Shown one piece after another: positions 1 through 64,000 of a stretch of DNA of 64,000 nucleotides. The stretch comes from Promethearchaeota archaeon (GTDB taxonomy: Archaea; Asgardarchaeota; Lokiarchaeia; Sigyniarchaeales; SOKP01). The DNA is taken from NCBI GenBank assembly GCA_048940925.1, contig JBHLOC010000001.1, forward strand, positions 160,001 to 224,000, read 5' to 3'. The notes beneath the pieces were generated by a model that saw nothing but the letters and a program-made list of their open reading frames with translations, was not told where the DNA came from and made no database searches. Numbering within the stretch: position 1 is the first letter of the stretch; every line of letters starts with the position of its first letter. The position numbers were made by a program, and so were the translations under genes.

Positions 1-586
1 CTGCTACATTAAAAGCTCTTTTAATCGAACAGATTATTAGCGGAATTAATAAAGGAAAAAGGTTTTTAATTTGCTTAATTATACCTTTTTTTTGCATCTC
101 ATAGCCTCTACTTTGCTGGGCATCAATAATATTTTGGGCTTCTAATGCTATTGTAGGTACAAATCGAAAAGCTAATGAAAAAGCAAAAGCAAACTCATAA
201 CGAATTTTCATTGAAATCAAAGAAAGTGCTAAATCATTAGGATCTACAGTTAGGAAAAATATTGAAAAGGCAGAAACCATAATACATATGCGTATTGCCA
301 TTGCTACTGCGAAAGATAAGGATAAAAACAGAGTATTTAAAATAATTATAAAAAGAATTAAAAATGATAAACCACGTATGCTTTTAATCCATTCCTTAAA
401 CAATTTTCCAATTAATACTATAGGAATTAAACTCAATAAGATAAAAAGTAATGGAATAATTTTATTGAATAACAATGCACTGATAGTATATATAATTGCT
501 AATATTAATTTAGTTCTGGGATCAACTTTATGAAGAAAAGACTGTTTTTTCATAAATTTAAATGCATTAAGGAATTCTAAGGACAA
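1..586 (-). CDS. ecfT: ECF transporter transmembrane T component (3' end runs off window)
   Basis: Not in ORF track. Minus frame from TTG 586 reads LSLEFLNAFKFMKKQSFLHKVDPRTKL, then hydrophobic segments, AFRFVPTI and SRG; follows two ECF ATPases; GGTGA upstream. Confidence 0.85.
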   Translation of the reverse strand, partial: MSLEFLNAFKFMKKQSFLHKVDPRTKLILAIIYTISALLFNKIIPLLFILLSLIPIVLIGKLFKEWIKSIRGLSFLILFIIILNTLFLSLSFAVAMAIRICIMVSAFSIFFLTVDPNDLALSLISMKIRYEFAFAFSLAFRFVPTIALEAQNIIDAQQSRGYEMQKKGIIKQIKNLFPLLIPLIICSIKRAFNVA

Positions 587-601
587 TTGTTTTTAGTCAC
601 C

Positions 602-1465
602 CTAAATTGTTATAGATTTCTCTTTTATAAATTTCTTTAAATAATCAATAATTTCATTCTCTGAAATCTCATTTTTCATATCTTGAGTAATTATTTGTTG
701 TAAAGCTCTATAAAATTGATGTATTTGGGGTAAAATTAATGACGCTTTCTCAACAAGAAATTCACTACTTAGTAATTTTTTCGTGTGTCCATCAGCGATA
801 ATTTCCCCTTCGGCCATTAATATTGTTCTTGGTATATATTTAAAAGCAAACTCAATATTATGAGTTATAATTATTATTGTTTTTCCTTCTTTCCTTTCAT
901 TATTGATTAAATTAATAAAAAACTCAATTTCTTTAGCATCTTGACCAAGAGTTGGTTCATCAAATATTAAGATACTCGGATCTCGGCATATTATTGATGC
1001 TATTGCCAATTTTTTTGATTCTCCTCCTGATAAATTTAGGGGCGATCTTTCTCGATATTTCTCAAGATCAAAGTTTTTTAAAACCTCATTTACTTTTGCT
1101 TCGATTTCATCTTTACTGAGGTTTAGGCTTTTCAAAGAAAATCTAATTTCTTCTTCTACTGAATTTGCAAAAAGTTGATGGTAAGGATTTTGAAAAATAA
1201 TGCCTACATTTTTAGATAGTGTTGCAATACTACTTGAATTAATATTCTTATTATCAATATAGATATTTCCTCGTTTTGGTCTTATTAATCCATTCAAGGT
1301 ACGAATGAGAGTAGTCTTACCCGCTCCATTTTTTCCCATTATTGCTAATGATTCCCCTCTTCTAATATTTATATTAATTTTTTTTAAAGCTTTAGTACCA
1401 TCAGGATAAGCATAGGATAAATCTTTAATAATAATTAAGGGTAAGCTTTCTAACACTTTATTCAC
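602..1465 (-). CDS. ecfA: ECF transporter ATPase (CbiO/EcfA family)
   Basis: Walker A GKNGAGKT, FQNP, LSGGE, DEPT. Confidence 0.92.
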   Translation of the reverse strand: MNKVLESLPLIIIKDLSYAYPDGTKALKKININIRRGESLAIMGKNGAGKTTLIRTLNGLIRPKRGNIYIDNKNINSSSIATLSKNVGIIFQNPYHQLFANSVEEEIRFSLKSLNLSKDEIEAKVNEVLKNFDLEKYRERSPLNLSGGESKKLAIASIICRDPSILIFDEPTLGQDAKEIEFFINLINNERKEGKTIIIITHNIEFAFKYIPRTILMAEGEIIADGHTKKLLSSEFLVEKASLILPQIHQFYRALQQIITQDMKNEISENEIIDYLKKFIKEKSITI

Positions 1466-2306
1466 CCGATGTTATTTGTTTTAAAGAGTTTATTGCATCT
1501 GGAATAGAGGCAGGTATTTTCCCCATGAATATGCCATCTATTTTTAATTTGTTAAATATGCTATAAATGATAGGTTTATTCAAATTAAGACTTTTAAAAT
1601 TTATTCCGTTGAGAACTTTATCACGAATATTATACTCAATTACATGGCCTCCTTTCATTAAAATCATATGATCTGTAAAAGGGAGAATTAAATCTAATCG
1701 ATGTTCACTAATTAAAATTGTTATCTTTTTTTCTAACTTTATTTCAGTTAATAAATTAATAATTTTTTTTGCCATATAAGGGTCTAATAAAGCTGTAGGT
1801 TCATCCAATATTAGTAATTTAGGTTCTAATACTAAGATTGATGCTATCGCAACACGTTGTTGTTCACCTCCGCTCAATTCGAAGGGTGCTTTATCCATAA
1901 TATTTTCAATTTCGGTTAAAGATGCACTTTCTTTTATTCTTCGAGAAATTTCATTAGGTTGTATTCCTAAATTTTCTAATCCAAATGCTATTTCATGTTC
2001 TACATTCATGGCAATTAATTGATTTTCCGGATTCTGAAATACAATACCAACATCTGTTGATATATTTGCTATTGAAGTTTTAGATGTGTCTTTACCATTA
2101 ATTTTAACTTTGCCTTTATAAAAACCAGAATAAAATTGTGGGATCAAACCATTCATGCATCTAATTAATGTTGTTTTGCCTGATCCTGTTTCTCCGCAAA
2201 GTAGTATAAATTTATTATCTTCTATTTTTAAATTAATATTATTTAAAGCATAATCTTCATTTCCTTTATACCGGAAAAAAAAGTTTTCGAATTTTATTAA
2301 ATCCAT
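1458..2306 (-). CDS. ecfA: ECF transporter ATPase (CbiO/EcfA family)
   Basis: GETGSGKT, FQNPENQ, LSGGEQQR, DEPT. Confidence 0.92.
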   Translation of the reverse strand: MDLIKFENFFFRYKGNEDYALNNINLKIEDNKFILLCGETGSGKTTLIRCMNGLIPQFYSGFYKGKVKINGKDTSKTSIANISTDVGIVFQNPENQLIAMNVEHEIAFGLENLGIQPNEISRRIKESASLTEIENIMDKAPFELSGGEQQRVAIASILVLEPKLLILDEPTALLDPYMAKKIINLLTEIKLEKKITILISEHRLDLILPFTDHMILMKGGHVIEYNIRDKVLNGINFKSLNLNKPIIYSIFNKLKIDGIFMGKIPASIPDAINSLKQITSGE

Positions 2307-2357
2307 GTTTAATTATTTCTAGTAATACGCTACTGCTTTATTATAATCTTTAATTAT

Positions 2358-3371
2358 TTAAAACTTAGGTGATAAAAATTCCCTTATTTTTTTAATAATT
2401 TTTTCAAGGATTATATCGAATTCAGCATTACAAGATATGTGAGCTGCTCCATCGTGTCCACCACCCTCGCAGTTATCAGATATCTCTCTTAAGATTTGTC
2501 CTAAATGAATTCCAGTTTGCAAACAGACTACTTTTTTAGCTCTAGCATTAATCCTAAATCCTGTATTATTCTTTGAGTAGACTAAACTTATATCAACTCC
2601 GCAAGTTATTAACATAGATGCCACACTTGCTCCAAAACTACTAACATTACTAATTCCAATTAAATAGTTACTTTCACGTATTAATTTTACACGTTGTAAG
2701 CCTTTTATTTTAGCAATTTTTTCTGAAATGTCGATATCTTCTTTAAGTAATATCTGAATTTCTCGAATATCTATATCTTCATCTAAGAGTTCACTTACAT
2801 TATTAATAGTTTCATTGGCTCCATATTTAAAAAATCCAGAATCAGTTAAAATTGCTGCAATAATTAAAAATTTATAAGGGAGAGTTAGGTCTTGCTGATA
2901 AGATTTAAATAGTGTCAGTATAATTTCTACTGTGGAAGTAAAATTATCAAATATTAAATTAAATGATTCTAAATTTTGAGTATCAAGTTTTAGGTTTGGA
3001 TAATGATGGTCTATAAAAATATAGGGAATTTCAAGCGGGATACTATTTAAATCGTTTTTAAATTTTACATGATTAACATTATTTGTGTCTAATATAAGAC
3101 AGATATCGAAATTAGAAAAACTTAAAGGAACTTCATTTTTAAAAGTAAATTTAGGGAATTTTTCACAAAATTTTTTTTTGAAATTTTTAGTTGATTTTAG
3201 TAGTTCTGGAAGATAAACTGAAGTATTTATATTTTTATTATACTGAGTTAGGAAAAATTTTAAAGCAAAACAAGAAACAAATCCATCAATATCTACTAGA
3301 TCATGGGTTGTAATTAAAATTCTTTTATTCTTTAAAAAAGATAATAAATTTTTAATTTTAGTTTTTAACAT
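2358..3371 (-). CDS. DHH/DHHA1 family phosphoesterase
   Basis: HxxxDxDG, IDHH, TDSG and GGGH motifs. Confidence 0.88.
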   Translation of the reverse strand: MLKTKIKNLLSFLKNKRILITTHDLVDIDGFVSCFALKFFLTQYNKNINTSVYLPELLKSTKNFKKKFCEKFPKFTFKNEVPLSFSNFDICLILDTNNVNHVKFKNDLNSIPLEIPYIFIDHHYPNLKLDTQNLESFNLIFDNFTSTVEIILTLFKSYQQDLTLPYKFLIIAAILTDSGFFKYGANETINNVSELLDEDIDIREIQILLKEDIDISEKIAKIKGLQRVKLIRESNYLIGISNVSSFGASVASMLITCGVDISLVYSKNNTGFRINARAKKVVCLQTGIHLGQILREISDNCEGGGHDGAAHISCNAEFDIILEKIIKKIREFLSPKF

Positions 3372-3379
3372 AAACCTGA

Positions 3380-3742
3380 TTATAGATTCTTATTTTGTAA
3401 ATCAGCTTGTATCGAATTTCGCAATGTAGTAATTTGATTTTCTACTCTCGTTTTCTTTTGGTCTAAAGTTTTTAATCGCATTTCTAACGTCACTTTTAAA
3501 CTCTTTTTTTCATCCAATAATTTGTTCTTTTCACTTTTAACAAGTATTCCTCCAATACTCTTATAAACTGTATTGTCTGGATTTATTTTTTCTAACTCAT
3601 CTATAGCTAATTCTGTTTCTCTAAGTGTAGATTCCAATTGTAATTTTTGAGTCGTTATAAATTCATATGTTTGCTGAAGATTTTGGAGATTTAATATTTT
3701 CTTTTTCTGCTCCTCGTCTAAATCGTCTAGATTTATTGTCAT
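3380..3742 (-). CDS. pfdB: Prefoldin beta subunit
   Basis: Coiled coil with VYKSIGGILV hairpin; conserved position in the superoperon. Confidence 0.92.
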   Translation of the reverse strand: MTINLDDLDEEQKKKILNLQNLQQTYEFITTQKLQLESTLRETELAIDELEKINPDNTVYKSIGGILVKSEKNKLLDEKKSLKVTLEMRLKTLDQKKTRVENQITTLRNSIQADLQNKNL

Positions 3743-3801
3743 GATTACCTTCCTTTACTTTTCTATATTTTATTTTATGTATTAAATAATAAATCTTTTT
3801 C

Positions 3802-4074
3802 CTATGTTTTTTTTGTTATTTGCAATGTATTTTCAATTATTTTCCCAAAATTAATAATTTCATTTATAGAAGCTCTAAATGCCGTAATATCTTTACTTTC
3901 GATCTTAAAAAATATAGAATTATTATTTTTTTTTTCGATTAAAAGATTTGAACGTTTGGTTTGTAATTTCTTAATTTCTGGGATGAATGAGTTATATGAT
4001 ATATCTCTATTTGAGGGATTATTAAATATTAGTTCTATTGTTGATTTTATAAAAAATAAGATTTTTTGATTCAT
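3802..4074 (-). CDS. pcc1: KEOPS complex subunit Pcc1
   Basis: IESKDITAFRASIN motif; lies between rpl37ae and pfdB. Confidence 0.8.
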   Translation of the reverse strand: MNQKILFFIKSTIELIFNNPSNRDISYNSFIPEIKKLQTKRSNLLIEKKNNNSIFFKIESKDITAFRASINEIINFGKIIENTLQITKKT

Positions 4075-4076
4075 TA

Positions 4077-4361
4077 TTATTCATTAATGTCTGATTCTCT
4101 TTGTTTACGTTTTGCAACTCTAAAAGATTCTGCTCCACGAGCAGTTTCTTTAAAGTAAGCACCACCAGTAAATCGTGCGTTACATTTTCTACAATACCAA
4201 ATACCACTTGATACCCGATGAACAGATCCATTAGTTTCACAATTAGGACATTTAATTTTTCCCTTCATTTTTTCTAAAATTAATCGAGTTCTCTTACGTA
4301 ATGTACTTCCATAACGTGCACCATATGTGCCAGTAACTCCTACTTTCTTAGTTTTACCCAT
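4077..4361 (-). CDS. rpl37ae: 50S ribosomal protein L37ae (eL43)
   Basis: KKVGVTGTYGARYG, CxxC...GIWYCxKC...GGAY; ATG at 4361 preferred over the upstream TTG. Confidence 0.96.
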   Translation of the reverse strand: MGKTKKVGVTGTYGARYGSTLRKRTRLILEKMKGKIKCPNCETNGSVHRVSSGIWYCRKCNARFTGGAYFKETARGAESFRVAKRKQRESDINE

Positions 4362-4832
4362 TTTAATCAAAAAAAGTAATGAATTTATTAATGTTTTATA
4401 AAAACCTATTATAAACTATAAATTTTTCTAAATTAGAAAACAATATGAGTTTTTCTTTTAACTGATTTAAGAGCCAAATAAGAGAATTTTTAAATTCCTT
4501 TAAGGAATATTACTATTGTTGATCAAAAATTTAGAAAAGATGGTGTTCTTCTAATAAGCTCAGAATTATCTATAATTGATGATATAGGTGATAATCATTC
4601 ATTAATAGCTAAAGTAGAACTAGTCATTCCTGTTCCTTTTACAATTAAGGAAGGAAATCGATCAACTTTGTTTTAATCAATAGGACATATTGAATTGGAC
4701 GGAAATAAAGATGATTCTGGAGTATTTGGAATCTCTTAGAAGAATTAAAGACTAATATTTCTACTAAATTATGATTTTTACTGGATTTATAAAATCAAAA
4801 TAAAAAAAGTTAAAAAAACAATTCAATAAAAT

Positions 4833-5660
4833 TTATTCTGTTTTACTTAAATATTGGAAAAAATCTAGATTATTTCTTAATTTCTTACCTATATCAATTG
4901 ATTGTTTTCCAAGCATTTTGATTTCTTCTATTGAAAATGTAGCAGCCCCACTTTTTTGAATAGATGTAATTTTATCTTTTGTGACAGATATTGATATCTT
5001 ACCATCACTAACTAATTCTTCAGCTAAGTTAGGGTCCAAAAATATAATATCATCTATTTTACCATAAGTTAATACTAATGGTAATTCTTTAACTATTGTT
5101 TCTCCTGTTATATACTTTCCTGTCCATTCAAGTCCATCTCCTCCAATTTTACCTTCAGGAATATGAGCAGAAATTAAAGTTGTTAAAGCACTCACACCTC
5201 CGGCATCAATTAAGTTTCCGTCATAATTAATTACATACATATCAACAAACAATATATATACTGCTTCATTTTCTTTTATACAAAGCTTTTTAGTTTGAAC
5301 ACAGTCTGCATGACGAATTCCACGATCTACCACTCTTGCTAATTCAATTGATTGTTCATCTGGAGGACCTCTTTCAAATAAAGGAGAAGCTACAGGAAGT
5401 AATTCAGCCATGATGGTACAAACACCCTCATTTGGTAGATCTGGGAATGGTTCACCGATCTCATATTTCAATCCTGTAATAATCCTAGTATCTCCTAATG
5501 AAACATCTGCAGAACCTTCTGCAGATGAAATGATATCACTTTTTATATTAAATTCACGATGTTCCCAAATATCTCTTCCATCTATTCTTTCTCCTTTTTT
5601 CAAATTAGAGGTTATATAGTCTTTTTCAATCTTGGAGATTATCCTTTTAACATCCATCAT
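4833..5660 (-). CDS. rrp42: Exosome complex component Rrp42
   Basis: RNase PH fold: RIDGR, GSADVSLGDT, ELARVVDRGIR. Confidence 0.95.
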   Translation of the reverse strand: MMDVKRIISKIEKDYITSNLKKGERIDGRDIWEHREFNIKSDIISSAEGSADVSLGDTRIITGLKYEIGEPFPDLPNEGVCTIMAELLPVASPLFERGPPDEQSIELARVVDRGIRHADCVQTKKLCIKENEAVYILFVDMYVINYDGNLIDAGGVSALTTLISAHIPEGKIGGDGLEWTGKYITGETIVKELPLVLTYGKIDDIIFLDPNLAEELVSDGKISISVTKDKITSIQKSGAATFSIEEIKMLGKQSIDIGKKLRNNLDFFQYLSKTE

Positions 5661-5683
5661 TTTTATTTATCACCTTCCTTAGA

Positions 5684-6448
5684 TTATTCCTCTGTTTCTT
5701 TACTTACATCTTCTTTTAAATTAATATATTTACTTTTTAAAGCATTCAATTGCATTTGATGTATTTGTTTTAATGATTCTGTAGCTAATTCCATAAATTC
5801 ATTCATCTCCTCTAAATCCATATCGCCATCAAACTGGAGCAGTGAAATTTCTTCGTTATACCAAGTTATAGCACATGGTAAATCTGCTTCTCCCGCTTTA
5901 TCTTCAATTCCAGAAAGATCAACTACTATTTTTCCATCAATCTTTCCTACAGCTACTGCAGATACTAAACTTTTCATTGGAACTCCAGCATCAGCTAATG
6001 CTAAAGCTGCAACTGTCGTGCTAGCACATCTAGTTCCGCCATCAGCATCCATTACTTCAATAAAAACCTCAAAACTCGTACCAGGATATAACTCAAGAAA
6101 TAAAACAGGTTCAAGGCAATCTGCCACTATCATTGATATTTCTTTTTCCCGACGTCCAGGAGCAGGTCTTTTTCTATCGAAAACAGAAAATGTAGCCATC
6201 CTATAAAACACTCTTAAAACACCGCGATCAGGCTTAGCTAAATGATGAGGGTGAACCTCCCTTGGTCCATAAACAGCTGCAAAAATCTTATTATTACCCC
6301 ATTCTAGAAAAGCTGACCCATCCGCATTTTTTATAACTCCCACTTCCATTTTTATAGGCCTTAACTCATGTATATCACGACCATCTAAGCGTTTTCCATC
6401 TTCACGAAATAATTTTTCTGGATACTCATCTTTAATGATTAATGGCAT
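5684..6448 (-). CDS. rrp41: Exosome complex exonuclease Rrp41
   Basis: RLDGR, AVYGPRE, ADGGTR, IEDKAGEADLP. Confidence 0.96.
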   Translation of the reverse strand: MPLIIKDEYPEKLFREDGKRLDGRDIHELRPIKMEVGVIKNADGSAFLEWGNNKIFAAVYGPREVHPHHLAKPDRGVLRVFYRMATFSVFDRKRPAPGRREKEISMIVADCLEPVLFLELYPGTSFEVFIEVMDADGGTRCASTTVAALALADAGVPMKSLVSAVAVGKIDGKIVVDLSGIEDKAGEADLPCAITWYNEEISLLQFDGDMDLEEMNEFMELATESLKQIHQMQLNALKSKYINLKEDVSKETEE

Positions 6449-7228
6449 TTATGCTATACCTCTATTCTTTTTTTCATTGGTAATGAATTCATGCATCCGA
6501 TCAGTTAAACCTACGGTATGTGCCTCAGAAGCTATCTTTTTAATTGATTCTATAAGTAATCGTTCATGAGCAATATCATCACCTTTTAACCAAATTCTTC
6601 CATTTTGAGTAACAAAGATATTACAGTTGGTTAAGTTTTTTAGCATTTTTATCATAGAACCATTTCGCCCGATTACTCTTGGTATTTTTGGAGGATCTAT
6701 AGAAATTACAATTCCACCAATTTTTTTTCCAAGATATTTTCCTACCGTAGTTAATTCAGGTTTATTTAAACGATCAGCTGAAAGAATTTTTACAACAAGA
6801 ATATCCCCGATATCAAATTTCTCAATAGTTGCTTGTTCTTGGGAATAACTAGATCCTCTAAATCCTTTTATCTTTCCTCTCTTAATTGTGTTTTTTGGTT
6901 TTAATGTCCCAAAATCTTTAGCATTTATATCACATTTATACTTTACGGGATTCTTGTCTACGATTAATGCTATCACCTTATCTCCCGGTTTCGGAGTATA
7001 AAACCCTCTTAAAGGAATCACATTTATATAGTTTTTTGTGATTTGTTTTAATCCAATATTAAGTGATACTATTTTAGTTTTATCTTTATTGTATATCGTA
7101 CCCCTTCCAGGTAAGAAATTTTTTACATCACCAGTTATAACCTCTCCAGGAATAACTAGATCTCTTGTGGATTCTTCTTCTTCAAAATCTTCGAACTCCT
7201 CAGTCTCATTTTCGTCTTCTTCTTCCAT
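6449..7228 (-). CDS. rrp4: Exosome RNA-binding protein Rrp4
   Basis: VIPGE, S1 region YTPKPGD, KH motif PRVIGRNGSMI, NGRIW. Confidence 0.93.
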   Translation of the reverse strand: MEEEDENETEEFEDFEEEESTRDLVIPGEVITGDVKNFLPGRGTIYNKDKTKIVSLNIGLKQITKNYINVIPLRGFYTPKPGDKVIALIVDKNPVKYKCDINAKDFGTLKPKNTIKRGKIKGFRGSSYSQEQATIEKFDIGDILVVKILSADRLNKPELTTVGKYLGKKIGGIVISIDPPKIPRVIGRNGSMIKMLKNLTNCNIFVTQNGRIWLKGDDIAHERLLIESIKKIASEAHTVGLTDRMHEFITNEKKNRGIA

Positions 7229-7319
7229 TTTAGATATTCACTTCTTTTTTTAAAACTATTTTTTTCTCCTATTAGCTAAAAAACAATATAAATGAGAATT
7301 TAATTAAAAAACTATTAGC

Positions 7320-8123
7320 CTAGGATTTTAACAGTTTTGTTTGAACCCTGCCGTGAGTCAATTTATTCAATTTATCAATTAATTCTAGTTGCAGTCCTGC
7401 TGGTAAACTTACAACTGAAACCCATGAACCATCAGATTGCCACTCTTCTTTCTTAATTTGTGAATATTGAGCAACAATATTATAACCCTTTGCTGTAAAC
7501 ACTGAAGGAATTTTAACTGCCATTTCTACTTGCTCCATTCGAATAGGAATAATCGCTCGTATATTTTTAACTATATCATCAACTTGTTCTTCTGCACTTT
7601 TCATTAAATCAATTTTAACATTTGCTTCCTCAATTGCTTTTTCTATTCTCTGGTACGGATGAGGTTTTTTATTCTGAGGATTTATGGCATTTTTACTAAT
7701 AATTGTTATAATTTGTTTTAATTTCTTATTTTTCTCTTCTTCTCTTTGTGCTTTTGTCCATTGTATATCTCCTTCAAGTAAAATATATGCAGCAATTCTC
7801 ACACCGTCAGTAGTTTCAAATATAGCTTCCATGTCACCATCAGTCGCCTTTTTACCTCTCCTTAAATCTTCAAATACCATAAAGCTTTCAAAAATTAGCT
7901 CAAGATCTATCTTATTATTATGAATAATTTCATCAATCGAAAGTCTTGATTTTTCCTTACCATTTTTCAAACGTTTGTTGATCTCATCTCGAATTAACTT
8001 TTTTGCATCCCAAGCTTTCTCTGGATCCATTAACATCTCGAAAATTCTTCCTGATTTTTCAATCCGTCCTATTATAAAATCACCTAAATCAATTCTGGCT
8101 CTGTCAGTCGGTCTGTCACTCAT
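7320..8123 (-). CDS. sdo1: Ribosome maturation factor SBDS/Sdo1
   Basis: INPQNKKPHP..RIEKA and EEWQSDGSW motifs; position in the superoperon. Confidence 0.93.
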   Translation of the reverse strand: MSDRPTDRARIDLGDFIIGRIEKSGRIFEMLMDPEKAWDAKKLIRDEINKRLKNGKEKSRLSIDEIIHNNKIDLELIFESFMVFEDLRRGKKATDGDMEAIFETTDGVRIAAYILLEGDIQWTKAQREEEKNKKLKQIITIISKNAINPQNKKPHPYQRIEKAIEEANVKIDLMKSAEEQVDDIVKNIRAIIPIRMEQVEMAVKIPSVFTAKGYNIVAQYSQIKKEEWQSDGSWVSVVSLPAGLQLELIDKLNKLTHGRVQTKLLKS

Positions 8124-8255
8124 AATATCACTTCTTTATTTTATGAATTGGATTCCCTTGACTTCTATCCTTCCTAATTTTTTGTCTTTGCGTTAATTGA
8201 TAAATATAAAGGGCTGAAACCTTGATAGTTTATAATTTATATTAGTTTAGGGTGA

Positions 8256-8975
8256 TTATATTTTACCTAACAATTCTTCTTTCTCTTCTAAACTTAAAAG
8301 CTTAAAAGTTCTATCTTCTTTCAATATAAAAGCAACATCACATGTATCTTTATTTAAGTTGTCACCCATCAACTCTTTTAACACTTTTAATGGTAATAAT
8401 TTCAAATCTTCATCACTCATATCCTCACTATAATGTTCTTCAAGGTACGCCCTTGCTTCAGTTGCATTGGAGCCAATTGCGAAGGCAAGATAACCCCACA
8501 TAGCTCCACTGGGATCTGTAAGATATAAAGAAGGCTTACCATTAGCATCAATTCCAGCAATTAAGAAGCTTACACCAAACGGCCTTACCCCTGCATTCTG
8601 GGTAAATACCTGTTTATATTCGCATATATTTAAGGTACTATCCTTTACTGAAATTTTTTCATCATAATTTAATAAGTTAACTTGTGCTTGAACACGGGCT
8701 CTATCAATCAAAACCCGAGCATCAGCAGTAAGGCCGGCTATTGCGACTCCGATATGATCATCAATTTTAAATATTTTCTCTGAACCAATAGTTTGTTCTT
8801 GAAGTTCAGATGCTTTTTTTTCTACTGCAAAAACAACGGAGTTCTTATTCTTACATACAATTGCCGTTGTACCTCTTCGGACGGCTTCAATAGCATATTC
8901 AACTTGAAATAACCGTCCCTCAGGACTAAATTGGGTTATTGCCATATCGTAGCCCCTTCCAGCTTGTTGGAACAT
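8256..8975 (-). CDS. psmA: Proteasome alpha subunit
   Basis: GYDMAITQFSPEGRLFQVEYA, RPFGVS, TDPSG. Confidence 0.97.
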   Translation of the reverse strand: MFQQAGRGYDMAITQFSPEGRLFQVEYAIEAVRRGTTAIVCKNKNSVVFAVEKKASELQEQTIGSEKIFKIDDHIGVAIAGLTADARVLIDRARVQAQVNLLNYDEKISVKDSTLNICEYKQVFTQNAGVRPFGVSFLIAGIDANGKPSLYLTDPSGAMWGYLAFAIGSNATEARAYLEEHYSEDMSDEDLKLLPLKVLKELMGDNLNKDTCDVAFILKEDRTFKLLSLEEKEELLGKI

Positions 8976-9283
8976 TTTTGATAGCCTCCTTAACTTTAAA
9001 TTTTCAACTAATTCTTTTATTTATATTATTTTTTAGTTTTTTTGATATACTTAATTATCTTGTAGTAATAAATACTGAAATAAATATTTTGTTTAAATAA
9101 ATTAAAAAAATAAAAAAAATCAAGTATAAGATATCATTTTGCTAAGAATCTTCTCAAAATTGAGATTTTATTGATGTTTTCCACCGAGTTTTCAAATGAT
9201 GTGTTAATAAGAGTCATCAAATTTTGAATAGAATAAATATTTAAATTTAAAAAAATAGATATCAAAAAATAAAAAATACCTTA

Positions 9284-9303
9284 TAATGTCCCGAGAGACA
9301 TTA
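9284..9303 (-). terminator. Conserved 8-bp stem / 4-nt loop hairpin downstream of micro-ORF copy 1
   Basis: Minus strand TAATGTCT-CTCG-GGACATTA (one G-U pair), followed by T-rich tracts; near-identical copy at 13111-13130. Confidence 0.6.
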
Positions 9304-9309
9304 AATACT

Positions 9310-9342
9310 TTATGGCTTTGGACCAGTATCTCCCTTCCACAT
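9310..9342 (-). CDS. Putative 10-aa micro-peptide MWKGDTGPKP (copy 1)
   Basis: ATG TGG AAG GGA GAT ACT GGT CCA AAG CCA TAA; the paralog at 13137-13169 keeps frame, length and G-D-x-G-P-x-P with synonymous changes. Confidence 0.65.
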   Translation of the reverse strand: MWKGDTGPKP

Positions 9343-9443
9343 ATTATTATTTTTTTATTTATGTATTTATATAACACCAAAAATTAGTTGAATTTTTATA
9401 GAATAACATATTGTTTAACAAAATAAGATAAAAATCAATCAAA

Positions 9444-10250
9444 TTGTCTATTCTCTCTCATTACCTATTCCGATTATTTTGGGTGCTTTCGAGATATAAG
9501 TCCTATTTTGAGAACTTATTTAGAGTGCTTCCATTCTTCACTTCACGACCTACTTACCGTTCAATGAAAATGTTTGCAGATGCAATAGAAGATTATTATT
9601 CATATAACTTAAAAAGTTCATTTGTATTTTATAAACATTGTTTACAGAAGAAATATAATGGAATAAAAATAATATATGATTTAGGAATTTATTTTAGAAG
9701 CTGGGATAAACTCGATCGATTAGAGAAAAAAATCATCAATTTATCATATGGAAATATTCTGGATATAGGATCATGCACGGGGTATTATATTCCCTATTTG
9801 ATGAATAAAGGACCAACAACAGGAATAGAACTCTCATCTAAAATTAACAATATAGCGCGAAAAAAAGGTCTTGATAATTGTATTTCAGGTGATTTTTTAA
9901 AATATAAGTTCAATAAGACATTCGACACAATTACTCTCTTTGGAAACGATATTGCGCTTTCAGGTTCCTTATTTAACTTAAAAAAAATATTGAAGAAATT
10001 CAAAAAGTTACTTAACCATGACGGTCAAGTATTATTAATCATAAGCCATATTCGAACATTAAAATATTGGCATGTTATATTTACCCCTAAGTATGAGGGT
10101 CATTTTGGAATTCCTTTTAAATTACTTTTCTTTAATACCCACTTTTTTAATAAATTTGCTGCTAAATACGGTTTTTATTCCAGCATTCTTGGAAAAAGTG
10201 AAATGCTCGGAGACCTTTCATATTTAGTTAGATTAGTTAAATTATCATAA
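9444..10250 (+). CDS. Class I SAM-dependent methyltransferase
   Basis: ILDIGSCTG motif I, FDTITLFGN; true start may lie downstream. Confidence 0.8.
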   Translation: MSILSHYLFRLFWVLSRYKSYFENLFRVLPFFTSRPTYRSMKMFADAIEDYYSYNLKSSFVFYKHCLQKKYNGIKIIYDLGIYFRSWDKLDRLEKKIINLSYGNILDIGSCTGYYIPYLMNKGPTTGIELSSKINNIARKKGLDNCISGDFLKYKFNKTFDTITLFGNDIALSGSLFNLKKILKKFKKLLNHDGQVLLIISHIRTLKYWHVIFTPKYEGHFGIPFKLLFFNTHFFNKFAAKYGFYSSILGKSEMLGDLSYLVRLVKLS

Positions 10251-10303
10251 AATTTTAAATGGAACCATTTTATTTATACAAATTGATTTTAATCTAAACT
10301 TAA

Positions 10304-10675
10304 CTAAGACCATGCTACTTTATTGATAAAAATCGACCATTCTAATAAAATCATACCTTCATCGCTAGTATGAGCAATAAGATAATTTCCATTTTTCGTA
10401 ATAGACCCAACGATATTTCCCTTTCCGCCAGTAATATTTTTAGCTGCTAATTGGATTTCATCATTTTTTAAAATAGCAAATCGATAATTCTGAAACATAA
10501 GAGATGATTCTTTTGTTTTCCATGCACTTAATATGGCTTTAGCTTCTTCATTTGATAAAGGAAATTCACCAGATTTAAAAATAATATCTCCTTCTTTATT
10601 TAAAAGAAAAACTTCCTCAACCCCTTCTTGTCTTTTAAGTGAATCGACAAGACTATCAAATCTTTGTTCTTCTAT
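10304..10675 (-). CDS. Profilin-like protein (123 aa, apparent ATA/ATT start)
   Basis: The frame extends 59 codons upstream of the ORF-track ATG (EEQRFDSLVDSL...FLLNKEGDIIFKSG...) to in-frame TGA TAA. The pattern FLLNKEG / YRFAILKND / AAKNITGGKGNIVG resembles Asgard profilins. AAGGTGA Shine-Dalgarno (SD) sequence upstream. Confidence 0.7.
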   Translation of the reverse strand: MEEQRFDSLVDSLKRQEGVEEVFLLNKEGDIIFKSGEFPLSNEEAKAILSAWKTKESSLMFQNYRFAILKNDEIQLAAKNITGGKGNIVGSITKNGNYLIAHTSDEGMILLEWSIFINKVAWS

Positions 10676-10823
10676 AATTTATCACCTTACATAAAAAAAC
10701 TGCTTTTAGGTTTATTGAAAGATAAAAATTTTGTAATTTAAATCTTTTTACACTTTAAATTGATTTTGATTAAAATTGAGAAAAATTTTTTACATTATAG
10801 GGATTATGATAATTACATTTTAA

Positions 10824-11645
10824 TTGTTTTTAGCTCATCTTGATCTTCTGATGGTAGAAAAGCTAATATTGTTTGATAAGATTTATAATATATCGAATAA
10901 AGGAAGGAAAGAAGATATTTATTTAAGATATCTTAAATACTTGAAAGAACATGTTAAGGGCTTTTCAGATACTTCAATTAATATTAAAAAATTAAGAAAG
11001 TTTGACAAAAGATTTGAAGTGAGCATTAGTGGTCCGGAAGAGCGTTTTATTTTTAACCTATTAAAAAAAGAGATAGGATCTATCCATGAATTCAAAGATA
11101 TTAAAGTGGGGAAGGAATTCAAAGGATCACTTGTAGATGTGGGAAAAGTTGGATTTGGTCTATTCGTCGATTGTGCTATTCTTAATCCACGTGCTGATGT
11201 GCTTATAAATCTACACACTTTACGCTCCCAATTGTGTGGTGGAAGAGAAAGATCTCTAAAAGAAATCATTGAAGCATATGATTTCATTGATCATTTTCCA
11301 GTATTGGTTAAAATTACTGAGATAGATATTGTAAAAAATAAATTATTAGGAGAATTAGCACCACATACTATAAACTTCTTTCAAAAAATTGTGGAAGAAA
11401 ATATCGAGGGTGTGTTTTTAAGCGGAGAAACTAAAGGACAGTTCAAAAAAGTAATCAATAAAAAAGGACATTTCCGAGATATTATTACTTTTAAACGTTT
11501 TGGTTTTTTAGAAAATTTTGTTTTATTAAAAGAGGGATCTGATGCTCCTGGAATCATTTCTCATATTGGCAATGAACTGGAGAATTGTAAATTAAGCGCT
11601 ATACGTCCTGGAAAAATACGAAGATTAGGTATGAGGATGGAGTAA
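10824..11645 (+). CDS. DUF2110-family archaeal protein
   Basis: GSLVDVGKVGFGLFVD and DAPGII motifs. Confidence 0.65.
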   Translation: MFLAHLDLLMVEKLILFDKIYNISNKGRKEDIYLRYLKYLKEHVKGFSDTSINIKKLRKFDKRFEVSISGPEERFIFNLLKKEIGSIHEFKDIKVGKEFKGSLVDVGKVGFGLFVDCAILNPRADVLINLHTLRSQLCGGRERSLKEIIEAYDFIDHFPVLVKITEIDIVKNKLLGELAPHTINFFQKIVEENIEGVFLSGETKGQFKKVINKKGHFRDIITFKRFGFLENFVLLKEGSDAPGIISHIGNELENCKLSAIRPGKIRRLGMRME

Positions 11646-11695
11646 ATAATGAATTTTTAAAAAAACTCTAAAAGAAACCAACATTCAAGGAAAAT

Positions 11696-11797
11696 CGGGC
11701 TATGAGGGATTTGAACCCCCGACCTGCCGGTATCCGCTACGAATTTTGTAATAGTCGCTTAAGAGCCGGTTGCGCTACCTGCCTGCGCCAATAGCCC
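11696..11797 (-). tRNA. tRNA-Lys(CTT) with 28-nt intron at 37/38 (11732-11759)
   Basis: Acceptor GGGCTAT/ATAGCCC, D arm GCGC, anticodon loop CT-CTT-A then intron, T arm GGGGG-TTCAAAT-CCCTC. Confidence 0.88.
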
Positions 11798-11835
11798 TTT
11801 CATATAAATTTATAAAATTGTCAATATATACTTAG

Positions 11836-11945
11836 CGCAGACGGAGGGACTCGAACCCCCGAGCGCTTATGCGCACCGGCTCTCAATGTTATGATCTTCA
11901 TTATAGCACTCAAGGCCGGCGTCTTACCAACTAGGCTACGTCTGC
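11836..11945 (-). tRNA. tRNA-Ser(TGA) with 27-nt anticodon-loop intron (nominally 11882-11908)
   Basis: Acceptor GCAGACG/CGTCTGC, CCGGC/GCCGG anticodon stem, long variable arm, G discriminator. Confidence 0.88.
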
Positions 11946-12133
11946 ACAATATATTTGATTTTAAGATTCTTAGCTATTAATTTAGATTATATTAAATATA
12001 ATAAATTTTTTTTTATTCTAAATTTGTTCATAGGGAATAAATTATATCTTTTGAAAGCTAGATTTTATAATAAAATATTAAAATTTTGAAATGTTATATT
12101 GAAATTGTACAATATCAAAAATTTGTCAAACAT

Positions 12134-12216
12134 GCAATCGTCGCTTAGCCTGGTAGAGCGCCGGTCTGCTAAACCGGTGTCCAACGGATTCGTGGGTTCA
12201 AATCCCACCGATTGCG
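12134..12216 (+). tRNA. tRNA-Ser(GCT), intronless
   Basis: GCAATCG/CGATTGC acceptor, CCGGT-CTGCTAA-ACCGG, variable arm, TTCAAAT. Confidence 0.93.
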
Positions 12217-12225
12217 TTTAGCTAT

Positions 12226-12331
12226 GGGCCAGTGGTCTAGTGGTTATGACGTCTCGCTTACACCGAGAAGGTCGGGAGTTCAATAGGAAAAAATATCTCA
12301 TCTTTTCTTGGAAACCTCTCCTGGCCCACCA
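12226..12331 (+). tRNA. tRNA-Val(TAC) with 30-nt T-loop intron at 59/60 (12285-12314), CCA encoded
   Basis: GGGCCAG/CTGGCCC acceptor, TCTCG-CTTACAC-CGAGA; T loop interrupted, with BHB helix TTCA/TGGA and bulges ATA and AAC. Confidence 0.9.
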
Positions 12332-12495
12332 TTTTATCATTCCCGATATCAATATGGAAAGAAGAAGATAATAATAACAGATTAATAGATTCAGACGTCT
12401 ACAGAAACATATTATTCTCTTACTTTATTGATTTTAATATAATTTCCTATATGATTTTCTTACTAAAATAGGTAAAATATAAATTTTATACTACA

Positions 12496-12993
12496 TTGTC
12501 CTATAATAATATGAGTGGGGTAAAAGATTTCCGTTACTTGATTCCTGAGAGTTTATTTAAGGAAATCACACAAAAAGCTGCAGAAGAATATCCTAATATA
12601 ATTCATGGATGGCTTTTTGCTGATCGTAAGGAGAATTTCGGCATATGTACACAATTTATAATGAATCCAGATTTAAGAAAAACGAAAGTTCATGTAAAGC
12701 CGCGGAGTTGGATGAGATATAAAAAATCGAAAATCTATAATATGCGAAAGTTTAAACAGGAGCTAGGAGTCGACATTGTATGGCAATGGCACTCTCATCC
12801 AACAGGTCAAGAGAAACTTCACGCTATTGACAAGAGAATATTGAAATATTTGTCCAACGGTGTGATGATAATTGTTGTGCCCCCTGTAGAAGAGAAAGAT
12901 CAAAAAGCGCATCTCGTAGGCTGGTATTACGACAAACGGTATACTAAAAAGCCAATCATAGAAAAAATGGTTTTTGAAATAATCTCCGAATAA
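12496..12993 (+). CDS. JAB/MPN (JAMM) domain metalloprotease-like protein
   Basis: WHSHP-x8-D motif and YP..IHGWL; likely ATG at 12511. Confidence 0.75.
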   Translation: MSYNNMSGVKDFRYLIPESLFKEITQKAAEEYPNIIHGWLFADRKENFGICTQFIMNPDLRKTKVHVKPRSWMRYKKSKIYNMRKFKQELGVDIVWQWHSHPTGQEKLHAIDKRILKYLSNGVMIIVVPPVEEKDQKAHLVGWYYDKRYTKKPIIEKMVFEIISE

Positions 12994-13110
12994 AATAGGT
13001 TCTCTAATTGAAAAATATTTTTTACTTTTATTCTGTTGATGTTTGAGTAATTTCTTATTGAATTATTAATGTTTATTCCAGTTTATTTTAAAAAAAATAA
13101 AATAGGATGC

Positions 13111-13130
13111 TAATGTCTCAAGAGACATTA
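13111..13130 (-). terminator. Conserved 8-bp stem / 4-nt loop hairpin downstream of micro-ORF copy 2
   Basis: Minus strand TAATGTCT-CTTG-AGACATTA, followed by a T-rich tract. Confidence 0.6.
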
Positions 13131-13136
13131 TATGAC

Positions 13137-13169
13137 TTATGGTATAGGTCCTCTATCTCCACGAAACAT
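13137..13169 (-). CDS. Putative 10-aa micro-peptide MFRGDRGPIP (copy 2)
   Basis: ATG TTT CGT GGA GAT AGA GGA CCT ATA CCA TAA; paralog of 9310-9342. Confidence 0.65.
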   Translation of the reverse strand: MFRGDRGPIP

Positions 13170-13309
13170 AATATATTTTTTTTTCTAATATATTTGTTTA
13201 GCACTAAAAAATTTGATTGAATTTTTAAGCAATTTTATATTGATACACTAAAGAAGATAAAAATAGATAATGTTGTGGTTTATTCTCAAACCACATATTC
13301 CTTATAAAA

Positions 13310-14302
13310 TTAGTTTAAATATTGAAATACAATTTCGAAATCTGAAAAGTCAAATGGTTTTAAGATAAACCCATCTGCTTTAATTTCGACCATTTTCTTT
13401 TCAACTTCGGAACTAGGAATAGCAGTCAATAAATACACAGGTATGGATTTATATGATTTATGATCTTTTATCAATTTGCAGATCTCATAACCAGAAATAT
13501 CTGGAAGAATGATATCCAGTAAGATTAATTTTGGTAATCCACCACGTAATTCTTCTATTCCTTTTGTGCCACTAACTACACCTTTACACTTATAACCTTT
13601 ACTCTCGAAATAGCTTGTAAGCAATTTAATGGTCGCAAGGTCATCTTCAATGAGGAGAATATCGTATTGAGATTCAGTTTCTTCCACTTTAATGTTGTCC
13701 AAAATATTGATAATTTTACTTTCAAGAAGTAAACTTTGGTCAAAGATGTTTTTTATTGTGGATAGTACTTCCTCATCTAAGTCGTCCTTATAATTTTCTA
13801 AAAGAAGTTGGCTAAAGCCTTTAATAGTTGTTAGTGGTTCTTTTAGCGCATGAGAAATAGTTGAGATGGTTTTTTCATCAATTCTACTTAAACCTCCTCC
13901 CAATATATTAGATTTTTGTTCTATGTAATAATCAACACTGTCTCTAATCAATGCAGAGATTGTAGAATAATCATGGGTTTCTTTAAATTTTTGCCATTCA
14001 GATTTGGTTTCGTCTGATACATAGAGAGATATACGCTCTTTATCTCGGTCATAAATTTTTTCACCCTTTAACCATTTTTTAAATCCTTCAGTAATGGTAC
14101 CACGCCATATAGCATATTTGTCAGTCTGTTCCTCGTATTCTTTCATTAAGTTTTTTGCTTTTTTACTTTCCAAATCTAAATTAGCTATTTCCTCATCTGT
14201 CATACTCGGTCTATCATCATTATTTTCTATAACTTTTTCAGTTTTATTCTTGTCTTTTTTCTCTTCGTCCGGAATTTCTTCTACATCTCTCTTTTGCTTT
14301 AT
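13310..14302 (-). CDS. Response regulator: RHH-like + HisKA + receiver domain (start either ATA 14302 or ATG 14203)
   Basis: RISLYVS..ISALIRDSV (RHH-like), SHALKEPLTTIKG (H-box), ILLIEDD..LLDIILP..KPF (REC); the frame stays open with charged codons up to ATA 14302. Confidence 0.8.
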   Translation of the reverse strand: MKQKRDVEEIPDEEKKDKNKTEKVIENNDDRPSMTDEEIANLDLESKKAKNLMKEYEEQTDKYAIWRGTITEGFKKWLKGEKIYDRDKERISLYVSDETKSEWQKFKETHDYSTISALIRDSVDYYIEQKSNILGGGLSRIDEKTISTISHALKEPLTTIKGFSQLLLENYKDDLDEEVLSTIKNIFDQSLLLESKIINILDNIKVEETESQYDILLIEDDLATIKLLTSYFESKGYKCKGVVSGTKGIEELRGGLPKLILLDIILPDISGYEICKLIKDHKSYKSIPVYLLTAIPSSEVEKKMVEIKADGFILKPFDFSDFEIVFQYLN

Positions 14303-14568
14303 TTAGACTATTCAAAATTCTTTCAAATTAAATCTAATACTATTTTTGTATACTCTTGTATAAAATTGAACACTATTAATTGTATTTCTATTTTTTTTTA
14401 TAAAAATAATTATTTGTTTACAATTATTGATAATTTTTTATCAATTAATAAATCTTTTTTATTATAAAGTTAATGTGATATCGTAATTATTTCCAATTCA
14501 ATGCAAAAAGAGCTTTTTAGAGGTAATGAAAAGATGATGATAATACTATTAAAAGAATAAGTTTTTTA

Positions 14569-15495
14569 TTAATTCTTCTCACTTTTTAAAATATCAAAAA
14601 TAACTTCAAAATCAGAAAAATTAAAAGGTTTTAGAATATACCCATTAGCTTTTGTTTCTTCAAGGTTTTTTTCAACTTCAGAACCTGCTATAGCAGTTAA
14701 GAAGTACACAGGAATATTCGACCATTCTTTATCTGATTTTATAGTTTTACAAATATCATAACCACTTAAATCAGGCAAAATTATATCTAATAATATTAAT
14801 TTAGGAATAGCATGGCCTAATTCTTCTAAACCTTTAGATCCGCTAACAATACCCTTACATTTATAGCCTTTACTGTCAAAGTAACTCGTGATTAAGCGAA
14901 TTGTTGCTAGATCATCCTCAACCAATAACACATCATATTCAGACTCTACCTTAATATTATCTAGGATATTGATTATTTTTGTCTCAAGAAGAACACTTTG
15001 TTCGAAAATATTTTTTACGGTGTCTAATATGTGATCATTCAATTTTTCTTTGTAATTTTCAAGAAGTAATTGTGAATATCCTTTTATTGAAGTTAATGGT
15101 TCTTTTAAAGTATGAGAAATATTAGAAATCGTCTGTTTATTTAATTCCTTCAGAGTGTAATTATTTTCCATTGATTTACTTTGGATGAAGGCTTCCACTG
15201 ATTGCCTTATTAATTTAGAAATCGTCAAAGAACCATTATTTTTAGTAAAATTTAGCCATTTAGTTTTAGTATCTTCAGAAACATATAAAGAGATTCGTTC
15301 TTTGTCTCGATGGTATATTTTCTCTCCTTTTTGCCATTTTTTATAACCTTCTGTCACTACGCCTCGCCATACTGAATATCTTCCGGTTTCTTTTTCATAT
15401 TTTTTCATTTCTTCAGATTTTTCAATGGAACTATTATCAATTTTGATTAGTTCTTTATCATCTGAGTCTTCTTCGCTATCCTTTGATTTTTCCAC
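14569..15495 (-). CDS. Response regulator paralog: RHH-like + HisKA + receiver domain
   Basis: Same architecture and strong similarity to the adjacent gene; start uncertain (GTG). Confidence 0.8.
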   Translation of the reverse strand: MEKSKDSEEDSDDKELIKIDNSSIEKSEEMKKYEKETGRYSVWRGVVTEGYKKWQKGEKIYHRDKERISLYVSEDTKTKWLNFTKNNGSLTISKLIRQSVEAFIQSKSMENNYTLKELNKQTISNISHTLKEPLTSIKGYSQLLLENYKEKLNDHILDTVKNIFEQSVLLETKIINILDNIKVESEYDVLLVEDDLATIRLITSYFDSKGYKCKGIVSGSKGLEELGHAIPKLILLDIILPDLSGYDICKTIKSDKEWSNIPVYFLTAIAGSEVEKNLEETKANGYILKPFNFSDFEVIFDILKSEKN

Positions 15496-16136
15496 AGATT
15501 TTTTTGGAGTAGGTATTTTTTGACCACTAATTTTAGATCTAAATTTTTTGTAAAAAAATAATATAAGTATTACTATTTAACGTTTTTTTATTATACAAAT
15601 TTTGAGGGATGACCATAAGAAAAATATTTTAGTTCAAAAAAGTCGTTTATAACATTATGAAAATACTTTTTGTACACAAAATTATTATGAGGGGAATATA
15701 AAATTTAGTAAAAAATTATTTGTCCCTAATTTTAGACCTTTTTGTAGAGTGATTTTTATTTTAAACTGAATAGTATTTTAATTTCGACAAAAGTAAGATA
15801 CAATTAAGAATTTTTACAACAATTTATATAATGTCTATATTATATGATTTCAATAATGAGTCTTCAATAAATTTTTACAATAAAACTTATAACAAAAAAT
15901 TGTATTTCAAAAAAAACGGATAACAAATTGATTTTATCTAGATGTTTTTTTATACAAAAAGCAACATTTATATATCTGAGTCACCTATTTTGTTATAACG
16001 AAGAGACTTTTTTCACACAAATATCTGATGGTTCAAAAAAAAGATAAATTTGTGTGTAAAAAATTAAGCAAAAATATGGAATTCTTGTATGTAAATCAAG
16101 AATTATAATATAAGATTTGGGATAAGGTAAGGGTTA

Positions 16137-17027
16137 ATGGTTGTAGAAATAACACCTCATACAAGTTTTTGTCCAGAATGCGGGGGAGGCACTCTCTCTA
16201 TTGAACAGAGAGGAGAAACAGTTTGTAAGCAATGTGGCTTGGTTTTAAACGAAAAACAAGTAGATATTTCTCATAGTGGAATAAGAGCGTATTCAAAGCA
16301 AGAAAAAGATAAGAAAGAGAGGACTGGATGTCCTATTTCTATTTTAATGCCTGATATTGGATTAAGTACGATTATTGATCGAACAAAAATTAAGAATCCT
16401 GATTTAAGGAGAGCAGCAAAGTGGAATACGCATTTATCGTGGGAAAAGCGAAATATGCTTATAGCAATTACGGAGTTAAAACGAATTGGAGGCAATTTAA
16501 ATTTTCCTGAACGTGTTAAGAAATCGGCTGTTCGATTATATAAGGAAGTATTTAAAAAGAACCTATTAAGAGGTAGATCTATAAATGGTATGATAGCAGC
16601 TTGTGCATATTATGTGTGTAAACAAGAAAGGGTTCCAATAACACTTCAGGAGATTTTAAATGAAGCTTCTATTAATGATAACATTGTAAAGAAGTGCTAT
16701 AAAATCTTGGTAAGAGAATTAAATTTAAAATCTCAACATATAGATCCTGTTTCCCTAATTCCTCGATATTGTGCTGATTTAGAGTTGAATATAAATATAG
16801 AAAAGGAAGCTATTAAAATATTAAAGAATTTCATTCAAAATACATCTATTTGTGGCAAAGATCCAAAAGGGTTGTGTGCAGGTGCTATATATTTAGTATC
16901 GAAGCTAAAAAACCAAAAAGTAAGTCAAAAAGATATATCACGAGTGATAGGAGTTACAGAGGTGACCTTACGCTCAAGGTATAAGGAATTTTTGCAAAAT
17001 CTCACGTTTAAATTTCAAACCAATTAG
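16137..17027 (+). CDS. tfb: Transcription initiation factor IIB
   Basis: Zn ribbon CPECG..GETVCKQCG, LRGRS, GKDPKG, VTEVTLRSRY. Confidence 0.95.
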   Translation: MVVEITPHTSFCPECGGGTLSIEQRGETVCKQCGLVLNEKQVDISHSGIRAYSKQEKDKKERTGCPISILMPDIGLSTIIDRTKIKNPDLRRAAKWNTHLSWEKRNMLIAITELKRIGGNLNFPERVKKSAVRLYKEVFKKNLLRGRSINGMIAACAYYVCKQERVPITLQEILNEASINDNIVKKCYKILVRELNLKSQHIDPVSLIPRYCADLELNINIEKEAIKILKNFIQNTSICGKDPKGLCAGAIYLVSKLKNQKVSQKDISRVIGVTEVTLRSRYKEFLQNLTFKFQTN

Positions 17028-17053
17028 GTTTTTTTTCTTTTCCTTTTTTTTTT
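17028..17053 (+). terminator. Oligo-T tract after tfb (archaeal intrinsic terminator candidate)
   Basis: Long T runs immediately after the stop codon. Confidence 0.45.
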
Positions 17054-17459
17054 AAACAAGGTAAAAGGTGGGGGAGACAAATCTCTTAAATTCTATTTCG
17101 AATTATTAATTAAACCCATTAAAAATCTAGAATTCGATAAAAATTCAATTTTTTTGTGGATTATAAATATATACATTCAAAATATTTAATATGTTGCGTG
17201 GAGAACCACCTATACCTTAAATTATGGAATGTTTCTAAAGATATTACAGATTATTTTATTTTTTTGATTAAACTAAACCTTTTTTTTAAATTAATAGATT
17301 TTTATCTAATTGAAAAAATTATTCTTGGTTTCTGCAATAAATGAAAAATTTCCTATTTAAAACTTACTTTTGAAGCAAAATTATGATTTTTTTTGTTTAC
17401 TGTCTTTAAGATAATGCCTTTTATTTATTGAGAATAAGAAAATTTATAATAGGCAATTT

Positions 17460-18188
17460 TTAGTTCTGATGCCCAGTTCTTCTTGCTGCTATTTGCCCAA
17501 CTTTCCTCCCTGGTGGCCGATTTCTATTGGTTGTGGTAGATTTATGAGGAGATTGCTTTGCTCCTCCTCCATATGGATGAGATACAGCATTCATGGCAAC
17601 TCCTCTATTCACAGGCCACTTTTTTGCTTTAGATTTTTTATAATGGAATTTATTTCCTGCTTTAAGGAAAGGTTTATCCGTTCTGCCCCCTCCAGCTACT
17701 ACACCAACAGTAGCTAAGCAAGTTTCATTTATCCACTTAGTTTTTTTAGAACGGAATAAAAGTTCTACTTTATTGCCCGATTTATTCCTAACAATGGCAG
17801 ATACGCCAGATGCTCGAGCAAATTTGCCTCCATCCTGTGGAGTTGCTTCAACATTAAATACTATAGTCCCTAAAGGCATTTTTTTTAATGGTAAAATATT
17901 TCCGACTTTTACTTGTTGACCATATCCAGTTTTAGATTGGATAAATTCTTCACCTTCAAAAATTCCTTCTGGGGGAAGCCAAAGTCGTTTTTCACCATCA
18001 TCATATTGAATTTGAGCTACTGGAGCCCCTCTTCCTGGTGAATGGAGGAGATCTATTACCTTAAATTTTAATAACTTTTCATCTTTTTTGAATGGACGAT
18101 ATTTAATTTGCCCTATGTGACGATGTGAGGGTGATCGAAAAGGTAATGACCCTCTACCTTTCCGTTGAGCAAGAATCCGTTTTCCCAT
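17460..18188 (-). CDS. rpl2: 50S ribosomal protein L2
   Basis: MGKRILAQRKG, RGVAMNAVSHPYGGG, GQIAARRTG. Confidence 0.97.
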   Translation of the reverse strand: MGKRILAQRKGRGSLPFRSPSHRHIGQIKYRPFKKDEKLLKFKVIDLLHSPGRGAPVAQIQYDDGEKRLWLPPEGIFEGEEFIQSKTGYGQQVKVGNILPLKKMPLGTIVFNVEATPQDGGKFARASGVSAIVRNKSGNKVELLFRSKKTKWINETCLATVGVVAGGGRTDKPFLKAGNKFHYKKSKAKKWPVNRGVAMNAVSHPYGGGAKQSPHKSTTTNRNRPPGRKVGQIAARRTGHQN

Positions 18189-18316
18189 TTATCTCACATA
18201 AATTTTTAGATACTTATTAAAATTATATTAAACTTAAATTTTTTTTTATTTTCGATAGGATTTAGAATTGGGATAAATTTCTTAATTCTTTAATAAAGTG
18301 CAAAAAAATTATTGAA

Positions 18317-19675
18317 TTAGAGCTTATTATTTTTTAACAAATTATCAATATTATAATTGAATGCAATTGGTATTTCTCTTTCTAGAAATTCACCTGCAAT
18401 ATTTTCTAGTAAAAGAGATTTAATTTCTTCAGGATTATTTGTTTGTCCTAATACCCAACCAAGTTTGACAAGGGCTACTTCAGGCAATAAATTTTTTCCT
18501 GGAATCACGCCTAAATTTTGTAATTCTCTACCAGTTGAATATACATTCATTCCCACAAATCCATGTAATGTTTGTGTAGTCATAAGAAGAGTCATACCTT
18601 CTTGGATAGCTCTTTCAATTGGGTTATAAAGAGTGGTAGGTAAATGTCCTAATCCGGTTCCAGCAAAAACAATTCCCTTATACCCTTTATCAATATAAAA
18701 TTCAACCAATTCACTATCAATTTCAGGATATGAATAGATTAGAGCAATTTTTTTCTCAAAGCTTATCATTGCTTTAGTAACTGATTTTGATCGTTTTCTA
18801 TAATCCTGAGTAAACATTTTGATATTTCTATCTCTTACCATTCCGAGAGGAATACTATTTATAGTTCTAAAAGTATCTCTAACAGAAGAATGCATTTTTC
18901 TTACTAGAGTTCCTCGATGGATTAAACCATATTCATGAGAAGTGGATCCAAGCATTGATACAACCACTTCAGCGATATTAGAACTTGCCACGACTGCAGC
19001 ATTAATTAAATTTAAAGCAGCATCAGATGAGGGTCTATCAGAGCTTCTTTGACTTCCAACCAATACTACAGGGATACTTAGATCCCTTAACATGAAGGAT
19101 AAAGCAGCACTGGTAAAAGACATCGTATCAGTTCCATGCCCTATCATTACCCCATCAATCCCTGAGTTTGCTGCTTCTTCAATTTTCTTAGCTAACTTTT
19201 GCCAGTATTCATGCTTCATGTTTTCTGATAGTATTTCAAAAACCATTTCGCATTCAAGATTACAAATTTCTGCTAATTCGGGAACTGCGCTAAATAATTC
19301 TCCTGGAGTAAAAGAAGGTATTACTGCTCCAGTAGTATAATCTAATCTTGAAGCAACTGTTCCACCTGTACCTAATAGTATGACATTAGGAAGTTTTTTA
19401 TTTTTTGGAAATTCTTTCTCAGGAATTTTATAGGAAACTTCTCTTTTTCCAATTTTTATTATTTCTTTAATTTCAGATACTTTTATACCAATATTGTAAT
19501 TATTGCTTAACTTAAGGTTAATAAAATTAGGTGCGGAATACTCACTTCTAGGCAAAATAATTCCTTCATAATTTGTTTTTGTGGTTTTAATTTGAACTAT
19601 ATCCCAAATTTCTATATTATTCTCTTCTAGAATTTTTTTTCCTTCTAACTTATAACCCCTTAAACTTTTGGTCAA
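18317..19675 (-). CDS. gatD: Glu-tRNA(Gln) amidotransferase subunit D
   Basis: GTGGTVASRLDYTTG, HGTDTM, GSQRSSDRPSSDA. Confidence 0.96.
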   Translation of the reverse strand: MTKSLRGYKLEGKKILEENNIEIWDIVQIKTTKTNYEGIILPRSEYSAPNFINLKLSNNYNIGIKVSEIKEIIKIGKREVSYKIPEKEFPKNKKLPNVILLGTGGTVASRLDYTTGAVIPSFTPGELFSAVPELAEICNLECEMVFEILSENMKHEYWQKLAKKIEEAANSGIDGVMIGHGTDTMSFTSAALSFMLRDLSIPVVLVGSQRSSDRPSSDAALNLINAAVVASSNIAEVVVSMLGSTSHEYGLIHRGTLVRKMHSSVRDTFRTINSIPLGMVRDRNIKMFTQDYRKRSKSVTKAMISFEKKIALIYSYPEIDSELVEFYIDKGYKGIVFAGTGLGHLPTTLYNPIERAIQEGMTLLMTTQTLHGFVGMNVYSTGRELQNLGVIPGKNLLPEVALVKLGWVLGQTNNPEEIKSLLLENIAGEFLEREIPIAFNYNIDNLLKNNKL

Positions 19676-21595
19676 TTATTTCAACTCCTTTAATTTTTCT
19701 TTAATAGTGCTTTCTAGTTCTTTAGAAACAATAGCCCCATCTATTTTTCCTCTGACTTTTTTCATTACTTCTCCCATTAAGGGTCCTTTCGCTCTCATTT
19801 CTTTTTCTTTTATCATTTTAGTGTTTTTATCTACAATCTCAACTATTATATTTTTTAAATTTTCTAAAGAAATAGTCTCAATTTTTAATTTTTTCCTGAT
19901 CTGATTAATTGAGAGTTCTGGAAATTCTGCTTTAAGGCTCATGACTTGCTCAATTGCTTCTTTACTAATTTGCTTTTTTTTTAGTAGAGCAAAAATTTCA
20001 AGAAAATCATTGTCAGTTATGTTTTCTATAACTTTCCCTTCCCTTCTAAGGGCAGTTGTGGTTTCTAATAAAGTTGTAAAAACTAAAGAGGGATTATCAG
20101 GATAAATTTCAATTAAATCATCGAATAACTGGAGTTTTCCTGTAAAAATAAGATCTTTTATCAATCTATCTTCTGTTTTGTATTTTTTAGAATATTGTTT
20201 TATAGTTACCCAAGGATATTCTGGTAAATCTTTCCTTATTTCGTTAATTTCTTCTTCTGAATTAAATATAGCTTCTGTATCCGTATCAGGATATAATCTT
20301 GCACCCCCGTGAAGTTCTCTTAAGAATTCTGTATTTCCAGATTCAAGGGCCCTTCTTGTTTCAGGAGGAACTCCTTTAAATGTAAACTTCACACGATTAA
20401 TAATAACATTCATCACTTTATCCACTTCTTTCTTAGAACCTAAAACTAAAACAAAACAATCGTCTTCTTTAGATTCAAGTTTTTCTCTGATTTTCTTGAT
20501 ATCTTCATTTGAAAGATCGTAATTATTTAAGTTTTCATCAGAGTGAATTATTCCTTTTAATCCAGATAGAACTTTTACTTTACTACTAACTTCCGTTCCA
20601 AATCTATAATCTTTCATTAATTCTTTTCCAAAAATACCCTTAAATCCACTAAAATTAATTCCAAATAATTTCTTTCCAGATTTAATACCCTTAGATATAA
20701 ATTTAGAATTAGTTTTTGCTAAAACTCCAGATAAGTCTATAAAGTTCTCTTGAACATTATTTTCGTTCAATTTCTTGTTCTCAAGTTCTTCTTTTATTTC
20801 AATGAGTTTTATTTGTCGTGAAATTTCATGATTGATTAAAACGGGAATCCAGCTTAATTTTTGCACACCCTTTATCTCGATTCGCGTTCCTGCTTCAATG
20901 CTTACATTGATATCTTGTCTAATTGACCCAATAACTTTTTTTACTTTTGTTGACCATAATAATAATCCAATTCTTTCTGCGCATTCACGACATTCATAAG
21001 GATCGGTAATATCAGGTTTAGTTGTAACTTCCACTAATGGAATTCCTAAGCGATCTAATCGAAAATAATTTATTTTGTTTTCGGTTTTAATTTTTCGTGC
21101 AGCTTCTTCCTCTAAACTCAATATATCTATTCGGATTTTTTTATCATTTTCTAATATAATGAAACCATCTGTCCCAAGTATCATCGTGCGTTGGAAGCCA
21201 CATGGAACGCTTCCATCTAAGTAATTTTTTCTACAGACATGCATTTCTTCGATAATATTAGCATTAAGGAGCATCGCAATTTGTAGGGCTATTTGTTTGG
21301 CTTCATTACTACAGGAAAAAGGTGGTGTATCATCCAATTCATAAGTACAAACTACATCATTATAGCCTTCATAGGTAATTGCCATTCCTTTCTTGTATTC
21401 AGTAAGCATCGCCTTATCATAAACACCCAGCTCCCCCAAAACAGGACGCATTCTTCGATATATTGTAAAATCTGGAATTCGAGTCCCTTGAAGTTTAGCA
21501 GGACATCTACAGAATAATTTTTTCTCAGTGTCAAACTGTTGGTGAATCTCTAAGCCGCATTTAAGACCCAATTTTTCATAATTAAATTCTTCCAT
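19676..21595 (-). CDS. gatE: Glu-tRNA(Gln) amidotransferase subunit E
   Basis: GLKCGLEIHQQ, GFQRT, DRLGIPLVE, RQDINVSI; ATG at 21595 preferred. Confidence 0.96.
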   Translation of the reverse strand: MEEFNYEKLGLKCGLEIHQQFDTEKKLFCRCPAKLQGTRIPDFTIYRRMRPVLGELGVYDKAMLTEYKKGMAITYEGYNDVVCTYELDDTPPFSCSNEAKQIALQIAMLLNANIIEEMHVCRKNYLDGSVPCGFQRTMILGTDGFIILENDKKIRIDILSLEEEAARKIKTENKINYFRLDRLGIPLVEVTTKPDITDPYECRECAERIGLLLWSTKVKKVIGSIRQDINVSIEAGTRIEIKGVQKLSWIPVLINHEISRQIKLIEIKEELENKKLNENNVQENFIDLSGVLAKTNSKFISKGIKSGKKLFGINFSGFKGIFGKELMKDYRFGTEVSSKVKVLSGLKGIIHSDENLNNYDLSNEDIKKIREKLESKEDDCFVLVLGSKKEVDKVMNVIINRVKFTFKGVPPETRRALESGNTEFLRELHGGARLYPDTDTEAIFNSEEEINEIRKDLPEYPWVTIKQYSKKYKTEDRLIKDLIFTGKLQLFDDLIEIYPDNPSLVFTTLLETTTALRREGKVIENITDNDFLEIFALLKKKQISKEAIEQVMSLKAEFPELSINQIRKKLKIETISLENLKNIIVEIVDKNTKMIKEKEMRAKGPLMGEVMKKVRGKIDGAIVSKELESTIKEKLKELK

Positions 21596-21947
21596 TTTTA
21601 ATCGAAAATTACTTTTTAACTGATAATCAAATACAATCACTAGTCAAGTAATAAATCTTATAATTATTTTCAAAAAAGTTTTAGGATATGATAAAAAGGT
21701 TATTCTAAAAAGTAATTTCTGTGTTTAGTTTAGTTTACCAATATTTAATTTAATTATTTTAAACAATTTCAGAATTGTTCCTTCAAAGCAGAGGAGATAG
21801 TTATTGTCTGTTGGGTTATTTTCCTTTTTGATTAAGGTCTATTTGATAATATTTTAAATCATTATTTAAAATATTTGTCAAAAATATACATAATATGCTA
21901 TATAAAAAGCTATAATTAAGATTAATTCTTTTAAATATGAGTAAATC

Positions 21948-23613
21948 TCAATGATTTAGAGTTTTAGAGACATATACACCATCTATTTTATATCCCATTT
22001 CATAGAACCAATCTCTTGCTCCAATACCACTTATTACTACTAGTTTTTTTGCTCCAAATTCTTCAAATGAGGTTTTTTCAGCATTTTCCATTAATAATTT
22101 TCCATATCCTCTATGTTGTATTTGAATAAGTCGCTTGGGTTTCAAGTCTTTTGGAACCATTTCTCCAACTACCTTGATTTCCCTTACGATTAATGTTTTT
22201 CCATCATTTATTTCAGGTCTGTGGGCAAATTCAGAAGGCTTTCTTAAGCGTAAATATCCAATTAAATAATTTTCGATTTTATTCTCATAGGATAAGAATA
22301 TTTCTTTTCCCTGAGAAGCATCATAATCAAAACGATATAGTTTTATTTTATCAAAGGATTTCTCATCAATAAGTTCCTCTTTCTTACTAATCCCATATTC
22401 TCTACATCTAATACATTTGCAAGTTTCATCCCAACTTTTTAGTCTCTCTTGGACTAACTGTCTTAAATTGCTATTTTTACAACCTGCTTTGATTAATGTC
22501 GCAGGTATATCTCTCATTATTCTTTGAATTCTCACATAGGATGGAAGGTTTTTTTTAGCCATTGCAATTAATTCAATTAAGTCTTCATCCGAGTATGGTA
22601 AGTAATTTCCATTTTTCCACCAATTATGCAATTCAGTACCATCTATCACGAGAGTAGGATAAATTTTTAACATATCAGGTCGATAATCTGGATTAGAAAA
22701 TAAGCTATCAAATAATTTTAAATCTTTTTGAATAGTTGAACCGGGTAAATTTGGCATTACATGTGCATTGATTTTTAATCCTGCATCTTTAGCAATCCTT
22801 ATCGATTCAATGCTATCAGCAGTTGTATGCCCTCTTTTCACTAGATCATAGATTTCATTATAGACTGTTTGAATACCAATTTCGACTCGCGTTGTTCCAA
22901 AATTTAACATATTATCTACATGTGTCTCTTTACAATAATCTGGTCTTGTCTCAACGGTAATACCTATAACCCTTCTTTTAGATTTTTCTGCTAATAGCTT
23001 AGCTTCTTCCAAACTGCCTGTTTTTTGTTTTATTATTCCCTCTAATGCCCCTTTAACGAAATGTGTTTGATAATCTGGATCAGTTGATAAGAAAGTCCCA
23101 CCCATTATAATAAGTTCAATCTTTTATGGTGGCAAACAATTAAGCGTATACCATGTCCACTTTATGCCCAATGGCTTCTAAATCTTTTATTCGAGATTGA
23201 ACTTGCTTATAAGGATCATAATTGTTATGGATTGATCTCATCGCCGCTGGTTCTCTTCCTGTATATGATTGGGCAACTTTTTCCCCTGGTTGGGAGTTTA
23301 CTCCAGGACAGTATATACATGTTCCGGGACAAGGAAGAGGTTTAGTCATAATTGCTATTACTGAAACTCCTGAAATTGTTCTTGTTGTTCTTCTCTTCAA
23401 AAATTTATTGATAATCTCTTTTTCTTCATTTGTTGCATGGTGTATAATACTGGCATTTTTTATAACTCGATTATAATTATACTTTTTTCCAATTTGTCCT
23501 TTAAGGTTTGTTATTTTTCTGCGAGAAGTTTTAGGATTTTCTAAAAGATACTCAATTATTTCTCTTGCTATTTTCTTTACTATACTTGAGTTTATATTAT
23601 CTGATTGTTCCAT
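21948..23613 (-). CDS. elp3: tRNA uridine(34) acetyltransferase Elp3, split by a 31-nt intron; join(23155-23613, 21948-23123), 544 aa
   Basis: Exon 1 carries CPGTCIYCPG and SYTGREPA; exon 2 carries MGGTF, ETRPD, KIYPTLV and QHRGYG; removing 23124-23154 restores IGHKVD-KIELIIMGGTF. Confidence 0.9.
23124..23154 (-). other. BHB-type (tRNA-endonuclease) intron in elp3
   Basis: Central helix GUGG/CCAU, bulges ACA and AAA, intron stem UGGUA/UGCCA; outer exon helix weak. Confidence 0.82.
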
Positions 23614-23699
23614 TCTTAAATTAATTAATTTGATAGAAAGATTTAAATCTTCATGAAAATTATACTTTTCGATTTATCTTTTAATACAAATCTCAAGCA

Positions 23700-24173
23700 A
23701 TATGATTTCTATTTCAAAATAAAGGAAGAAAAAATAAGATACACTAAAAGATGGTTTCTATATCAGAAAAAGTACAAGTCAAAAAATTTATCTCCTTAAC
23801 ATCTATTATCAAATTTATCAAGCTTTTCAAAATATTCTAAACTCTAATCTAAACCTTTCATTTGCAATAAATTCTTTAAAGATGTATAATTGTTAATCCC
23901 AAATTTTCCTACAATTCTTTTTATTTTTATAATTAAACCTTGTTTATGCCATACTTGATATTTTTGATGCAAATCTGACCCAAATTCTGAATTAAGGATA
24001 TCAATAAAAAACTCCCGAATAGAAGGATCTCTAAATGTGCTTTATCCCTCAGGTTTATCTAAATATTTGAAGATTTCGTTAACATCTCTATCTATAAGAA
24101 AATATTATGCTAACTTGTAGGTAGTTATCTCAAAATATCCTAAAGTTTCTGAAATTAGTCTATTAAGTGTCAT
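23700..24173 (-). pseudogene. Possible degraded ORF of unknown function
   Basis: Frame from ATG 24173 reads protein-like (MTLNRLISETLGYFE...FRDPSIREFFIDILNSEFGSDLHQKYQVWH) but has several stops; 3' boundary approximate. Confidence 0.3.
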
Positions 24174-24395
24174 ATGAGTTTTGATATCATACTTTTTAAA
24201 AAATTTTTGTAAGAAATTTTTTTGTTCTCTTGTATTTTGTTCAAATCATTAAGAATTGTAGATTCTAAATATTAGATTTAAATTTAAAGTTTCGAAAAAA
24301 TATTTTTTTGAAATTGTTTCATAAATATTTAAATATGGAATGTTACATATAGATTATAGTATGAAAAAATTTAACTTTAAGGTGATATATACAAA

Positions 24396-25922
24396 TTGTC
24401 GGGAGGTTTGAAAAACATTATCGCTACAGTTACAACTACAATTGAAGAAAAAGTTAATTTCAGTCAATTGGCAAGTAAATATTCCGAACTATTATATAAT
24501 CCCGAGAAGTTTCCTGGATTGATCATGCAGATAGAAAAACCGAAAGCAACGGTTGTGTTATTTTCCACTGGAAAAATGGTTATAACAGGACTTCAGCAAA
24601 CCTCAGATGTTGAAAAAGTAATGGAAAAAGTAATTGAGTTTTTTAGAGCTGAGGGAATAGAATTAAAAAATCTGGAAATTTCAATGGAAAGAGTAAAGCC
24701 AAAAAGAATAAAAATATGCCTATTAGGGGAAAAAGGTGTTGGAAAATCTACTTTAATGGACACAGTATTAAAATCTTCAGAGAAAGTTACAACTAAAAAA
24801 CAAAAAGATATTATCGGAGTAGATTTTTTTAATGTAAAAGTTAGAGATATTGATGGTAAGGACGTTATTCTACAATTATGGAATATAATTGACGAAGAAC
24901 GTTTTAAACAAATTCAGCAAAATTATTATGTGGGCGCTGATGGAGGGATTATATTCTATGATATCACAAATAAATCCAGTTTTGAAAATCTTGATAATTA
25001 TGTTTCAGCATTTAGAAAATCAAAAAGAAATCGAAACATCCCTATTATTTTGGTTGGAAATAAATTCGATCTTCGAGAAAATAGAGAAGTCTCGCAAACT
25101 GAAGCTTCCAAGGTAGTGGTTACTCGTAAAATGGTAGGTTATCTTGAATTTTCTGCGCTAGATAGTCAAAATGTAATTAAATTATTTGAATCAATTTGCC
25201 GAATTATAATACGGAAAAAAAACTTAATCTCTATTTCTGAAGCTTTGGAAAATGATCTTAATTTAAGAATTTTGATGAATTTACAAATATTTAAAGAATT
25301 AAGTTTGGTAGAGATCTCGAAAAGAGTTGTTAAAAGTAAAGCCACTATTTCTCGTCATACTCGAAATTTAATTAAGCTAGGTCTAATTGAATCTCATGTT
25401 AAAGAGATAGAACCGCAAACAGGTACGATTAAGCGAAAATATTATACATTAAGTAAAGATTTGAGCTATCATATAGAAAAAAGAGATTTTAATTTTTCTC
25501 AATTGAAATCAAGAATAAAATGGAAGATATTTTCAGAGTTTTATCTAAAAAAACTATATAATTTCAAAACAGTTAATCTCTTATCAAAAAGATTAAATAA
25601 TATGCTAGAAGATTTTAATAATCATATTTTTGGTGGTTTTCCGGCACTCATAAAGCAATATGGAAAATATATTGAAAATTTACCTATAAATTTTCAATTT
25701 TTAAATGAAAAGCAAAATCAAAAAGTTCAGTCTCTATTACTAAAATTTGATTCAAAATTAAGAGATATATTAGCAGATGATGATGGTTCAGAGAAGTCTT
25801 ATTTATTTTTGAATATGACGCTTCCAACAGTGGATTTAATAAATCTCTTTGAAAAACCTGAACTGTTTAACCATATAATTCTAAATCGAGAGATTAAAAA
25901 AGAGAAAAAAGGTTTTGAATAA
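24396..25922 (+). CDS. Fusion: TBP-like repeat + Rab/Ras-like small GTPase + winged-helix regulator
   Basis: YNPEKFPGLI...LFSTGKMVITG (TBP); GEKGVGKS, LVGNKFD, EFSA (GTPase); LVEISKRVVKSKATISRHTRNLIKLGLI (wHTH). Confidence 0.85.
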   Translation: MSGGLKNIIATVTTTIEEKVNFSQLASKYSELLYNPEKFPGLIMQIEKPKATVVLFSTGKMVITGLQQTSDVEKVMEKVIEFFRAEGIELKNLEISMERVKPKRIKICLLGEKGVGKSTLMDTVLKSSEKVTTKKQKDIIGVDFFNVKVRDIDGKDVILQLWNIIDEERFKQIQQNYYVGADGGIIFYDITNKSSFENLDNYVSAFRKSKRNRNIPIILVGNKFDLRENREVSQTEASKVVVTRKMVGYLEFSALDSQNVIKLFESICRIIIRKKNLISISEALENDLNLRILMNLQIFKELSLVEISKRVVKSKATISRHTRNLIKLGLIESHVKEIEPQTGTIKRKYYTLSKDLSYHIEKRDFNFSQLKSRIKWKIFSEFYLKKLYNFKTVNLLSKRLNNMLEDFNNHIFGGFPALIKQYGKYIENLPINFQFLNEKQNQKVQSLLLKFDSKLRDILADDDGSEKSYLFLNMTLPTVDLINLFEKPELFNHIILNREIKKEKKGFE

Positions 25923-26122
25923 TAATTATAAAGTAATTTTCTTTCTTGCAAAATCTCTTTTATATTTGCCAAATTTCTCTTTACTCAATTATAACTATTT
26001 TACCCCGAAAAGGTTCTTTAAAAATTACCAAAATTTTGAATTTTTTTGTGAAATTTTAAAAGTGCATTTAATAATGAGTTGGGGTGATCTCCAGTGTTGC
26101 ATAATATTATAAAAAACTCAAG

Positions 26123-26467
26123 ATGATTTCAGACTATATAAATAATTATTTAGAAGCGACAGAGAGTCATCTCTTGACATCTGTAGCTATGGGAGAAATA
26201 CCAATGATAGAGATAATTAATGTACTTATGGAAGCACTCGAGAAGAACTTGATACACTATCAGTTTATATCTGAGGACCAATACAAGAAGGTTAAGGCAT
26301 TAAGCCTTGAGTCTCATTCTAAATTAGCTGAGATTCTAAAAAAGGATGAAAATCCTGTGAAGCCTTATTTATTCTTTGATATCTTGCTTAAAATGCTAGG
26401 TGTTGTTAAGATTGGTAATAAAACAAGCGAAGCTATATTAGGGCTTCGACAGACAATAAAGACTTAA
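26123..26467 (+). CDS. Fragment paralogous to the C-terminal domain of the upstream fusion protein
   Basis: IHYQFISEDQYKKV...KLAEILKKD...KPYLF aligns with INFQFLNEKQNQKV...KLRDILADD...KSYLF. Confidence 0.55.
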   Translation: MISDYINNYLEATESHLLTSVAMGEIPMIEIINVLMEALEKNLIHYQFISEDQYKKVKALSLESHSKLAEILKKDENPVKPYLFFDILLKMLGVVKIGNKTSEAILGLRQTIKT

Positions 26468-26470
26468 AAA

Positions 26471-27316
26471 TTACTCTAATAATATCTTCTTACCAGTAAA
26501 ATCTCTTTTATACTTCCCAAAATCTTGAATTTTTTTGAGAGTTTCCGAATTAAAAATTGGTCCATCTTTACAAACCAGTAAACCTAATGGATCTAGAACG
26601 CATAATCCGCATAATCCGCACCCACACCTCATTATCCTTTCTAGACTTGCATAGAACTCAAGGTGATATTCTTGACATAACTGAAATAATTCAAACAACA
26701 TAATTTCTGGACCACAAGAATAGACAATACTATTAGACTGGTCTTTTTTATTAAATTTTCCAATTATCTCTTTAAAGACATCAGGAATTAATCCCTCTGT
26801 TCCATAACTTCCGTTGTCAGTACAATAATATACTTCAGTTTTAATTTTTTTAAAATAGTCAATATAAATTAATTCATTATCTATCTTAGCACCTTCAATT
26901 ACATAGTGTTTTATTTTATTTTCTGAAAGTTCTTTTGATAAGAATTTTAGAGGAGCCATACCTATCCCTCCACCAACTAAGAAAATATTTTTAGAACTAT
27001 CCGTTGGAATTTTAAAATGATTACCTACAGGCCCCCTTACTCCAATAAAATCTCCAATCTTTAAGTTATACATAGCATTTGTACATTCTCCAACGTTTTT
27101 TATTGTAATTGACCAATTTCCATCATTATCGCATCCAGAGAGGGACATTGGAACTTCATCTATGCCGGGTACCCATACCAAAACAAATTGGCCTGGTTTA
27201 GGAATAATGGAATTTTTATTTTTACTTGATTTCATGTTAAAAACAAGCGTTTTAATATCTTTACATTCATCAATAATATTCTTTATTTTCACTGTTTTAA
27301 TTGTATTTTCAGTCAA
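26471..27316 (-). CDS. pyrK: Dihydroorotate dehydrogenase electron transfer subunit
   Basis: PGQF, GGGIGMAP, CGPE, MRCGCGLCGLC..CKDGP. Confidence 0.94.
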   Translation of the reverse strand: MTENTIKTVKIKNIIDECKDIKTLVFNMKSSKNKNSIIPKPGQFVLVWVPGIDEVPMSLSGCDNDGNWSITIKNVGECTNAMYNLKIGDFIGVRGPVGNHFKIPTDSSKNIFLVGGGIGMAPLKFLSKELSENKIKHYVIEGAKIDNELIYIDYFKKIKTEVYYCTDNGSYGTEGLIPDVFKEIIGKFNKKDQSNSIVYSCGPEIMLFELFQLCQEYHLEFYASLERIMRCGCGLCGLCVLDPLGLLVCKDGPIFNSETLKKIQDFGKYKRDFTGKKILLE

Positions 27317-28235
27317 AATCGGGTACCTCCTGAGTTGTAAACTGATGAGAAAATCCTTTTAATTCATTAATAGATTTAAATTTATTTTCTTTTAGATATT
27401 GAGTTATTCCATGATTTATTTCAGTTATAATTTCGGTTGTTTTATATAATGCTGTACCGATTTGCACTGCTGAAGCCCCAGCTAAAAAGAATTCTATTAC
27501 GTCTTGCCATGAATCTATTCCTCCACATCCTATAATTGGGATTTTTAAAACTTTATATAGATCATATACTTTCTTTATAGCTATAGGATGAATAGCTTTT
27601 CCAGAAAGCCCACCACTTCCATGAGATAAAATGGGTCTTTTAGTATTTACATCTATTATCATTGCTGATAAAGTATTTATAGCAACCAGTCCATCAGCGC
27701 CACCTTTCTCAGCTGCTAAGGCGATTTCTACTATATTTGTTACATTGGGATTCAATTTTACAAAAAGTGGGATTAATAATTTTTTTTTTAGAAATTTAAT
27801 GATTTCATAAGTTAATTCTTTATCAATGCCTATAGAAGATACTTCGGCATGTGGACATGAGATATTTATTTCAATTGCATCAGCACCGGCTTTTTCAGCT
27901 TTAATTGCCACATCAAGATATGTCTCATTTGTATCTCCAAAAACACTTACGATTAGAGGAATGTTATTTTTTTTCACTTCTTTTATTTCTGGTATAAAAT
28001 TATCAATACCAGGATTGCCTAGACCTACTGCGTTCAAGAAAGAGCCAGAATAAATTTCAATTATTGATGGATTTTTGTATCCTTTTCGTGGTTTTGGTCC
28101 AATAGATTTTGTAGTTACAGCACCGGCTCCAGCATCGATAACCCTTTTCATCGAAGAGTAAGAAACTCCTAAGATACCAGATGCTAATATAATTGGGGAT
28201 TTTAATTTTAACCCTGAAAGATTAATTTCTAGCAT
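27309..28235 (-). CDS. pyrD: Dihydroorotate dehydrogenase B catalytic subunit
   Basis: NAVGLGNPG, EINISCPH, GGLSG, GASAVQIGTA. Confidence 0.95.
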   Translation of the reverse strand: MLEINLSGLKLKSPIILASGILGVSYSSMKRVIDAGAGAVTTKSIGPKPRKGYKNPSIIEIYSGSFLNAVGLGNPGIDNFIPEIKEVKKNNIPLIVSVFGDTNETYLDVAIKAEKAGADAIEINISCPHAEVSSIGIDKELTYEIIKFLKKKLLIPLFVKLNPNVTNIVEIALAAEKGGADGLVAINTLSAMIIDVNTKRPILSHGSGGLSGKAIHPIAIKKVYDLYKVLKIPIIGCGGIDSWQDVIEFFLAGASAVQIGTALYKTTEIITEINHGITQYLKENKFKSINELKGFSHQFTTQEVPDFD

Positions 28236-28313
28236 TTTTTAAAAGAAAATAATGATTATGATCTTATAAATCATTTTTAATAGAGTTATAATAATTTAGA
28301 ACAGTTCAAAAAA

Positions 28314-29519
28314 ATGAAGTGCTACATCATTGATACTTTGGTCGGTGTATTTGCTCTTGATGAGATAGGAAATACTATAAATTTTATTGATTTTAATAGA
28401 GATAATGAAAGAGTTATAGAATTTTATACAACTTTAGATACAGAACAAATTTTAAATGAATTTAAAGAATTTATTTCAGATTTGAAAAATTCTGGTTTTA
28501 ATATATTTATTTTTGATAATAAGAAAATGGAAAGATTAACTTCTCAGAAGTTAGAAGTATCTACTAAATTAAATTTAACTTCATTGGAATTTAAAAATTA
28601 TAGATTAAATCTAATTGAACAGCTTAAAAAAGTTGGAATAAGTGTATCAAAAGACGAACTCTTGAGTAGATATAAGAAAATTAATGAAGAGTTAATTAAA
28701 AAGAAGGTAAGTGAAGTTGGGGGGCAAAAAGACATAATTATTATTCAAACTAATGAAACATTAGACATTATTAAGAAATCTCTTAGTTTATTCATAGCAC
28801 GACTTAGAGAATGGTATGGATTACATTTCCCAGAATTAACTGATAAAGTTATTGATGATAATATTCTAATCACAAAATTAATCTCAAGTTTAGGGCATAG
28901 AGATAATTATACTATCGATAATCTTAAACAAAACTTTGATTTTAAAGAAAAAAGAATTCAGAATTTACATAGCCAAGCAATTAATTCGATGGGTGCTGAA
29001 ATTGATCTTGAGATTGTCAAGGCTTATGCAAATCAGATACTATCCTTAAATTCTTATATTGAGGAATTAGAGAGTTATTTAGAGGATTTGATGGAAAAAA
29101 CAGCACCTAATCTTAGAGCTATTGTCGGTTCTTTAATAGGAGCTAAACTAATTTCAAAAGCTGGTGGATTAAAAAAGTTAGCTTACATGCCAGCTTCAAG
29201 AATCCAATTATTAGGTGCTGAAAAAGCATTATATCGTTTTTTGAGAACTGGTGAAAAAAGACCTAAGCATGGATTAATATTTCAATGGAATCAAATTAGA
29301 TCAGCTAAACCTTATCACAGGGGAAAAATAGCCCGAATTGTCGCAGGTAAGTTAGGACTTTCTGCTAAAGTTGATTTTTTTTCAGGAGAATTTATTGGGG
29401 ATAGATTGTCACGAGAAATTGAAGAAAAAATAAAGGAAGTTGAAGAAAAATATCCAAATCCTCCCAAAAAGGTAGATAAAGTGAAAAATAAGAAAAAAAG
29501 ATCAAAAAAAAGAAAGTGA
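28314..29519 (+). CDS. nop5: C/D box RNP core protein Nop5 (Nop56/58)
   Basis: LREWYGLHFPEL, PASRIQLLGAEKAL, PKHGLIF, basic tail. Confidence 0.95.
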   Translation: MKCYIIDTLVGVFALDEIGNTINFIDFNRDNERVIEFYTTLDTEQILNEFKEFISDLKNSGFNIFIFDNKKMERLTSQKLEVSTKLNLTSLEFKNYRLNLIEQLKKVGISVSKDELLSRYKKINEELIKKKVSEVGGQKDIIIIQTNETLDIIKKSLSLFIARLREWYGLHFPELTDKVIDDNILITKLISSLGHRDNYTIDNLKQNFDFKEKRIQNLHSQAINSMGAEIDLEIVKAYANQILSLNSYIEELESYLEDLMEKTAPNLRAIVGSLIGAKLISKAGGLKKLAYMPASRIQLLGAEKALYRFLRTGEKRPKHGLIFQWNQIRSAKPYHRGKIARIVAGKLGLSAKVDFFSGEFIGDRLSREIEEKIKEVEEKYPNPPKKVDKVKNKKKRSKKRK

Positions 29520-29536
29520 GGTAAATAAATAGAAAA

Positions 29537-30235
29537 ATGACAAAAACTGAGATTAGAAATCATCCAAAATTTTCTAATGTTTTTATATCCGGCCCTCGAG
29601 AAAAATTAACACTGTATACTAAAAACCTAGATCAAGGTTTTAAGGTTTATGGTGAGAAATTAATAGAATATAAAGGAGAGGAATATAGAGAATGGGATCC
29701 ATTTAGGAGTAAACTAGCAGCTCTAATCTTAGAAAACCCTACTAGAAATTTCTTATCTATTGATTTTAATTGTTTGTATTTGGGTGCATCATCAGGGACA
29801 ACAATCTCCCACCTTTCAGATATCATACCCACAGGAATTATATATGGTGTTGAATTTTCTGAAAGAAGCATCAGACAATTAATTCAGAACACATCAAATA
29901 GAAAGAATATTATTCCAATATTAGGAGATGCTAGAAATCCTGAAAGTTATGCAAAATCAATTTTTACTAAAGTTGATTTAATTTACCAAGATGTTGCTCA
30001 ACCTAATCAAACCGAGATAGCAATTCGTAATTGTAATTATTATTTAAAAGATGGTGGAATATTAATTCTTGCTATAAAATCCCAATCTATAGATAGTATT
30101 CAAAAATCTGAACTTGTTTATGCTAAAGAACAATCTACTCTCAAAAAAGCAGATTATAATCTCATAGAAAGTGTAAATATACATAAATTTGCCGCTAATC
30201 ATATTATATTGATTGCAGAAAAAACATTCACTTAA
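29537..30235 (+). CDS. flpA: Fibrillarin-like rRNA/tRNA 2'-O-methyltransferase
   Basis: VYGE, WDPFRSKLAA, LYLGASSGTT, DVAQP. Confidence 0.96.
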   Translation: MTKTEIRNHPKFSNVFISGPREKLTLYTKNLDQGFKVYGEKLIEYKGEEYREWDPFRSKLAALILENPTRNFLSIDFNCLYLGASSGTTISHLSDIIPTGIIYGVEFSERSIRQLIQNTSNRKNIIPILGDARNPESYAKSIFTKVDLIYQDVAQPNQTEIAIRNCNYYLKDGGILILAIKSQSIDSIQKSELVYAKEQSTLKKADYNLIESVNIHKFAANHIILIAEKTFT

Positions 30236-30927
30236 AAGAATTCAGTTATTTTTCTATTTGCCACCTCTTCATTTAATATATTTTTAGTTGTATCCCATGA
30301 TTTCCTTGCAATTTGTGGTGCTTTTTTATGTTTTTTTACCCATACTCGAAGAAATTCTATAGTTGTTACATCAGAGGGATATCCCGATCCAAATTCTCCA
30401 TACTTTTTTTTTAATTCGTCTATTGAGGTGTCTCTTTTATTTTTTGCAATTATAGATCCAGCTGAAACTATTGGATAAATATCATCAGCTTTATGTTTCG
30501 AAATTATTCTTTTAGGTTTGTAATTTAGTAATTTTTTGATTGACCGACCAAATCTTTCTTCATTTACATCAGCAGCATCAACATATATGATGTCTGGTTT
30601 TAAAATATTAATAATTTCAGCCATTTTTAATTCTTCAAGTCGATTCATCGTAATATTCTTTTCCTTTCTCTGATCTATCTCTTCAGGATCTACTATGATA
30701 ATTTTATAGGAATAACAATTGTTTTTGATAAGTTTAGATAATTGACTCCTCCTTTTGGTTGATAATTTTTTTGAATCTTTAACCCCAATTTCAGATAAAA
30801 ATTCTAATTTATGATTAGTAAAACAGACGCCACAAATAACCATAGGACCTAAGACAGAGCCTTTTAACATATAATTCGATCTGAATTATTTTCTGCCAGC
30901 CTCGTCTATACCACAAATTACTTCCAA
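30232..30927 (-). CDS. rnhB: Ribonuclease HII, split by a 30-nt intron; join(30893-30927, 30232-30862), 221 aa
   Basis: Exon 1 (TTG) reads EVICGIDEAGR; exon 2 reads GSVLGPMV..KDSKKL..KAD..GSGYPSD; the insert carries an in-frame TAA. Confidence 0.92.
30863..30892 (-). other. BHB-type intron in rnhB
   Basis: Helix UGGC/GUUA, bulges AGA and AAA, intron stem AUAAUUC/GAAUUAU, exon stem AGAC-GAG/CUC-U-GUCU. Confidence 0.88.
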
Positions 30928-30934
30928 CTTTTCA

Positions 30935-31933
30935 TCAAGATTCTTGTATGAGTTCAATGAATTCTTCCTCATCATCAATTTTTTCTAAATTCTTTATTTT
31001 AACAATATGTATATCATCTTTTTTTATTAAGGCTGGAATTTTTACATGGTTATTGACAATAAATAGAGCTGTTTTATGGAATAACTCATTAAACATCTTT
31101 AAACATCGAAAATTCATTTGATTTATATTTTTCTGCTCCTCAGAGATAGCTGAAAACAGAGGATAAAAGCCCTCTTCAGTTTTTTCAATCGAAGAAAACA
31201 ATGATAATTTAAAGGGTATTGAGCCTTTCTTATACCAATATGCGGACAATCCTATATCGTCTATTATTGAATTTACACGTGATTCAAAATCACTTAACTC
31301 TTTTTCTTCTTGATTTTCAATATCTCTTTGATGAGAATTAATTTTCCATTTAAAGATATTAATCTTTTTGAAAATTTCATTATTATCTAGTATATTTAAT
31401 ATTTTTATGGCAATTTGATCTGAGGGTCGCATACTTTCGTTTTCATAAGCACTTATTGTCCTCTTAGTAACGCCTAGTTTTTCAGATAATTCCTTTCTTG
31501 TTATTAATTGTTTTTCTCTTATTGTTTTCATCAATATACCGTCTAAAAAGACTACACCGCCACCTCTTCTTGCTAAAATATAGGGGTATATATTTTTATT
31601 TAGAATTTTCTCAAAAGTATTTAATGTTATAAAAGGCAAACCTTCTCTTACATATATTGTATTATCCTCTAAGTTTTGGTATCGATTCTTGATGCCAATC
31701 AATAATGGTTTTGATTTTAATATAAATGATAATTGTTTAATATCTCGGATGAGGTCAGGATTTAAATTATCTATATTAGGAAAGACTTTAAGGCTAAAAA
31801 CTTGATCATTCTTTTTTACTAATAAATCAAAACAAAATTTTGTCTTTTTGCTAGCAAAATTTCCTATATTTAAGGTTTCAAAGTTCGCCTTCTTCAGTAA
31901 ATCATCAATCTTCTCTATGACTGTACTTATCAT
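30935..31933 (-). CDS. Archaeal XRE-type HTH transcriptional regulator
   Basis: RRGGGVVFLDG, ELSEKLGVTKRTISAYEN. Confidence 0.8.
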   Translation of the reverse strand: MISTVIEKIDDLLKKANFETLNIGNFASKKTKFCFDLLVKKNDQVFSLKVFPNIDNLNPDLIRDIKQLSFILKSKPLLIGIKNRYQNLEDNTIYVREGLPFITLNTFEKILNKNIYPYILARRGGGVVFLDGILMKTIREKQLITRKELSEKLGVTKRTISAYENESMRPSDQIAIKILNILDNNEIFKKINIFKWKINSHQRDIENQEEKELSDFESRVNSIIDDIGLSAYWYKKGSIPFKLSLFSSIEKTEEGFYPLFSAISEEQKNINQMNFRCLKMFNELFHKTALFIVNNHVKIPALIKKDDIHIVKIKNLEKIDDEEEFIELIQES

Positions 31934-32051
31934 CGATTACTAGTACTTTATTTATATAAAAAAAAATAATTTCTTTTAAGATTATAATATTTTGAAACTT
32001 TTTTAATTTATTTCTGTTATTCAATCATTAAAAAAATGATCAAGTATCTAT

Positions 32052-32624
32052 TTAATAATTATTTGTAAGCTTAAGAAGATCGGCATCTGTAATTATCCCC
32101 ACAAAATTATAATTTTCGTCTTTTACTAAAACTGCAGGATAATTTTCAAGTAAATTAGAAATATCTTTAATACCCCAATCTTTATTTACCTCTGGAAAGG
32201 GTAATTCTTTTATAAGAGAAACATCTCCATTTATAATTTTAGGATTATCGGTTATCACTTTTTGAATTTTTTTTGAGGTTAAACTTCCTAAATTTTGTTG
32301 TTTTTCTAAGATGGGAAGCTGTGATATACCATGTATATTCATGAGATCTGCAGCATCTCTTATTGAAGAAGTAGGTTTAATAGATATGATATTTCTTATC
32401 ATGATATCTTCAGCTTGTTTTTTCATTTTTTTACGTGCTTTACGTTCCCCTTCTAAATATTCATATATTAATTTAATTTTAGAATAGGGTGGATCTATAC
32501 TTCCATTCTCAATCCTAGAAATTGTTGATTGTGGAATATTTAACTTTTCTCCCAATTTATTTTGTGTTATTCCCAACTTTTTCCTTAAATATCTAATTTC
32601 AGTTAAATGTGGGAAATCCTTCAT
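32052..32624 (-). CDS. HTH + CBS domain regulator
   Basis: GITQ..QSTISRIENGSIDP, ISQLPI, GIITDADLL. Confidence 0.88.
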   Translation of the reverse strand: MKDFPHLTEIRYLRKKLGITQNKLGEKLNIPQSTISRIENGSIDPPYSKIKLIYEYLEGERKARKKMKKQAEDIMIRNIISIKPTSSIRDAADLMNIHGISQLPILEKQQNLGSLTSKKIQKVITDNPKIINGDVSLIKELPFPEVNKDWGIKDISNLLENYPAVLVKDENYNFVGIITDADLLKLTNNY

Positions 32625-32812
32625 TTTCTTATGATATTTTTTTATGCATATTAAGCATATTATAATGATAAAATATTTATAAAAATTATTTATTTTTAAC
32701 TAATATAAACTATGTTTAAAGTATTTTTCTTTTGATAATGGTTTTAACAAATAGTTAATTTAAAAATATAGACTAGTGAACTTTTTATTAAATTAAGAAG
32801 ATGGCATAAAAC

Positions 32813-34060
32813 ATGTTAAAAATTGAACAATTAGATCTTAAATTCGCTGTTGAAAGTTCTAATTTTCCCGAACTTGTTGAAAGAAAAGGAATCGGTCATC
32901 CAGATAGTGTATGCGATGCTGTTGCTGATGCGTGTTCTAGGGCGCTTTGTGCCTATTATTTAAAAAAATTTGATCGTGTTTATCATCATAATGTTGATAA
33001 GGCTGCACTTGTAGGAGGGGTTGCTAAACCAGAGTTTGGTGGGGGATTAATTATCCAACCACAATACTTTTTAATAGTTGGAAGGGCTATTAATCAATTA
33101 TTAACGGAATGCGCTCCTGGAGAGAATAAAATGGAATATATTCCCATTGCAACTATATGTCTTGAAACTTCACGTGAAGTCGTGGGGAAAATATTCCGAA
33201 ATCTTGATCTAAATAGGGATATACAATTTGATACTGCCATAAGACCAGGTTCTACTGATCTAACTGGTTTATTCGATGAATCTCATCACTCTGAAGAAGT
33301 TCCCCTGGCAAATGATACGAGTTTTGGAGTTGGTTACGCCCCTTATTCAGATTCGGAAAAAATAACTCTTGAAGCTGAAAAGTTGATAAATTCCGATAAA
33401 TTTAAGGATAAATGTAGAGCCTCAGGTGAAGATATTAAGGTTATGACTGAAAGAGTTGGTAATAATGTAGGAATAACAGTAGCTGCGGCAATGATTAGCA
33501 AATATATTAGTGATATTGATGAATACGTTAATTACACTAATCAGATTAAAGATGCTGTTTTAGATTTAGCATCAGATATAATTCCAGAACGGGAAGTCAC
33601 TTGTGAAGTAAATGTAGCTGATATACTCCAAAAAAACTTGATCTATTTAACTATGACCGGAACAAGTGCAGAAAGTGGAGATGATGGCGAAGTAGGCCGT
33701 GGTAATAGGTCGAATGGTTTAATTACTCCATGTCGTCCTATGAGCTTAGAAGCTGTGTGTGGCAAAAATCCAATTAATCATGTAGGGAAGATTTATAACA
33801 TTCTTAGCACAAAAATGGCAAGAGAAATTTATAAACGAGGACAAGGGGATATTGTTGAAGTATATGTCAAATTATTAAGTCAAATTGGTCATAAGATTAC
33901 GGAACCATGGGTAAATTCAATAAACCTTATTCCTGCTGAAAATGTAAATTTCTCTAGTGTTAAAAGTATCGCTAAAGAAGTGGCAGAAGAAATGTTGAGT
34001 GTTGATCATTTAATAGAATTAAGAAAACGTCTTATAGCTGGAAAGGAACAGGTTTTTTAA
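32813..34060 (+). CDS. mat: S-adenosylmethionine synthetase (archaeal type)
   Basis: [49 protein letters not shown]. Confidence 0.96.
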
Positions 34061-34198
34061 AAGTTTATTCGGAATACACAAATTTTTATTTTTTTTTCTT
34101 TTTAATTTATTAGATTCTATTTAAAAGAAGATATTATTTATTTATATCCTTTTTAGAATCCTTATTAGTAATAAACTATATTTAAGAAGTGAAATTAA

Positions 34199-34459
34199 AT
34201 GGGTTTAGACAAATGGCTTAAATCAGAAGATCAAGCAAATAAAAAAAGTAAAAATAAACGAGCTCCTGTTCAAGCTAAAAAAAATAAAAACATTAATTAT
34301 CAAAGCGAAATTCCTGAAATCCAAACAATAAAGCTAAAAAAATATATACTTGTGTGCCCAAGAGCAAAATGTAAATATCAAAAAATAATAATGAAAAAAA
34401 AATTAACTGAAACTGATAGAACATGCCCTAAATGTAATGGGGAAATGATAATTAAATGA
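34199..34459 (+). CDS. Small Zn-ribbon protein
   Basis: CPRAKC...CPKCNG. Confidence 0.65.
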   Translation: MGLDKWLKSEDQANKKSKNKRAPVQAKKNKNINYQSEIPEIQTIKLKKYILVCPRAKCKYQKIIMKKKLTETDRTCPKCNGEMIIK

Positions 34460-34506
34460 AAAAACTGTTACATTAAAAAAGTTTATTGGTTATACTCCTA
34501 TATTCC

Positions 34507-34719
34507 TCAAGTGCCTAAATCAAATTGTTTTTCACAATTGGGGCAAACCCAAGGTTGAAATAATCTTAAAATAAAGTATATTATAAAACCAAATCCAAGA
34601 GTTAGAAGTACCATGAAGCAAAGCACCTCATGGTAAATATGATCGAAGTTTTTGCGATGTAATACAATTTCTCGTTCGCAGACATCACAATATACTAATT
34701 TTTTTGATTTTTTGATCAT
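34507..34719 (-). CDS. LITAF-like membrane-associated Zn-finger protein
   Basis: CDVC - hydrophobic stretch - CPNC; AAGTGA upstream. Confidence 0.6.
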   Translation of the reverse strand: MIKKSKKLVYCDVCEREIVLHRKNFDHIYHEVLCFMVLLTLGFGFIIYFILRLFQPWVCPNCEKQFDLGT

Positions 34720-34805
34720 ATATCACTTCTTTTAGAGATTAATTAACATATGGTAATTAATTGTATTAAATAAAAATTATTTGGTGAGAATTCTTGAAAA
34801 AAAAA

Positions 34806-34964
34806 TTATTTAAATCCCCTAAAAATAGGTTTTTTTTCTGATTCTTTCTTTTTTTTTTCTCCAGAGGTTAAAATATCCCATGTGCTAGTTACACCCATTT
34901 CTTCTAATTTCTTACGTTCAAGCTCTAAATTTTCCTCTTCTTCCTCATTTTCTTCTTCACTCAT
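34806..34964 (-). CDS. Unannotated 52-aa acidic/basic small protein
   Basis: MSEEENEEEEENLELERKKLEEMGVTSTWDILTSGEKKKKESEKKPIFRGFK; clean ATG..TAA; GTGG upstream. Confidence 0.6.
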   Translation of the reverse strand: MSEEENEEEEENLELERKKLEEMGVTSTWDILTSGEKKKKESEKKPIFRGFK

Positions 34965-35184
34965 AACAACCACATAAAATATCCTTAATTATACTAAATT
35001 ATTAGTCTTCTTATTAAAATAATTTTCTTAAAATTTTATCAATTAATTTTTAAGAAGGTTGAAATTATTAATTTAAAAAAAGTCAAGAATAACATACTCA
35101 ATAAAATTTTATATCTTTATTTTTATAATTAATTAAAAAACTCTTATTAATAAGTAATTTAAAATTAATCATAGGGTAATTAGA

Positions 35185-36177
35185 ATGGTAAAATGTGCTC
35201 ATTGTGGAGATGATATTATTGGAGAACCATTTTATTGCAGTGATTGTGGACAAAATTATTGTTCATTTCATAAAGAACCTATAAATCATGAGTGTAAATT
35301 TGTAAAGTCAAGATTTAGGACTCAAGAAATGCAATCAACTGTACCTTCTTATATAAACGTTTCACAGATTCCCTATAATTCACAAGAACGAGGAGCTCAA
35401 CAACAACCGTCGACCAGTAATATAAGAGGAACAACTGATGGGACTTACACATGGTATCGTCAGGAAGCTCAAGTCCCTGAAAATGCGTTTGATCCTGATT
35501 CAGGTATCAAATTTAAGGGAATTTTATTCCCTCATACTTCAGAATTTTTGCATTTTATAATTGGGGTTTCTCTGATTTTTACTATAGGCTTTTTAAATTT
35601 TTATCCTAATCTCATTAATACTGGCTATGAGTGGGGAATATTCATGTTAGCAGGTTTTTACGCTACAGCGTTTCTTTTTCATGAATTTGGGCATAGACAG
35701 GTAGCAATTCATTTTGACCTTCAAACTAAATTTCGATTATTAACTTTTGGGATGATTTTAACTGTTTTTGGTATTATAACTGGTTTATATGGTTTAGTGG
35801 TTGGTGGTGCCGCATTACCTACATTAGCTCTTCCCGGTGCTGTTGTAGTTTTAGGGTTAGATAAGGTAGATAGAACAACCGGTTTATGTAAAGCAGCAGG
35901 ACCTACTATCAATCTAGTTTATGGTACTATACTTCTGATAGCATCATTTTTGATTCCAACTCAATTATATCCGCTGAATATGTTTGTTGGGTATGCTGCG
36001 AATTTGAATTATATACTGGGAGCATTCAATATGATTCCATTAGGAATCCTAGACGGTCAAAATATTTGGAAATGGAATAAAAAAGTCTATCTCCTATTGA
36101 TTGGATTACTTTTAATCTTACTGATTGTTACATTTATTTTTATTTACGCTCCAATTGAAAGTAATCCCTATTTGTAA
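35185..36177 (+). CDS. AN1-type Zn finger + M50 (site-2) metalloprotease
   Basis: CAHC..CSDC..CSFH..HEC; HEFGH; AAGP; FNMIP..LDG. Confidence 0.88.
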   Translation: MVKCAHCGDDIIGEPFYCSDCGQNYCSFHKEPINHECKFVKSRFRTQEMQSTVPSYINVSQIPYNSQERGAQQQPSTSNIRGTTDGTYTWYRQEAQVPENAFDPDSGIKFKGILFPHTSEFLHFIIGVSLIFTIGFLNFYPNLINTGYEWGIFMLAGFYATAFLFHEFGHRQVAIHFDLQTKFRLLTFGMILTVFGIITGLYGLVVGGAALPTLALPGAVVVLGLDKVDRTTGLCKAAGPTINLVYGTILLIASFLIPTQLYPLNMFVGYAANLNYILGAFNMIPLGILDGQNIWKWNKKVYLLLIGLLLILLIVTFIFIYAPIESNPYL

Positions 36178-36360
36178 ATATGAATTTACATAGTCAATTA
36201 ATTTTTATATATGTTTCTTAGAAAAGAAATCTTACAAGTAGAAGAAAAATAGTGGTAAAAATTATGAAGGATAATAATTTAAAATTATTATATTCTTAAA
36301 TTTTATATAAATTTAATAACAAACTGTTCAACTAATAAAAGCATTATTTGGTGATTTAAA

Positions 36361-37311
36361 GTAACTTATTGTGAATTCTGTGGTGAATTAATCGGTTATC
36401 TTCCGTTCACATGTAAATATTGTGGGGGGACTTTTTGTAAAAAACACAGATTACCTGAGAATCATGATTGTTCTTTTGAATTGAAACATGTCCCAATCTC
36501 AACACCGGGTTCAAAAGAAACTCGTCGACGTTATCAAGATGCAGTTATAGAAAAACCAATTCCTAGAGGATATTTAGAAAAAGGTCCAAAATCATTAAAA
36601 AAGTATTTAAAAAGACAAAATAGACAAAGAAGAGAAGCAACGCGAAGTTATCAAGCTTATAAAAGACCTTATAAAAAAAAGATACAATACCGAGGTACTA
36701 AAACCTTATTTTTGATGATTTCATTATTCTCAATTGTTGCTTTGTTTTTTGCTTCTACCCCATTAGATAATTATATTTATTTAAGTCTTAATGGTCTTAT
36801 TTATGAATATACATTCCATACTCTATTTACAGCACTTTTCATTAGTGCTAAAGATATTTTTGGGATATTCATTTTGTTTATCATGTTGTATATTTTATAT
36901 TTTATGACAAGAACTATCGAATTAAGCCTTGGTACAAAATTTTTAATAAAGTTATACTTAATATCTTGTTTATTTACAGCACTATTTTATTTCTTGTTAA
37001 GAATCTCATTAGTTTCTCTTTATCCGTTAGAAATTTACTCAATTTCAGTAGGATTGGCTTGGGGTGGAATACTTGGTTTGATATCTTATTCTCTCTTTCC
37101 AATAATGAACAAGGAAATTACTGCTTTAATGTATTTTCTTCCAATTAGAATGAAAGGAAGATCTTTTTTGCTAATCATTATATTGTTTAGATTTTTAGGA
37201 TTAATCTTTGTATTTTATTATGGATTATATTATATCCTATATTCTTTGCCAGATTTAGGAGGGATTCTTGGAGCCTATATAATATATAAATACCAATTTA
37301 AACGTCGATGA
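36361..37311 (+). CDS. AN1-type Zn finger + rhomboid-like (probably inactive) membrane protein; apparent GTA start
   Basis: The frame upstream of the ORF-track start reads [37 protein letters not shown]; the TM region has IELSLG, GLAWGG and DLGG. Confidence 0.75.
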
Positions 37312-37411
37312 TACTCTTTTTGATTTATATTAAAATTAATAATAAATATCAAGGATTATAACTTTATTTTCATATCTCTTTAGATTTTAAGAAATAAATT
37401 TAAATTTTAAG

Positions 37412-38068
37412 ATGCCTGAAAAAGAAATTTCAAATATTATAGAGTTAAATGAGGATTTAATTGAAAATAACGAGAGATTGGCAATTCAAAATAGAAATTT
37501 ATTTAAGAAAAAAAATATAAAATCTATAGATTTTGTAGGAGCAATAGGGGCGGGAAAAACTGCAGTTATAGAGAGTATTGTAAAAAGAATTTTAAAAGAT
37601 TATAGGATTCTTGTAATAAATGGTGATGTAACTTCTAGAATAGATGCTGACCGTATTGAAAAACATGGTGTAAAAACAATTCAAGTTAATACTGGTCGTG
37701 AGTGTGCCTTAAATTCATATCATATCTCTCAGGTTATAAAAAATTATGATTTAAATGAAATTGATTTATTACTCATAGAAAATGTTGGAAATTTAATCTG
37801 TCCATCTGATTTCATTTTAGGTGCTGAGAAAAGAGTAGTCATAGTGTCAATAACTGAAGGTCCTTGGGTTATACGCAAACATCCAATGTTATTTAAAATG
37901 TCCCACATAGCTGTGATAAATAAAATTGATTTACAAGATGTTATGGATGTAAATATTGACGATATGATAAAAGATGCTAAATGCATCAATCCAGATCTTA
38001 AAATTTTTACTACAAGCGTTTTGACAGGAGAGAACATCTCGGAGCTTATAAAAGAGATTTTGAATTAA
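37412..38068 (+). CDS. hypB: Hydrogenase nickel incorporation GTPase
   Basis: GAGKT, NTGREC, ENVGNLICP, NKID. Confidence 0.9.
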   Translation: MPEKEISNIIELNEDLIENNERLAIQNRNLFKKKNIKSIDFVGAIGAGKTAVIESIVKRILKDYRILVINGDVTSRIDADRIEKHGVKTIQVNTGRECALNSYHISQVIKNYDLNEIDLLLIENVGNLICPSDFILGAEKRVVIVSITEGPWVIRKHPMLFKMSHIAVINKIDLQDVMDVNIDDMIKDAKCINPDLKIFTTSVLTGENISELIKEILN

Positions 38069-38130
38069 TAGACTTAAGATTAAAAAAAATAAGATAAATA
38101 TAATATATAATATAAAATTGCTGATCTATC

Positions 38131-38550
38131 ATGTCACTTAGACAGTATAATACAGAATTAGGAACTTTAATCGATAAAATCGTTAAAGTGTATGTTGATA
38201 AAGATAAATTTTTTGTTGGACAGTTAAAAGGAATTTCAGAAGATTCAAATCTTATTCTAATTAATGCTAAAAACGAAAAAAATAAATCATTTCCCAAATT
38301 GTTTATCAGAAATAATTATTACAATTTTGTGAGTTTAGAAGAGGAGCCTTTTCCTATGCAGGCTCTTTCCGATAGAATAGCAAGCATATTTTCGAAAGGA
38401 CATGTAGATTATATTGAAGACCAGAACATTATATCAATATTAAGTGGTAAAATTATTGTAGATGAAAAAGGAGTAAGAGGAGAAGGACCTTCAGCTGACA
38501 GAGTTAGAAAAATTTATGAACAGTTTAAAATGGATTTAGAAATAGATTAA
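38131..38550 (+). CDS. Lsm/Sm-like protein with C-terminal extension (SmAP3-like)
   Basis: Sm1 FVGQLKG...NLILINA, Sm2 LFIR, extra C-terminal domain. Confidence 0.75.
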   Translation: MSLRQYNTELGTLIDKIVKVYVDKDKFFVGQLKGISEDSNLILINAKNEKNKSFPKLFIRNNYYNFVSLEEEPFPMQALSDRIASIFSKGHVDYIEDQNIISILSGKIIVDEKGVRGEGPSADRVRKIYEQFKMDLEID

Positions 38551-38582
38551 ATTTTTTTCGTTTTTATAATATTTTAATTATC

Positions 38583-39089
38583 TTATTCTTTAAATATAGA
38601 GATCAAATTTTTCAGCTTTATTTCTTTAATAATATTCTTCATAGTAGCTTTGCCTAGGGGTGCTACTTTTATTATTCCTAAATCTTCAAATTTTCTTAGA
38701 TAATCATTGTCAAGTAAGAATTGTATATCAGTATCCCAAACATTGGCAAAGATTTCTTTTAAATCTTCAATTTTCATATTATCATCAAGTTCTTTACTGA
38801 AAGCAACTATCAAGGCTAAAACACCATATTGAGATGGTGTAACATCATCATCTTTACCCTCGGAAGTTAAAATATAAAAAGTTTGTTCGAGAAATTTAGT
38901 TTTAATTAGTTCAAACCCAATACTTTTCAAATTCACATAGACTTCACTCATTACTTGTTCAAAATTCAATTCTTTACTTAAATTCTTAAGATCTTCTTCT
39001 CTTATAATCTTTTGAGGATTAGTTAAAATCATTTTGGTAATAGTTTTTATAATTTCTTTATTTTCTTTTAACGCCATTATTAGTATCAT
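38583..39089 (-). CDS. Tandem winged-helix, kite (Nse1/Nse3-MAGE/ScpB)-like protein
   Basis: FEQVMSEVYVNLKSIGFEL...FYILTS...GVLALIVA...LLDNDYL resembles the kite consensus; adjacent to the SMC-like gene. Confidence 0.5.
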   Translation of the reverse strand: MILIMALKENKEIIKTITKMILTNPQKIIREEDLKNLSKELNFEQVMSEVYVNLKSIGFELIKTKFLEQTFYILTSEGKDDDVTPSQYGVLALIVAFSKELDDNMKIEDLKEIFANVWDTDIQFLLDNDYLRKFEDLGIIKVAPLGKATMKNIIKEIKLKNLISIFKE

Positions 39090-40726
39090 CCATTTTCTTG
39101 AATCTTTATTATTTTTAAGTATTTTATTTCTTTTTTCATTTCTAGATTTGAAAGAATAAATATTAAATTAACAGTAGAAAGATTTTCATCCTTTTCAAAG
39201 AGAGGTAAGATTTTTCTGATTGTCCTAAAAATCGATCCTGCTTTATTGTAAATACTTGGGATAAATAAATTTGAAAAGATAATATTGTTATTTTTAACTT
39301 GGAGTTCTATTGAAATATAATATGTAATAATAAAAAATATCTTCTCAGGTGTAGTTAATTCATTAAAAGTAATTTTCTCCCGATTATTTCGAACAAATCC
39401 GATTTTTATTAAATAGGTCTTATTATCATTGCTTAAGTGAATTCTAAAATTTGATTTTAAATTAATTTCTTGTAAGAATTTGTTAATTAATGATTCAAGT
39501 TCCTCAATCTTAGATTCTAATCTTTGATAACATTCACATATTTCTGTAATCTGCTCTAAATTTTTTTCTATTTTAATTTCACTCTTATGAATTTTCAAGT
39601 TATTAATAATATCATCTAATTTTTTCTTTATTCTTGATAAATCTTCTGGATTATGAATATCATATAGGTCTTCTGGAATTAGAATTGTTTTCAATTCATC
39701 ATTAGTTTTTTTAATGTCATCTTCGATGTTATGTTTCGATCTTATTGATTTTAAATCAATTCCATCAAAATCTTCATGAAAACTATTCTTATTTGCCAGA
39801 ATATTTTCTTTAAGTTCAAGTTGTAATTTTTCAACTCTCTCTTCATCTGTTTTAATAATACTGTTGAGCTTTTCATAATCTCGTTTATATACTTCATAAA
39901 GAGGGTTAAATTCGTTGTATTTTAATTTAGTTTCGCCTATTTTTTGATTAACATTATTAATTTCACTTTGTATCTCTTTAGCTTTCTTCTGAAAAACCCT
40001 TATTTTTTGAGCATTCGTTAGATTTTCATCAATTTCAGGAATTATATTAGATTCTTCTTGCTCTTTTATAGGAGTTCCAGACATTTCACGTGTTATTCTA
40101 TTAATTTGACTGAAAAATTCTTTTTTTTGATTTGTTAAATCTTTAACTTTTAACTCGTACTTTTTGATATTGTTATTAATCTGGTCAATTTGATTCTTTC
40201 GTTGAAGATAATCTTCTTCAAGATATTTCAAGTTCTTTTTATTCTCATTTATAGAATCATTTAACTTATATAGTAAATCAGAAATTGCAGTTATATCACT
40301 TACTTTTCTATACTCTTCCGTAATTTCTAATTCTTTTAAAAAATTTTCCTTTTTTTTTAAAAGAAAGTTAAATCTGAGAAGCAATATAATTGACTCTATA
40401 ATTTTACTGTACTGTGAGATCATTGCAATGTTTTTTTCCATAAGATCATGAAATTCATTGATAAGGCTTATCAATGTTAAGCCTTTTTCAAATAGTTCAG
40501 AATCTTCTAATCGCTCTACATAGATCTTAGTTAATTTTTTTAATGGGATTAAATCAATGTCCTCAAGGATTTCGGAGAAGACTTCATTTTTGAGATAATC
40601 TACCATGTTCTTTTTAAATCTTCCTTTTATTACTGTATATCTATCTTGAATTGAAATTTCCGTAGAACCAATGGAAAATTTAAAATAATCTTCTGTAATC
40701 TTAAAACCCTTTAATTGATAATTTAG
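39086..40726 (-). CDS. SMC/Rad50-like coiled-coil protein with degenerate ABC head (start probably upstream of ATG 40606, CTA 40726 proposed)
   Basis: N-terminal YQLKGFKI..FKFSIGSTEISI..YTVIKG, long coiled coil, C-terminal ELTTPEK and IIFSN at the signature and Walker B positions. Confidence 0.55.
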   Translation of the reverse strand, partial: LNYQLKGFKITEDYFKFSIGSTEISIQDRYTVIKGRFKKNMVDYLKNEVFSEILEDIDLIPLKKLTKIYVERLEDSELFEKGLTLISLINEFHDLMEKNIAMISQYSKIIESIILLLRFNFLLKKKENFLKELEITEEYRKVSDITAISDLLYKLNDSINENKKNLKYLEEDYLQRKNQIDQINNNIKKYELKVKDLTNQKKEFFSQINRITREMSGTPIKEQEESNIIPEIDENLTNAQKIRVFQKKAKEIQSEINNVNQKIGETKLKYNEFNPLYEVYKRDYEKLNSIIKTDEERVEKLQLELKENILANKNSFHEDFDGIDLKSIRSKHNIEDDIKKTNDELKTILIPEDLYDIHNPEDLSRIKKKLDDIINNLKIHKSEIKIEKNLEQITEICECYQRLESKIEELESLINKFLQEINLKSNFRIHLSNDNKTYLIKIGFVRNNREKITFNELTTPEKIFFIITYYISIELQVKNNNIIFSNLFIPSIYNKAGSIFRTIRKILPLFEKDENLSTVNLIFILSNLEMKKEIKYLKIIKIQENG

Positions 40727-41763
40727 TCGTTCTCGAAATGATTTTTGTATTTCTTATACTCTTTTTCTTTTTTGATTTTTCTTTCCCTAATTAAATCGAG
40801 AGGATCTTGTTCATCATCTTTTTGAATTAAATACTTCTCTGCAAAACTTTTGTCTAATTTTGATTTAAATTTCTCTATTTTTTCTGATACTTCATCACTA
40901 ATTTCTATTTTTTTAGTTTTTTTATTTGTAGTTCTTATATTGCTCAATTTCTCTCGAGATTTTTTACGAATTTTTCTCTCAAAATCTTTATCAGATAATT
41001 TTAAATAATCCTTGTAAGCTTCTTTTTGCTCTTCTTGTTTCTTTTTCAATTTTTCTAGTTCTTCTCTTTCTTTTGCTTTTGCTATAAATTCTTTTTTCGT
41101 CTCCAGTTCTTTTTGGGTTAATTTGCTCTTGATATCTTTAAGAAATTCTGGAAACGTGATATTCGGATCATCGAGAAAGGCTACTTCAAAATCTTTTATT
41201 AAAGAGGGATCAGTATCTTTAGGTATTTTACTCAATTCTAATTTGAGTTTATCTTGGATTAAATTTTCATAGTACAAATCAATTTTTTTTATAGTACTTA
41301 AAAATAGTGAGTTTTGTTTTAATGAATCTAAAATTTCTATCCATTGAGTAACTTCTATTGATGGGACAAATGATATCTCATGTATAGCTTTATTAATTTT
41401 TCTTTTTTCAATCAAATATAATCCAATTTCTCTTAGAACTCTTTGATTTAATTTGAGTCTTTTTAATCGCTCTTGGTTTTTTTCTTTAAATTTTTTGATC
41501 AAACTCTCCTGAAGATATAAAAAACTGTTTATATTATCCTTTGATATATATTCTAAGTTCTTTTTTAGATCATTTATCAAATTTATTATATCTTCAATTT
41601 GAGAAAGGAAAACTTTATTCGTAAAATCATGAATTACTGACTGCTTAAAAGTATTAATATTGATATAATCTTCATTTAATTGATAGAATTTTGCTTGAAG
41701 CACATCTATCGAGGATGTTAAATCCTTAATTTTCTCAAGGTTGAACGATTGGTTTCCTATCAT
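40723..41763 (-). CDS. Hypothetical coiled-coil protein
   Basis: 346-aa ORF, charged helical C-terminus, operonic. Confidence 0.7.
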   Translation of the reverse strand: MIGNQSFNLEKIKDLTSSIDVLQAKFYQLNEDYININTFKQSVIHDFTNKVFLSQIEDIINLINDLKKNLEYISKDNINSFLYLQESLIKKFKEKNQERLKRLKLNQRVLREIGLYLIEKRKINKAIHEISFVPSIEVTQWIEILDSLKQNSLFLSTIKKIDLYYENLIQDKLKLELSKIPKDTDPSLIKDFEVAFLDDPNITFPEFLKDIKSKLTQKELETKKEFIAKAKEREELEKLKKKQEEQKEAYKDYLKLSDKDFERKIRKKSREKLSNIRTTNKKTKKIEISDEVSEKIEKFKSKLDKSFAEKYLIQKDDEQDPLDLIRERKIKKEKEYKKYKNHFEND

Positions 41764-41800
41764 ATTTGATTAAAAATGATATATTTAGATTTTCCTTCTA

Positions 41801-43021
41801 TTAAATTTCAGGGGGACTAGGTAAATCTTTTCTTCCTTCCTCACTAAAGATAGATCTATTAAAAGTGTTCTTAGTACTACTTAAAACGTCTTGTCTTTCA
41901 ACGTGGGAGGCTGTACCACCAACTAAGCGCAATGAATTAAAAAATTCATCATAAGTAAGTAATTCTGTACTAATAGCTTTTAATAACGCAACTCTAATTC
42001 CCCTTTCAATATCAGAACCAGAATACCCATATGTTAATCTTAATAATCCACTTATCTTACTTTTCTTATTAATTTCTTCCCATAAAATATTATCATCGAA
42101 TTCTGAAATTTTTCGGCCTAATTTGGTTTGTAATTCCTTAGCAATCAGCTGAATTTCTATATATTCATTATTTAAATTCGAAAATATTGAGTTATCAACG
42201 CCTATTTTTGCATTCTTTATTTGATTGACAAATGATTCAATAATTTTTTTGCGTAAATGATAATCAGGGAAATTGAATTCAAAGTGGAATGTGAAGCGAC
42301 GCCAAATCGCGGAATCAAGCTGGTGTTGATGATTAGTTGCACCGAAAACTGCTAATGGGACACCTTCATAATTAATCCTGTCGATAACTTGTAAAAAAGA
42401 AATTACAGCTCTTTTAATTTCTCCAACTTCATGAACATTTGACCTTTCAGAGCCAATAGCATCAATTTCATCGAAAAACAGGATAAAGGCTCCTCTCTCT
42501 TTTGAAATTTCTGCTGCTAATTCAATAACACCTCTAATGTTCTTTATTGTGTCTCCCAATAATGGCGATACAAGTCTATCGGATTCTACAATACATATAG
42601 GTATATCGTATTTTTTAGCAAATCCCCTTGTTAAAGAAGTTTTACCAGTACCAGGAGGACCATATAGAAGTACTGTTAAATTAGGGGTCAATTTTGTATC
42701 CTTTAGTTGTTCTGTAAACTCCTCGTATTTTATCAAAGCTCTAAAAAAATCATCTAAAATTTCCTTTTTTATTTCATTTCCTAAAATATCTTCTACGGAC
42801 TCTTTTATATCTGCTGAAAAATATACAGCTCCATACTTTCCTAATCGCTCTTTTATCACATCGTCGCTATAAATGGTCTTTGCCTCACCATAATCTTTCT
42901 TTTCTGTAGTGATTGAAGATTTGATACTGAATTCTTCTTTTTTGTATTCTAAGTGAGCTTCATATGTTTTTCCTCTAAAGTGTTTTTTTTTACATAATGT
43001 GCAGTAATAAGGTAAAGACAT
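41801..43021 (-). CDS. AAA+ ATPase with N-terminal CxxC-H-H Zn finger
   Basis: YGPPGTGKT, FFDEIDAI, ATN, LDSAIWRRF, GYSGSDI; YYCTLCKKKH...H. Confidence 0.9.
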   Translation of the reverse strand: MSLPYYCTLCKKKHFRGKTYEAHLEYKKEEFSIKSSITTEKKDYGEAKTIYSDDVIKERLGKYGAVYFSADIKESVEDILGNEIKKEILDDFFRALIKYEEFTEQLKDTKLTPNLTVLLYGPPGTGKTSLTRGFAKKYDIPICIVESDRLVSPLLGDTIKNIRGVIELAAEISKERGAFILFFDEIDAIGSERSNVHEVGEIKRAVISFLQVIDRINYEGVPLAVFGATNHQHQLDSAIWRRFTFHFEFNFPDYHLRKKIIESFVNQIKNAKIGVDNSIFSNLNNEYIEIQLIAKELQTKLGRKISEFDDNILWEEINKKSKISGLLRLTYGYSGSDIERGIRVALLKAISTELLTYDEFFNSLRLVGGTASHVERQDVLSSTKNTFNRSIFSEEGRKDLPSPPEI

Positions 43022-43139
43022 AATTTCATCAACTAATTTTTGTTATTTCATTTTTTATTGTTATTATTTTATTCTTAAATTAAAGGATGAGATATAATTT
43101 ATTGTTGAAATAAATTATAATTATCCCATTTTTTGTGTA

Positions 43140-44447
43140 TCATAAATTTTTCCTTTCTTTATCAAATTTTTCACAGTAATTTGCTATTTGATTAATAAAG
43201 TCTTTAAGGTTATCAATTTGAGACCCTATGAAATTAAATATTTCCTTGCGGTATTGAATAGAATCTCTAATTTTCATTTTGTCTATCCCTAGATAATTAG
43301 GAAAGCATATAAGTTTCATTAAATAAGGAAGGATCTTTTCGTTTGTTTGTAAATCTTTAAAGATTGCATAAAAAATATTCTCATCAGACAATTTCCATTT
43401 TAATATACCCATGTAAATCAAAAAAGCAAAATTCATTGATATCCAATTTACTAATTCCCTTGATAGAAATCCCCTTCTTTGAGAAGCGAATGCCAAATAA
43501 TAAGTTATTAATGTTTCATTGCTAAATTGAGGTAATAGTCTTATAGTACCATCAGTTTGCTTAATTTCACGTAAAAAATTATTATCAAGTAGAATATCAA
43601 CAAAATCTTCTTGTGGTGCTAGAAATATACCATCAATTAACCGTAAACCTATACGTTCAACCACCTTTTCTATGGCTTCTTCTTCAGCGTTCGCAATTGA
43701 ATCAATATAGGGTAGAAATACATCATTTTTTAAGATCATTGGAATTTCATAATTCTCTTTTTCAGGAAATTCCCCAAAATTAGGGTCCAAATTATAAAGT
43801 GAGGTTATATTATTAATAATTTGATATACTTTTGGAGAAATAACTGGAATTTCAAAATAATCTGAAATTTCTAATTTTTCTCTATAATAAGTATGGGATT
43901 GTAATATGTGGCGTTGGCATTCATAGAAATCTGGTGAATTTTGTAACAATTTTTCATATATGATTTTTAAACTTGAGCCTCTTGGGAATAATTTTTCTTC
44001 AATGAATTTTACTAATTGGTAGAGATAAGTATTCTCTAAATTTAGTTCATCGGGATTAGTGATATGACGCAAAATGTTTAAAGCATCTACAGATTCATGC
44101 AAAAAATCTATTATATAATCTTTAATATCTATTATTGGAATTTCTTCTCGATATTTTATTATAAAGTCTTTAACAATCTCATATACATTTGATCTATACA
44201 TAGCAGAAAATTCTGAAAGCGCTCTAACTTTACGTATATTTCTTTTTTCTTCTTCCTGTCGAATTTTATCTAAAACCTCAGTATCAAATAGCAGATCAGG
44301 ATCTAAATCAATAATTATTCTTCTTGTTTCTCTTAAAATAGGACGCATATGGCTTATAAATGTTAAATACCTGGGAAGGATATCTGTCCATTTTTCTCTT
44401 TTCCTTCCAGGTTTTATAGTTCTTGTTGATTTTTTTTTATAACTCAT
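43140..44447 (-). CDS. Hypothetical protein
   Basis: 435-aa ORF, operonic. Confidence 0.75.
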   Translation of the reverse strand: MSYKKKSTRTIKPGRKREKWTDILPRYLTFISHMRPILRETRRIIIDLDPDLLFDTEVLDKIRQEEEKRNIRKVRALSEFSAMYRSNVYEIVKDFIIKYREEIPIIDIKDYIIDFLHESVDALNILRHITNPDELNLENTYLYQLVKFIEEKLFPRGSSLKIIYEKLLQNSPDFYECQRHILQSHTYYREKLEISDYFEIPVISPKVYQIINNITSLYNLDPNFGEFPEKENYEIPMILKNDVFLPYIDSIANAEEEAIEKVVERIGLRLIDGIFLAPQEDFVDILLDNNFLREIKQTDGTIRLLPQFSNETLITYYLAFASQRRGFLSRELVNWISMNFAFLIYMGILKWKLSDENIFYAIFKDLQTNEKILPYLMKLICFPNYLGIDKMKIRDSIQYRKEIFNFIGSQIDNLKDFINQIANYCEKFDKERKNL

Positions 44448-44471
44448 TTATGAAATATACAACTCCCTATC

Positions 44472-45611
44472 TTATTCTTCCTCATATCCTACTAAAATTT
44501 CAGTGAAAATATTAGATATTTCAACAAAGATTGGTATTTCAACTCGACATAAATTCCCAAGGATCCATTTATTAACATCTTTAAGGAGAAATCTTATTTG
44601 ATTATGGATTTTTTTATTAATCTCGGAATCCACTATTTTTGAGAGCCATAAACCTCCTCCTACTCTATATGCAACAATTTTAATGAGTGGTTCAAACAAG
44701 GGTTCTAACACTTGTTTTATCATCCATGATTTCGGAATAACACTCATATTCTCCGCTTTAAAAGTGGGGTCGTTTAAAATTGGATTCGTTTCATCAACAG
44801 ATAATTTAGGCATAAAACTTAGCAACAATATTAGAGCAAAAATTGCAGATATACCATTAATTGTAAAAGAACCCCCGATTTTATTGATATCATCCCTATA
44901 AATAGCAACATTAGCAAGAAACATACAAATAAATACGTTTCTATCAAAATCTTCAGAAACATAAGCATAACCTAATTCTTCGTCAATAACCAAGTATTTT
45001 TCTTCAAGAATTTGAATAATATCATCCGGAAAAGTATAAAATGTATATACTTTTTCCTCACTCCTTCTTATATCTTTCTCAATAAGGAGCTCTTTTGAAA
45101 CAAGGCCAAACATACCAACTAATTCTTCAAGCTGCTTTTTTATATAATGTTTGGGTTTATTAGGATCTCCAAACATTGCAAAAAATTGATGATCGACAAT
45201 GTGAAAATCATTTCTTTTACTAAATGCTTCCACCATTCTATCTATTATTGGTCCTTGAGCTCCTGAGGCAATAGCTTTAGCTTTTGATGTTACAAATCCA
45301 TTTAATAATTCATTTATAATGAAATCTTGTTCATGATTTCTTGATTGTAAAATTAACTCGACTGCTTCAGAAAAGCTTTTAGTGTTTGGAAAAAACGCAT
45401 TTTGTATCTTTTCATTTATAGATTTTACAAAAATATCTCCATTATTATTAGGGAAATGAAGTTTCATATTGTTTAATCTTTGGATAAGTGCTTCTTTGGC
45501 TCCTGGAATATTTTCAACATCTCTTTTTTGTAATTCTTCTATTGCTTTTTCAAGTCCATTTTCAAAATCAATCAATAACTTTTTCCACGTTGTATCTTGC
45601 ACTTCTACCAT
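44472..45611 (-). CDS. Hypothetical protein
   Basis: 379-aa ORF with GAGGAG SD. Confidence 0.75.
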   Translation of the reverse strand: MVEVQDTTWKKLLIDFENGLEKAIEELQKRDVENIPGAKEALIQRLNNMKLHFPNNNGDIFVKSINEKIQNAFFPNTKSFSEAVELILQSRNHEQDFIINELLNGFVTSKAKAIASGAQGPIIDRMVEAFSKRNDFHIVDHQFFAMFGDPNKPKHYIKKQLEELVGMFGLVSKELLIEKDIRRSEEKVYTFYTFPDDIIQILEEKYLVIDEELGYAYVSEDFDRNVFICMFLANVAIYRDDINKIGGSFTINGISAIFALILLLSFMPKLSVDETNPILNDPTFKAENMSVIPKSWMIKQVLEPLFEPLIKIVAYRVGGGLWLSKIVDSEINKKIHNQIRFLLKDVNKWILGNLCRVEIPIFVEISNIFTEILVGYEEE

Positions 45612-45640
45612 ATTTACTCCTCTACTATTAAAAATATCTA

Positions 45641-46603
45641 CTAATTAATATTCCAATTTAATTCCGTTGATATTTTTTTTAATGCGCTAATTAAAGGTTT
45701 TATTAGCTTCTTGTCATAAATATTTGGAGAGGATATTCCTCTCTGAGTTTTCCACCCCATTTGGGTACCTTCTCCCATTTCTCTTTGTCCAAATTTTAAA
45801 ATATTGCTAAGATCTCTTACCCACCAGTAAAATCTTAACCATTTTCTGTTTGGATTATCTTTTGAATATATGACTACTAATGCTTTCCATTCACCCATCA
45901 ACCATTTCACTGTTATCCCGCTTATGGGAAGGTAAAAGTTTATTGGAAAATTTCCGTGAAACCGCAAATCGAGATCTGTTGGGGCAATGTTAAAAATCGG
46001 TTGATTATATCCTTCTAATATTACTATTTCTCCACAATGTTGACATTCATAATGTGATTTCATTTTGTCCATTTTATTTGCACATTTTGGGCACGTTCTG
46101 TTTTCAATAATCCTATACTTAATGATTTCTAAATTTTTTTCTTTTTCTAAATCTTCTTCTGATTTAGACCCCTGTTTTCCAAAGCTTCCACCCCAACTCC
46201 AAATATCATCAAATGATTCATCAAATTTTTCTAAAGCAATAATGGTATTATGAAGTACTTCTCTATCATAAATTTTAAACATCCCTGCATGTTGCAGATT
46301 TTTCCACCAAGATAATCTAACGTACTTTTCCTCTTTTAAATAGGCACTATGACAAATTAAAGCCGCAAATATTCGATTTTCGGTTTTAATTATAGTAATT
46401 CCTTTCTCACAAATTTCATATTGTTTATTTAAACTAGCATTTTTATGAAAATATTCACCATCCTGAAATTCACCTTTTTCGATCTTTGCTTTTTCCTCAG
46501 TAGATTCTTTATCTTTCTCTTTTACTATCTTTTTACATTGAGGACATTGAAAAATTCCAGCAACTAAAGGTTCCATCTCTATATTACATACAGGACATTT
46601 CAA
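45641..46603 (-). CDS. Internally duplicated Zn-ribbon + PC4-like domain protein
   Basis: Two CPxC..CxxC ribbons, each followed by a related module (YVRLSWW..IYD / WLRFYWW..IYD). Confidence 0.6.
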   Translation of the reverse strand: MKCPVCNIEMEPLVAGIFQCPQCKKIVKEKDKESTEEKAKIEKGEFQDGEYFHKNASLNKQYEICEKGITIIKTENRIFAALICHSAYLKEEKYVRLSWWKNLQHAGMFKIYDREVLHNTIIALEKFDESFDDIWSWGGSFGKQGSKSEEDLEKEKNLEIIKYRIIENRTCPKCANKMDKMKSHYECQHCGEIVILEGYNQPIFNIAPTDLDLRFHGNFPINFYLPISGITVKWLMGEWKALVVIYSKDNPNRKWLRFYWWVRDLSNILKFGQREMGEGTQMGWKTQRGISSPNIYDKKLIKPLISALKKISTELNWNIN

Positions 46604-46605
46604 AT

Positions 46606-47706
46606 TTATTCTTCACTCATAGATATTATCAATCTTTCATAATCCAAATTCAAGAGCTTTAATTCTTTCTTTGTTAATTTTTTAATTTTCTTGTTAATAT
46701 GAATCAATTCTTTTCTAAGATCGATTAAAGTATTTTGAATATTATTTAAGATATTTTCTTCATTGTATGTAACTTTTTCAATAAATTCAAGATACCTGAA
46801 CTTTTTATTCTTGCCTGAATAAAATTTTTTTAATTCAACTATATTATCTTCAATCTTTTTCATTTGATATCTTAACTTTAGTAATAATAATAACTTCGAT
46901 TTCCATTCTTTAAATAAAGTACTTTCATTATCAACCTTGTCGAACTTAAATTTATCCGAAAGTGGAATCTTCTCATCTTTCAAGTATTTTATTATTTCTT
47001 TATTCTCATCAATAGCTTTATGTATTTTTTTTAGAACAGGTTTAGTGTTTAAAGTAGAGTCGAAAATCTCAACAAATTCGTTAATTTTTTCTTTAATTTC
47101 AATAAATCTTTGATAAAATCCATCAATAGTTACTTCTATTTTAATTAATTGATATATGTTCCCGAATTGATCTAAAATATAGTATAAATCGTCTGATAAA
47201 GCATAATCATGTTCACCAATTTCATAAATTAAACGGTGGATAACACTCGTTTTCTCACATCTTACACCCTTTAATCTTGTTAATGCTAAATTGAAATTTC
47301 TTCGCGTTAATGACTTAAATTTTTTGTTTATTAGTAAGTAAAGAGTATCATCTGGAATAGATATTATATCTTGTTCTATGGTTATTGTTTCTTCTCCTAG
47401 TTTTATTATAAAATCATCATCTTTTTGTTCAAACTCTCTTTTACTGCGAATATTTTTAATTAGTCCTAAGTCAATGTATATTTCAATGAATTCTTCTTCC
47501 CAGGAATTAATAAGATTACTTTTATAAATTTCGTCTAACAATAATATTTTACTATAAGATTCATTGATATTTACTTCGCTCAAATCTTTAAACAAATCAT
47601 TTCTAATGATATATAGAAATAATATAATATACCTCATATCAATATCGTCTAAAATGGTGTTAATTAAATTTACATCATCTTCTAATGTTAAGTCATTATG
47701 TTCCAT
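46606..47706 (-). CDS. Hypothetical protein (possible winged helix + helical bundle)
   Basis: 366-aa ORF, first gene of the operon. Confidence 0.7.
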   Translation of the reverse strand: MEHNDLTLEDDVNLINTILDDIDMRYIILFLYIIRNDLFKDLSEVNINESYSKILLLDEIYKSNLINSWEEEFIEIYIDLGLIKNIRSKREFEQKDDDFIIKLGEETITIEQDIISIPDDTLYLLINKKFKSLTRRNFNLALTRLKGVRCEKTSVIHRLIYEIGEHDYALSDDLYYILDQFGNIYQLIKIEVTIDGFYQRFIEIKEKINEFVEIFDSTLNTKPVLKKIHKAIDENKEIIKYLKDEKIPLSDKFKFDKVDNESTLFKEWKSKLLLLLKLRYQMKKIEDNIVELKKFYSGKNKKFRYLEFIEKVTYNEENILNNIQNTLIDLRKELIHINKKIKKLTKKELKLLNLDYERLIISMSEE

Positions 47707-47918
47707 GCCTAAAATCCACTCAATTATAATTAAACTTTCAAACTATTTCAGCCAAAAAGAGTGATTTAGCTAATTAAGCATCCCTAAAAAATTTTTCTAA
47801 AACCACTTAAAATAATTCTAAATAAAAGCAAAAAATTTTTAGCAAGTGTTTCTAATTAATTAATTAGAAATTAATAACTTATTATTGTAATTAATATCAT
47901 TTTTTGGAGAAAATTAAT

Positions 47919-48497
47919 ATGGGACGTCGAAAAAGAAAACAAGTCAGCCCCAAAAGAGTAAAAAGAGTACCTAAAATTTTCACATGTCCTGAATGCGGTG
48001 AAAAGAGTGTAAAAGTGATTGATATAAAAAAAAAAGGTGCTTTTGCAACTGTGAAATGTGGAAATTGTGGATTAACAAAAGAAGTATTAGTTAATTCGAT
48101 TTCAGAACCTGTTGATGCGTTTGGGGATTTTATTGATATATATTATGCAGATCAGGAGCTCCAAAGGTTAGAACGACGTATTCAAAAATTAAAAGAAGAA
48201 AATGAATGGGGCGAACTAGCATTATCATATTCTATCCTATCAGATCTTTGTAAAACTAAAGCTGCATTATTATTAGAAGAAGAAGATGTTAATTTGGATG
48301 ATGTTAACAAATGGAAAATCAAGGCAGAAGAATATAAACAACTTGAAAAAAACACAATAATAAAACTTGATGCCGATGAATTAGAAAGAGGTGTCCGGAC
48401 TGATGAAGAATCTTTGTTTACTGAAAGCGAAACTAAAATAAAAAAAGAAAGAAAGTTAGATGACATCTTTGATGATCCTGGATTTCTAGAATTTTAA
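47919..48497 (+). CDS. elf1: Transcription elongation factor Elf1 homolog with long C-terminal extension
   Basis: MGRRKRK..FTCPECG..VKCGNCG..EPVDAFGDFID. Confidence 0.85.
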   Translation: MGRRKRKQVSPKRVKRVPKIFTCPECGEKSVKVIDIKKKGAFATVKCGNCGLTKEVLVNSISEPVDAFGDFIDIYYADQELQRLERRIQKLKEENEWGELALSYSILSDLCKTKAALLLEEEDVNLDDVNKWKIKAEEYKQLEKNTIIKLDADELERGVRTDEESLFTESETKIKKERKLDDIFDDPGFLEF

Positions 48498-48673
48498 AGA
48501 TCGAGTATCTATTTTTTCTAACAAGAATTAACTATAATTGACATATAATTATATTATACTTAACTAGAAAATGAATTAGCATATAAGGAATTCCTAATTT
48601 ATTTTGGAAAACAAAATATAATACTATTTTTTTAATTAATAGAAAAAAGAGTAATTGAGATTGGCTATGTTAT

Positions 48674-49129
48674 TTAACCCGATTGACTCTTTCTTTTAGC
48701 GAACAACTCTTTAAGCTCACCCATAATTGCACCTCTTAGAGATACTGGGCTTGCGGGACGGTTTGGTGCTGGAGCCGACCCTGGACCTCCAGGTGGTGGC
48801 GGTGGGCCTCCAGGAGGGCCTCCTGGTGGACTGCTCAGCGGTGGACCCCCCGGTGGGGCACCTAATGCAGGTGATGATACAGTAGATGTTGCGGAGGTTA
48901 CTGGACCACCTGCTTTAAGTGATGTAAGATCATTATTTATAGTTGTTAATTGATTTTGCAGATTAGTTACCCTTGTATTGACAGTTTGAAGACTTTGATC
49001 GACTAAATCAGAGATTTTTAGCACAATTTGCATTATTTTTTCAACAATATCTCCAAAATCATTGAGTTTTTCCTCTAGCGGAGCTTTTCGAGTAGTCTCT
49101 AAGAAGGAAGCAAATTCTTCTGCACACAT
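48674..49129 (-). CDS. Coiled-coil + polyproline + C-terminal amphipathic helix protein (WAVE/WASH-like layout)
   Basis: Helical N-terminus with RVTNLQNQL; PPGGPPGGPPPPPGGP; SLRGAIMGELKELF. Confidence 0.75.
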   Translation of the reverse strand: MCAEEFASFLETTRKAPLEEKLNDFGDIVEKIMQIVLKISDLVDQSLQTVNTRVTNLQNQLTTINNDLTSLKAGGPVTSATSTVSSPALGAPPGGPPLSSPPGGPPGGPPPPPGGPGSAPAPNRPASPVSLRGAIMGELKELFAKRKSQSG

Positions 49130-49259
49130 ATTAATTCTTTTATATATTTTATTTTTAATGCTTTTCTAATAATTTAATAGTTTTTTATTTAATAAATTTA
49201 AGTTTAAACATAATGATTTTATTTAAATAATAACAGAAAAAAAGTAAGTATAATTCTAA

Positions 49260-49895
49260 CTAACTTAACTCATCAATAGAATCTTTTAATTTAAGCCATA
49301 AGGTATTTATTTCATCTCTTACTTCAATAAATTGTGTTATTTTTTTTATTAAGATATCACGGGCACGATCAAAATCTCGTTGAACATCATTTAACTCTTG
49401 GTCAAGAATGTTTAACTTATCTCCATCAATTAATTTATTTTTTGCTTTTTCAACATTTAAAGCTTTTTTTATTATTATTGATCTTTTACTCGCCAAATCA
49501 GATAGAGCATTGATAAATTCCTCTTTTTTTTCTACCAAATATTCTTTTTGAACAGCTATATCCTTAATTGAATTCAAATATTTATTATTAGCTTTAATAA
49601 ATTCATCATTTTTATGAATGATATCTTGATATAATTTAACTTCTTCATCTTTAATATTAGATCTATGTTCACGAGCTAAAGTTTGCATTTGTTTTAAAAC
49701 ATCTCTGAAGGTTCTATTTAGCATTTCTCTTGCATTATTTGTTTTAGTGATATGTTCCGCATATCTTTTTTGAGTACCAATTAAATTGATCTGTTCTTTA
49801 GCCAATTTTTTAAATTGAGACACTAATTCTTTTTCCATTTTAGCTAGTTCTAATTCATCTTCATGAGTAATAATAGGACTCATTATAAACCCCAT
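49260..49895 (-). CDS. All-helical protein, BAR-domain-like
   Basis: About 210 aa of three long helices; DKL..LDQE..VQRDFDRARDILIKKITQF resembles the third helix of SNX-BAR proteins. Confidence 0.55.
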   Translation of the reverse strand: MGFIMSPIITHEDELELAKMEKELVSQFKKLAKEQINLIGTQKRYAEHITKTNNAREMLNRTFRDVLKQMQTLAREHRSNIKDEEVKLYQDIIHKNDEFIKANNKYLNSIKDIAVQKEYLVEKKEEFINALSDLASKRSIIIKKALNVEKAKNKLIDGDKLNILDQELNDVQRDFDRARDILIKKITQFIEVRDEINTLWLKLKDSIDELS

Positions 49896-49975
49896 ATTTA
49901 TTAATTTTAAAGTTTTACTACTCTTACTAATATGAATGCTTATTTTGATTTAAATAAATTTATTAATATTTAAGT

Positions 49976-51010
49976 TTATACAGAGAAAAGTGAAGTTAAA
50001 ATATTATCTCTATAATTTGCTTTTATAATTTTAACCTTGATGTTTTTTCCAATTAATCTATTAGGATTAGATATTGATTTACTTAAAAGTATTTTCACCC
50101 CAAAATTATCATTTATTTTTCCAATAAATTCATTTTTCCAACGTCCTTTTGAGATCACAGTTAAATTTATCATTTCATTTTTTTCTAATTTTGTAGAAAT
50201 ATCACTTTTACGTCTATGAATACCAAAATCCTTTGGACCAAGTTTCAGTTTTATATTATATTTTTTTTCTAAATTGGTTAATTGAGTATAGAAATAAGCC
50301 CAACTTTTAGGTTGTATTTTTTTCAATTTTCTACCAGTTTTATAAATTAAATATTTTTGTATACCAATTTGAATTTTATTATCAGAATAACCTTTCTTTC
50401 TTAAATTAATTATAAACTTAATTACATCTTCGATATCTTGATCATTTTCTCCAGGAAACCAGACTGGAGCAATAAGTAAATCAATATTAGTATTCAATAG
50501 AAAATGTAAATTTTCTATGAGATTATTAATATTATAATCATGACAATTACTTAAATAACTGGATTTTTCTTGATTTAAAGAATTAAGACTAACATTTATT
50601 CGAGTTAAATGAACTCTTTCAAGATTTTCAATAACTTCTTTTTTTAGTAATAATCCATTTGTTTGCATTGAAATAATTTCAATTCCTTTTATTTTCCAGA
50701 GATAATCGATCAATTCAAACAATTTAGGATAAAGGAGAATTTCACCATAAGGAGCTAAATGAATTTCAATCTTGTATTTTCCTTTAATTTTAACTATTTC
50801 TTTTACTTTTTCTATTATATACTCTGGATCAACAATAAAATTAGTGAGATAATCTCCAGCTCTCACAAAACAGTATTTACATTTCAAATTACATAAAGTT
50901 AGAGGTTTGAGTTCAATAACATTTGTACCCCTATCAATAACGCCAATAAAATCTATGCCATATAAAGGGATTTGTGACTTTTTATCCACATAAATTATTT
51001 CAGGTTTCAT
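49976..51010 (-). CDS. Radical SAM protein with TRAM-like C-terminus
   Basis: CNLKCKYC, DRGTNVIE, MQTNG. Confidence 0.85.
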   Translation of the reverse strand: MKPEIIYVDKKSQIPLYGIDFIGVIDRGTNVIELKPLTLCNLKCKYCFVRAGDYLTNFIVDPEYIIEKVKEIVKIKGKYKIEIHLAPYGEILLYPKLFELIDYLWKIKGIEIISMQTNGLLLKKEVIENLERVHLTRINVSLNSLNQEKSSYLSNCHDYNINNLIENLHFLLNTNIDLLIAPVWFPGENDQDIEDVIKFIINLRKKGYSDNKIQIGIQKYLIYKTGRKLKKIQPKSWAYFYTQLTNLEKKYNIKLKLGPKDFGIHRRKSDISTKLEKNEMINLTVISKGRWKNEFIGKINDNFGVKILLSKSISNPNRLIGKNIKVKIIKANYRDNILTSLFSV

Positions 51011-52089
51011 ATCCTATCAAGCTTATATCGTAATATTCCTACTATTGATCCCAGATTTACTAATTGTTCTCCAGGGATATTTTCTGTACTCATGATGTTT
51101 ACTGAACCTCCAGAATTTTCCACATTGGTTATAATTTCTTCGATTTTCAGCTTTTGTTCCTTATCTGTACCTCGAATCAATATATCTGCTATTAAAAGAT
51201 GTTTAATTGCGCCTCGTTCTGATGCTTTTGAAACTTCGTTAAAACCAATAACCACTAAATCAGCGTCTTCCCCAAACTGAGAAAGAACCTTTTCAACTAG
51301 GTGTGCTTCTTGTAAAATTTTTGCTCTTTTTTTAATGGTAGCTAATTCTTTTGATTTTAAAGTCTCTATTATAGCACTTTCTGTTCCCGAACTTGCATGA
51401 AAAATTTTTATTTTGTTCTTATAAGTTGTAGTGGCTGAATTTTTTATATAATTAATAAAATGGTTTTTTGTATTTCCAGGTCCACATATTATTATCAAAT
51501 TTATATCATAAGTCTCTAATTTTTCTTTTAAAATTCTCTCTATATCTCTAAAAAACTCGATTAATGCCTTATTTCTATAGGTTTGTTTGTATCTTTTACC
51601 AGGAATATTCTTTTTTATAGTTGCAACCCTTTCATGTCGAAAGTTAGTTATAAGAGCTAATGTTGCTAACCCAGTTTCAATGGCAATAATAAAAATAATA
51701 AAATTGCTTTCAAATTTTGAGCTTTCTTTCAATCGTCTTATCTCATGATTTAACCACTTTTCTTTTATTATAGAAATTATATGGTTTGTTTCTATATTAA
51801 ATGTGTGATAAGTGCCGTAACTAACAAAATCTTCAGGACCTTCTAATATTCTTCCTTTTATTCTTAACCGATTTGAGAACTCATGAAAAGAAGTACTTTC
51901 AACTTTTAATTTTAATCTCATTATTTTACGATCTCCCTTAGTACCTTCTTTAAGAACAACTCTTCTTTGAGTTATAGATGAGACTTCGTCATCTTTACTA
52001 ATTACATTATATAGCGTCCACAAGTCGTTAAGACTTTCAGTTTGAACTGTAATTTCACTCCGTTTTTGATTGATACTTAAAATTTTCAA
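51007..52089 (-). CDS. pelA: mRNA surveillance protein pelota
   Basis: NDLWTLYN, FSNRLRIKG, YHT, IPGKR, GPG, GILRY. Confidence 0.93.
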   Translation of the reverse strand: MKILSINQKRSEITVQTESLNDLWTLYNVISKDDEVSSITQRRVVLKEGTKGDRKIMRLKLKVESTSFHEFSNRLRIKGRILEGPEDFVSYGTYHTFNIETNHIISIIKEKWLNHEIRRLKESSKFESNFIIFIIAIETGLATLALITNFRHERVATIKKNIPGKRYKQTYRNKALIEFFRDIERILKEKLETYDINLIIICGPGNTKNHFINYIKNSATTTYKNKIKIFHASSGTESAIIETLKSKELATIKKRAKILQEAHLVEKVLSQFGEDADLVVIGFNEVSKASERGAIKHLLIADILIRGTDKEQKLKIEEIITNVENSGGSVNIMSTENIPGEQLVNLGSIVGILRYKLDRI

Positions 52090-52230
52090 AACTTGAATCT
52101 AACTCTTAAGGAGATACTTTTACTTAAAATTAATATACAGTATAAGATAAGCTTAATTTTATATTAAATCCATAAAAAATAAATTAAAATAAATAAAAAA
52201 AGAGAAACATAATCATTAAAAACAAAATTT

Positions 52231-52386
52231 TTAGTCTTTTGCCCCTAAAGCTTCTTTAACTTTCTCTAATTCTTCCATGCGTTTCTTCTTCTCTTCCTCT
52301 CTCTTTCTTAGCTCTTCTTCATCAACTTTCTGAAGTGAAACACCTTTTTTAATTTCATCTTGAAGTTCTTTATCTATTGGAGTCAT
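52231..52386 (-). CDS. Unannotated 51-aa WH2-like peptide
   Basis: MTPIDKELQDEIKKGVSLQKVDEEELRKREEEKKKRMEELEKVKEALGAKD; ATG..TAA, GGTG upstream, T-tract downstream. Confidence 0.75.
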   Translation of the reverse strand: MTPIDKELQDEIKKGVSLQKVDEEELRKREEEKKKRMEELEKVKEALGAKD

Positions 52387-52460
52387 TTTAATTTAACACC
52401 ATTTCTTTTATATTAATGTAAAAAAATTAATTTTAATACTTACAGTTATTATAATAGAAT

Positions 52461-52937
52461 TTATTTATAAGTTTTAGTTTGTAGAGAGACCATATTCAAT
52501 TCCATTAAAAATGCAGATTCTCCCGATTGATAATAATTTTCTAATATTTCTGGATTTTTTTTGAATTTAAATTTTTCATACAATTTAATCGCAATGTTAT
52601 TATTAACTTGAACGTTTAAAATTACTTTTGTTATTTCATTTAATTTTCTTATATATTCTATTGCTTTTTGTAGAAGCAATGTCCCGTATCCTCTTTTTTG
52701 AAAATCTGGATTAATGAGAAAGTTAACTATATTCGCTTTGTCTTTATTTTCTTTTATAACAACAATAAAACCGACTATTTTCTTTCTAAATTTACCGATC
52801 ACTAATTTTAGAAACAAAAAATTATTAGATATCAAATTGCTCAATAAATCCTTAGAAAAGGCATTTACTCCAAACACACTTTGTTCAAGCTGATATATCT
52901 TCTTTAAATCCCGAAATTTCACCTTTCTAATTTTCAT
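52461..52937 (-). CDS. rimI: RimI-like GNAT N-acetyltransferase
   Basis: FQKRGYGTLLL, NNIAIKLYEK, NYY..GESAFLM. Confidence 0.85.
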   Translation of the reverse strand: MKIRKVKFRDLKKIYQLEQSVFGVNAFSKDLLSNLISNNFLFLKLVIGKFRKKIVGFIVVIKENKDKANIVNFLINPDFQKRGYGTLLLQKAIEYIRKLNEITKVILNVQVNNNIAIKLYEKFKFKKNPEILENYYQSGESAFLMELNMVSLQTKTYK

Positions 52938-54079
52938 TAAATCCCAAATTCTTTTTTAAAAAGTTTTATTGGAGTTTTTTCTGTTATTTGTTGATAAATT
53001 GGATTTCGAAAAGGAGTCATTTCTATAATAAAACCCTTTAATTGAAACTTATCAATTAAGGATGTTATTTTCCTATTGATTGAAACATATAAGGGAATTT
53101 TTATAATATCACCTGTAAAGTTTATTAAATCCTTTTTAATTTTAAATTCTGATAACAAAATGTTATAAAATTCGTTTAATTTTTCATTTTCACCCTCAAT
53201 TTGAGCAAATAATAACAATCCTTCATTACTAATCACTTCAAGGGGCAATTTAATGTTTTTAGCTCTTTTGATATATCTATTTTTTAATTGATAATAGTCT
53301 TTTGCTCTGATTGAGCAGTAATGTATTTTTAAAGAGACTTTTGAACTTAACTTATTCAGAATATTAAGAGCAGTTTCATTGCTATTAACTACAGATGCTA
53401 TTGTTCCTTCTTTTAAAGTAAAACCTCGAGCTTTTAATGACCAACTGTTAGGAAAACAATATTCAAATTCATTTAAATTAATGAAGCTAACACCAATATT
53501 ATCTAAATAAAGTACAAATTCTTCGAGATTTTTTATGTTATCTTCACTTGGAATAACAGGAACTTCTGCACCAACAGATATACCTCTATCTAATGCTTTT
53601 TCTATTTTTGACCATCGATCTTTAGGGGGATGGAATCTTATTTCATCTAAACCTGCAGCAACGAGAAGTTCGACAATTTTATCATTGAAATTAATCCCGT
53701 TTGTATAGAGATGAATATGAAATTTCTTGCCAAATTCAGATTTAGTAAATTTAATATAGTTAAGGGTTTTATCTATATTCGAATCTAAAAGTGGTTCACC
53801 CCCAGTAATACTCATCCCTTTAGCATCGACCTTGTAAACTTCTTCTAATAAATCCTCTTTAGAATTAATCTTTACTTCATTGATAAAAGTTATATCCATA
53901 TCTCTCCTTTCTCTCGAAATAGGACAATACCATGAACAATGATCTGGTTTTTGACAAATACCATTTAGAAATAATACTGCTTTTGCACCTTGTAAGCAAT
54001 ATTTACAACCTTTAGGTATTCCTCTTCCCTTAATGAAAAATGTCTTTTCTTTAGATTCTATAATTTTGGATTTTCTCAT
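52937..54079 (-). CDS. Radical SAM protein (archaeal conserved)
   Basis: GCKYC, C..C..YCP, ITGGEPL, HLYT, EIRFHP. Confidence 0.85.
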   Translation of the reverse strand: MRKSKIIESKEKTFFIKGRGIPKGCKYCLQGAKAVLFLNGICQKPDHCSWYCPISRERRDMDITFINEVKINSKEDLLEEVYKVDAKGMSITGGEPLLDSNIDKTLNYIKFTKSEFGKKFHIHLYTNGINFNDKIVELLVAAGLDEIRFHPPKDRWSKIEKALDRGISVGAEVPVIPSEDNIKNLEEFVLYLDNIGVSFINLNEFEYCFPNSWSLKARGFTLKEGTIASVVNSNETALNILNKLSSKVSLKIHYCSIRAKDYYQLKNRYIKRAKNIKLPLEVISNEGLLLFAQIEGENEKLNEFYNILLSEFKIKKDLINFTGDIIKIPLYVSINRKITSLIDKFQLKGFIIEMTPFRNPIYQQITEKTPIKLFKKEFGI

Positions 54080-54783
54080 ATTTTAAATAATTTTTTTCTT
54101 ACAATAGATTTCTGTTTAGCTAGTTTTTTAATCGCATCTTCAGTTGACTCATTTATTTGGATCTGCCTTTTTAAAAAAACTCCTGTTCTCCCATGCTTAT
54201 TTCTTCTAACTAATACTTTTTTACGCTCATTTATAGTATTAATACTGATTCCCACTTCTTTTGCCGCAAGGGCTTCATTTCCAATGATAGAAATTTCCTC
54301 ATGTCCTTTAATGCTTGGTTTGATTAAAACTAATCTCTTATCTATACCTGGGACTCTGATATCTAATTTAAGTTGATTAAAATTTATCTTCCCTCCAAAA
54401 TCATAAAATTCTATGTAATTTTTGTCCGGTTTAGACAACGGAATAGTTATAGACTCTAACTCGCTTAAATGAATATACAATTTTATTGTATCGAGAGGGG
54501 TTGCCATGATTATTTCTTTAAAATACTTTTCATAACCATATTTATTCAAAAGAATTTCAATTTTAAAAGATGGGATCTTTCGAAGAAAAATTACATCAAA
54601 ATCACTTGATTCATTTACATCTCCACGTGCAATACTTCCATGAATAAATGGATTGAAGCCTTCTTTAACAAAAATTTCTAATAAAGATATTGCTTCAGTT
54701 CTTTTTCTTTTTAATACAGACCAGTCATCATTCGTATATATTATATCACTGTAATGTTCTCTTAAGATTTTCTTGCTTGTCAT
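54076..54783 (-). CDS. Nucleotidyltransferase domain protein
   Basis: HGSIARGDV..SDFD, FYDFGG, RVPGIDKRL, GRTGVF. Confidence 0.85.
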   Translation of the reverse strand: MTSKKILREHYSDIIYTNDDWSVLKRKRTEAISLLEIFVKEGFNPFIHGSIARGDVNESSDFDVIFLRKIPSFKIEILLNKYGYEKYFKEIIMATPLDTIKLYIHLSELESITIPLSKPDKNYIEFYDFGGKINFNQLKLDIRVPGIDKRLVLIKPSIKGHEEISIIGNEALAAKEVGISINTINERKKVLVRRNKHGRTGVFLKRQIQINESTEDAIKKLAKQKSIVRKKLFKI

Positions 54784-54793
54784 TAATGAATAT

Positions 54794-55630
54794 TCAATTT
54801 TTATAATTGTTTAAATTATCTTCTATTAAATCTATAATTATACCTAAAAGAAGAGTTTCATAATATTTAAAAGATCTATTGGCTTTCTCTAATATTATTA
54901 CTTTTGGTTTATCTGTTCTTCTTTTTTTAAGTTCTCGCTGAAAAATCTTTAGATTTTTGTTTTTAAAAAGAAAAATAGAATTTTTACTAAAAACAATAGA
55001 TAATTGGTGATTGGGAGTTGATCGATCAAACAAATTTTGATAATGATTGATATTAAAGATATTCACTTTTGGATTGATCAATATTATTCCTAAGTTTTTT
55101 ACATCAGCGAGAAAACGATGATAAGAAAATGAAGAATTATAGTAATTTAGCATAATAAAATTAGATTGAGTTATAAGATTCTTATTTTGAAAGTAATTGA
55201 TAATTTTGATTATAAATGAATTCATTTCCTCAGATATGATATTATTTAAAAGATTGTACTTTTTATTACGTTTAATTTTTATTTCTATATTAATTACATT
55301 GAATCCATAGCTACATAAGCCTTCATTCAAGATATTGACAAGCTTTTTTTTAAAATTAGTTCTTAAAATTAAGATAAGAGGAAGTTTGCTAGTTTCTTTC
55401 CTTCTAGAACAATTTTTAATTAAATAGCTATATTTCCTTTTAATTAACTGATTTTTGTTATTCTCAATTACTTCTGGAAAAGCATAGTATTCTAATGCTT
55501 CATTAGAGAAACTTAAACGCCATCGATGAGTTGATTTGAATATTTTTACACCTATTAGAAGTAAGAATAATAAAACAATTATAACTGTATCAATAAAAAT
55601 CCAATCTATTTGAAAAACATCACTTACCAT
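54794..55630 (-). CDS. Membrane-anchored hypothetical protein (degenerate alpha/beta-hydrolase-like)
   Basis: N-terminal TM helix; GIILINP. Confidence 0.55.
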   Translation of the reverse strand: MVSDVFQIDWIFIDTVIIVLLFLLLIGVKIFKSTHRWRLSFSNEALEYYAFPEVIENNKNQLIKRKYSYLIKNCSRRKETSKLPLILILRTNFKKKLVNILNEGLCSYGFNVINIEIKIKRNKKYNLLNNIISEEMNSFIIKIINYFQNKNLITQSNFIMLNYYNSSFSYHRFLADVKNLGIILINPKVNIFNINHYQNLFDRSTPNHQLSIVFSKNSIFLFKNKNLKIFQRELKKRRTDKPKVIILEKANRSFKYYETLLLGIIIDLIEDNLNNYKN

Positions 55631-55654
55631 GATTATAAATAAATAATTTTTAAT

Positions 55655-55969
55655 TCAATCAACAACATCTTTAATCCAATTTAAATATTTCAACGATCCT
55701 TTTTCAATTTTTAGACCAATGCATTCAGGATTCTCATAGGAATGAATTTTGGTAATTTTTTGAATTAATAAGTCACTCTTCTCTTCTGTGGTTTTAATCA
55801 GTAATAAATGCTCATTATCCTCCTCAATTTCTCCCTTCCATCTATATATTGAATATATGTTTTTAATAATGTTTACACAAGCCACAAGTTTGCTTTCTAC
55901 TAATTTCCTTGCAATTTTCTGCCCTTCATCAATATTTGGAACAGTTACTAAGAAAAGATAATATATCAT
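55655..55969 (-). CDS. cutA: Divalent cation tolerance protein CutA
   Basis: LVACVN, SIYRWKG, HSYENPE. Confidence 0.93.
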   Translation of the reverse strand: MIYYLFLVTVPNIDEGQKIARKLVESKLVACVNIIKNIYSIYRWKGEIEEDNEHLLLIKTTEEKSDLLIQKITKIHSYENPECIGLKIEKGSLKYLNWIKDVVD

Positions 55970-56061
55970 GGTAGATTTTTATTATATTTTTAGTTCAGAT
56001 TAATACATTAGTTGATGTCAATTTATATAAAAGTTATTTCATTTTAAACTTAAAAATTCTT

Positions 56062-58728
56062 TTGTATTTTTATTCTACTTTTTTAGTTTTGGTGAGAAAA
56101 TTGGTAAAAGTCGAAAAAATTTCATTAGCTGGATATTGGGAACTAAAAAATTCTGAAAAAACAGTTAAAATAGATGCTCAAGTACCTGGAACTGTTTTTG
56201 AAGCATTACTTGAAAATAATATAATAGAAGATCCTTTTTATGGTGAGAATGAGCATGAGATGAGATGGGTTTATGAATCTAATTGGATATATGAAAAAGA
56301 ATTCAACTTAGATCCAGAATTTTTAGAATATAAGCATATCATATTACGGTTCAATGGTTTAGACACTATAGCAGAGGTGAAGTTAAATGGTGAATCTATT
56401 GGTTCTGTTAATAACATGTTTGTCAGATATGATTTTGAGGTGAAATCTAAATTAATACAATCAGTAAATAAAATACTAATCAATTTTATGAGTCCTACTG
56501 TAATAAGTCGTGAATATATAGATAAAAATAAGATAAAATTAAACACAGGTTACGCAACAATCCCAGGAATTCCTTATTTGAGGAAAGCGCAGTATTCTTT
56601 TGGTTGGGACTGGGGACCGAAATTACCAGATATCGGAATATGGAAAACAGTTGACTTAATAGCATTTGATGATATTAAAATCAATTCAGTTTTTCCCTAT
56701 GCACATCTCGAATATAATAAAGATCCATTGAATATTAGTGATCCTGCTGAATTTTCTAAGATTCAAGTAAAATCGGCAAAATTATTCATAGAAATTAATT
56801 TAGCAACAAATGTTGAATCTATTCGCGGAATTGGGTGTAAAATTAAGGCAAAATTAATCACACCAAAGGATGAAATTATTGTAAAGGAAATCCCTCTGAG
56901 TGAGAAAAAGGAAACACTCAGCTTTGAAATTAAAAATCCTTTCCTATGGTGGACACACGATCTTGGTATTCCAAATCTTTATATACTGGAAGTTTCAATC
57001 TTAAAAAATGGAGTTTTAGAAAAGATAACTCAAAAGATAGGATTACGAGATGTTCAACTTATTAGAAAATCTGATAAGTGGGGAGAAACTTTCTATTTTC
57101 TTCTAAACGGAATTCCTGTCTTTGCGAAGGGTGCAAATTGGATTCCTATAGATAGTTTTATCCCAAGAGGTAAAAAGCTAAAGCTTTATTCTATGAATTT
57201 AAATTTTGCTAAGAAAGTTAATATGAACATGATTCGTGTTTGGGGTGGGGGAATTTATGAGGATGAGTCTTTTTATGACTTGTGCGATGAATTGGGTATT
57301 TTAGTATGGCAAGATTTCCCATTTGCTTGTGCGATTTATCCATTTAATGAGGACTTTATTGAGAACGTTGAAAATGAGTTAATTCAAAATATAAAGAGGC
57401 TAAGAAGACATCCTAGTATTGCTTTATGGTGTGGTAATAATGAGATTGAATGGGGTTGGAGACGATATATAAAGAATTCAGGGCTTGCAAAAAATAAAAG
57501 AGAAAAAACTCATTTTTTAAAAAATTTTTATTTAAGAATATTTGAAGAGATTTTACCTCAATTAATTAAGAAATTTGACCCAACTCGCCCTTATTGGCCT
57601 AGTTCACCATCAAGTGGGTTCAACACTGAAAATTTTTTATTAAGGAATTCAAATAATCCCAATGCCGGAGATTCACACTACTGGGCAGTATGGCATGGAA
57701 ATATGCCATTCTCTGCATATAGAGAGTTTAACTCTCGTTTTATGTCCGAATTTGGCTTTGAATCTTTTCCTTCTTTGAAAACTATTCAAAAATTTTGTCC
57801 ATTTGATCAATATGATTTTGACTCCCCAATTATGGAGAACCATCAGAAAAACTCAGCTGGCAATCAGAAAATAATGGATTATATGGATAAGCGTTTTTCT
57901 ATCCCACAAGAATTTGAACATCAAATAATCTTGTCACAAATTACTCAAGCAGAAGCAATAGAATATGGTGTTGAACATTGGAGACAAAATCGTACTGACT
58001 ATCATTGTATGGGATCTCTTTATTGGCAACTTAATGATTGTTGGCCTGTTGTTAGTTGGTCCTCACTTGATTATTATGGGAGATGGAAAGCTCTTCAATA
58101 TTTTGCAAAAAGGTTTTATCAACCAATTTTCGCTAGTGTAAAAGAGTCTCCTCATGAAATTGAATTTTGGGTGACAAATGATTTAAGAAGGTCTTACGAT
58201 ATTCAGTTAGACTGGAAAATTCTTAATTCGGAGGGAAATACACTTATGAAAGGAATTTATGATTCTAAAATTTCTCCTTGTACTTCTTTAAAACTAGGAT
58301 TAGAGGATGTTAGTAATATTAACAAAGATCAATTTAGCATGCAAAATAATATTATCTTCTATAAATTATATTCTATGAATGGAAAGAAAATATTAATATA
58401 CAGAGGATTTCGTTTATTTGATGCACCGAAATTCTTTATTTTAAGAGATCCAGAAATATCAATGACTTTTAAATATATTAAAGAAGAAAAGAATAAGAAA
58501 CTTCAATTTAAAATAAAATTAAAAGTTAAGTGTATTGCTTTATATGTCTATATTGACTCTGATTTAGTTGATTTTATAGCCTCTGATAACTTTTTTTCTA
58601 TGGAACCTAATGAAACTAGAGATATAGATGTTGAAATCGTAAGTGGTCTTGAAACAGTTAGTAATCATTCGAAACAGGATATTATAAAATCTTTCAAGAT
58701 TCAATCTCTTTATGATATTATTAAATAA
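56062..58728 (+). CDS. Glycoside hydrolase family 2, beta-mannosidase
   Basis: RKAQYSFGWDWGP, KGANWIP, RVWGGG, WQDF, WCGNNE, SEFG, WQLNDCWP; real start probably near 56101. Confidence 0.92.
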   Translation: MYFYSTFLVLVRKLVKVEKISLAGYWELKNSEKTVKIDAQVPGTVFEALLENNIIEDPFYGENEHEMRWVYESNWIYEKEFNLDPEFLEYKHIILRFNGLDTIAEVKLNGESIGSVNNMFVRYDFEVKSKLIQSVNKILINFMSPTVISREYIDKNKIKLNTGYATIPGIPYLRKAQYSFGWDWGPKLPDIGIWKTVDLIAFDDIKINSVFPYAHLEYNKDPLNISDPAEFSKIQVKSAKLFIEINLATNVESIRGIGCKIKAKLITPKDEIIVKEIPLSEKKETLSFEIKNPFLWWTHDLGIPNLYILEVSILKNGVLEKITQKIGLRDVQLIRKSDKWGETFYFLLNGIPVFAKGANWIPIDSFIPRGKKLKLYSMNLNFAKKVNMNMIRVWGGGIYEDESFYDLCDELGILVWQDFPFACAIYPFNEDFIENVENELIQNIKRLRRHPSIALWCGNNEIEWGWRRYIKNSGLAKNKREKTHFLKNFYLRIFEEILPQLIKKFDPTRPYWPSSPSSGFNTENFLLRNSNNPNAGDSHYWAVWHGNMPFSAYREFNSRFMSEFGFESFPSLKTIQKFCPFDQYDFDSPIMENHQKNSAGNQKIMDYMDKRFSIPQEFEHQIILSQITQAEAIEYGVEHWRQNRTDYHCMGSLYWQLNDCWPVVSWSSLDYYGRWKALQYFAKRFYQPIFASVKESPHEIEFWVTNDLRRSYDIQLDWKILNSEGNTLMKGIYDSKISPCTSLKLGLEDVSNINKDQFSMQNNIIFYKLYSMNGKKILIYRGFRLFDAPKFFILRDPEISMTFKYIKEEKNKKLQFKIKLKVKCIALYVYIDSDLVDFIASDNFFSMEPNETRDIDVEIVSGLETVSNHSKQDIIKSFKIQSLYDIIK

Positions 58729-58828
58729 ATTTCATTTTTTTAGTGTTCATGAAGAGATTTAAATTATCATAATCTTATTAAATATACATTAAGAATAAAG
58801 TTATAAAATTAGTGTCGAGGTTTTATAT

Positions 58829-59554
58829 TTGTTACACAATTTTTACTTGATTCATCAACACACAGGAATCTGTCTCATTCATAGGAAATATGGGACAATT
58901 GAGTTTAACCAAGACTTAGTAAGCGGTTTTCTAACTGCACTTAAAGATTTTTCAGTTGAATTCTCCAAGGGTTCAGGAGAATTAAAAGTTATAGATATGC
59001 AAGTATTTTATCTTCTGCTTGTTTTTAAGGAAGGTGTTTTATGTACAGCTGCAGCAGATAAAAATGATGATGCGAAGATCACTCATAAAGCTTTAACAGA
59101 CATAATTGACAAATTCATCGTTAAATTTGGAGATACTCTTAAGGAATGGTCTGGTGATGTTCGCATCTTTCGTGAATTCGAACAGGTGATTGATAATGTT
59201 TTAATTAATGGAAAGGTTGCTGAAATTAAGCTTACAATTCCAATTCTTAAAATATTCAAAAAAGACTTTCTTAAATCTCAGAAAAGGATTGCTAAAAAAG
59301 GTCTAGTTTTATCAGAGGAAGACTTGCGAGTAGTAAGTGAAAAGAAACCAGAATGGACATTAAAGAGATTACCAAAGCAGGTTATTACACAAGGATTTTT
59401 AGATGAAATAGAATATAAAATTGCCCATCTAGCTGATGGATTTCACACTATCCCTGAGATTGCTGAAGAGTCTGGTAAACCAGAATCACAAATTCAGAGA
59501 ATTATAAAAAATTTGGATGATTTAGATTTGATTTCTTATATTGAAATTAAATGA
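58829..59554 (+). CDS. Longin-like domain + C-terminal winged helix
   Basis: FYLIH..GICL..DLVSGFLTAL..F typical of Asgard longins; TIPEIAEESG..IKNL. Confidence 0.65.
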   Translation: MLHNFYLIHQHTGICLIHRKYGTIEFNQDLVSGFLTALKDFSVEFSKGSGELKVIDMQVFYLLLVFKEGVLCTAAADKNDDAKITHKALTDIIDKFIVKFGDTLKEWSGDVRIFREFEQVIDNVLINGKVAEIKLTIPILKIFKKDFLKSQKRIAKKGLVLSEEDLRVVSEKKPEWTLKRLPKQVITQGFLDEIEYKIAHLADGFHTIPEIAEESGKPESQIQRIIKNLDDLDLISYIEIK

Positions 59555-59713
59555 TAGTGAACTTATTCTTTAGGTTATAATTAATTTCAAAATTAGTTTT
59601 AAGTTGTTAATCAATTTTCCTTGTTCAAATAATTATAGCAAATAATTTAATAGTAAAACATTATAGAATTAAATAAAAATATTTTTGAGAGTAGGTTTAC
59701 TAAATAAATTAGG

Positions 59714-61186
59714 ATGAATGTTATTAAAATTGATGAAAATATATACGAGATTCCCCCAAAAGCTTTGATGACACGGATTCACGGCAACATTGAAAAATTT
59801 CAAATGAGAGTACCAGTAAGGATTTATGCTAATGACTATATTTTAGAAAAAATTAAGTTAGATCGTACTCTTGATCAAATTTGTAATGTTGCTTGTTTAG
59901 AAGGAATAAAAAAACATGCTATTGCATTATCAGATGCACATCAAGGGTATGGTTTTTGTATTGGAGGTGTTTGTGGTACAGAGGCAGGATCTGGTATGAT
60001 ATCACCTGGAGGTGTAGGATATGATATTAATTGTGGAGTTCGCCTTTTACGTACTAGTTTAATGTTTAAAGATATTAAAAATAACCTTCCAACCTTGATT
60101 AATACGATTTTTAAGAATATCCCTTCAGGTTTAGGATCTAAAGGTAAATTAAATATAAGCTATTCAGATTTAGATAAAGTTTTAAACGCGGGAGTTAACT
60201 GGGCATTAGATAATGACTATGCAATCGAAGAAGATATTAAATTTTTAGAAGAAAATGGATGTTTGAAAGATGCAGATGCTAGTTTAGTCTCCCAAAAAGC
60301 AAAACAACGCGCTATTAAACAATTAGGTTCCTTAGGAAGTGGGAATCATTTCATTGAAATTCAAAAAGTAGATAAGATTTATAATAATAATGTTGCCAAA
60401 AAGCTAGGAATCCTTGAGAACAATCAGATAACATTAATGGTTCATACAGGGAGTAGAGCTCTAGGTCATCAAGTTTGTACTGATAGTTTACGGAATATTG
60501 AGCAAGCAATGAAAAAGTATAAGATTAAAGTTCCAGATAGAGAACTAGCTTGTGTTCCAGCAGATACACCTGAGGCTCAGAGCTATTTAAAACAAATGGC
60601 TTGTGCTGCCAATTTTGGTTTTACTAATCGTCAGTTGATAACTCATTGGATAAGAGAATCATTTCAACGAATATTTAGTAATGATATTGATGCTTTAGGA
60701 CTTCATTTAATATATGGTGTTTGCCATAATATTTTAAAAATAGAGGAACACGAAATTGATGGCCAAAAGATGAAATTAAACATTCATCGTAAGGGTGCAA
60801 CTAGAGCTTTTCCGCCAGGTCATCCAGTACTACCCCCAGATTATAAAGAGATTGGTCAACCTGCTCTGATTCCTGGAACAATGGGCTCAGCCTCTTATTT
60901 ATGTGTAGGAAAACCAAAAGCAATGGATTTATCCTTTGGATCTACTGCGCATGGATCTGGTCGTTTAATGTCTAGAACAAAAGCAACTAAAAGATATTGG
61001 GGAGCTAAAGTAAAGGAAGATTTAGGAAATAAAGGCATTTTAATTAAAAGCGCATCAATGAAAGTTTTGGCCGAAGAGAGTCCTGGAGCTTATAAAGATA
61101 TTGATCAGGTAGTTCAGGTTAGTCATGATCTTGGAATTGTTGAAAAAATAGTAAAATTAGTACCTATCGGAGTTGTGAAAGGATAG
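59714..61186 (+). CDS. rtcB: tRNA-splicing ligase RtcB
   Basis: DAHQGYG, GYDINCGVR, GSGNHF, HTGSR, HN, HRKGATR, STAHGSGR. Confidence 0.97.
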   Translation: MNVIKIDENIYEIPPKALMTRIHGNIEKFQMRVPVRIYANDYILEKIKLDRTLDQICNVACLEGIKKHAIALSDAHQGYGFCIGGVCGTEAGSGMISPGGVGYDINCGVRLLRTSLMFKDIKNNLPTLINTIFKNIPSGLGSKGKLNISYSDLDKVLNAGVNWALDNDYAIEEDIKFLEENGCLKDADASLVSQKAKQRAIKQLGSLGSGNHFIEIQKVDKIYNNNVAKKLGILENNQITLMVHTGSRALGHQVCTDSLRNIEQAMKKYKIKVPDRELACVPADTPEAQSYLKQMACAANFGFTNRQLITHWIRESFQRIFSNDIDALGLHLIYGVCHNILKIEEHEIDGQKMKLNIHRKGATRAFPPGHPVLPPDYKEIGQPALIPGTMGSASYLCVGKPKAMDLSFGSTAHGSGRLMSRTKATKRYWGAKVKEDLGNKGILIKSASMKVLAEESPGAYKDIDQVVQVSHDLGIVEKIVKLVPIGVVKG

Positions 61187-61193
61187 CTAAATT

Positions 61194-61631
61194 TTAAATA
61201 TCAAAAACAACATCTATTTCAATTTTATTCTTTTTTTCTTCAATTTTCATCATATTATATGTGATAGCTTTTACTTCTGTCCCAACTTCATGCTTTTCAA
61301 TATTAAAGACTTCACCTTTGGCAATAGCTTCTAACTTATAATTATCATTTTTTTTATTAATTCTTTTTACTTTAACTGAACTAAATACTAATTCTTCTAC
61401 ATCAAAGATATAAAGAAATTCTGAGAGAAAATCAAAGAGTAATGCCTCCATGTCTTCTGATACAATTTCTATAATTTTTTTTTTTTTAGGAAGTATTAAT
61501 TTTAAATTAGGACTTATGGTTGTCATTAAACTATAAACTACTTGCTCAAAAGCTCCTTCTAAAGTTTTTGAATATGCCTTTATGTAAATATCCGCTGTAT
61601 GATCTAAGAATTTAAAGCCTTCTTCTTTCAT
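61194..61631 (-). CDS. Archease
   Basis: DHTAD, EVKAITY, VFDI; adjacent to rtcB. Confidence 0.94.
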   Translation of the reverse strand: MKEEGFKFLDHTADIYIKAYSKTLEGAFEQVVYSLMTTISPNLKLILPKKKKIIEIVSEDMEALLFDFLSEFLYIFDVEELVFSSVKVKRINKKNDNYKLEAIAKGEVFNIEKHEVGTEVKAITYNMMKIEEKKNKIEIDVVFDI

Positions 61632-61748
61632 CTTTTAAAAATATCATAATTAAAATTATTCTATATAGATGTTTATTAATTAATAATAAATTTATCAAAT
61701 TTTATAAATTCGGGGGAGTTTAAAAAAGAAAAATAAGATTAGTAGTTA

Positions 61749-62258
61749 ATGATTTACACCATTTATAGCGACTTTGTGTTTTATCAAGTTATTTCTTTTA
61801 TAAAAAAATATAAAAATGAGCAAATTTATCTATATTCTTATTTTTATGAACTGACTAAACGGAAACCAACTTTGATTATCTGTTTAAAAGATTTTATCTT
61901 TTTTTTTGTGAAACCCAAAGATTATTTCAAGTGTATAGACGTAAAAGATAAGATTAGACGGGAAACTAATTATAGGAGGAAGATTCAAATAATTAGTGAA
62001 GAGAAGGTATTTATTAAATTAATATTCAGATTATTTCCAGATTTGTATATTCATGATATAAAATTAGAATTAGATAAGGATTCAGGACGGAGAGAAATAA
62101 CCTTATATTTTTTAACATATAAAGAGAGAGGCGTAGCAATTGGAAGAGGTGGATCATATATTCGAATTATTAATGAATTGATTGAAAGATATATTATGTT
62201 TGAAAATGATAAAAAACCAATTGAAATTAAATGTAAAGCGATAAAAGCAGAGATTTGA
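61749..62258 (+). CDS. NusA-like KH-domain protein
   Basis: RGVAIGRGGSYI KH motif. Confidence 0.6.
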   Translation: MIYTIYSDFVFYQVISFIKKYKNEQIYLYSYFYELTKRKPTLIICLKDFIFFFVKPKDYFKCIDVKDKIRRETNYRRKIQIISEEKVFIKLIFRLFPDLYIHDIKLELDKDSGRREITLYFLTYKERGVAIGRGGSYIRIINELIERYIMFENDKKPIEIKCKAIKAEI

Positions 62259-62420
62259 AAGAATAAAATATTTCGTTGCTAAAACGAATTTATTATTTTT
62301 TAAAATTTACAAGATTCTAATTTTTTTTAATTTGATTATTTTTAATTTTTGAATTGAAGGAATTATCTTTAAATTAATTTAATATTAATAATTTTTGCTA
62401 AGATAACCTATTTAAATAAC

Positions 62421-63191
62421 TTACCAAGGAACATCTTTTAAATGAATCATATACGCTATAGTATTCGCGATAATACTTACTGCTGGAGTTAAAATTATTA
62501 AAAATGTTATAATAAAAAAATCAGGAAGTAGGAAAAGATATGGAGAAATAAATCCAGGGATTGAAATGAATAATAATGCACCCAAAGCAAAATCAAGCTG
62601 ATCCACAATCCAAAATGGAGCACCACTTTTGATATCAAATCTCCGTTTCAGAAAAGAACCAAATAAATCTCCCACTACTGCTCCATATGAAGAAAAAACT
62701 ATTCTAATAAACAAAACAAGGAAATTAAATGGGAAACTGCCTCCTATGAAATAATATTGAAAAATTTTGATATTGTCATAAAGGATATATTCACCTTGAT
62801 TAGATGCTAAAATAATAAGTTCTTTAATAGGGAGCCAACTAATAATGAAGAGAAAAAATATAAAAAATGATATTGGAATACCAATGTATAACGGACCCTT
62901 TAATCCGTTCCATGTTTTATGATCCCCCAAAATTCTCCTGCCATCTCTAAAATATCTTCCACCATCTATAGGTTTACCCCCACCAGTAATAACCATAGAA
63001 GCATTTGAAATATAAGCTGGAAAAATGGTTAAAAGACTAAATATTAAAAGAGATATCCAATCTGCCCATGAGAAAATAATTGAAATTATAATAAAATTTA
63101 TCAGAATTAAACAAGCAAAAATAATTGTTAAAACTATAGCAATTTTCTTGCTATTTTTTTCAGCTTTCAATACAGTATTACTAATTTTCAA
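62421..63191 (-). CDS. carS: CDP-archaeol synthase
   Basis: PAYISN, PIDGG..DGRRILGDHKTW, GDLFGSFLKRR, DQLDF. Confidence 0.92.
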   Translation of the reverse strand: MKISNTVLKAEKNSKKIAIVLTIIFACLILINFIIISIIFSWADWISLLIFSLLTIFPAYISNASMVITGGGKPIDGGRYFRDGRRILGDHKTWNGLKGPLYIGIPISFFIFFLFIISWLPIKELIILASNQGEYILYDNIKIFQYYFIGGSFPFNFLVLFIRIVFSSYGAVVGDLFGSFLKRRFDIKSGAPFWIVDQLDFALGALLFISIPGFISPYLFLLPDFFIITFLIILTPAVSIIANTIAYMIHLKDVPW

Positions 63192-63515
63192 TTTAATATA
63201 ATTCCATGTTACCAGTTTTTAAGATTAGAAAATTGAACAATTACCAAAATTTATAATTAAATTAATTCTTTTTTAATTGAAAATTTATTTAATAAGAAAT
63301 TAATAAATATTGCTTCATAAATAATATTCTTTTAAAATACCGACAATAATAATATAAATTATTGAAAAGATTTATCAAAATTAAATATTAAAGCTTTAAC
63401 ATTTTTTTAAGGATTAATAATTAATTTTATAAATCCGGTAGAAATAATACACATATTTCGATATTTCAATGTCAAGACTTTCTATAACAAATTCGTATCG
63501 TTGGTGTTATATTCG

Positions 63516-64000
63516 TTGAAAAATCATAATAACGACAATCAATTTAACATAGATAAATTTTATAAGAATTACCTCAAAGGACCACGAATATTTAGTAACC
63601 GGGACGCATTGGAATCATCTTATATTCCTGATACGTTACCTCATCGGGATGTTCAAATAAAGAATATTGCTGAAAAAACAGCCTGCGCTTTATTAGGAGA
63701 TACGCCACCATCATTTCTATGCTATGGACAGACAGGAACTGGGAAGACTGCAACCATACGATATGTAAGCCAAAAGCTAGCATATCAAAATGCAACGATT
63801 AAGCCATGGTGGATATATATTAACTGTAACATTGTATCAACTCCTTATCGTATTTTAGCTCATATTTACAATACTATCTCAAGATGTGAGAAGATTCCTC
63901 CTACAGGGCTTCCTAAAGATATAATATTCAAAAAATTATTAGGATTATTAGACTCCATTATTGGAAAATCAATTTGCTTTTTAGTTTTGGATGAAATTGA
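63516..64000 (+). CDS. cdc6: Orc1/Cdc6 replication initiator (5' part; runs off window)
   Basis: IFSNRDAL..YIPDTLPHRD, YGQTGTGKT, YINC, LVLDEI; TTG start after GGTG. Confidence 0.93.
   Translation, partial: MKNHNNDNQFNIDKFYKNYLKGPRIFSNRDALESSYIPDTLPHRDVQIKNIAEKTACALLGDTPPSFLCYGQTGTGKTATIRYVSQKLAYQNATIKPWWIYINCNIVSTPYRILAHIYNTISRCEKIPPTGLPKDIIFKKLLGLLDSIIGKSICFLVLDEI

Follow-up and report, generated by a model that had tools for sequence, protein, structure and literature searches.

The window analysed here, a stretch of 64,000 nucleotides (G000:C40:160001-224000), belongs to the genome of an uncultured Asgard archaeon of the Promethearchaeota, whose older name is Lokiarchaeota. The genome is a 90-contig MAG of 4.82 Mb with 29.6% GC and an estimated contamination of 8.4%. 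Four genes of the window are considered; they encode a membrane protein with an N-terminal AN1 zinc finger, a profilin, a regulator with HisKA and receiver domains, and a coiled-coil protein of 537 aa. In the original prediction, made from the sequence of the window, the coding-like N-termini of these genes were described as bounded by an in-frame stop with no ATG, GTG or TTG, and initiation was proposed at codons of the form NUA (GTA 36361, ATA 10675, ATA 14302 and CTA 40726), as a sign of relaxed third-position recognition of the start codon in this lineage. The features of the four genes, together with those of two translation factors and of the initiator tRNA encoded elsewhere in the genome, are collected in Table 1.

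Table 1. Positions of genes, initiation codons and Shine-Dalgarno (SD) sequences; coordinates are those of the window unless a contig is given
Feature	Position	Strand	Basis or remark
Tandem neighbour of the AN1 gene, ATG-started: AN1 finger and weak M50-like membrane domain	35185..36177	+	Pfam; first Cys at codon 4
SD sequence GGTGA, AN1 gene	36350..36354	+	complementary to the 16S rRNA 3' end; GGTGA or a close variant with the same 6-nt spacer in most of the 30 orthologues of the genus
GTA, most likely initiation codon of the AN1 gene, double near-cognate of AUG	36361..36363	+	orthologue alignment; in-frame TGA 36352 three codons upstream
CDS, N-terminal AN1 zinc finger and multi-pass membrane domain	36361..37311	+	Pfam
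SD sequence AGGTGA, profilin	10682..10687	-	present solely in ATA-bearing genomes
ATA, initiation codon of profilin	10673..10675	-	aligns with orthologue Met1 ATG; TAA two codons upstream
Profilin CDS, 123 aa	10304..10675	-	Pfam PF00235, E 3.8e-6, above cut-off, residues 6-104
HisKA and receiver regulator ORF, stop to stop	13310..14302	-	Pfam Response_reg and HisKA
ATA, proposed start of the regulator, unproven	14300..14302	-	no SD; G018 has AGC AAT there
ATT, alternative candidate start common to G018	14273..14275	-	inference only
ATG, first canonical codon of the regulator	14201..14203	-	33 codons downstream of ATA 14302
CTA, earlier proposal for the coiled-coil gene, rejected as start	40724..40726	-	variable aligned codon
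Weak SD-like AAGGGT before ATT 40699	40706..40711	-	AAGGT/AAGTG/AGGGT kept about 7 nt upstream in orthologues
ATT, conserved initiation codon of the 537-aa coiled-coil gene	40697..40699	-	orthologue alignment
Coiled-coil protein CDS	39086..40699	-	ORF
aIF1 copies	G000:C31:2212-2526 and G000:C58:42821-43135		SUI1
Initiator tRNA gene, intron-containing	G000:C31:30449-30580	-	aragorn

Start sites of the four genes in the window

The arrangement described for the AN1 gene is confirmed: GGTGA is followed after 6 nt by GTA 36361, the first Cys stands at codon 4 as in the tandem neighbour at 35185, and no ATG, GTG or TTG occurs before TTG 36481. The zf-AN1 match of Pfam (E 4e-12) starts at residue 4 of the ORF read from GTA 36361 and, as the first canonical codon is TTG 36481, the AN1 zinc ligands lie upstream of every canonical start. 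Moreover, GTA 36361 occupies the orthologous start position. In fact, among 30 congeneric orthologues the aligned codon, in most of them 6 nt behind GGTGA or a close variant, is CTG in 19, TTG in five and GTG in four, making 28 congeners, while in the rest it is GTA, which is confined to this genome and its sister G018. The gene is under purifying selection, with a dN/dS of 0.13 at a dS of 0.49 between these two carriers, and is therefore functional although it carries GTA. From the in-frame TGA to the first zinc-ligand Cys no other near-cognate codon is found. An internal GGTGA, 4 nt before ATC 36391, was considered as a second candidate site and rejected, because a start there would remove the conserved CxxC; this GGTGA simply represents Gly-Glu codons that are variable in orthologues.

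The gene had been labelled AN1-rhomboid, a name of which only the first part can be kept. The Rhomboid match (Pfam E 0.022, 15.4 bits) lies under the curated cut-off of 22.6, and zf-AN1 alone is secure. In the tandem pair 35185-37311 (+) the Peptidase_M50 and Rhomboid matches are both below the Pfam cut-offs; the two products look like AN1-tethered intramembrane protease-like proteins.

For profilin, the GGTGA, the 6-nt spacer and the ATA 10675 that had been reported are present, and the ATA is found opposite the Met1 ATG of 28 congeners. Among 77 species-level genomes the profilin start is ATG in 73, ATA in two, GTG in one and TTG in one. Every ATA carrier has AGGTGA at 6 nt, and ATG carriers have GATGGAG or a similar sequence, which suggests that a stronger SD offsets the weaker ATA codon. 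ATT 10678, which is only 3 nt from the SD, was discarded in favour of ATA 10675, the codon aligned with the orthologous ATG. The first canonical start, ATG 10498, lies 59 codons into the 123-residue protein. An Asgard profilin, 71% identical, is also carried by the record L311 (DATKTW010000106.1), titled 'Candidatus Nanopelagicaceae bacterium', and several near-identical relatives with JBHL* accessions bear titles naming Hermod-, Thor-, Odin- or Hodarchaeota; such records look mislabelled or mis-binned.

The coiled-coil gene was assigned a different start. The overlap of CTA 40726 with the upstream TAA is real and the initiation codon is still non-canonical, as had been proposed, but it is ATT 40699 that is conserved. 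With the conserved SIG motif as anchor, an alignment of 30 orthologues shows ATT at this position in 27 of them and ATC in two, and the thirtieth orthologue has ATT two codons upstream through an indel. As in the AN1 and profilin genes, no canonical codon would preserve the conserved N-terminus. In-frame stops are found 0-4 codons upstream of the aligned ATT in about one third of the orthologues. The codon aligned to CTA 40726 varies instead among CTA, ATA, TTA, ATG and TAA, and in many orthologues it is cut off from the gene by in-frame stops. The label 'SMC-like' given to this gene is likewise unsupported: no Pfam family, including the SMC/Rad50 N-terminal ATPase domain, matches the 537-aa product at E < 0.1.

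In the HisKA and receiver regulator the TAA followed by ATA 14302 is present, but this ATA is unproven as a start, being absent in G018 and having no SD, and a canonical ATG 14203 exists. A comparison with G018 over the 29 codons upstream of ATG 14203 gives eight synonymous and seven non-synonymous changes, with a pN/pS of 0.18 and a binomial p of 0.0016 against neutrality; on this evidence the regulator probably starts upstream of ATG 14203, whose Met is replaced by Leu, Ile or Phe in several orthologues. The N-terminal extension is thus probably translated, from a non-canonical candidate codon. A tandem paralogue with HisKA and receiver domains (14569-15576, minus strand; 61% identical to the 13310-14302 gene) has as its first canonical start GTG 15495, 27 codons after the stop, and carries a 'KIS' motif found near the N-terminus of orthologues.

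Codons behind Shine-Dalgarno sites in the whole genome

Starts were counted throughout the genome in a heuristic set of about 3,950 non-overlapping stop-to-stop ORFs of at least 100 codons, built with no trained gene caller. An SD match was defined as at least 5 nt of GGAGGTGA at the 5' edge of an ORF. This sequence is complementary to the 3' end of the 16S rRNA, identified on the contig of the window; the 3' end, GGATCACCTCCT, lies on the minus strand in the last approximately 150 bases of G000:C40 and is the source of the anti-SD. An unconstrained EM start model, in which all 61 codons were allowed, collapsed onto AAA, the usual second codon, and was dropped; model-free counts anchored on the SD were used instead.

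The 685 SD matches at ORF edges comprise 436 with an in-frame ATG, GTG or TTG at 3-13 nt and 249 without. The canonical starts are ATG in 299 cases, TTG in 107 and GTG in 30, in agreement with the frequent use of TTG noticed in the window. At the 249 sites without a canonical start, the codons at 5-8 nt include ATT (61 observed against 18 expected), ATA (53 against 12), ATC (16 against 4.7), ACG (9 against 1.1) and CTG (4 against 0.9). Taken jointly, ATA, ATT, ATC and ACG amount to 139 occurrences where 36 are expected, an enrichment of 3-8 fold with p from 1e-5 to 1e-19 per codon. No enrichment at the same spacing is seen for GTA (4 against 6.2), CTA (2 against 3.7) or TTA (10 against 16.6), and the profile of these three codons is flat over the SD spacers. 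AAA, AAT, TTA, TAT and TTT, which are equally AT-rich, are depleted at 5-8 nt behind the SD.

The signal of ATA, ATT, ATC and ACG (ATH/ACG) depends on spacing and on the SD sequence. These codons make up 57% of all codons at a spacer of 5 nt, 73% at 6 nt and 33% at 7 nt, and 7-21% at 8-13 nt, with a peak at 5-7 nt that resembles the spacing of canonical starts; their share is 54% behind GGTGA and 17% behind scrambled G-rich 5-mers. With chance subtracted, an AUH or ACG start is found in about 19% of SD-led genes, which is a rough fraction. An SD of at least 5 nt with AUH or ACG 5-7 nt behind it occurs in no fewer than 126 genes (about 3%), and the true share of genes with near-cognate starts may be several percent above this figure. 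Conserved N-termini, such as P-loops, GxGxxG motifs and those of uS10, ThiF and alcohol dehydrogenase, begin directly after non-canonical codons.

A set of ORFs selected independently of the SD was also analysed. It contains 225 ORFs with a coding-like body and at least 25 codons ahead of the first canonical start, the stretch before that start being free of overlap with other ORFs. Roughly 62% of the stretches were scored as coding. Among the 120 clearest, an SD of at least 5 nt precedes a candidate codon, mostly ATA, ATT, ATC or ACG, in 47%; at confident ATG starts the corresponding value is 9.5%. An upstream ORF on the same strand is found within 40 nt of 27% of the near-cognate SD-led starts and of 49% of the canonical ones (Fisher p 4e-5); being rarer inside operons, the near-cognate starts are not due to translational coupling. 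Applied to relatives, the same SD-anchored count puts near-cognate starts at 24% for a congener, of which 400 kb were covered, and, with small numbers in both cases, at 6% for a genome from a sister family (31% GC; 4 found where 1.4 were expected) and at 10% for a family with 53% GC. AT-richness alone is therefore no source of the signal, as the sister family with 31% GC gives only 4 against 1.4.

The proposal of a class of NUA start codons does not survive these counts, since GTA, CTA and TTA are unenriched at SD spacing and CTA 40726 is refuted by its orthologues. Relaxed recognition of the third position holds genome-wide, with AUA, AUU and AUC as the main codons, but it does not cover ACG and CTG, which depart from AUG at the second and first position, respectively. 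The rule to which the sequences point is one mismatch to AUG at an SD-fixed site, not any base followed by UA, with GTA as the single conserved exception.

The exception calls for separate consideration, as the GTA start is based on one gene in two sister species. GUA might remain undecoded, with very small amounts of the AN1 protein arising from a different unusual codon nearby or in some unknown way, or the gene might have lost its start recently and be drifting towards loss. The lack of genome-wide enrichment of GTA, its absence as a start from all the NCBI genetic-code tables checked and its two mismatches to the CAU anticodon speak for such an explanation. We consider it rather unlikely, because two species keep GTA together with its SD and 6-nt spacer in spite of a dS of 0.49 and under a dN/dS of 0.13, and neither of the conceivable substitutes is at hand: the interval between the TGA and the first zinc-ligand Cys offers no other near-cognate codon, and ATC 36391 would sacrifice the CxxC.

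uS10, aIF1 and the initiator tRNA

Two genes of the translation apparatus show the same type of start throughout the genus. In uS10 an SD (GGTGA in 14 cases, GGTGG in one) is followed after 6-7 nt by ATA in all 15 congeners; in the other families of the order the start of this gene is mostly ATG or GTG, with ATT in G024. The initiation factor aIF1 (SUI1, PF01253) is encoded by two copies, 62% identical, each opening with ATT AAA. The ATT is invariant in 16 congeners, where it comes after TGATAA and two variable codons, and it is replaced by ATA in another genus and by TTG or ATG in others. Read from this ATT, the N-terminus matches that of the solved M. jannaschii aIF1 to within two residues. 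In the congener G007 the second aIF1 copy is broken by two TAA stops.

A comparison of the codons aligned to Met1, proposed earlier as a check, was carried out for the four genes of the window, uS10 and aIF1, and non-canonical codons were found at the orthologous starts of profilin, the AN1 gene, the coiled-coil gene, uS10 and aIF1. aIF1 and the initiator tRNA had been named as components to inspect. What emerged for aIF1 concerns its own start codon, ATT in 16 congeners; its alignment to the solved aIF1 revealed no interpretable residue change. The initiator tRNA is ordinary, with the anticodon CAU, the pair A1:U72 and three G-C pairs in the anticodon stem. Aragorn predicts 34 tRNAs in the genome with the intron option and 12 without it, an incomplete inventory in which a tRNA-Sec (tca) is present.

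The ATA starts could in principle also go back to an altered genetic code, such as the mitochondrial reading of AUA as Met, or to a tRNA dedicated to them. Mitochondrial tables do list ATA, ATT and ATC as starts, and, as the detection of tRNAs is incomplete with 34 found, there is some room for an extra initiator-like tRNA. Several observations nevertheless make this explanation scarcely credible: ATA accounts for 3.7% of internal codons and ATG for 1.9%; internal ATA aligns with the Ile codons ATT and ATC in orthologues, for instance in uS10; four different codons are involved, which is beyond one tRNA; and the Met tRNAs among the 34 have CAU only, the initiator carrying standard identity elements.

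The conservation of uS10 and aIF1 also bears on the possibility that the odd codons arose through errors of sequencing or assembly, or belong to pseudogenes with a lost start. A MAG in 90 contigs with 8.4% estimated contamination leaves some room for errors of this kind. Yet the codons recur in independent assemblies (ATA in 15 for uS10, ATT in 16 for aIF1, and GTA and the profilin ATA in two or three species each), essential genes are among those affected, the GTA gene shows a dN/dS of 0.13, and errors are unlikely to cluster 5-7 nt behind an SD. We regard this possibility as extremely improbable.

It could also be argued that initiation takes place only at the next downstream ATG, GTG or TTG, the upstream N-termini being an untranslated open leader. 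Each gene does possess some downstream canonical codon, and in the regulator most of the conserved sequence lies behind ATG 14203. Such starts would however deprive the AN1 protein (TTG 36481) of its first zinc ligands or of the entire finger, profilin of 59 of its 123 residues, uS10 and aIF1 of conserved N-terminal parts, and other proteins of P-loops and Rossmann motifs. In addition, the codons upstream vary synonymously and the residues that they encode are conserved, and the enrichment of ATH and ACG exactly at SD spacing would find no explanation. Initiation restricted to downstream codons is for these reasons very unlikely.

Proposed mechanism

Taken together, near-cognate initiation positioned by the SD and carried out by the ordinary initiator tRNA is, in our view, highly probable for this genus of Promethearchaeota, together with the assignments made in the window. 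According to the model, pairing of GGAGGUGA with the 16S rRNA 3' end would set the P site of the small subunit 5-7 nt downstream, and there the CAU initiator tRNA would accept AUA, AUU, AUC, ACG and CUG beside GUG and UUG. The sequences show the enrichment of codons at SD spacing, the orthology of the start positions, their conservation among species and purifying selection; decoding by Met-tRNAi and the efficiency of each codon are inferred. In the window, profilin would start at ATA 10675, the coiled-coil gene at ATT 40699 and the AN1 gene at GTA 36361, and the HisKA and receiver gene probably at some ATH codon. GUA would combine a G.U pair at position 1, as in GUG, with an A.C pair at position 3, as in AUA, each of which is tolerated singly.

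The stringency of the process is presumably set by aIF1, and the ATT start of aIF1 itself throughout the genus suggests a feedback like that of infC. With moderate confidence we propose that GUA is a working start, and that the SD and a self-limiting aIF1 produce a lineage-wide state of low stringency in which the position of a codon counts more than its identity.

These results have consequences for annotation. Gene finders restricted to ATG, GTG and TTG will truncate or overlook a few percent of the proteins of these Asgard archaea; among them is the eukaryotic signature protein profilin, of which a standard annotation would omit the N-terminal half, and such mis-annotation bears on structural and evolutionary work on Asgard proteins. 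The lineage is also a natural system for the study of start-codon fidelity, as a ribosomal protein and aIF1, the homologue of eIF1, are involved and, among prokaryotes, its initiation machinery comes closest to that of eukaryotes. The GTA start gives an idea of how far such tolerance may go and, if the proposal is true, a low-stringency regime operates in close prokaryotic relatives of eukaryotes.

Comparison with known systems

In E. coli, infC, which encodes IF3, and pcnB start at the near-cognate codons AUU or AUA behind an SD. In bacterial infC the gene of a fidelity factor itself carries a weak AUU start, in a feedback arrangement. Both the near-cognate codon at an SD-fixed start and the weak codon in the gene of a fidelity factor (AUU in infC, ATT in aIF1) have their parallel in the genome studied here, where decoding by a normal initiator tRNA would be shared as well. 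The differences concern scale and the factor involved: a couple of genes in E. coli are set against about one in five SD-led genes here, at least about 100, including uS10 and profilin, and the factor is aIF1, of the eIF1 family, rather than IF3, its autoregulation being putative. The degenerate triplets AUU and AUA have been studied (PMC5499595).

Near-cognate initiation in eukaryotes is policed by eIF1 (PMC4705826, PMC5666671), and in Sulfolobus aIF1 disfavours non-canonical starts, according to work cited in PMC6237735. The codon set of the eukaryotic process (AUA, AUU, AUC, ACG, CUG, GUG and UUG) and a homologous proofreading factor are in common with the present case. Here, however, the codon would be positioned by the SD and not by scanning and Kozak context, and it opens the main ORFs of housekeeping genes, whereas in eukaryotes mostly uORFs and extensions are concerned. 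NCBI table 11 and the mitochondrial tables list ATA, ATT, ATC and CTG as possible starts; ACG is absent from table 11, and the frequency observed here is far above that of the usual table 11 organisms.

Our literature search found no lineage-wide description of such starts, and returned just one case, a 'rare ATT start codon' put forward for the tubulin AtubA in a MAG of the Kariarchaeaceae, Heimdallarchaeia (PMC13394414). There too an Asgard gene had been deposited too short, and an upstream ATT at a plausible distance from a ribosome binding site restores the N-terminus; it is one rare case in another class, presented with no genome- or lineage-wide claim. The present case departs from known near-cognate initiation in its scale, in its dependence on the SD in an archaeon, in reaching uS10 and aIF1, and in the GTA codon. 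Specific to this analysis are the GTA start, the rejection of an NUA class, the corrected start of the coiled-coil gene and the link between the ATA of profilin and a gained SD.

Follow-up and report, generated by a model that had tools for sequence, protein, structure and literature searches.

A 51-codon gene lies between the GNAT and Pelota genes

The window, that is, the whole 64,000-nt stretch of archaeal DNA analysed here, contains a small protein-coding gene at 52231..52386 on the minus strand (stop codon included), assigned as coding on the basis of its conservation and of an excess of synonymous differences. As quoted in the first-pass annotation, a 51-aa peptide is encoded at this position; its ORF runs over 51 codons from ATG to TAA (52386 to 52231), and the translation, MTPIDKELQDEIKKGVSLQKVDEEELRKREEEKKKRMEELEKVKEALGAKD, is referred to below as P0001. 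The gene is placed between a GNAT acetyltransferase gene (52461-52937) and the Pelota gene (51007-52089), and all three are on the minus strand. Reading the 74 nt spacer that follows the GNAT stop codon (52387..52460, minus strand), we found a T7 run at 52420-52426, a TATA-like element, TTAATATAAAAG, at 52405-52416, and a GGTG at 52397-52400, 10 nt before the ATG, which represent a possible promoter and ribosome-binding site of its own. The spacer between P0001 and Pelota is 141 nt long, and its start, directly 3′ of the P0001 stop codon, carries four oligo-T tracts (T4, T5, T7, and T6; 52174..52227, minus strand) that precede the Pelota gene and resemble archaeal terminators. Together, the T7, TATA-like and GGTG elements upstream and the oligo-T tracts downstream make an independent P0001 transcription unit plausible.

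Further genes of the same strand were noted in the window. A 151-aa protein encoded at 48674-49129 combines a coiled coil at its N terminus with a polyproline tract, GGPPLSSPPGGPPGGPPPPPGGP, and, at its C terminus, a basic amphipathic helix, LRGAIMGELKELFAKRK, a layout that resembles profilin-binding, actin-assembly factors, and a 211-aa all-helical protein without a Pfam match is encoded at 49260-49895.

P0001 is a strongly constrained gene, found in one order of Lokiarchaeia

P0001 is a true gene and is strongly constrained. In comparisons with seven congeners, 5-18 codons differed synonymously only and 4-8 codons by replacement, with the differences concentrated at third positions, and the amino-acid identity of P0001 was 84-92% versus 70-85% for the flanking Pelota and 56-75% for the flanking GNAT protein. 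A word-indexed search retrieved 226 homologues of 49-51 aa; identity was 75-96% among the 120 homologues listed, all of which came from Asgard metagenome bins, and a homologue was present in 23 of the 24 genomes of the genus. The supposition that small size had hidden this gene from annotation did not hold, as the exact protein and many homologues are already in gene-call collections, and NCBI lists the homologues as 'hypothetical protein'.

The NCBI labels of near-identical homologues (Thor-, Hod-, Hermod-, and Heimdall-) suggested an Asgard-wide spread, but this was not borne out when 301 genomes of the phylum were sampled. In this sample the small gene was detected in 63 of 68 genomes of P0001's own family (f1) and in all seven genomes of a second family (f2), and the other Asgard families sampled yielded none (for example 0/28, 0/19, and 0/21). 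A separate whole-genome search located it in two further families of the same order (f3 and f4). Five weak partial matches in family f11 belonged to a different, longer protein. The P0001 family was thus found only in its own order of Lokiarchaeia among the genomes sampled, which is the outcome of the search across Asgard that had been proposed earlier in the form of a tblastn.

Family f1 and genus g5 of f2 share the gene order GNAT, small gene, Pelota, radical SAM, and the Pelota/GNAT adjacency is gone in other genera (G033, G029, and G028). This gene order, together with a weak profile match to aEF-1beta, would fit a small protein linked to translation or ribosome rescue and tied to the adjacent Pelota or GNAT. 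We consider this reading very improbable, given that the adjacency is lost in those genera, that the small gene has T-tract and TATA-like flanks of its own, and that neither the fusions nor the pull-down described below give any pointer to translation.

None of the conserved neighbours, which are GNAT, Pelota, and radical SAM genes, is cytoskeletal, which counts against a role in actin regulation, and no actin, profilin or gelsolin gene was found in the gene neighbourhoods of the small gene or of its tandem and profilin-fused relatives. P0001's genome has five actin-family genes, all elsewhere, the nearest being ~115 kb off on the same contig. The BAR-like/polyproline pair that the first-pass annotation had placed about 3 kb away does lie 2.3-3.1 kb from P0001 in the window, but it is not near the small gene in f2, where the adjacency to Pelota persists. 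A functional cluster of P0001 with this pair was therefore rejected as evidence.

P0001 is predicted to fold as a helix, a WH2-like segment and a long charged helix

AlphaFold2 prediction from a 41-sequence alignment gave a helix at residues 6-14, a non-helical stretch at 15-22 and a second helix at 23-49, with a pLDDT of about 90. In combination with the column statistics, this places a putative N-terminal amphipathic helix at residues 4-14 (52345..52377, minus strand), a non-helical segment like the 'LKKV' of WH2 domains, G-V-S-L-Q-K-V, at residues 15-21 (52324..52344, minus strand; also supported by alignment), and a long charged helix rich in E, K and R at residues 23-49 (52240..52320, minus strand). 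The charged helix that had been postulated to follow the WH2-like motif is therefore reproduced by the model as helix, loop, helix. Structure searches with the P0001 model were uninformative because it is so small: with Foldseek, the 51-aa model matched nothing in the PDB, and VIA-align wide gave generic long-helix matches only (Z≤4.1). In an ESM Atlas feature search, the first annotated neighbour of P0001 was a Thymosin cluster (score 0.86), which serves as a lead only.

The family, whose single, tandem and fused forms all occur, follows the pattern h-x3-L-x3-I-x2-G-x2-L-x-K-V-D-x3-L-x2-R-E-E-E-K-K-K-R-x-E-E-L. P0001 fits this pattern and is the top-scoring member (87 bits). Across 41 diverse singletons, G15, L18, R36, and E39 are invariant, and K20, E32, K33, K35, and L40 occur in at least 90% (K20 in 90%). 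Positions 4, 8, 12, 21, 26, 40, 43, and 47 are hydrophobic, with hydrophobic shares of 88% at L8, 100% at I12 and 93% at V21. In the second helix, the invariant R36 and E39 are accompanied by the conserved L40, V43, and L47, and the strongest conservation of the whole protein falls in residues 29-40 (REEEKKKRxEEL).

P0001 could be a small charged-helix adaptor unrelated to actin, in which the conserved unit is the E/K/R helix, acting as a single alpha-helix or docking onto another conserved partner, and the resemblance of the front to WH2 is a coincidence of amphipathic helix and turn. The concentration of conservation in residues 29-40 is what such an adaptor would show; against it, conservation at G15, L18, and K20 and at hydrophobic positions 8, 12, and 21 equals that of the second helix. 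On this and the evidence below, we regard the adaptor reading as unlikely.

The front half of P0001 resembles WH2 domains below the Pfam threshold

The match to the WH2 profile anticipated by the first-pass annotation was not obtained. A Pfam scan of P0001 gave no WH2 or Thymosin match even at E≤10, and the Pfam WH2 HMM matched nothing in the six-frame translation of P0001's genome. Among the 41 family members, WH2 (PF02205, gathering cut-off 23.1 bits) was matched by three, the best at 16.5 bits (E 0.007) and below the cut-off. In P0139, P0137, and P0171, which carry a canonical LKKV, WH2 was the top Pfam family at 16.5-13.4 bits, and the tandem-module proteins scored 12.8-13.6 bits, again below the cut-off. 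By Pfam's own cut-off, P0001 is outside WH2, a point in favour of the adaptor.

Searches in the other direction pointed to WH2 repeatedly. Against 177,635 PDB sequences, a profile of the family (A1) retrieved the N-WASP tandem-WH2 construct 3m3n_W first (E 7.7e-4), N-WASP 2vcp_D third and MIM 2d1k_C fourth, and the top three matches of a broader profile (A2) were 3m3n_W (a triple repeat, E 3.7e-5), 2vcp_D (0.019) and Spire 3mn7_S (0.041); WH2 constructs other than 3m3n_W had E values of 0.019-0.33 in these searches. With the N-terminal half alone, the best natural match in the PDB was still N-WASP. Supportively, among 1.84 billion proteins A1 retrieved P0173, a protein from a bacterial contig (E 9.2e-4), in which Pfam scores four WH2 copies (E 3.4e-23). 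Reverse searches with Pfam WH2 returned to the family as well: its sole match in genome G032 was a module of the tandem protein, and the third of its four matches in G038 was a tandem-protein module (13.6 bits). In G170 and G271, the sole Pfam WH2 match was the 'AELKASILTGVSLKKVEKEE' motif, which A2 had already found. This near-canonical WH2-like motif, AELKASILTGVSLKKVEKEE, lies inside a helical protein of 258-311 aa without a Pfam family in f11 (L020:754-1689 and L021:949-1725, both plus strand).

Two other Pfam-scale matches were judged compositional or chance. DUF3006 was matched by 14 of the 41 members (12-13 bits where inspected, best E 4e-4, cut-off 32.3), and the family profiles matched aEF-1beta. 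These weak matches are similar in size to those with WH2, as the adaptor reading would have it. Because single-domain scores to WH2, at ~14 bits, are no better than the probably chance match to aEF-1beta, the case for WH2 rests on the pattern of matches, whose specificity and reciprocity speak against the adaptor. The proposed WH2 pattern thus stands as a specific, reciprocal likeness in the PDB and reverse Pfam matches, but P0001 itself is without a Pfam WH2 match. These alignments suggest that the front half of P0001 resembles WH2/beta-thymosin peptides, with every match sub-threshold, and as only about 17 residues are involved, homology to WH2 is not separable from convergence.

The module recurs in tandem proteins and behind a profilin domain

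A HMMER search with a profile of 24 close homologues against the 1.84 billion representatives gave 53 matches at E≤1e-3, which fell into five groups: (a) many singletons of 47-60 aa with the pattern ..ELK.EI..G..L.KVD..EL.KREEEKKKR.EEL.K....L; (b) proteins of ~490 aa in which about ten modules repeat every 44-46 residues; (c) proteins of 250-390 aa in which one to four modules lie between an N-terminal domain and a C-terminal domain of ~55 aa; (d) leucine-rich repeats combined with the module and a ribbon-helix-helix; and (e) two non-archaeal proteins bearing WH2-type repeats. In a profile search for longer homologues, charged low-complexity proteins crowded the results and left nothing usable.

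Several lines of evidence indicate that the N-terminal domain of group (c) is, by modelling and profile comparison, a profilin. Its top PDB sequence matches were the Asgard profilins 5zzb, 5yed, and 5zza (E 1e-4 to 3e-4), and one member, P0193, passes Pfam Profilin (25.6 bits versus a cut-off of 25). The AlphaFold model of the fusion has a pLDDT of 82-91 over residues 1-120, and its best Foldseek match was the Odin profilin/actin structure 5zza_P (E 6e-10, TM 0.89, rmsd 1.5 Å), followed by Loki and then eukaryotic profilins. The ~45-aa module follows the profilin domain in about 35 proteins, some of them in genomes of P0001's own family; it matches P0001 with E 3.5e-7, and the last residue of its motif is Pro (LEKPD). 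A unit fused to a true profilin fold argues against an adaptor unrelated to actin. The leucine-rich-repeat and ribbon-helix-helix fusions of group (d) would fit a general adaptor and count against the actin reading, as does the Pro that ends the motif in the profilin fusions.

Related genes were also noted in passing. P0001's genome has a second carrier of the module, a 423-aa protein on contig C78 (L010:976-2247, plus strand) that joins leucine-rich repeats to a single divergent module, GIYLARPNEEEIEVRKVERLKRIEEL, and a tail resembling a ribbon-helix-helix; P0167 and P0162 are related to it. The canonical Loki profilin (136 aa) is at L032:1378-1788. Two profilin-like paralogues of 211 and 221 aa (L028:1273-1908 on contig C31 and L030:1249-1914 on contig C29, both minus strand) share the C-terminal extension DPxLKxEhxxFLxWIxDxxGLAGYIxYxLQQN. 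On contig C7, a 416-aa protein (L029:1453-2703, plus strand) is encoded directly downstream of a Lokiactin paralogue (L029:125-1126); its N-terminal profilin-like domain is 36% identical to a profilin of the fusion family, and its C-terminal part is by eye like a TrmB-type winged helix. Distant homologues of the profilin-fusion family carry PF01978. A profilin fold fused to a DNA-binding domain beside actin is unusual.

A tandem relative co-purifies with Lokiactin in a published pull-down

The closed genome G324 (6,035,313 bp), which we take to be that of Lokiarchaeum ossiferum B35, encodes a 377-aa Lokiactin, a 488-aa tandem protein at 4.726 Mb and an orthologue of the small protein. The Lokiactin has a monoisotopic mass of 42.747 kDa, equal to the 42.75 kDa of GNAMCCOK_03343, which is named Actin in Table 3 of a published study (bioRxiv 10.1101/2025.11.30.690169); this agreement calibrates the mapping to the locus tags. 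The tandem protein, at 56.414 kDa, corresponds to GNAMCCOK_04085 (56.41 kDa), whose locus number is about where gene order would put it, and the small orthologue, as a 69-aa model with a GTG start (8.239 kDa), fits GNAMCCOK_02436 (8.24 kDa in the table); both assignments are by mass to 0.01 kDa and gene order only.

In the sheet 'CoIP Lokiactin' of Supplementary Table 2 of that study, GNAMCCOK_04085 was identified by 44 peptides with 70.5% coverage and had a log2 actin/IgG ratio of 4.53 (adjusted p 0.0021), alongside log2 values of 4.44 for actin, 3.97 for the gelsolin 2DGel1, 1.34 for Arf and 1.07 for profilin 2 (bioRxiv 10.1101/2025.11.30.690169). The data fit a co-purification of the G324 tandem relative with Lokiactin at an enrichment as strong as that of actin itself, in a formaldehyde-cross-linked co-IP in which the contact may be indirect. 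This enrichment again argues against an adaptor without relation to actin. The text of the study (bioRxiv 10.1101/2025.11.30.690169) does not mention the tandem protein. In the same sheet, several proteins are enriched above actin and undiscussed in the text, among them GNAMCCOK_00333 (37.5 kDa, log2 9.2), GNAMCCOK_02751 (67 kDa, 7.7), GNAMCCOK_04250 (20.6 kDa, 5.1) and GNAMCCOK_04085 (56.41 kDa, 4.5), the last being the one assigned here.

The small orthologue behaved differently from the tandem form. GNAMCCOK_02436 was detected in every one of the 16 proteomes, where its mean log2 of 18.41 exceeded that of profilin 2, and was not significantly enriched in the Lokiactin co-IP (log2 0.57, adjusted p 0.105; bioRxiv 10.1101/2025.11.30.690169), a result that favours the adaptor. 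Its motif, EIEQHDKSAMKHV, is atypical and is without G15 or L18.

That the tandem and not the single form comes down with Lokiactin is also what would be seen if the module acted on filaments and not on monomers, one module per subunit along a strand in the manner of nebulin or of tandem-WH2 nucleators; the free 51-mer would then be a side-binder, a stabiliser or a competitor of the tandem protein instead of a sequestering peptide. About ten copies per protein at a period of 44-46 residues would suit this arrangement, and the long rigid helix of each module would be compatible with a subunit-length spacer. However, no other member of the family is as conserved or as widespread as the single form, and WH2-type motifs usually favour monomers or barbed ends. 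We therefore rate a filament-directed module as rather improbable.

P0001 as the free form of a putative actin-directed module

Relatives of P0001 carry the same unit either fused to a profilin or in tandem in a protein that co-purifies with actin, and P0001 is therefore a good candidate for a hitherto undescribed archaeal actin regulator. The reading that we put forward, with about even confidence, is that one Lokiarchaeia order has an actin-directed module, of which P0001 is the free form and which putatively grips actin in a WH2-like manner. The idea of a WH2-like actin peptide, already raised in the first-pass annotation, draws on the profilin fusion and on the tandem relative found with Lokiactin, but the family stays below the Pfam cut-off, the second helix that WH2 domains lack is the better conserved part, and the small orthologue was not significantly enriched with actin.

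In the proposed mechanism, residues 4-14 of P0001 would form the amphipathic helix, which G15 would break, and L18-x-K20-V21 would lie on the actin surface like the LKK(T/V) of WH2 domains. The helix of residues 23-49, with R36, E39, L40, V43, and L47, would extend up the face of actin like the C-terminal helix of a beta-thymosin or else act as a rigid spacer. The free 51-mer might thereby hold Lokiactin monomers or hand them over, with profilin and gelsolin competing for the same face. The site that WH2 domains occupy on actin is the cleft formed by subdomains 1 and 3. The best Lokiactin of P0001's genome retains the cleft segments LSLYASGRTTG, EGF, and WIGGSILSSLKTFxxMW, which we take, after Dominguez/Chereau, to be the residues lining the WH2-binding cleft of eukaryotic actin, and its acidic pair at positions 24/25 is E-D. 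Sequestering of monomers in the way of beta-thymosin, the activity first suggested for this peptide, would by analogy be one of several possible outcomes.

More tentatively, the whole family could be a WH2/beta-thymosin-type module specific to this order, homologous or convergent, which would serve as an abundant free 50-mer that buffers monomers, as the C-terminal arm of a profilin paralogue, and as a ten-fold tandem that templates or decorates filaments.

In the literature searched, WH2-like elements of Asgard archaea appear only as four-residue gelsolin linkers, Lokiactin is nowhere paired with 'WH2-like', and no free protein of the WH2/thymosin type, fusion of profilin with WH2 or tandem array is described from Asgard archaea. 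If the proposal is true, these proteins would be a third class of Asgard actin regulators besides profilins and gelsolins, and a WH2/thymosin-like module in three architectures would broaden the archaeal toolkit, one of these architectures, the tandem, being already visible as an uncommented top match in the published Lokiactin pull-down. A further issue on which the family touches is whether monomer binders of the WH2 type arose a single time or several times. Since the P0001 family was found only in one order among the genomes sampled, it is alone no evidence that WH2 predates eukaryotes, and that claim is not supported by its spread. P0001 would offer a cheap test system in the form of a 51-residue synthetic peptide with Lokiactin or rabbit actin.

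Comparison with known actin-binding systems

WH2 domains (PF02205; N-WASP, WAVE, MIM, WIP, and Spire) have in common with P0001 a short amphipathic helix, a turn with a Gly, and L-x-K-V at equal spacing, as seen when N-WASP LLDQIRQGIQLKKVEQ is aligned with P0001 ELQDEIKKGVSLQKVDE; residues 15-21 of P0001 align to 'QGIQLKKV' of N-WASP and 'RGVKLKKT' of MIM. Both groups also occur singly, in tandem and beside profilin-related machinery. The P0001 family differs in its obligatory and highly conserved second helix (REEEKKKRxEEL), which WH2 is without, and in being archaeal, found only in its own order among the genomes sampled, and below the Pfam cut-off.

Beta-thymosins (PF01290; thymosin beta-4, ciboulot, and actobindin) are, like P0001, free peptides of ~45-50 residues with an N-terminal helix, an LKKT-type segment and a C-terminal helix, and both families have tandem-repeat relatives. 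In contrast to beta-thymosins, P0001 has a much longer (27 residues) and highly charged C-terminal helix and a linker of the short WASP/WAVE type, and Pfam Thymosin was absent for P0001 and from the families most matched by the 41 members.

Asgard gelsolins have central WH2-like linkers (LRRV, LKHV, and LVDV/LKDV) that contact actin in crystal structures (PMC7444086, PMC9433394, bioRxiv 10.1101/2025.11.30.690169). These are four-residue motifs inside gelsolin-domain proteins and are unrelated in sequence to the P0001 family, whereas P0001 is a free module with a helix of its own. Tandem-WH2 nucleators (Spire, Cordon-bleu, VopL/VopF, and Legionella RavH) are like the ~490-aa relatives in stringing modules together. 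This comparison applies to those relatives and not to P0001 itself; they differ from the nucleators in having about ten repeats spaced regularly at 44-46 aa, each unit with a helical spacer inside.

Another small archaeal protein, Arcadin-2, reportedly acts on crenactin via a short helix in a hydrophobic groove. Arcadin-2 of Crenarchaeota is described as a regulator of crenactin (Izore et al. 2016, as cited in PMC12050087); it belongs to another phylum and another actin than P0001, and the two are set side by side by description alone. Functional parallels are reportedly found in the trypanosomatid profilins with a WH2-like insert (PMC10907219) and in Legionella RavH (PMC13481308).
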